From: a virus
IMG/VR virus record: IMGVR_UViG_3300017598_000095
Location: 1-5,296 of that record
Direction: 5' to 3' (one strand)
Length of the DNA stretch: 5,296 nucleotides
This document shows positions 1 to 5,296 of this stretch, piece after piece (positions within the stretch are counted from its first letter, which is position 1; each line of letters begins with the position of its first letter). A program made the position numbers and the translations under genes. The notes below the pieces were generated by a model. That model was given only the letters and a program-made list of their open reading frames with translations, ran no database searches and was not told the DNA's origin.

Positions 1-121
1 CAATTAAAGATGGGGCACCAGAAATATTCACACCAAGAAGTGAAGGAGTAAACGCAGCACATAACATAAGAACCGATAGGTTCGAAATAGCGGCGGAAGC
101 AATGGATAAAGTGCATAAATC
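1..121. repeat. Terminal redundancy, left copy. It is identical to 5176-5296 and marks a circular genome of 5175 nt.
   Basis: Base-by-base comparison shows caattaaagatggggcacc...gataaagtgcataaatc at both ends, 121/121 identical. Confidence 0.97.
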
Positions 122-227
122 TAAGAGGGCTCAAAGGGATGCAAAGGCAACCCCAGTAGTCAAACTTGACAACAAAAATAAAGAGGAAAAATCGTCAGAG
201 AACGAGCCATTACGAGGCACAGAATAA
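1..227 (+). CDS. 3' portion of the junction-spanning CDS that starts at 5067. It encodes a conserved microvirus small protein, possibly an internal scaffolding or VP3-like protein.
   Basis: The open frame has codons starting at position 3 and ends at TAA 225-227. Through the 121-nt redundancy it continues the frame opened by ATG 5067. This part translates to ...IKDGAPEIFTPRSEGVNAAHNIRTDRFEIAAEAMDKVHKSKRAQRDAKATPVVKLDNKNKEEKSSENEPLRGTE*. Confidence 0.8.
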   Translation, partial: IKDGAPEIFTPRSEGVNAAHNIRTDRFEIAAEAMDKVHKSKRAQRDAKATPVVKLDNKNKEEKSSENEPLRGTE

Positions 228-260
228 AAAAAAGGGGGGCTAACAACCCCCCACTTTTTA
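226..260 (+). terminator. Intrinsic-terminator-like hairpin: A8, GGGGGG (234-239), loop CTAACAA (240-246), CCCCCC (247-252), then ACTTTTTA.
   Basis: A perfect 6-bp G:C stem is followed by a T5 run, directly after the TAA stop at 225-227. The upstream A8 can pair with the T5, giving bidirectional-terminator geometry. G6 and C6 runs occur only here and at 1227-1244 in the window. Confidence 0.5.
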
Positions 261-326
261 CGACAACGGTACGCACGTAATCAATATATAACAAGAGAAT
301 AAAGCTTTTAAGAAAAGCACGAAAAC

Positions 327-1160
327 ATGGGAGACACTAACAACGGAATGACAATGCTATCAGCAGCCAGTAATATAGGCGGGCAAATAATGGATGGAAT
401 AAACCGAAGAGGCCAAGAAAGAAGAAACTTCAGATACCAACGAAGGCTAATGGGACACCAACAAGAGAATCAAATGGCCCTAAATAGACAAGGACATGAC
501 CTAAGCTATGAAATGTGGAAGAAAACGAACTACCCCGCACAAGTAGAGATGATGAAAGAAGCAGGATTAAATCAAGGGTTAATGTATGGAAGCGGCGGAG
601 GAGCAGGAGGAACCACGCAAAGCGGAAGCGGCGGAGGAGCAGGAGGCGGAAATGTAGGAATGTCTAACATAGGAGGAAGCCAAGGCATAGGAATGCTAGA
701 ACGGAGCCAGATAGCACTAAACAAATCACAAGAAACTAAAAACATTGCGGAAGCAGATGACATAAGAGGAGGAGAAGGCACACAAGGAGAGGCGAAAATC
801 AATAAACTCAACGCAGAGATACAAAACGCAGATGCAGATACGGCATTGAAAAAGACACAAGAGCTCGTGGCGCAAAAAGACATCAACGTAAAAGAAGCAC
901 AAACGGCACTACTAAAATCACAAGATTTCAAAACACAAATGGAAGGCGCGATTAAAGAACTAGAAAAGGATAGGGGTGAAGAAGGATTCCTTCAAGGACA
1001 ATATGTAGGCAACATAATTAGCGGAATATTCGGACTAAATATGAACAATCCAGATGACAGATTAAAGGCTCAATTAGTAGTAGGAACAATGATAGGGGCA
1101 AAAATAGCAGGGGACATAAGCGGAGCACTAGGAGGGTTCCTGAGCAAACTAACAAAATAG
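327..1160 (+). CDS. VP2: DNA pilot / minor capsid protein VP2 (functional analogue of phiX174 H), 277 aa.
   Basis: It lies between the small protein and Rep, as in related microviruses. The N-terminal third contains ...YQRRLMGHQQENQMALNRQGHDLSYEMWKKTNYPAQVEMMKEAGLNQGLMYG, followed by a Gly-rich linker (SGGGAGG twice). That matches the family pattern I recall for VP2. A long charged, heptad-like segment follows (KINKLNAEIQNADADTALKKTQELVAQKDINVKEAQTALLKSQ...), then a C-terminal hydrophobic stretch (LVVGTMIGAKIAGDISGALGGFL). This suits a tube-forming, membrane-inserting pilot protein. Confidence 0.85.
   Translation: MGDTNNGMTMLSAASNIGGQIMDGINRRGQERRNFRYQRRLMGHQQENQMALNRQGHDLSYEMWKKTNYPAQVEMMKEAGLNQGLMYGSGGGAGGTTQSGSGGGAGGGNVGMSNIGGSQGIGMLERSQIALNKSQETKNIAEADDIRGGEGTQGEAKINKLNAEIQNADADTALKKTQELVAQKDINVKEAQTALLKSQDFKTQMEGAIKELEKDRGEEGFLQGQYVGNIISGIFGLNMNNPDDRLKAQLVVGTMIGAKIAGDISGALGGFLSKLTK
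591..646 (+). repeat. Perfect 20-nt direct repeat agcggcggaggagcaggagg at 591-610 and 627-646, inside the VP2 Gly-rich linker.
   Basis: Read directly from the sequence. The copy starts are 36 nt (12 codons) apart, in frame, and each copy encodes SGGGAGG. Confidence 0.95.
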
Positions 1161-1169
1161 ACATATGAT

Positions 1170-2156
1170 ATGTGCCTATATCCAAGAATAGTCAAAAACC
1201 CTAAATACAGAGCAAACAAAAAAAACGGGGGGAACATTCCCCCCGTAACAGATGAAAGAAAACTATATGTACCGATAGGGTGCCAACAATGCTTTGAATG
1301 TAAAAAACAAAAAGCAACAGCATGGAGGGTAAGAATAAACGAAGAAATAAAAGAGAACAAAAACGGCAAATTCGTAACGCTAACACTAAGCGATAATTCA
1401 ATAAAAGAACTACACAGAGCAATAAAAGACAACGAAAAAAGATTCGAAAGAATAATAGACGAGAACGGACTAAACGGATACAACCTAGACAATGAAATAG
1501 CATCAATAGCAATACGAAGATTCCTAGAAAGATGGAGAAAGAAACATGGAAAAAGTGTAAGACATTGGTTAATTACAGAAATAGGAGGAAACAGAACAGA
1601 AAGAATACATATTCATGGGATAATATGGACAGATGAAAACGAAAACGAAATACTAGAAAGATGGAAATATGGAAGAATACACATAGGAAAATATGTAAAC
1701 GAAGAGACATCAGGATACATAGTCAAATACTTGCATAAACAAGACGAAAAGCATAAAATATACGAAAGTAAAATCTTCACTAGCGCAGGAATAGGAAAAG
1801 AATACACAAACAGCATAACAGCGAAAAAACACAAATTCAAGAAAGGAGAGACCATAGAATACTATAGGGACCAGTACGGAGTAAAATACGGACTACCGAT
1901 ATACTATAAAAACAAGCTATTCACAGAAGAAGAGAGAGACCAACTATGGACAGAGAAACTAGATAATAAAAAAAGGTATATATTCGGCAAAGAGATCGAC
2001 ATAAGCAACGGAGAAGAGACATATTACAGCAGCTTAAAAGAAGCACAAGCAAAAAACAAAAGAATGGGATATGGAGACGGGGAAATAAATTGGACGAAAA
2101 GAACATACGAAAATCAAAAAAGACTCCTCAAATACAAAAAAAGATGGAAAGCGTAG
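1170..2156 (+). CDS. VP4: Rolling-circle replication initiator VP4 (HUH endonuclease, phiX174 A-like), 328 aa.
   Basis: The N-terminus MCLYPRIVKNPKY is typical of microvirus Rep. A Cys cluster CQQCFEC lies at 1281-1301. RCR motif 1 FVTLTL starts at 1371. The HUH motif HIH is at 1608-1616 (RIHIHGIIW). The two-tyrosine catalytic motif YIVKY is at 1716-1730. Confidence 0.94.
   Translation: MCLYPRIVKNPKYRANKKNGGNIPPVTDERKLYVPIGCQQCFECKKQKATAWRVRINEEIKENKNGKFVTLTLSDNSIKELHRAIKDNEKRFERIIDENGLNGYNLDNEIASIAIRRFLERWRKKHGKSVRHWLITEIGGNRTERIHIHGIIWTDENENEILERWKYGRIHIGKYVNEETSGYIVKYLHKQDEKHKIYESKIFTSAGIGKEYTNSITAKKHKFKKGETIEYYRDQYGVKYGLPIYYKNKLFTEEERDQLWTEKLDNKKRYIFGKEIDISNGEETYYSSLKEAQAKNKRMGYGDGEINWTKRTYENQKRLLKYKKRWKA
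1218..1246 (+). other. Second A8-G6-loop-C6 hairpin, embedded in Rep codons 17-26. Stem ACGGGGGG (1225-1232) pairs with CCCCCCGT (1239-1246), with loop AACATT.
   Basis: It is a perfect 8-bp stem. It is built from GGG GGG (Gly-Gly) and CCC CCC (Pro-Pro) codons, while Gly and Pro elsewhere in the window are mostly GGA/GGC and CCA. It is preceded by an A8 run, exactly like the hairpin at 226-260. The structure is certain and the function is unknown. Confidence 0.45.
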
Positions 2157-2263
2157 AAAGACTGGCGGACTGGTTCTACTATACAGGGGTAATGTCATCA
2201 ACAATAATAGTAGTAATAATAGTAATAGCCACAATATCAACAATACTAGACATACTAGAATAA
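2144..2263 (+). CDS. Putative 39-aa single-pass membrane peptide (MESVERLADWFYYTGVMSSTIIVVIIVIATISTILDILE).
   Basis: ATG 2144 overlaps the Rep 3' end by 13 nt, and the stop is TAA 2261-2263. A charged N-terminus is followed by about 20 uninterrupted hydrophobic or small residues. It falls below the ORF-track length cut-off. Nothing but the reading frame and hydrophobicity supports it. Confidence 0.4.
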   Translation: MESVERLADWFYYTGVMSSTIIVVIIVIATISTILDILE

Positions 2264-2281
2264 ACTAATAAACAAACAGAC

Positions 2282-2386
2282 ATGATAGATATAATACTAG
2301 ACAACGCAAACGAGATACTGCAATGGATACTAGCAGGAATAGTAATATTCAAAGGCATATTTCATACGCCAAAACGAAGAAAATGA
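2282..2386 (+). CDS. Putative 34-aa hydrophobic peptide with a basic tail (MIDIILDNANEILQWILAGIVIFKGIFHTPKRRK).
   Basis: ATG 2282 lies 18 nt after the previous mini-ORF, and the stop is TGA 2384-2386. It has an acidic N-terminus, a hydrophobic core WILAGIVIFKGIF and a KRRK C-terminus. It is very short, so chance cannot be excluded. Confidence 0.3.
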   Translation: MIDIILDNANEILQWILAGIVIFKGIFHTPKRRK

Positions 2387-2475
2387 AAACGACATCAAAA
2401 CAATAATTCAAATAATAATGAGAATCATTATGATAATTAAAGAATGGAAAGACTACCAAAACAAAAAAGACCAAT

Positions 2476-2536
2476 GAGCCAAAAGGCTCTGAGACGTACA
2501 CGAACAAGTTCGTATCTAACGCGCCAAGGCTTGTTC
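2476..2536 (+). other. Structured, GC-enriched non-coding block with three hairpin options. It may be a complementary-strand origin or a regulatory RNA/DNA element.
   Basis: Hairpin A is GAGCC (2476-2480), AAAA, GGCTC (2485-2489). Hairpin B is ACGAAC (2500-2505), AA, GTTCGT (2508-2513). Hairpin C is GAACAAG (2503-2509) pairing with CTTGTTC (2530-2536). B and C share bases 2503-2509 and cannot coexist. My hand count gives 35/70 G+C for 2471-2540, against 13/60 for 2401-2460. Confidence 0.45.
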
Positions 2537-2601
2537 AGGTAGGGAGCAAAAGAAGGTAACAAAGGCAGGTGTAATAGAACAACACAAAACCCAACATTCT
2601 G

Positions 2602-2844
2602 ATGATTACGGGGGAGATAAATAGAGAATTAAGGAATAAAGGGCAGCATAGGTGGGACAAGCTGGAACCAGAAGCACCTTACCACATAAAACAAGACACA
2701 TGCAGACATTGTGAAATAAGACGGAGAAGGTGGTACAATGAAAAGTTGAAATGGACAGAAACAGAATACGTCAACACGACAACAGGAGAAATACACAAAA
2801 CAATAAAATGCAAAACAAAACAAATAACAATATGGAAGCAATAG
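2602..2844 (+). CDS. Hypothetical 80-aa basic protein with a CxxC...HxxxxC pattern. It may be a small Zn-binding or DNA-binding protein.
   Basis: It is the only + strand ORF of 60 aa or more in the 2157-2830 gap, and its A-rich codon style matches the other genes. It has C34-x2-C37, H65-x4-C70 and an RRRR run. I count 18 K/R against 11 D/E. I recognise no family. Confidence 0.45.
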   Translation: MITGEINRELRNKGQHRWDKLEPEAPYHIKQDTCRHCEIRRRRWYNEKLKWTETEYVNTTTGEIHKTIKCKTKQITIWKQ

Positions 2845-3062
2845 CAGAGAAAAAAGAACAACTAATAGAAAGAACGGATATAAAAGATACACCGTTTGTA
2901 ATAATAACAACAAGAGGTAAAAGTTTCGGAACAATGGGAAGTTACCGAATAACGGAAGAATACGACACAAAAAAAGAGGTATCACAAGAATTGAAAAAAA
3001 TCACATGGAATAGAATCGTGCAAGTGATGGAAATACTAACAGAATTAAACAAAGCAAGATGA
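2832..3062 (+). CDS. Hypothetical 76-aa protein translationally coupled to VP1 (MEAIAEKKEQLIERTDIKDTPFVIITTRGKSFGTMGSYRITEEYDTKKEVSQELKKITWNRIVQVMEILTELNKAR).
   Basis: The track ORF is 2751-3062. Its first 27 codons are low-complexity N/R/Q text (MDRNRIRQHDNRRNTQNNKMQNKTNNN) overlapping ORF 2602-2844, so I prefer ATG 2832. Its stop TGA 3060-3062 overlaps the VP1 start ATG 3059-3061 (ATGA). Confidence 0.6.
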   Translation: MEAIAEKKEQLIERTDIKDTPFVIITTRGKSFGTMGSYRITEEYDTKKEVSQELKKITWNRIVQVMEILTELNKAR

Positions 3063-5056
3063 AAACAACAATAGGAGGAGACCGCCTCGGAAGCGGCAGC
3101 AAACAGGAAATAAGTAAAAAGAACTTCGAAAGGTCAACCCACGACCTAAGTTCTAAATGGCGAAGCTCAATGGCAGCGGGAACACTAGTACCATTCATGA
3201 ACTTGGTGGCTCTACCCGGAGACAGCTTCGACATAGACTTAACAGCAGAAGTCGTAACACTACCGACCATAGGACCGTTGTTCGGAAGCTATAAAGTACA
3301 ACTAGACGTGTTCGAAGTGCCTTACAGATTATATAACGCAGGACTACAAATGAACAGGCTTGGGGTAGGAAATGACATGTCAACAGCGTACTTACCAACA
3401 CTAAACGTGTATGCACAAAATCACGCAGAAAGTGAACTAACAAACGCAGACAACGAACAAATAAATGCATCATGCATATATAAATACCTCGGAGTAAGCG
3501 GCATAGGAAGCTTAAACGAAGAAACAGAAGAGGTATGCATAAGAGCATTCAACGCAATCCCATACCTAGGGTACTGGGAAATATTCAAACAATACTACTC
3601 AAACAAACAAGAAACAAACGCATATGTAGTACACACGGCCGCACAAAGTGAACTAAAACTAGCATCAGCAAAAGTGTACACAGCCAATGTACTAGATGGA
3701 GACATGCTAACATCGGGCGAGGAAGGAGTACAGGTAGTGGAACCACAACTATCGACACAAATTAAATTCGTACTGGACGCAACAACGGTTTACTCACCAG
3801 ACCCAAACTACATAACCGTAGAATACAACGGAGACACCGTAACACTAACAGAACTATTTGCAACAACACAATGGTTAACCGATAACGAACTAGTATGTAG
3901 CGGATTCCTAGGAACGGTAGGATTAAATTGCACACTAGCATACCTATCAATGACACTACCAGTAAATTACGGAGGAGCGAGTGAGATTAAACTAAAGTCA
4001 TTCAGACTAAGCAACATCGACAAAATGAGGGAGAAGATATTACAGCACCCATTCGACTCGGGAGCATTCAATATCTCAAATCAATTCCAACCATATACAC
4101 TACCACACGTAACAAATGGAAGCGGACCAAATACAACAAGGTCATGCCAATATACACAGGAAGGTCTAGCAGTAAAAACGTATCAAAGTGACCTATTCAA
4201 TAACTGGATTGATACAGAATGGATAGACGGAACAAATGGAGTAAACGCAGTAACGGCAATTAGTACAACTGGGGACTCATTCACACTCGACACACTTAAC
4301 CTAGCTAGTAAAGTATACAATATGCTCAACAGAATAGCAGTAAGCGGAGGAACATACGATGATTGGCTAGACGCAGTATACGCACACGACAGAAGCAAAC
4401 AAAAAAGTTCACCAGTATATCACGGAAGCCTAATAAAAGAGCTACAATTCGAAGAGGTAATTAGCCAAGCGGAAACGCAAGACGGGTTAAATACAAACCC
4501 ACTAGGAACACTAGCAGGAACAGGAAGGTTAAACCAAAAAAACAAAGGAGGCTACATAAAAATTAACGTAGATGAGCCATCACAAATTATTGGAATAATT
4601 TCACTAACACCGAAAATCTCATATTCACAAGGAAACGATTGGAGCGTAAACCTAAAGACGTTCGATGACTTACATAAACCACATCTGGATGCAATAGGGT
4701 TCCAAGACTTAATAACGGAACAAATGTCGCACACGGACACAACATTCAGCGCAGATGGTGAACATGAATTCAGAAGTGCGGGAAAGACACCCGCTTGGAT
4801 TAACTATATGACAGACGTAGACAAAGTATACGGAAACTTCGCAGAAGCAAACAAAGAAAGGGACATGGGACTAAATAGAAAATATGACATCGCAGAAGAT
4901 GGAAGAATCGAAGACCTAACGACATACATAGACCCTGCAAAATTCAATAACATCTTCGCACAAACAGACCTCAGCGCACAAAACTTCTGGGTCCACATCG
5001 GGAAGAAAATAACAGCAAGGAGAAAAATGTCGGCAAAAGTGATTCCGAACCTATAA
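3059..5056 (+). CDS. VP1: Major capsid protein VP1 (phiX174 F-like jelly-roll capsid), 665 aa.
   Basis: It is the largest ORF. The N-terminus GGDRLGSGSKQ...FERSTHDLSSKWRSSMAAGTLVPFMNLVALPGDSFDIDLTAEVVTLPTIGPLFGSYKVQLDVFEVPYRLY matches the Alpavirinae-type VP1 signature I remember. Later blocks YWEIFKQYYSNKQE and GGTYDDWLDAVY are also typical of microvirus capsids. Confidence 0.95.
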   Translation: MKTTIGGDRLGSGSKQEISKKNFERSTHDLSSKWRSSMAAGTLVPFMNLVALPGDSFDIDLTAEVVTLPTIGPLFGSYKVQLDVFEVPYRLYNAGLQMNRLGVGNDMSTAYLPTLNVYAQNHAESELTNADNEQINASCIYKYLGVSGIGSLNEETEEVCIRAFNAIPYLGYWEIFKQYYSNKQETNAYVVHTAAQSELKLASAKVYTANVLDGDMLTSGEEGVQVVEPQLSTQIKFVLDATTVYSPDPNYITVEYNGDTVTLTELFATTQWLTDNELVCSGFLGTVGLNCTLAYLSMTLPVNYGGASEIKLKSFRLSNIDKMREKILQHPFDSGAFNISNQFQPYTLPHVTNGSGPNTTRSCQYTQEGLAVKTYQSDLFNNWIDTEWIDGTNGVNAVTAISTTGDSFTLDTLNLASKVYNMLNRIAVSGGTYDDWLDAVYAHDRSKQKSSPVYHGSLIKELQFEEVISQAETQDGLNTNPLGTLAGTGRLNQKNKGGYIKINVDEPSQIIGIISLTPKISYSQGNDWSVNLKTFDDLHKPHLDAIGFQDLITEQMSHTDTTFSADGEHEFRSAGKTPAWINYMTDVDKVYGNFAEANKERDMGLNRKYDIAEDGRIEDLTTYIDPAKFNNIFAQTDLSAQNFWVHIGKKITARRKMSAKVIPNL

Positions 5057-5066
5057 ATAAATAAAC

Positions 5067-5296
5067 ATGTACAGATATAAGAAAAGAGTAAAATCTTCAC
5101 TCGACGTCGAGAGAGAGTTGATGACAGGAGAAACAATTGAAACAAAAGTTGAACGCATAACAACTCAAAAAGAGCCAATTAAAGATGGGGCACCAGAAAT
5201 ATTCACACCAAGAAGTGAAGGAGTAAACGCAGCACATAACATAAGAACCGATAGGTTCGAAATAGCGGCGGAAGCAATGGATAAAGTGCATAAATC
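5067..5296 (+). CDS. 5' portion of the junction-spanning small-protein CDS. The full CDS runs 5067 -> 227 of the circle and encodes 111 aa.
   Basis: ATG 5067 lies 10 nt after the VP1 stop, and the frame stays open to the window end. It begins MYRYKKRVKSSLDVERELMTGETIETKVERITTQKEPIKDGAPEIFTPRSEGVNAAHNIRTDRFEIAAEAMDKVHK. An alternative in-frame ATG is at 5121. The ORF track misses it because it has no stop inside the window. Confidence 0.8.
   Translation, partial: MYRYKKRVKSSLDVERELMTGETIETKVERITTQKEPIKDGAPEIFTPRSEGVNAAHNIRTDRFEIAAEAMDKVHK
5176..5296. repeat. Terminal redundancy, right copy, identical to 1-121.
   Basis: Base-by-base comparison, 121/121 identical. Confidence 0.97.

Follow-up and report, generated by a model that had tools for sequence, protein, structure and literature searches.

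A G/C hairpin within the Rep coding sequence of Alpavirinae-like microviruses is kept by compensating mutations and may insulate Rep expression

In the microvirus of IMG/VR record IMGVR_UViG_3300017598_000095, a run of six Gs near the start of the Rep gene can pair with a run of six Cs a few nucleotides downstream. Is this hairpin selected as a nucleic-acid structure, and what might it do? The window, the whole stretch of 5,296 nt analysed here, comes from a circular microvirus genome of 5175 nt (ssDNA phage type) of a large, Bacteroidales-associated, Alpavirinae-like clade, whose host group is Bacteroidales-type bacteria. Rep (VP4; 1170..2156, plus strand) is an HUH rolling-circle initiator with H-I-H and YIVKYLHK motifs. 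It matched Pfam PF23343 REP_ORF2-G2P (E = 1.2e-12) and, in tblastn, 604 microvirus records. The gene before it (327..1160, plus strand) is VP2-like; its homologs in relatives are annotated as DNA pilot protein, and its tblastn matches are weak. At the junction of the two genes (1158..1172, plus strand), the VP2 stop codon (TAG, 1158-1160) and the Rep start codon (ATG, 1170-1172) are only 9 nt apart, too close for a hairpin to fit between the genes. The minus strand of the window has no genes. A scan for the Bacteroides -7 promoter motif (TAnnTTTG) gave no plus-strand match, and minus-strand matches were below chance. No near-identical DNA was found in the phage collection searched.

The Rep-embedded hairpin (1225..1246, plus strand) covers Rep codons 19-26 (N G G N I P P V) and begins 65 nt past the VP2 stop and 55 nt from the Rep AUG; the sequence at 1218-1246 is AAAAAAAACGGGGGGAACATTCCCCCCGT. 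The sequence-only reading had described a perfect 8-bp hairpin. It is perfect, but the stem (ACGGGGGGA / TCCCCCCGT, loop ACAT) is one pair longer: 9 bp, running from A1225:T1246 to A1233:T1238, with seven G-C pairs. The DNA fold has an energy of -11.1 kcal/mol (z = -6.8; 0/200 shuffles were equally stable), and the RNA stem about -19 kcal/mol. A twin hairpin, G6-CTAACAA-C6 (234..252, plus strand), is found 6 nt past the stop codon of a VP3-like gene (TAA, 225-227), with A8 before it (226-233) and AC-T5 after it (253-259); the sequence at 226-260 is AAAAAAAAGGGGGGCTAACAACCCCCCACTTTTTA. The two hairpins flank the VP2-like gene, and the earlier count of 993 nt between the starts of their G runs (234 and 1227) is correct. 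Within the 5175-nt genome, G6, C6 and A8 runs occur only in these two hairpins. Hairpin stems of 8 bp or more with no fewer than 6 G-C pairs arose by chance at a mean of 0.007 per genome shuffle (300 dinucleotide-preserving shuffles). Read on the minus strand, each of the two hairpins is followed by T8, which the earlier note had missed. Rfam gave no family match at the Rep hairpin, nor in three relatives; PrrB_RsmZ, its sole hit within the window, lies away from the hairpin and scores 17.4 bits (E = 0.86), below the threshold of 44 bits. The hairpins were also considered as prophage attachment sites, but integrated relatives are ordered VP1-VP3-VP2-Rep, which places the junction between Rep and VP1.

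The codons of the stem are rare ones, and the window counts confirm this part of the earlier reading. Outside the hairpin, glycine is encoded by GGA 85 times, GGC 15, GGG 15 and GGT 3, and proline by CCA 20 times, CCG 6, CCC 3 and CCT 3. Re-encoding of the same peptide at background codon frequencies gave a mean energy of -5.95 +/- 2.6 kcal/mol, against -18.9 kcal/mol for the actual sequence, and none of the 200 resamplings was as stable. The relatives behave likewise, with a mean energy of -17.8 observed and -5.7 after synonymous resampling; in 62 of the 65 sequences no resampling out of 200 was as stable. In their Rep genes outside the stem, GGA (64%) and CCA (55%) are common, and GGG (16%) and CCC (10%) are not, whereas the stem codons are GGG in 60-68 of 83 sequences and CCC or CCT in 53-71 of 83. 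Ile26 is encoded by ATT in 31 of 32 cases. A clade that lost the hairpin kept N-G-G..P in the protein, and its codons went back to the common GGA, CCA and CCG. The G statistic for synonymous codon choice was 140-240 in stem codons and 0-18 in codons 17-19. Synonymous sites in the codons that flank the stem (16-19 and 28) are at background frequency, and codon 27 varies.

The hairpin is found at the same Rep site in relatives with Rep proteins that are 42-59% identical, and it is held by compensating mutations in more than 100 distant relatives, indicating that it is a real signal. In 83 aligned Rep 5' regions, 82.8% of cells were paired, and double-sided changes numbered 62, against 19.8 +/- 9.8 in shuffles (0/500 reached the observed value). 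The covariation score was 0.242 and did not exceed 0.091 when the partners were slid. Pairing joins codon 19 to codon 26, with AAC (Asn19) opposite GTx (Val26) and AAT opposite ATT (Ile26) (CG 37, UA 31, UG 12). It also joins codon 20 to codon 25, with GGG, GGC and GGT (Gly20) opposite CCC (Pro), GCC (Ala) and ACC (Thr), respectively. Where Gly20 became Ser or Arg (AGC, AGG), the partner changed from C to T. Replacements of Pro by Ala or Thr, of Val by Ile and of Gly by Ser or Arg are thus matched by synonymous changes in the partner codon. On a neighbor-joining tree, at least 14-16 switches are required per stem pair. Together with the codon reversal and the synonymous resampling across relatives, this covariation strongly supports the earlier proposal of selection on the nucleotide structure beyond the protein. 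The earlier note had proposed related Rep genes as the place to look for such covariation; they keep the stem paired while the residues vary, but several lineages have no hairpin at all. It is absent in lineages with GG..PE/PK (L017, L019, L029, L048, L072, L081-L085), in lineages with N(K/N)G (L007, L041, L073, L075), and in L086, L091, L095 and L098. Since these hairpin-less lineages were included, RNAalifold on all 83 sequences retained only the three central pairs, and we relied on explicit pair counts in its place. Loops in relatives are 3-15 nt long (ACAT, ATCC, GTAATA, AATATA, ATT, AGA and one 15-nt insert) and share no motif; the AACA common to the two loops of this genome, to which the earlier note had pointed, carries no weight. 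A second hairpin at Rep codons ~30-37 of relatives covaried no better than shuffles and is absent from the window.

What is conserved besides the pairing is the place. A strong G/C hairpin lies at Rep +50..+99 in 69 of 84 loci, with almost none elsewhere. The register relative to the codons is shifted in L087-L089, of which L089 is a provirus in Dysgonomonas sp. 521, and other clades carry unrelated hairpins in the same Rep window (L122, L124, L137). The hairpin is therefore set by position, just past VP2 and within about the first 110 nt of Rep, and is independent of sequence. At loci with a VP2-Rep gap of up to 12 nt, no Rep window is as stable as nt 41-116 in 89 cases out of 94; its mean energy is -22.6 kcal/mol, and the other Rep windows average -5.4. 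With a VP2-Rep spacer, nt 41-116 comes first in only 14 of 31 loci. The structure then usually lies in the spacer, which is itself highly structured, for instance as a 10-bp hairpin (L048) or as a canonical terminator of hairpin plus T5 (L097). A tight junction thus goes with structure inside Rep (125 loci, as raw counts that ignore kinship). In one clade VP2 and Rep are separated by a small Arg-rich ORF, and there both the in-Rep hairpin and a structured spacer are lacking. The intergenic G-rich hairpins of relatives, which correspond to the twin, start at a median of 7 nt past a structural-gene stop codon and have T-enriched tails and often GNRA loops. The clade without the Rep hairpin retains its intergenic one.

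The mismatches tell which strand folds. Read on the plus strand, 66 Rep stems contain 51 G:T and 3 A:C, and the intergenic hairpins 13 and 1. Since G:T is far above A:C, it is the gene-sense strand that folds, which in effect rules out a terminator of antisense transcription. Such a terminator is suggested by the minus-strand hairpins with T8, which resemble canonical intrinsic terminators and are the two best terminator-like sites of a consensus scan of the window. However, every plus-strand G:T becomes an A:C mismatch on the minus strand; the preferred glycine codon GGA, which would give G:U there, is avoided in the stem; the A run is unselected and interrupted by G in many relatives; and the minus strand has no genes to terminate. 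We regard this reading as barely tenable. The A8 run of the Rep hairpin (1218..1225, plus strand; Lys-Lys-Asn codons 5' of the stem) results incidentally from the N-K-K-N motif together with a preference for A-rich codons. Codons 16-18 hold 7.45 As, compared with 7.57 +/- 0.07 under the synonymous null, and codons 17-19 are at background, so that the run does not belong to the selected layout in which the sequence-only reading had placed it. A -1 frameshift or transcriptional slippage at A_AAA_AAC was rejected: the spacer is 0-1 nt instead of the 5-9 nt needed, the -1 frame stops after 11 codons (TGA, 1253-1255), and the unselected run is broken by AAG in many relatives.

On the plus strand, the Rep hairpin has the G/C-rich, short-looped stem of about 5-12 bp that marks an intrinsic terminator, and its site past a gene end, but no U-tract. 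Its tail is CCCCCCGUAACAGAUG, also given as GTAACAGATG, and it was not listed by a plus-strand terminator scan; the twin, with its T5 tail, looks like a terminator. In relatives the 8 nt 3' of the stem hold 2.05 T against 1.48, a modest enrichment that comes partly from outer stems. The earlier statement that the Rep copy has no T-run and so is not a terminator is right for the plus strand of the window, but where the element lies, and how it behaves in relatives, suggest that it works like a terminator or at a 3' end.

Another function proposed for the Rep hairpin was that of a (+)-strand origin or Rep recognition element, a site for Rep to bind or to nick. Many Reps of the HUH type act at hairpins, and the strand that folds is the plus strand. 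The phiX174 ori(+) lies inside gene A and, as a cis-element on Rep coding sequence, likewise constrains synonymous sites; it is followed by a G/C mini-hairpin (CCCCGAAGGGG). However, ori(+) of phiX174 is a specific, indispensable sequence of 30 nt (CAACTTG/ATATTAATAAC...) without a hairpin, whereas here the pairing alone is conserved, flanks and loop are free (codons 16-19 and 28 at synonymous background, loops of 3-15 nt and variable sequence), several lineages with similar Reps lost the element, and what other clades carry at this site is unrelated in sequence. A conserved nick region of ~30 nt with a CTTG/ATA core is not found at the hairpin, nor is the hairpin present in every relative, and its loop has no conserved nick motif of the kind that marks HUH hairpin-loop origins (CRESS viruses, pT181/pMV158, M13 hairpin D). 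A phiX-like nick motif 3' of the hairpin (CCCCCC-GTAACAG-ATG compared with CCCCC-AACTTG-ATA) was considered and rejected, with codon 28 at background and codon 27 varying. A better candidate lies elsewhere. Directly upstream of the VP2 ATG is a block of ~65 nt that is conserved at the nucleotide level in no fewer than 66 of the 84 loci, and also in proviruses of Bacteroidales, with the clade consensus GGTACGCATsTGTTCTTATATATCAAG-N10-14-CGCTTTAAAAAAGCGCGAAA; the window carries a diverged, non-coding copy (262..326, plus strand). The block resembles the nick regions of M13 and phiX174, as read from those records, and has a CTTGATA-type motif, which the Rep hairpin does not. No consensus fold of the block was found, and inverted repeats flank it in some genomes only. 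From its sequence, it is a candidate (+) origin or VP2/Rep promoter. A (+) origin or nicking site at the Rep hairpin is therefore poorly supported and, in our view, very unlikely. Neither the hairpin nor the motifs of the block were described in the literature searched.

We tentatively favor an RNA-level role, in which the Rep hairpin would be an insulator or attenuator at the VP2-to-Rep boundary; keeping Rep protein expression low is its most likely function. The hairpin would fold in the polycistronic plus-sense transcript, where it would pause transcription or, like a leaky terminator poor in U-tract, end part of it, and would also hold up 3'-to-5' exonucleases, so that the VP2 message would end at the hairpin and be stabilized there, while Rep-coding RNA would be scarce. 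Because the gap between the VP2 stop and the Rep start is only 9 nt, the structure cannot sit between the genes and is placed in Rep instead, where it may have been written into a tolerant linker (N-G-G-x-x-P-P) by means of rare GGG and CCC codons. The twin would do the same job after VP1/VP3, and both together may give a step-down from VP1/VP3 to VP2 to Rep, like that of the leaky terminators in phiX174. That phage has four leaky hairpin terminators (bioRxiv 10.64898/2026.07.25.740675). These Rho-independent, mRNA-stabilizing elements (T_J, T_F, T_G, T_H) are G/C stem-loops just past structural genes, in a microvirus with all genes on one strand and with Rep last behind them, as here, where the twin has a T5 tail. 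In contrast to them, the present hairpin lies within the Rep frame, not between genes, and it has no U-tract. Stem-loops without U-tracts at transcript 3' ends block exonucleases (PMC13613805), and such intercistronic mRNA-stability or post-Rho 3' stem-loops are likewise G/C structures independent of sequence and downstream of the commoner cistron (PMC13613805). The Rep hairpin has these features of a decay barrier or 3'-end stem-loop: it is stable, lies downstream of the cistron needed more, and is conserved in its pairing only. Those stem-loops are normally non-coding, whereas this one is embedded in an ORF, and no ORF-embedded intercistronic stem-loop at a phage gene junction was found in the literature searched. 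Several points weigh against the insulator. The Rep hairpin has no U-tract and the T enrichment in relatives is modest, whereas Bacteroidota terminators are reported to be near-canonical; 3' ends within the ORF would produce Rep messages that lack a stop codon; the clade with the Arg-rich ORF has neither form of the structure; RNAalifold kept just three central pairs; and RNA and viral ssDNA are identical in sequence, so that the sequence fits either as the acting polymer.

The last point bears on the main rival, a complementary-strand (-) origin, where the hairpin on SSB-coated plus ssDNA would be the entry point for host priming (PriA primosome, primase or RNA polymerase) and the intergenic twin a second, redundant site. 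If the gene-sense strand is the packaged one, as we assume by analogy with other Microviridae, the strand that folds is the right one. Moreover, the two hairpins are the genome's only strong G/C hairpins, the Rep hairpin folds stably as DNA, and a priming site is something that no microvirus can do without. A lineage could afford to lose the Rep hairpin as long as it keeps the intergenic copy, and the clade without the Rep hairpin has kept it. There is precedent in the phiX174 PriA hairpin, which overlaps terminator T_F, and in intergenic hairpins that are conserved in other Microviridae and have been proposed to act in this way (PMC9865509). The (-) origin hairpins of phiX174 (PriA site), G4, M13 and the reekeekee- and roodoodooviruses are stable viral-strand hairpins with compensatory substitutions, as here. 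They are intergenic, whereas the Rep hairpin is coding, fixed to the VP2/Rep junction and shifts into the spacer where there is one. A priming site gives no reason to hold Rep codons 19-27 with rare codons when ~800 nt of poorly coding sequence are free. Nor does it explain why the structure lies in the VP2-Rep spacer whenever a spacer is present, or why it follows how tight the junction is. The intergenic hairpins also adjoin stop codons. We consider a (-) origin possible but unlikely. A translational brake, which the earlier note had also raised, comes near the insulator in that it lowers Rep at the RNA level, but as a mechanism of its own it is a rival, and an improbable one. Ribosomes would be slowed at about codon 14 of Rep, and their queue would limit re-initiation at a start coupled to abundant VP2 translation. 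The stability of the RNA stem, the plus-strand fold and the site within the ORF agree with this, and tight coupled junctions, with structured spacers where the genes are uncoupled, fit any model that lowers Rep translation. However, the hairpin is beyond the initiation footprint, ribosomes unwind such stems, and structures past about +30 usually affect yield little; a brake also leaves unexplained the twin after VP1/VP3 and the canonical terminator in the L097 spacer. It is also conceivable, though doubtful, that one plus-strand hairpin serves in two molecules, as a priming entry in viral ssDNA (with the twin) and as VP2/Rep insulation in mRNA. If so, it would be a coding-sequence version of the T_F/ori(-) overlap of phiX174, kept in register with a protein linker by codon-amino acid co-evolution across the Alpavirinae-like microvirus clade.

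Bacteroidales microviruses are among the most abundant gut phages, and nothing on their gene regulation or replication signals was described in the literature searched. The block upstream of VP2 gives this group a concrete (+) origin candidate. The Rep hairpin shows cleanly how a protein motif and a nucleic-acid structure co-evolve in the same 22 nucleotides, and it calls for caution when such genomes are recoded or codon-optimized. It also offers a tractable handle on how Rep may be kept low relative to the structural proteins, or on where host priming may start.

A G6/C6 hairpin within the Rep coding sequence and a twin upstream of VP2 had been proposed by a sequence-only reading. Window 1218-1246 reads A8-C-G6-AACATT-C6-GT, and window 226-260 reads A8-G6-CTAACAA-C6-AC-T5. 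The two contain all the G6, C6 and A8 runs of the genome, and dinucleotide shuffles of the genome predicted a mean of 0.007 comparable hairpins. The stem in Rep is indeed perfect, with nine pairs (1225-1233 with 1238-1246; loop ACAT) instead of the eight originally counted, and its DNA fold has an energy of -11.1 kcal/mol (z = -6.8). The rare codons were also borne out, since Gly is encoded elsewhere in the window by 85 GGA and 15 GGG, and Pro by 20 CCA and 3 CCC. When the hairpin peptide was re-encoded with background codons, the energy was -5.95 +/- 2.6 kcal/mol versus -18.9 observed, and none of 200 resamplings was as stable. Sequence, fold energy, shuffles and resampling thus confirmed the hairpin.

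A relative with a 92% identical Rep, L001, carries an identical hairpin. The first four distant genomes compared (54-59% Rep identity to the window, alignment A1) all retain a hairpin of differing sequence at these codons, and a five-residue insertion in one of them merely widens the loop. We gathered 80 IMG/VR loci (50-59% identity), 7 genome contigs, 6 GenBank genomes and 41 more distinct loci (42-51%), and tested covariation of a 10-pair helix after aligning 83 Rep 5' regions without gaps. The helix was 82.8% paired, and double-sided changes numbered 62 versus 19.8 +/- 9.8 in shuffles (0/500). The covariation score was 0.242 versus 0.147 shuffled, and slid partners reached at most 0.091. 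The stem is thus maintained by covariation while the amino acids vary, the pattern for which the sequence-only reading had proposed a test. The third base of Asn19 and the first base of codon 26 form C-G in 37 sequences, U-A in 31 and U-G in 12, so that AAC goes with Val and AAT with Ile. Similarly, the third base of Gly20 and the first base of codon 25 are coupled as GGG-CCC (Pro) or GGC-GCC (Ala), and as GGT-ACC (Thr) in locus L179. For each of these two pairs, parsimony counted at least 14-16 switches on an NJ tree of the remaining Rep sequence. In two loci (L144 and L180) Gly20 itself is replaced (AGC Ser, AGG Arg), with a C to T change in the partner codon, and in proviral loci L087-L089 the arms are out of register relative to the codons and the helix is retained. 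Many relatives also have a second potential hairpin, (C/A)GGGTAC-N5-GTACCCG over R-V-L-M-V-P-V at Rep codons ~30-37 (alignment A2 columns 58-76). It is absent from window 1257-1275, and its pair counts were not above shuffles, so it was not supported as a conserved structure.

Among 66 hairpin-bearing sequences, plus-strand G:T wobbles outnumbered A:C mismatches by 51 to 3, and the intergenic hairpins gave 13 to 1. Moreover, the element avoids the preferred Gly codon GGA, which on the minus strand would pair as G:U. These biases indicate that folding takes place on the gene-sense strand, whether mRNA or viral ssDNA, and they remove a reading that was otherwise appealing, in which the two hairpins, each with a T8 tail, terminate antisense transcripts. 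Exactly one G:T is present in 47 of 65 stems; stability may be kept close to an optimum, or relatedness could be the source of this pattern. The A8 run, which the sequence-only reading counted as part of the layout, is not selected: at codons 17-19 the choice of AAA or AAG and of AAC or AAT follows the background, and the A count around the run (7.45) equals the synonymous null (7.57).

Rep genes outside the element use GGA 64%, GGG 16%, CCA 55%, CCC 10%, CCT 15%, ATA 81% and ATT 12%. Within it, Gly20 is GGG 60, GGC 14 and GGA 3; Gly21 is GGG in 68; Pro24 is CCC 49 and CCT 22; codon 25 is CCT 27, CCC 26 and GCC 12; and Ile26 is ATT in 31 of 32. Per codon, the departure from background is greatest at 20, 21 and 24-27, and the only other peak, a lesser one, is at codon 14. 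A clade in which Pro25 has become Glu or Lys lacks the hairpin and retains the N-G-G..P protein, encoded by GGA, CCA and CCG. This natural control indicates that the rare codons are there for the pairing and not for the protein. All aligned Reps have invariant Cys2, Cys38, Cys41 and Cys44 (C-x35-C-x2-C-x2-C; window 1173-1301, Rep residues 2-44), suggesting an N-terminal zinc-binding module. The hairpin-encoding N-G-G-x-x-P-P is a linker within this module, and insertions of relatives occur there too.

The window is a circular genome of 5175 nt plus a 121-nt terminal overlap, and its gene-sense strand is extremely skewed to A over T (A 44.4%, T 16.5%). The plus strand carries all the long ORFs: VP3-like (5067, wrapping to 227), VP2-like (327-1160, 277 aa), Rep (1170-2156) and VP1 (3059-5056). 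Pfam matched the microvirus capsid (Phage_F) and the HUH Rep (REP_ORF2-G2P). No Shine-Dalgarno-like sequence was found upstream of any of these four genes, and the plus strand had no match to the Bacteroides -7 promoter motif TAnnTTTG. No near-identical record was found in the phage collection, and 604 microvirus records have Rep relatives below 60% identity. Relatives with Reps 47-52% identical reside in Bacteroidales contigs (Paludibacteraceae, Bacteroides, Dysgonomonas, Ca. Aphodosoma), as described for Alpavirinae proviruses (PMC3091885), and thus we infer a host in the Bacteroidota. Four integrated relatives (L087, L088, L089, L092) have the gene order VP1-VP3-VP2-Rep, and therefore their integration point corresponds to the stretch from Rep to VP1, at about 2157-3058 in the window. 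Window 2380-2600, from the small ORFs after Rep to VP1, is 93% conserved with L001 and has several short dyads, including GAGCCAAAAGGCTC (2476-2489) and CGAACAAGTTCG (about 2501-2512); it may hold the dif-like attachment site that this group would be expected to have. The window and L001 align at 85-93% throughout, except for the C-terminal two thirds of VP2, where alignment fails (window 733-1169 versus L001:1976-2586; VP2 277 versus 339 aa). Since the right-hand breakpoint coincides with the VP2/Rep junction, this part is probably a recombinant module.

Strong G/C hairpins in 84 scanned loci were concentrated at Rep +50..+99 (69 loci); apart from a cluster preceding VP2 or VP3, there was almost nothing elsewhere. 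In clades without the G6/C6 design, a strong but unrelated hairpin often occupies this Rep window, such as a 14-bp stem in L122 and L137 or a structure of -30 kcal/mol in L124. We then compared the MFE of Rep nt 41-116 with other 76-nt Rep windows in 125 loci. Where Rep starts 12 nt or less after the VP2 stop (n = 94), the means were -22.6 versus -5.4 kcal/mol and this region was the most stable in 89; where a spacer is present (n = 31), they were -16.7 versus -7.4 kcal/mol and it was the most stable in 14. Energies of -15 kcal/mol or lower were found in 89/94 tight-junction versus 17/31 spacer loci (Fisher p about 1e-6, with no phylogenetic correction). The spacers of the second group are themselves often strongly folded, at -0.3 to -0.4 kcal/mol per nt; that of L048 has a 10-bp hairpin and that of L097 a canonical hairpin-plus-T5 terminator. 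In other clades, extremely structured, G/C-rich VP2-Rep spacers of 130-260 nt occur in otherwise A-rich genomes (L095:1331-1500, L106-L108, L111-L115, L130, L141). In the clade without the Rep hairpin, VP2 and Rep are separated by a very small Arg-rich ORF (MARHRRHRVKR.../MRHRRHRRHRRRR; L017:1435-1497, L019, L029, L072, L084). This ORF recalls the J/VP8 DNA-binding proteins, which were reported missing from Alpavirinae proviruses (PMC3091885). The intergenic hairpins begin a median of 7 nt past the VP1 or VP3 stop, and they frequently have GNRA loops (GAAA, GCAA, GAGA) and T-enriched tails.

The hairpin had been put forward as a candidate (+)-strand origin. This is very unlikely, because pairing alone is conserved, the hairpin has been lost in some lineages, and a non-coding block of ~65 nt immediately before the VP2 ATG is a much stronger candidate. 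The block, with the consensus GGTACGCATsTGTTCTTATATATCAAG-N10-14-CGCTTTAAAAAAGCGCGAAA (for example L016:471-535 and L009 about 606-670), shows nucleotide-level conservation in at least 66 of 84 loci (Reps 50-59% identical) and in Bacteroidales proviruses; the window's copy (262-326) has diverged. Its core is similar to the M13 nick region GTTCTTTAATA, and its reverse complement to the phiX174 origin (CTTGATATTAATAAC, CTTGATAT..TAA.AAC). In L002, L003 and L007 an inverted repeat of 9-12 bp encloses the block in its loop, and in L087 and L090 the block is upstream of VP1 instead of VP2. No Rfam or literature match to it was found, and its candidate roles are (+) origin and VP2/Rep promoter.

Across the loci compared, the conserved trait is a stable plus-strand stem at the VP2-to-Rep boundary, whatever its sequence, and a role in the transcript fits this best. 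We give close to an even chance to a stem that acts as a leaky terminator or pause plus a barrier to 3'-exonuclease, which would keep Rep RNA rare. The Rep hairpin of the window has no U-tract, and 3' stem-loops without one are documented as exonuclease barriers (PMC13613805). Phage phiX174 has four leaky hairpin terminators (bioRxiv 10.64898/2026.07.25.740675), and the hairpin and its twin might follow the same step-down logic. A priming hairpin for the complementary strand on ssDNA would agree with the folded strand, the stability and precedents, but it leaves unexplained why the structure tracks the gene junction, and we consider it possible at perhaps half that likelihood. A pure translational brake, near kin of the transcript-level reading, is less probable still.

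The hairpin had no Rfam family match, and full-text literature searches turned up no account of a hairpin embedded in a Microviridae Rep gene; the closest published case is intergenic hairpins in two other clades of the family (PMC9865509). The element is a structural cis-signal overlapping coding sequence. If it acts in the transcript, the stem would have been written into Rep because VP2 and Rep are only 9 nt apart in the window, and placed in a linker that also accepts insertions. VP2 RNA would then accumulate while Rep RNA stays scarce, and the twin would do the same job past VP1/VP3.

Follow-up and report, generated by a model that had tools for sequence, protein, structure and literature searches.

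Two small genes under purifying selection downstream of Rep in a microvirus: candidates for an enzyme-free host-lysis module

Immediately downstream of the replication initiator gene (Rep) of a microvirus, two tandem mini-ORFs, here denoted A and B (Table 1), are genuine genes under purifying selection and the only plausible candidates for host lysis in this genome. Their function is inferred, as are the translation of A and B, their topology in the membrane, any target and the lytic activity itself. The reading that we tentatively favour, with less than even confidence, is that A and B make up a putative host-lysis module that would include no enzyme and in which A would be akin to the single-gene lysis peptides of small phages. 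A non-lytic membrane role for A and B is nearly as likely.

The release of progeny by microviruses outside the phiX174 group is an acknowledged gap: no lysis gene resembling phiX174 E is known in these viruses (PMC7062461), and acquired peptidases are found in some of them only (PMC7062461, PMC3394797). The genome analysed here is a clean test case, with two tiny selected genes, no enzyme and a syntenic link to the peptidase cassettes of its relatives.

Genome and gene arrangement

The window, by which we mean the whole stretch of 5,296 nt that was analysed, holds a genome of 5175 nt that is that of a small circular ssDNA phage, a microvirus of roughly 5.2 kb, in which all recognised genes are on the + strand. 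Comparison of the whole genome with INPHARED using megablast gave no match; Rep used as a tblastn query gave matches in 604 microvirus records. For the two tandem mini-ORFs that the first-pass annotation described after Rep, both coordinates and sequences are exact, and the evidence in their favour turns out to be stronger than assumed there.

Table 1. Features of the region from Rep to the spacer downstream of ORF B
Feature	Position	Strand	Basis or remarks
Rep (VP4-like replication initiator, 328 aa)	1170..2156	+	ORF list; Pfam PF23343 on the called gene
A7 run followed by G, directly 5' of the ORF A ATG	2136..2142	+	Read from the sequence
ORF A, predicted single-pass membrane peptide of 39 aa, MESVERLADWFYYTGVMSSTIIVVIIVIATISTILDILE	2144..2263	+	ATG 2144, TAA 2261-2263; called as a gene in JGI contigs
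A-rich non-coding spacer between A and B, 18 nt	2264..2281	+	Alignment; the region's only indel is here
ORF B, peptide of 34 aa, MIDIILDNANEILQWILAGIVIFKGIFHTPKRRK	2282..2386	+	ATG 2282, TGA 2384-2386
Conserved non-coding region 3' of B (context, outside the peptides)	2387..2601	+	Short hairpins; low divergence

ORF A starts 13 nt inside Rep (TAG 2154-2156), in the -1 frame, as expected from the overlap with the Rep stop region that had been pointed out earlier, and ORF B is fully intergenic. The A-rich leader that precedes A contains no Shine-Dalgarno motif, as is the case at every other gene start in the genome, and A would probably be translated through coupling to Rep or through re-initiation where Rep ends. 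The frame of A, which is -1 relative to that of Rep, is open from 2090 through 2263, so that the A7 run, with a G separating it from the ATG and no change between the two lineage types compared below, is a conceivable if speculative site of -1 slippage, by which ORF A would be fused to Rep so that a fraction of the Rep molecules gains a C-terminal membrane anchor. We consider such a fusion very improbable given that the run does not form a canonical X XXY YYZ heptamer when read in the frame of Rep, that A possesses its own ATG, preceded by the kind of leader seen at every other gene, and that Lys-rich, A-rich C-termini of Rep are common in the clade.

Predicted membrane properties of A and B

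The N-terminus of ORF A (MESVERLADWFYYTG) is acidic and aromatic, its transmembrane core encompasses residues 16-35 (nt 2189-2248), in agreement with the span of about 20 residues originally noticed in this ORF, and its C-terminus (DILE) is again acidic. The maximum Kyte-Doolittle value over a 17-residue window (hereafter KD17) is 2.85 and the summed Hessa dG over a 19-mer is about -1.6 kcal/mol, so that A is predicted to insert into the membrane; the AF2 model consists of a helix over residues 2-38 with pLDDT of 97. By prediction, A is a clear single-pass transmembrane helix. The acidic residues on both flanks of the core, without the basic cytoplasmic tail that is typical of holins, count against the lysis reading.

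ORF B opens with an N-terminal helix that is acidic and amphipathic (MIDIILDNANE), followed by the hydrophobic stretch ILQWILAGIVIFKGIF and by a basic tail, HTPKRRK, encoded by nt 2363-2383. With a KD17 of 1.73 and a Hessa 19-mer value of +6.7 kcal/mol, B comes out as marginal or amphipathic, and in the AF2 model it forms a helix over residues 2-27 (pLDDT 83). Thus, the three elements that the first-pass annotation attributed to this ORF, namely the acidic N-terminus, the hydrophobic core and the KRRK tail, are all present, but the transmembrane character is no more than marginal, B being predicted to form an amphipathic or hydrophobic helix followed by KRRK. A transmembrane segment, which is usual although not universal among single-gene lysis peptides, is predicted in A and, marginally, in B from KD, Hessa and AF2 results. 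That B is not a confident transmembrane segment also counts against the lysis reading.

The basic KRRK end, the small size and the partly hydrophobic composition of B could fit a different role, that of a small virion-associated DNA-binding protein resembling J of phiX174 or VP8 of gokushoviruses, as opposed to a membrane peptide, and the corresponding genomic slots of several relatives hold ORFs with amphipathic helices and long basic tails. J-type proteins, however, carry far more basic charge than B, in which just four basic residues are clustered and the net charge is about +2, and a packaging protein should be conserved, whereas B has no homologue in the clade. Given the weak charge and the lack of conservation, we deem a J-like role for B even less probable than the fusion with Rep.

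Coding potential and purifying selection

The first-pass annotation cautioned that both ORFs could arise by chance and that Ile and Val codons are common in A/T-rich sequence. Neither caveat survives. The + strand contains 16.5% T only, and on such a T-poor coding strand hydrophobic ORFs are unexpected. In none of 2000 dinucleotide-preserving shuffles of the genome did a + strand ORF of 30 aa or more reach a KD17 of 2.8, and in 0.5% of them an ORF in this size class reached 1.7; among 5000 local shuffles, there was neither a single ORF with KD17 of at least 2.8 nor a pair of ORFs with KD17 of at least 1.7. Hence the Ile/Val argument is void for the + strand. In the actual genome, the capsid gene excepted, no + strand ORF of 30 aa or more apart from A and B attains a KD17 of 1.5. 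In terms of codon usage, each of the two agrees with the genome in its own frame only, where the log-likelihood is +24.9 bits (A) or +13.8 bits (B), as against negative values in both alternative frames.

For comparison, we used the six contigs that carry A and B, which fall into two sequence types; the only related lineage has a Rep that is 92% identical. The A and B frames are intact in all six, and an identical ORF B peptide is called as a gene in six contigs. Between the types, A and B together differ by 13 substitutions of which 12 are synonymous and the remaining one replaces Ile with Val. In A, there are seven synonymous changes and one non-synonymous change (I22V), and in B, five synonymous and no non-synonymous ones, with a sixth synonymous change present in one contig (L006). 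The synonymous divergence (pS) amounts to 0.25 for A and 0.23 for B, which we treat as equal to the value for Rep (0.30), compared to pN of 0.011 and 0.000, respectively. The corresponding binomial probabilities are 3e-4 for A and 5e-4 for B, and about 2e-7 jointly, in a test that rests on 13-14 substitutions because the peptides occur in only two closely related types. A and B are genuine genes under purifying selection. In the other lineage type, the spacer between A and B contains four extra nucleotides that place B in a different frame relative to A, which implies separate cistrons and rules out a single A-B read-through product.

That A and B are chance open frames after all, or owe their conservation to an antisense gene or a nucleic-acid element, is the least probable of all the explanations that we weighed. 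The ORFs are short, and an antisense ORF of 59 aa (2179-2358) shows the same seven synonymous and one non-synonymous changes over part of A. This ratio, however, is due to the third codon positions that the antisense ORF shares with A, and an antisense gene is rejected because stops interrupt its frame within A and B, the 4-nt indel splits it, and two non-synonymous changes fall in the part that overlaps B; moreover, such a gene would be the exception in a genome with every recognised gene on the + strand. Chance is contradicted by the failure of the genome shuffles to reproduce the ORFs, and the synonymous sites of A and B evolve as fast as those of Rep, which argues against any additional constraint at the nucleic-acid level.

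Distribution of A and B

Judging from sequence searches, A and B are orphans confined to one rare lineage. No homologue of either was detected in PHROGs or NCBIfam, and Pfam-A offered nothing at E of at most 0.1 apart from an insignificant match to a viral fusion glycoprotein. In a tblastn search of 50,697 phage genomes (E of at most 10), A retrieved nothing and B three chance matches only, and an exhaustive phmmer search with ORF A against 1.84 billion protein representatives recovered only A itself and a low-complexity match within a repeat protein of 4897 aa. Likewise, phmmer comparison of A and B with all ORFs of 80 relatives (Rep identity of 50-59%) identified no homologue. Degenerate DNA versions of the motifs DWFYYTG and EILQWILAGIV located in IMG/VR only the known relative and one chance match, in a 34-kb contig. 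A search with an 80-aa A-X-B concatenate gave no candidates, a result that says nothing about short proteins, as even the self sequences in the collection were missed. A and B are related neither to each other nor to the partner peptides of relatives discussed below.

Thus, A and B do not belong to the conserved core of microvirus genes, given that there is no syntenic presence across the clade. With regard to the conservation of the frames in relatives, on which the earlier reading of the sequence was to be judged, the outcome is divided: the frames are intact in the lineage with 92% identical Rep but absent in relatives with 50-61% Rep identity. The databases searched contain no intermediate relatives (Rep 62-90% identical), and the next relatives of Rep among 5.8 billion proteins are at most 61% identical, so that conservation can be assessed only at about 7% nucleotide divergence or at more than 40% protein divergence.

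The accessory slot downstream of Rep

A and B occupy a variable accessory slot between Rep and a set of conserved small genes, which across the relatives accommodates many unrelated small genes. In five loci from relatives with 50-59% Rep identity, this slot carries a gene resembling LAS/Hedgehog-N zinc peptidases (Pfam HH_signal, 3.5e-5; Sonic hedgehog in PDB, 2e-5, with the H..D..H motif region aligned; a PHROG endolysin family, 0.01), and in three further loci as well as in MH572526, a gene similar to DUF5675/Tlde1. In most of the enzyme-bearing slots, the next gene after that for the enzyme encodes a small hydrophobic or amphipathic peptide. A family of such peptides of 30-37 aa is common to three of the five LAS-peptidase loci (L035, L043, L055), and the 41-aa peptide that follows the DUF5675-like gene differs by six synonymous and one non-synonymous changes between two loci (L071 and L082). 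M15-type (LAS) peptidases of Microviridae have been proposed as endolysins, and these putative endolysin cassettes reside in the same neighbourhood, from VP4/Rep to VP1, often beside a small ORF of unknown function (Roux et al. 2012, PMC3394797). The cassettes of the relatives place a peptidase-like gene and one for a hydrophobic peptide of 30-37 aa in exactly the position of A and B, whereas the present genome has in this position small peptides only, which are unrelated to the partners in the relatives, and no peptidase.

As the first-pass annotation maintained, no endolysin or peptidase is recognisable elsewhere in the genome either: the four remaining unassigned ORFs (a pilot-like one and those of 80, 76 and 111 aa) have no match in Pfam and no lysis-related match in PHROGs. 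This absence bears directly on the suggestion, made at the same time, of a holin/antiholin pair. Under that scenario, A and B, as a holin with an antiholin or regulator, would permeabilise the inner membrane and thereby free or activate the muralytic activity of an unrecognised phage protein or of host autolysins. Two adjoining small genes of the membrane type, the charged C-terminal tail of B and the coupling of peptidase-like genes with small hydrophobic peptides in the slot of the relatives are all in line with this possibility. The defining partner, an endolysin gene, is nevertheless found neither next to A and B nor anywhere else in the genome; both peptides are shorter than the known holins and show no relationship either to one another or to the partners found in relatives; and A has no basic cytoplasmic tail. 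The traits of a holin are split between the two, with A having the transmembrane domain but an acidic C-terminus (DILE), and B the KRRK tail but a marginal transmembrane segment. We consider a holin-type pair decidedly unlikely.

Comparison with known lysis and membrane-active proteins

The closest parallel to A in design appears to be Lys-M (Sgl-M) of phage M, a single-span peptide of 37 residues (vs 39 in A) that causes lysis by blocking the lipid II flippase MurJ (PMC12506998). Each has one predicted transmembrane helix and each is an orphan sequence from a very small phage without a lytic enzyme. There is no sequence similarity between the two, Lys-M comes from an ssRNA levivirus as opposed to an ssDNA microvirus, and in the present case there are two adjoining peptides. 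The E protein of phiX174 (91 aa), which inhibits MraY, represents the sole lysis function of a microvirus and is a small membrane protein in which the transmembrane helix is the active part, a feature that A would share by prediction. The transmembrane helix of E contains a conserved proline that is required, whereas ORF A has no proline; furthermore, neither A nor B attains half the length of E, and the E gene is embedded out of frame in the external scaffolding gene D, in contrast to the 13-nt overlap of A with Rep and the intergenic position of B. No homology to E of phiX174, G4 or alpha3 was detected with Pfam-A (E of at most 0.1), PHROGs, in which neither A nor B matches any lysis family, or tblastn against the phage genomes. 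As far as these comparisons go, neither A nor B has homology to phiX174 E, to MS2 L or to another family.

With respect to gene position, the counterpart of A is the K protein of phiX174, a non-essential hydrophobic protein of 56 aa that raises the burst size and is not a lysis protein. Both are small hydrophobic ORFs whose starts lie within the 3'-terminal part of the replication gene, out of frame with it; K, however, runs on into gene C whereas A ends in the intergenic spacer, and no homology is detected. Finally, holins, the disruptin-type cationic peptides of dsDNA phages and type I toxins such as Hok and TisB are short, helical, membrane-active peptides. In design only, the amphipathic helix and cationic tail of B resemble membrane-disrupting peptides, and A resembles the single-span depolarising toxins, but A and B show no adjoining endolysin, dual-start motif, antisense RNA context or homology that would link them to these groups.

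Lysis module or non-lytic accessory genes?

The possibility of a lysis module is suggested, first, by elimination, in that the genome encodes no recognisable muralytic enzyme and no other membrane-type product on the + strand, and second, by synteny, in that the same slot in relatives holds genes for peptidase-like proteins and small peptides. At 39 and 34 codons, A and B are also small ORFs of the expected kind (about 25-100 codons) in the genome of a small phage without a recognisable muralytic enzyme. Among small phages, lysis peptides are encoded by orphan genes that evolve de novo and are unrelated to one another, and more than one can be present in a genome (PMC7693330). In mechanistic terms, A would insert as a single transmembrane helix and either block an integral-membrane step in the supply of peptidoglycan precursors or cause membrane lesions that lead to autolysis. 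The acidic N-terminus and KRRK C-terminus of B would favour an N-out/C-in topology or an interfacial association with the membrane, and B might act as a second membrane-active component, be it a partner that times or modulates A, a disruptor of the outer membrane or a second, younger lysis gene. A bolder version of this proposal, which we regard as rather unlikely, is that A and B form a two-peptide lysis system that evolved de novo, without an enzyme, in a microvirus outside the phiX174 group, with A as a 39-residue 'protein antibiotic' directed against an integral-membrane step in the supply of cell-wall precursors, perhaps a target not yet exploited, and B as an amphipathic, cationic-tailed helper in timing or in breaching the outer membrane.

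The same gene-level and membrane evidence fits a non-lytic accessory role, which might consist in superinfection exclusion, with the DNA of related phages being stopped at the inner membrane, in modulation of burst size or host physiology in the manner of phiX174 K, which is likewise small, hydrophobic and non-essential and whose gene shares sequence with the 3' end of gene A, the Rep gene of that phage, or in the inhibition of a membrane protein or a defence system of the host. The slot is accessory and varies in content, its numerous small genes being unrelated, and most relatives do without a gene of the A or B type, as expected of dispensable functions: in about 40 of the 56 relatives, the slot contains neither an enzyme nor a hydrophobic or transmembrane ORF, and a strongly hydrophobic small + strand ORF is present in just five of the 34 complete relatives. 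That most relatives have no candidate in the slot weakens the case for lysis, and the basic lysis function of the clade could sit in a conserved core gene, in which case the genes of the slot would be dispensable additions. Furthermore, a transmembrane helix is in itself weak evidence of lysis: most of the transmembrane candidates of small phages are not lytic on testing, with 178 of 293 candidates in a screen of ssRNA phages, nearly all of them chosen for a predicted transmembrane domain, having no effect upon expression (PMC7693330). Against a non-lytic role, it would leave the genome without any candidate for lysis, the slot in relatives repeatedly carries genes resembling cell-wall enzymes along with small peptide partners, and, with regard to superinfection exclusion, immunity in the only gokushovirus studied in this respect maps to other functions (PMC7062461). 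On balance, the lysis module remains our tentative preference, with a non-lytic role following closely.

A and B are short enough for direct synthesis and expression. If either peptide is lytic, microviruses would contribute a member to the few known 'protein antibiotics', one that could indicate a target in the cell wall or membrane, and a two-peptide lysis system, if true, would mean that a lysis mechanism has been defined for the first time in microviruses beyond the phiX174 group. If neither is lytic, A and B would be orphan membrane micro-proteins that are maintained in a 5-kb genome, and the question of lysis would shift to the core genes.

Non-coding sequence around A and B

A scan for sigma-70 promoters did not exceed the shuffled expectation, the model probably being inapplicable to the host, and Rfam gave no match near the A/B region. 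The non-coding region that follows B (2387-2601) is conserved, with five differences in 215 nt (2.3%) between the lineage types, compared to pS of about 0.25 in the flanking genes, and its DNA fold has a z-score of -3.1.

Genome organization

The window spans a single circular microvirus genome (5175 nt, complete) plus a 121-nt terminal redundancy, with recognisable genes on the + strand only (44% A, 16.5% T). A Shine-Dalgarno sequence is absent, and an A-rich leader present, at all eight gene starts in the table, so that the start contexts of ORF A and ORF B match those of every other gene, Rep and the capsid gene included. Starts overlap the preceding stops in ORF A (with Rep), in the 76-aa gene (with the 80-aa gene) and, as an ATGA overlap, in the capsid gene; these overlaps and the A-rich leaders lacking Shine-Dalgarno sequences are consistent with translational coupling, and the missing Shine-Dalgarno sequences are compatible with what is possibly a Bacteroidota-type host.

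Recognisable genes of the microvirus genome
Feature	Positions	Strand	Remarks
pilot-like protein	327-1160	+	PHROG pilot families
Rep	1170-2156	+	
ORF A	2144-2263	+	39 aa
ORF B	2282-2386	+	34 aa
80-aa ORF	2602-2844	+	
76-aa ORF	2832-3062	+	
major capsid protein	3059-5056	+	
111-aa ORF	5067 to 227	+	across junction

The C-terminal half of the pilot-like protein (690-1169) is nearly unalignable with those of the related contigs L001 and L007 (26-57% identity, many gaps), and its length is 277 aa in one lineage type and 331 aa in the other, the types being otherwise 90-95% identical, which suggests a hypervariable or recombined module.

Two small membrane-type genes downstream of Rep

The coordinates and translations that the first-pass annotation assigned to two mini-ORFs 3' of Rep are exact. 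ORF A starts 13 nt ahead of the Rep stop, in the -1 frame, and is separated by an 18-nt spacer from ORF B; capsid gene excepted, no other + strand ORF of 30 aa or longer has a Kyte-Doolittle 17-mer maximum (KD17) of 1.5 or more. ORF A has an apolar core of 20 residues (positions 16-35), a KD17 of 2.85 and a simple Hessa 19-mer sum of about -1.6 kcal/mol, such that membrane insertion is predicted, and AlphaFold2 (single sequence) models it as one continuous helix (residues 2-38, pLDDT 97). The membrane propensity of ORF B is lower (KD17 1.73, Hessa 19-mer +6.7), and this peptide is more aptly seen as an amphipathic helix of acidic character followed by a 16-residue hydrophobic stretch and an HTPKRRK end; its single-sequence AlphaFold2 model is one continuous helix (residues 2-27, pLDDT 83) with a disordered tail. 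A J-like role for ORF B is very unlikely.

The ORF A frame (-1 relative to Rep) is open from 2090, and a run of seven A residues (2136-2142) lies just 5' of the ATG. Slippage on this run could yield a Rep-A trans-frame fusion, that is, a membrane-anchored Rep, which is conceivable at a decidedly low probability.

Coding status

Could such short ORFs arise by chance, as the first-pass annotation feared? Because the strand is T-poor and codons for hydrophobic residues have T as their second base, ORFs of this kind are unexpected here. Among 2000 dinucleotide-preserving genome shuffles, none contained a + strand ORF of 30 aa or longer that matched the hydrophobicity of ORF A, and the level of ORF B was reached in 0.5%; local shuffles never produced an ORF of such hydrophobicity, nor two moderately hydrophobic ORFs. 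Only the proposed frames show the codon usage of this genome's genes (+24.9 bits for A, +13.8 bits for B, other frames negative), and the third codon positions of both are A-rich, as in real genes.

Only one related lineage occurs in the searched collections: its Rep is 92% identical, and it consists of IMG/VR contig L001 together with the JGI equivalents. The lineage was found in five JGI samples only. Two of the samples in which it occurs, Ga0216254 and Ga0216256, are Namibian-shelf metagenomes of Candidatus Thiomargarita nelsonii populations; the sister-type contigs L007 and L010 (samples 3300021152 and 3300021153) come from metagenomes of this kind (bioRxiv 10.1101/2022.04.11.487978). Exact-peptide look-ups matched B in six contigs and A in two, and on inspection both frames, whose conservation in close relatives had been raised as a point to settle, proved intact in 6 of 6 contigs, representing two sequence types. 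Between the types, ORF A differs by eight substitutions (seven synonymous plus I22V) and ORF B by five, all of them synonymous and one being leucine CTA->TTG; contig L006 has one additional synonymous change in ORF B. The pS values (0.25 for A, 0.23 for B) are near those of Rep (0.30) and the 80-aa gene (0.25), and pN is 0.011 and 0.000, respectively (binomial P 3e-4 for A, 5e-4 for B, 2e-7 jointly); almost all of these substitutions become non-synonymous when read in either of the remaining + frames. An antisense ORF (2179-2358) has third positions in common with A and so mimics part of this signal; as its source it was rejected, since it has stops, is split by an indel and shows non-synonymous changes over B. 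The shuffles, codon usage and synonymous excess all speak against chance, and an origin of A and B by chance or from the antisense frame is the least likely of the alternatives considered. The mini-ORF observation is thus confirmed and statistically robust, and we conclude from the two sequence types, the only ones at hand, that A and B are both real protein-coding genes under purifying selection.

The region's only indel is a 4-nt insertion within the A-B spacer, and A and B are in the same frame in the window type and in different frames in the other. Since the frame relation differs between types, these are two cistrons, and a single read-through product is ruled out.

Distant relatives and the variable slot after Rep

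After the L001 lineage, the nearest Rep sequences among 5.8 billion proteins reach no more than 61% identity. The wider comparison set comprised 80 metagenomic loci (Rep 50-59% identical, mostly aquatic) and four GenBank genomes; here the expectation of syntenic conservation failed, as a phmmer comparison with every ORF of these loci gave no homologue of either peptide. Neither has a homologue in Pfam, PHROGs, NCBIfam or 50,697 phage genomes (tblastn), none was found for ORF A among 1.84 billion protein representatives, and degenerate DNA motifs retrieved only the known relative from IMG/VR. By these searches, A and B are lineage-specific orphan genes; because every homology test failed, they fall outside the protein E family and any other described family.

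Two small genes recur in nearly all of 56 loci with a readable Rep-to-capsid interval, one of the 76-aa type (DSPF..VIT..G.SFG.MG.YR.TE..ITWNRI.QV), the other of the 80-aa type (W.TE.YVD.ETGEI...EC). The latter family is found in nearly all relatives; in the window genome its member carries C34 and C37 as a CxxC pair and one more cysteine close to the end, and neither Pfam nor PHROGs has a match for it. What lies between Rep and these genes varies from locus to locus. Five loci (L035, L043, L053, L055, L087) encode a Hedgehog-N/LAS zinc-peptidase-like protein of ~105-145 aa (~105 aa in four), matching Pfam HH_signal (3.5e-5), Sonic hedgehog in PDB (2e-5, metal-ligand region aligned) and, weakly, a PHROG endolysin family (0.01); in three of the five, a conserved 30-37 aa peptide (..NWK.LL.E.LKVVIGF.AGTQ.) comes next, and the pair is likely to be a cassette of endolysin and small partner. 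In L012, L071, L082 and L002 (MH572526, 4489-4985), the slot holds a DUF5675/Tlde1-like gene (4e-12; YkuD-like, HxxxxxS.GC motif) and then a gene for a helical peptide of 41-47 aa with an EF-hand-like D.N.DG.IGK loop at its end. Purifying selection acts on this peptide (six synonymous changes and one non-synonymous between L071 and L082). In L071 and L082, the enzyme gene contains an out-of-frame ORF of 57-68 aa that encodes two hydrophobic segments.

Locus L073 has, 424-519 nt 3' of the Rep stop, a 31-aa transmembrane ORF, MESGKEGGIWTSIILALILLALVIYSVIIEK, whose start and stop overlap neighbour genes and whose design is like that of ORF A (MES..., interface Trp, transmembrane helix, acidic end); with no detectable homology between the two, it may be a convergent analogue. 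Strongly hydrophobic small + strand ORFs are present in only 5 of 34 complete genomes. In L039, 346-720 nt 3' of the Rep stop, a 124-aa accessory protein opens with a lipoprotein-like signal (MRKIYIISALIIATIGC) fused to a domain that looks cytoplasmic in relatives L061, L073 and L079.

Possible functions of ORF A and ORF B

M15/LAS peptidases of Microviridae, often beside an ORF of unknown function, have been proposed as acquired endolysins (PMC3394797), and a lysis gene is otherwise described as missing from microviruses that do not belong to the phiX174 group (PMC7062461). The earlier statement that the window genome has no recognisable endolysin or peptidase holds, and its only membrane-type products occupy the slot that in relatives holds enzyme-plus-peptide cassettes. 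Single-gene lysis (Sgl) genes are typically unrelated orphans of de novo origin, at times more than one per genome (PMC7693330), and ORF A is alike in size and design to Sgl peptides of small phages such as LysM, a 37-residue single-span peptide that wedges into MurJ (PMC12506998). Given the missing enzyme, the syntenic slot, the Sgl-like ORF A and the orphan precedent, we tentatively rank first the possibility that A and B form a lysis module working without a muralytic enzyme. They share the features by which Sgl candidates are nominated: both are small, A has a transmembrane domain, and an enzyme gene is missing from the genome. The defining Sgl feature is lysis on expression, and the claim made here is that A and B may work like an Sgl, not that they are a known lysis protein. 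The lysis interpretation is plausible; counted against it are the unusual acidic flanks on both sides of the helix in A and the weak transmembrane propensity of B, and most transmembrane candidates tested from ssRNA phages were inert (PMC7693330). Nearly as likely is a non-lytic membrane role, such as superinfection exclusion, modulation as by phiX174 K, or host takeover. A holin-type pair, suggested earlier, is improbable, its defining endolysin partner being missing. A further point against lysis by A and B is the absence of such slot genes from most relatives (about 40 of 56 loci have neither enzyme nor such a peptide gene), so that a lysis mechanism based on core genes of the clade is possible. 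A and B add a new orphan member to the class of small phage membrane peptides.

A conserved non-coding stretch and hairpins

Between ORF B and the 80-aa gene (2387-2601), only 5 of 215 positions (2.3%) differ from the sister lineage, compared with ~25% of synonymous sites in the flanking genes, and 2466-2565 is identical. Within this region lie the hairpins GAGCC-AAAA-GGCTC (2476-2489) and ACGAAC-AA-GTTCGT; its ssDNA fold z-score is -3.1, and blastn gives no clear counterpart in distant relatives. It might serve as a replication origin, as a priming site for the complementary strand or as a regulatory element.

Two G6...C6 hairpins occur elsewhere in the window. That at 234-252 (GGGGGGCTAACAACCCCCC) lies just 3' of the 111-aa ORF, has a T-rich tract on its 3' side and resembles a + strand terminator; the other (1225-1246, GGGGGGAACATTCCCCCC), with A8 on its 5' side, lies within the conserved NKKNGGNIPP motif near the Rep start. 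Terminator-like sites in the window number 15, against 4.2 expected from shuffled sequence.
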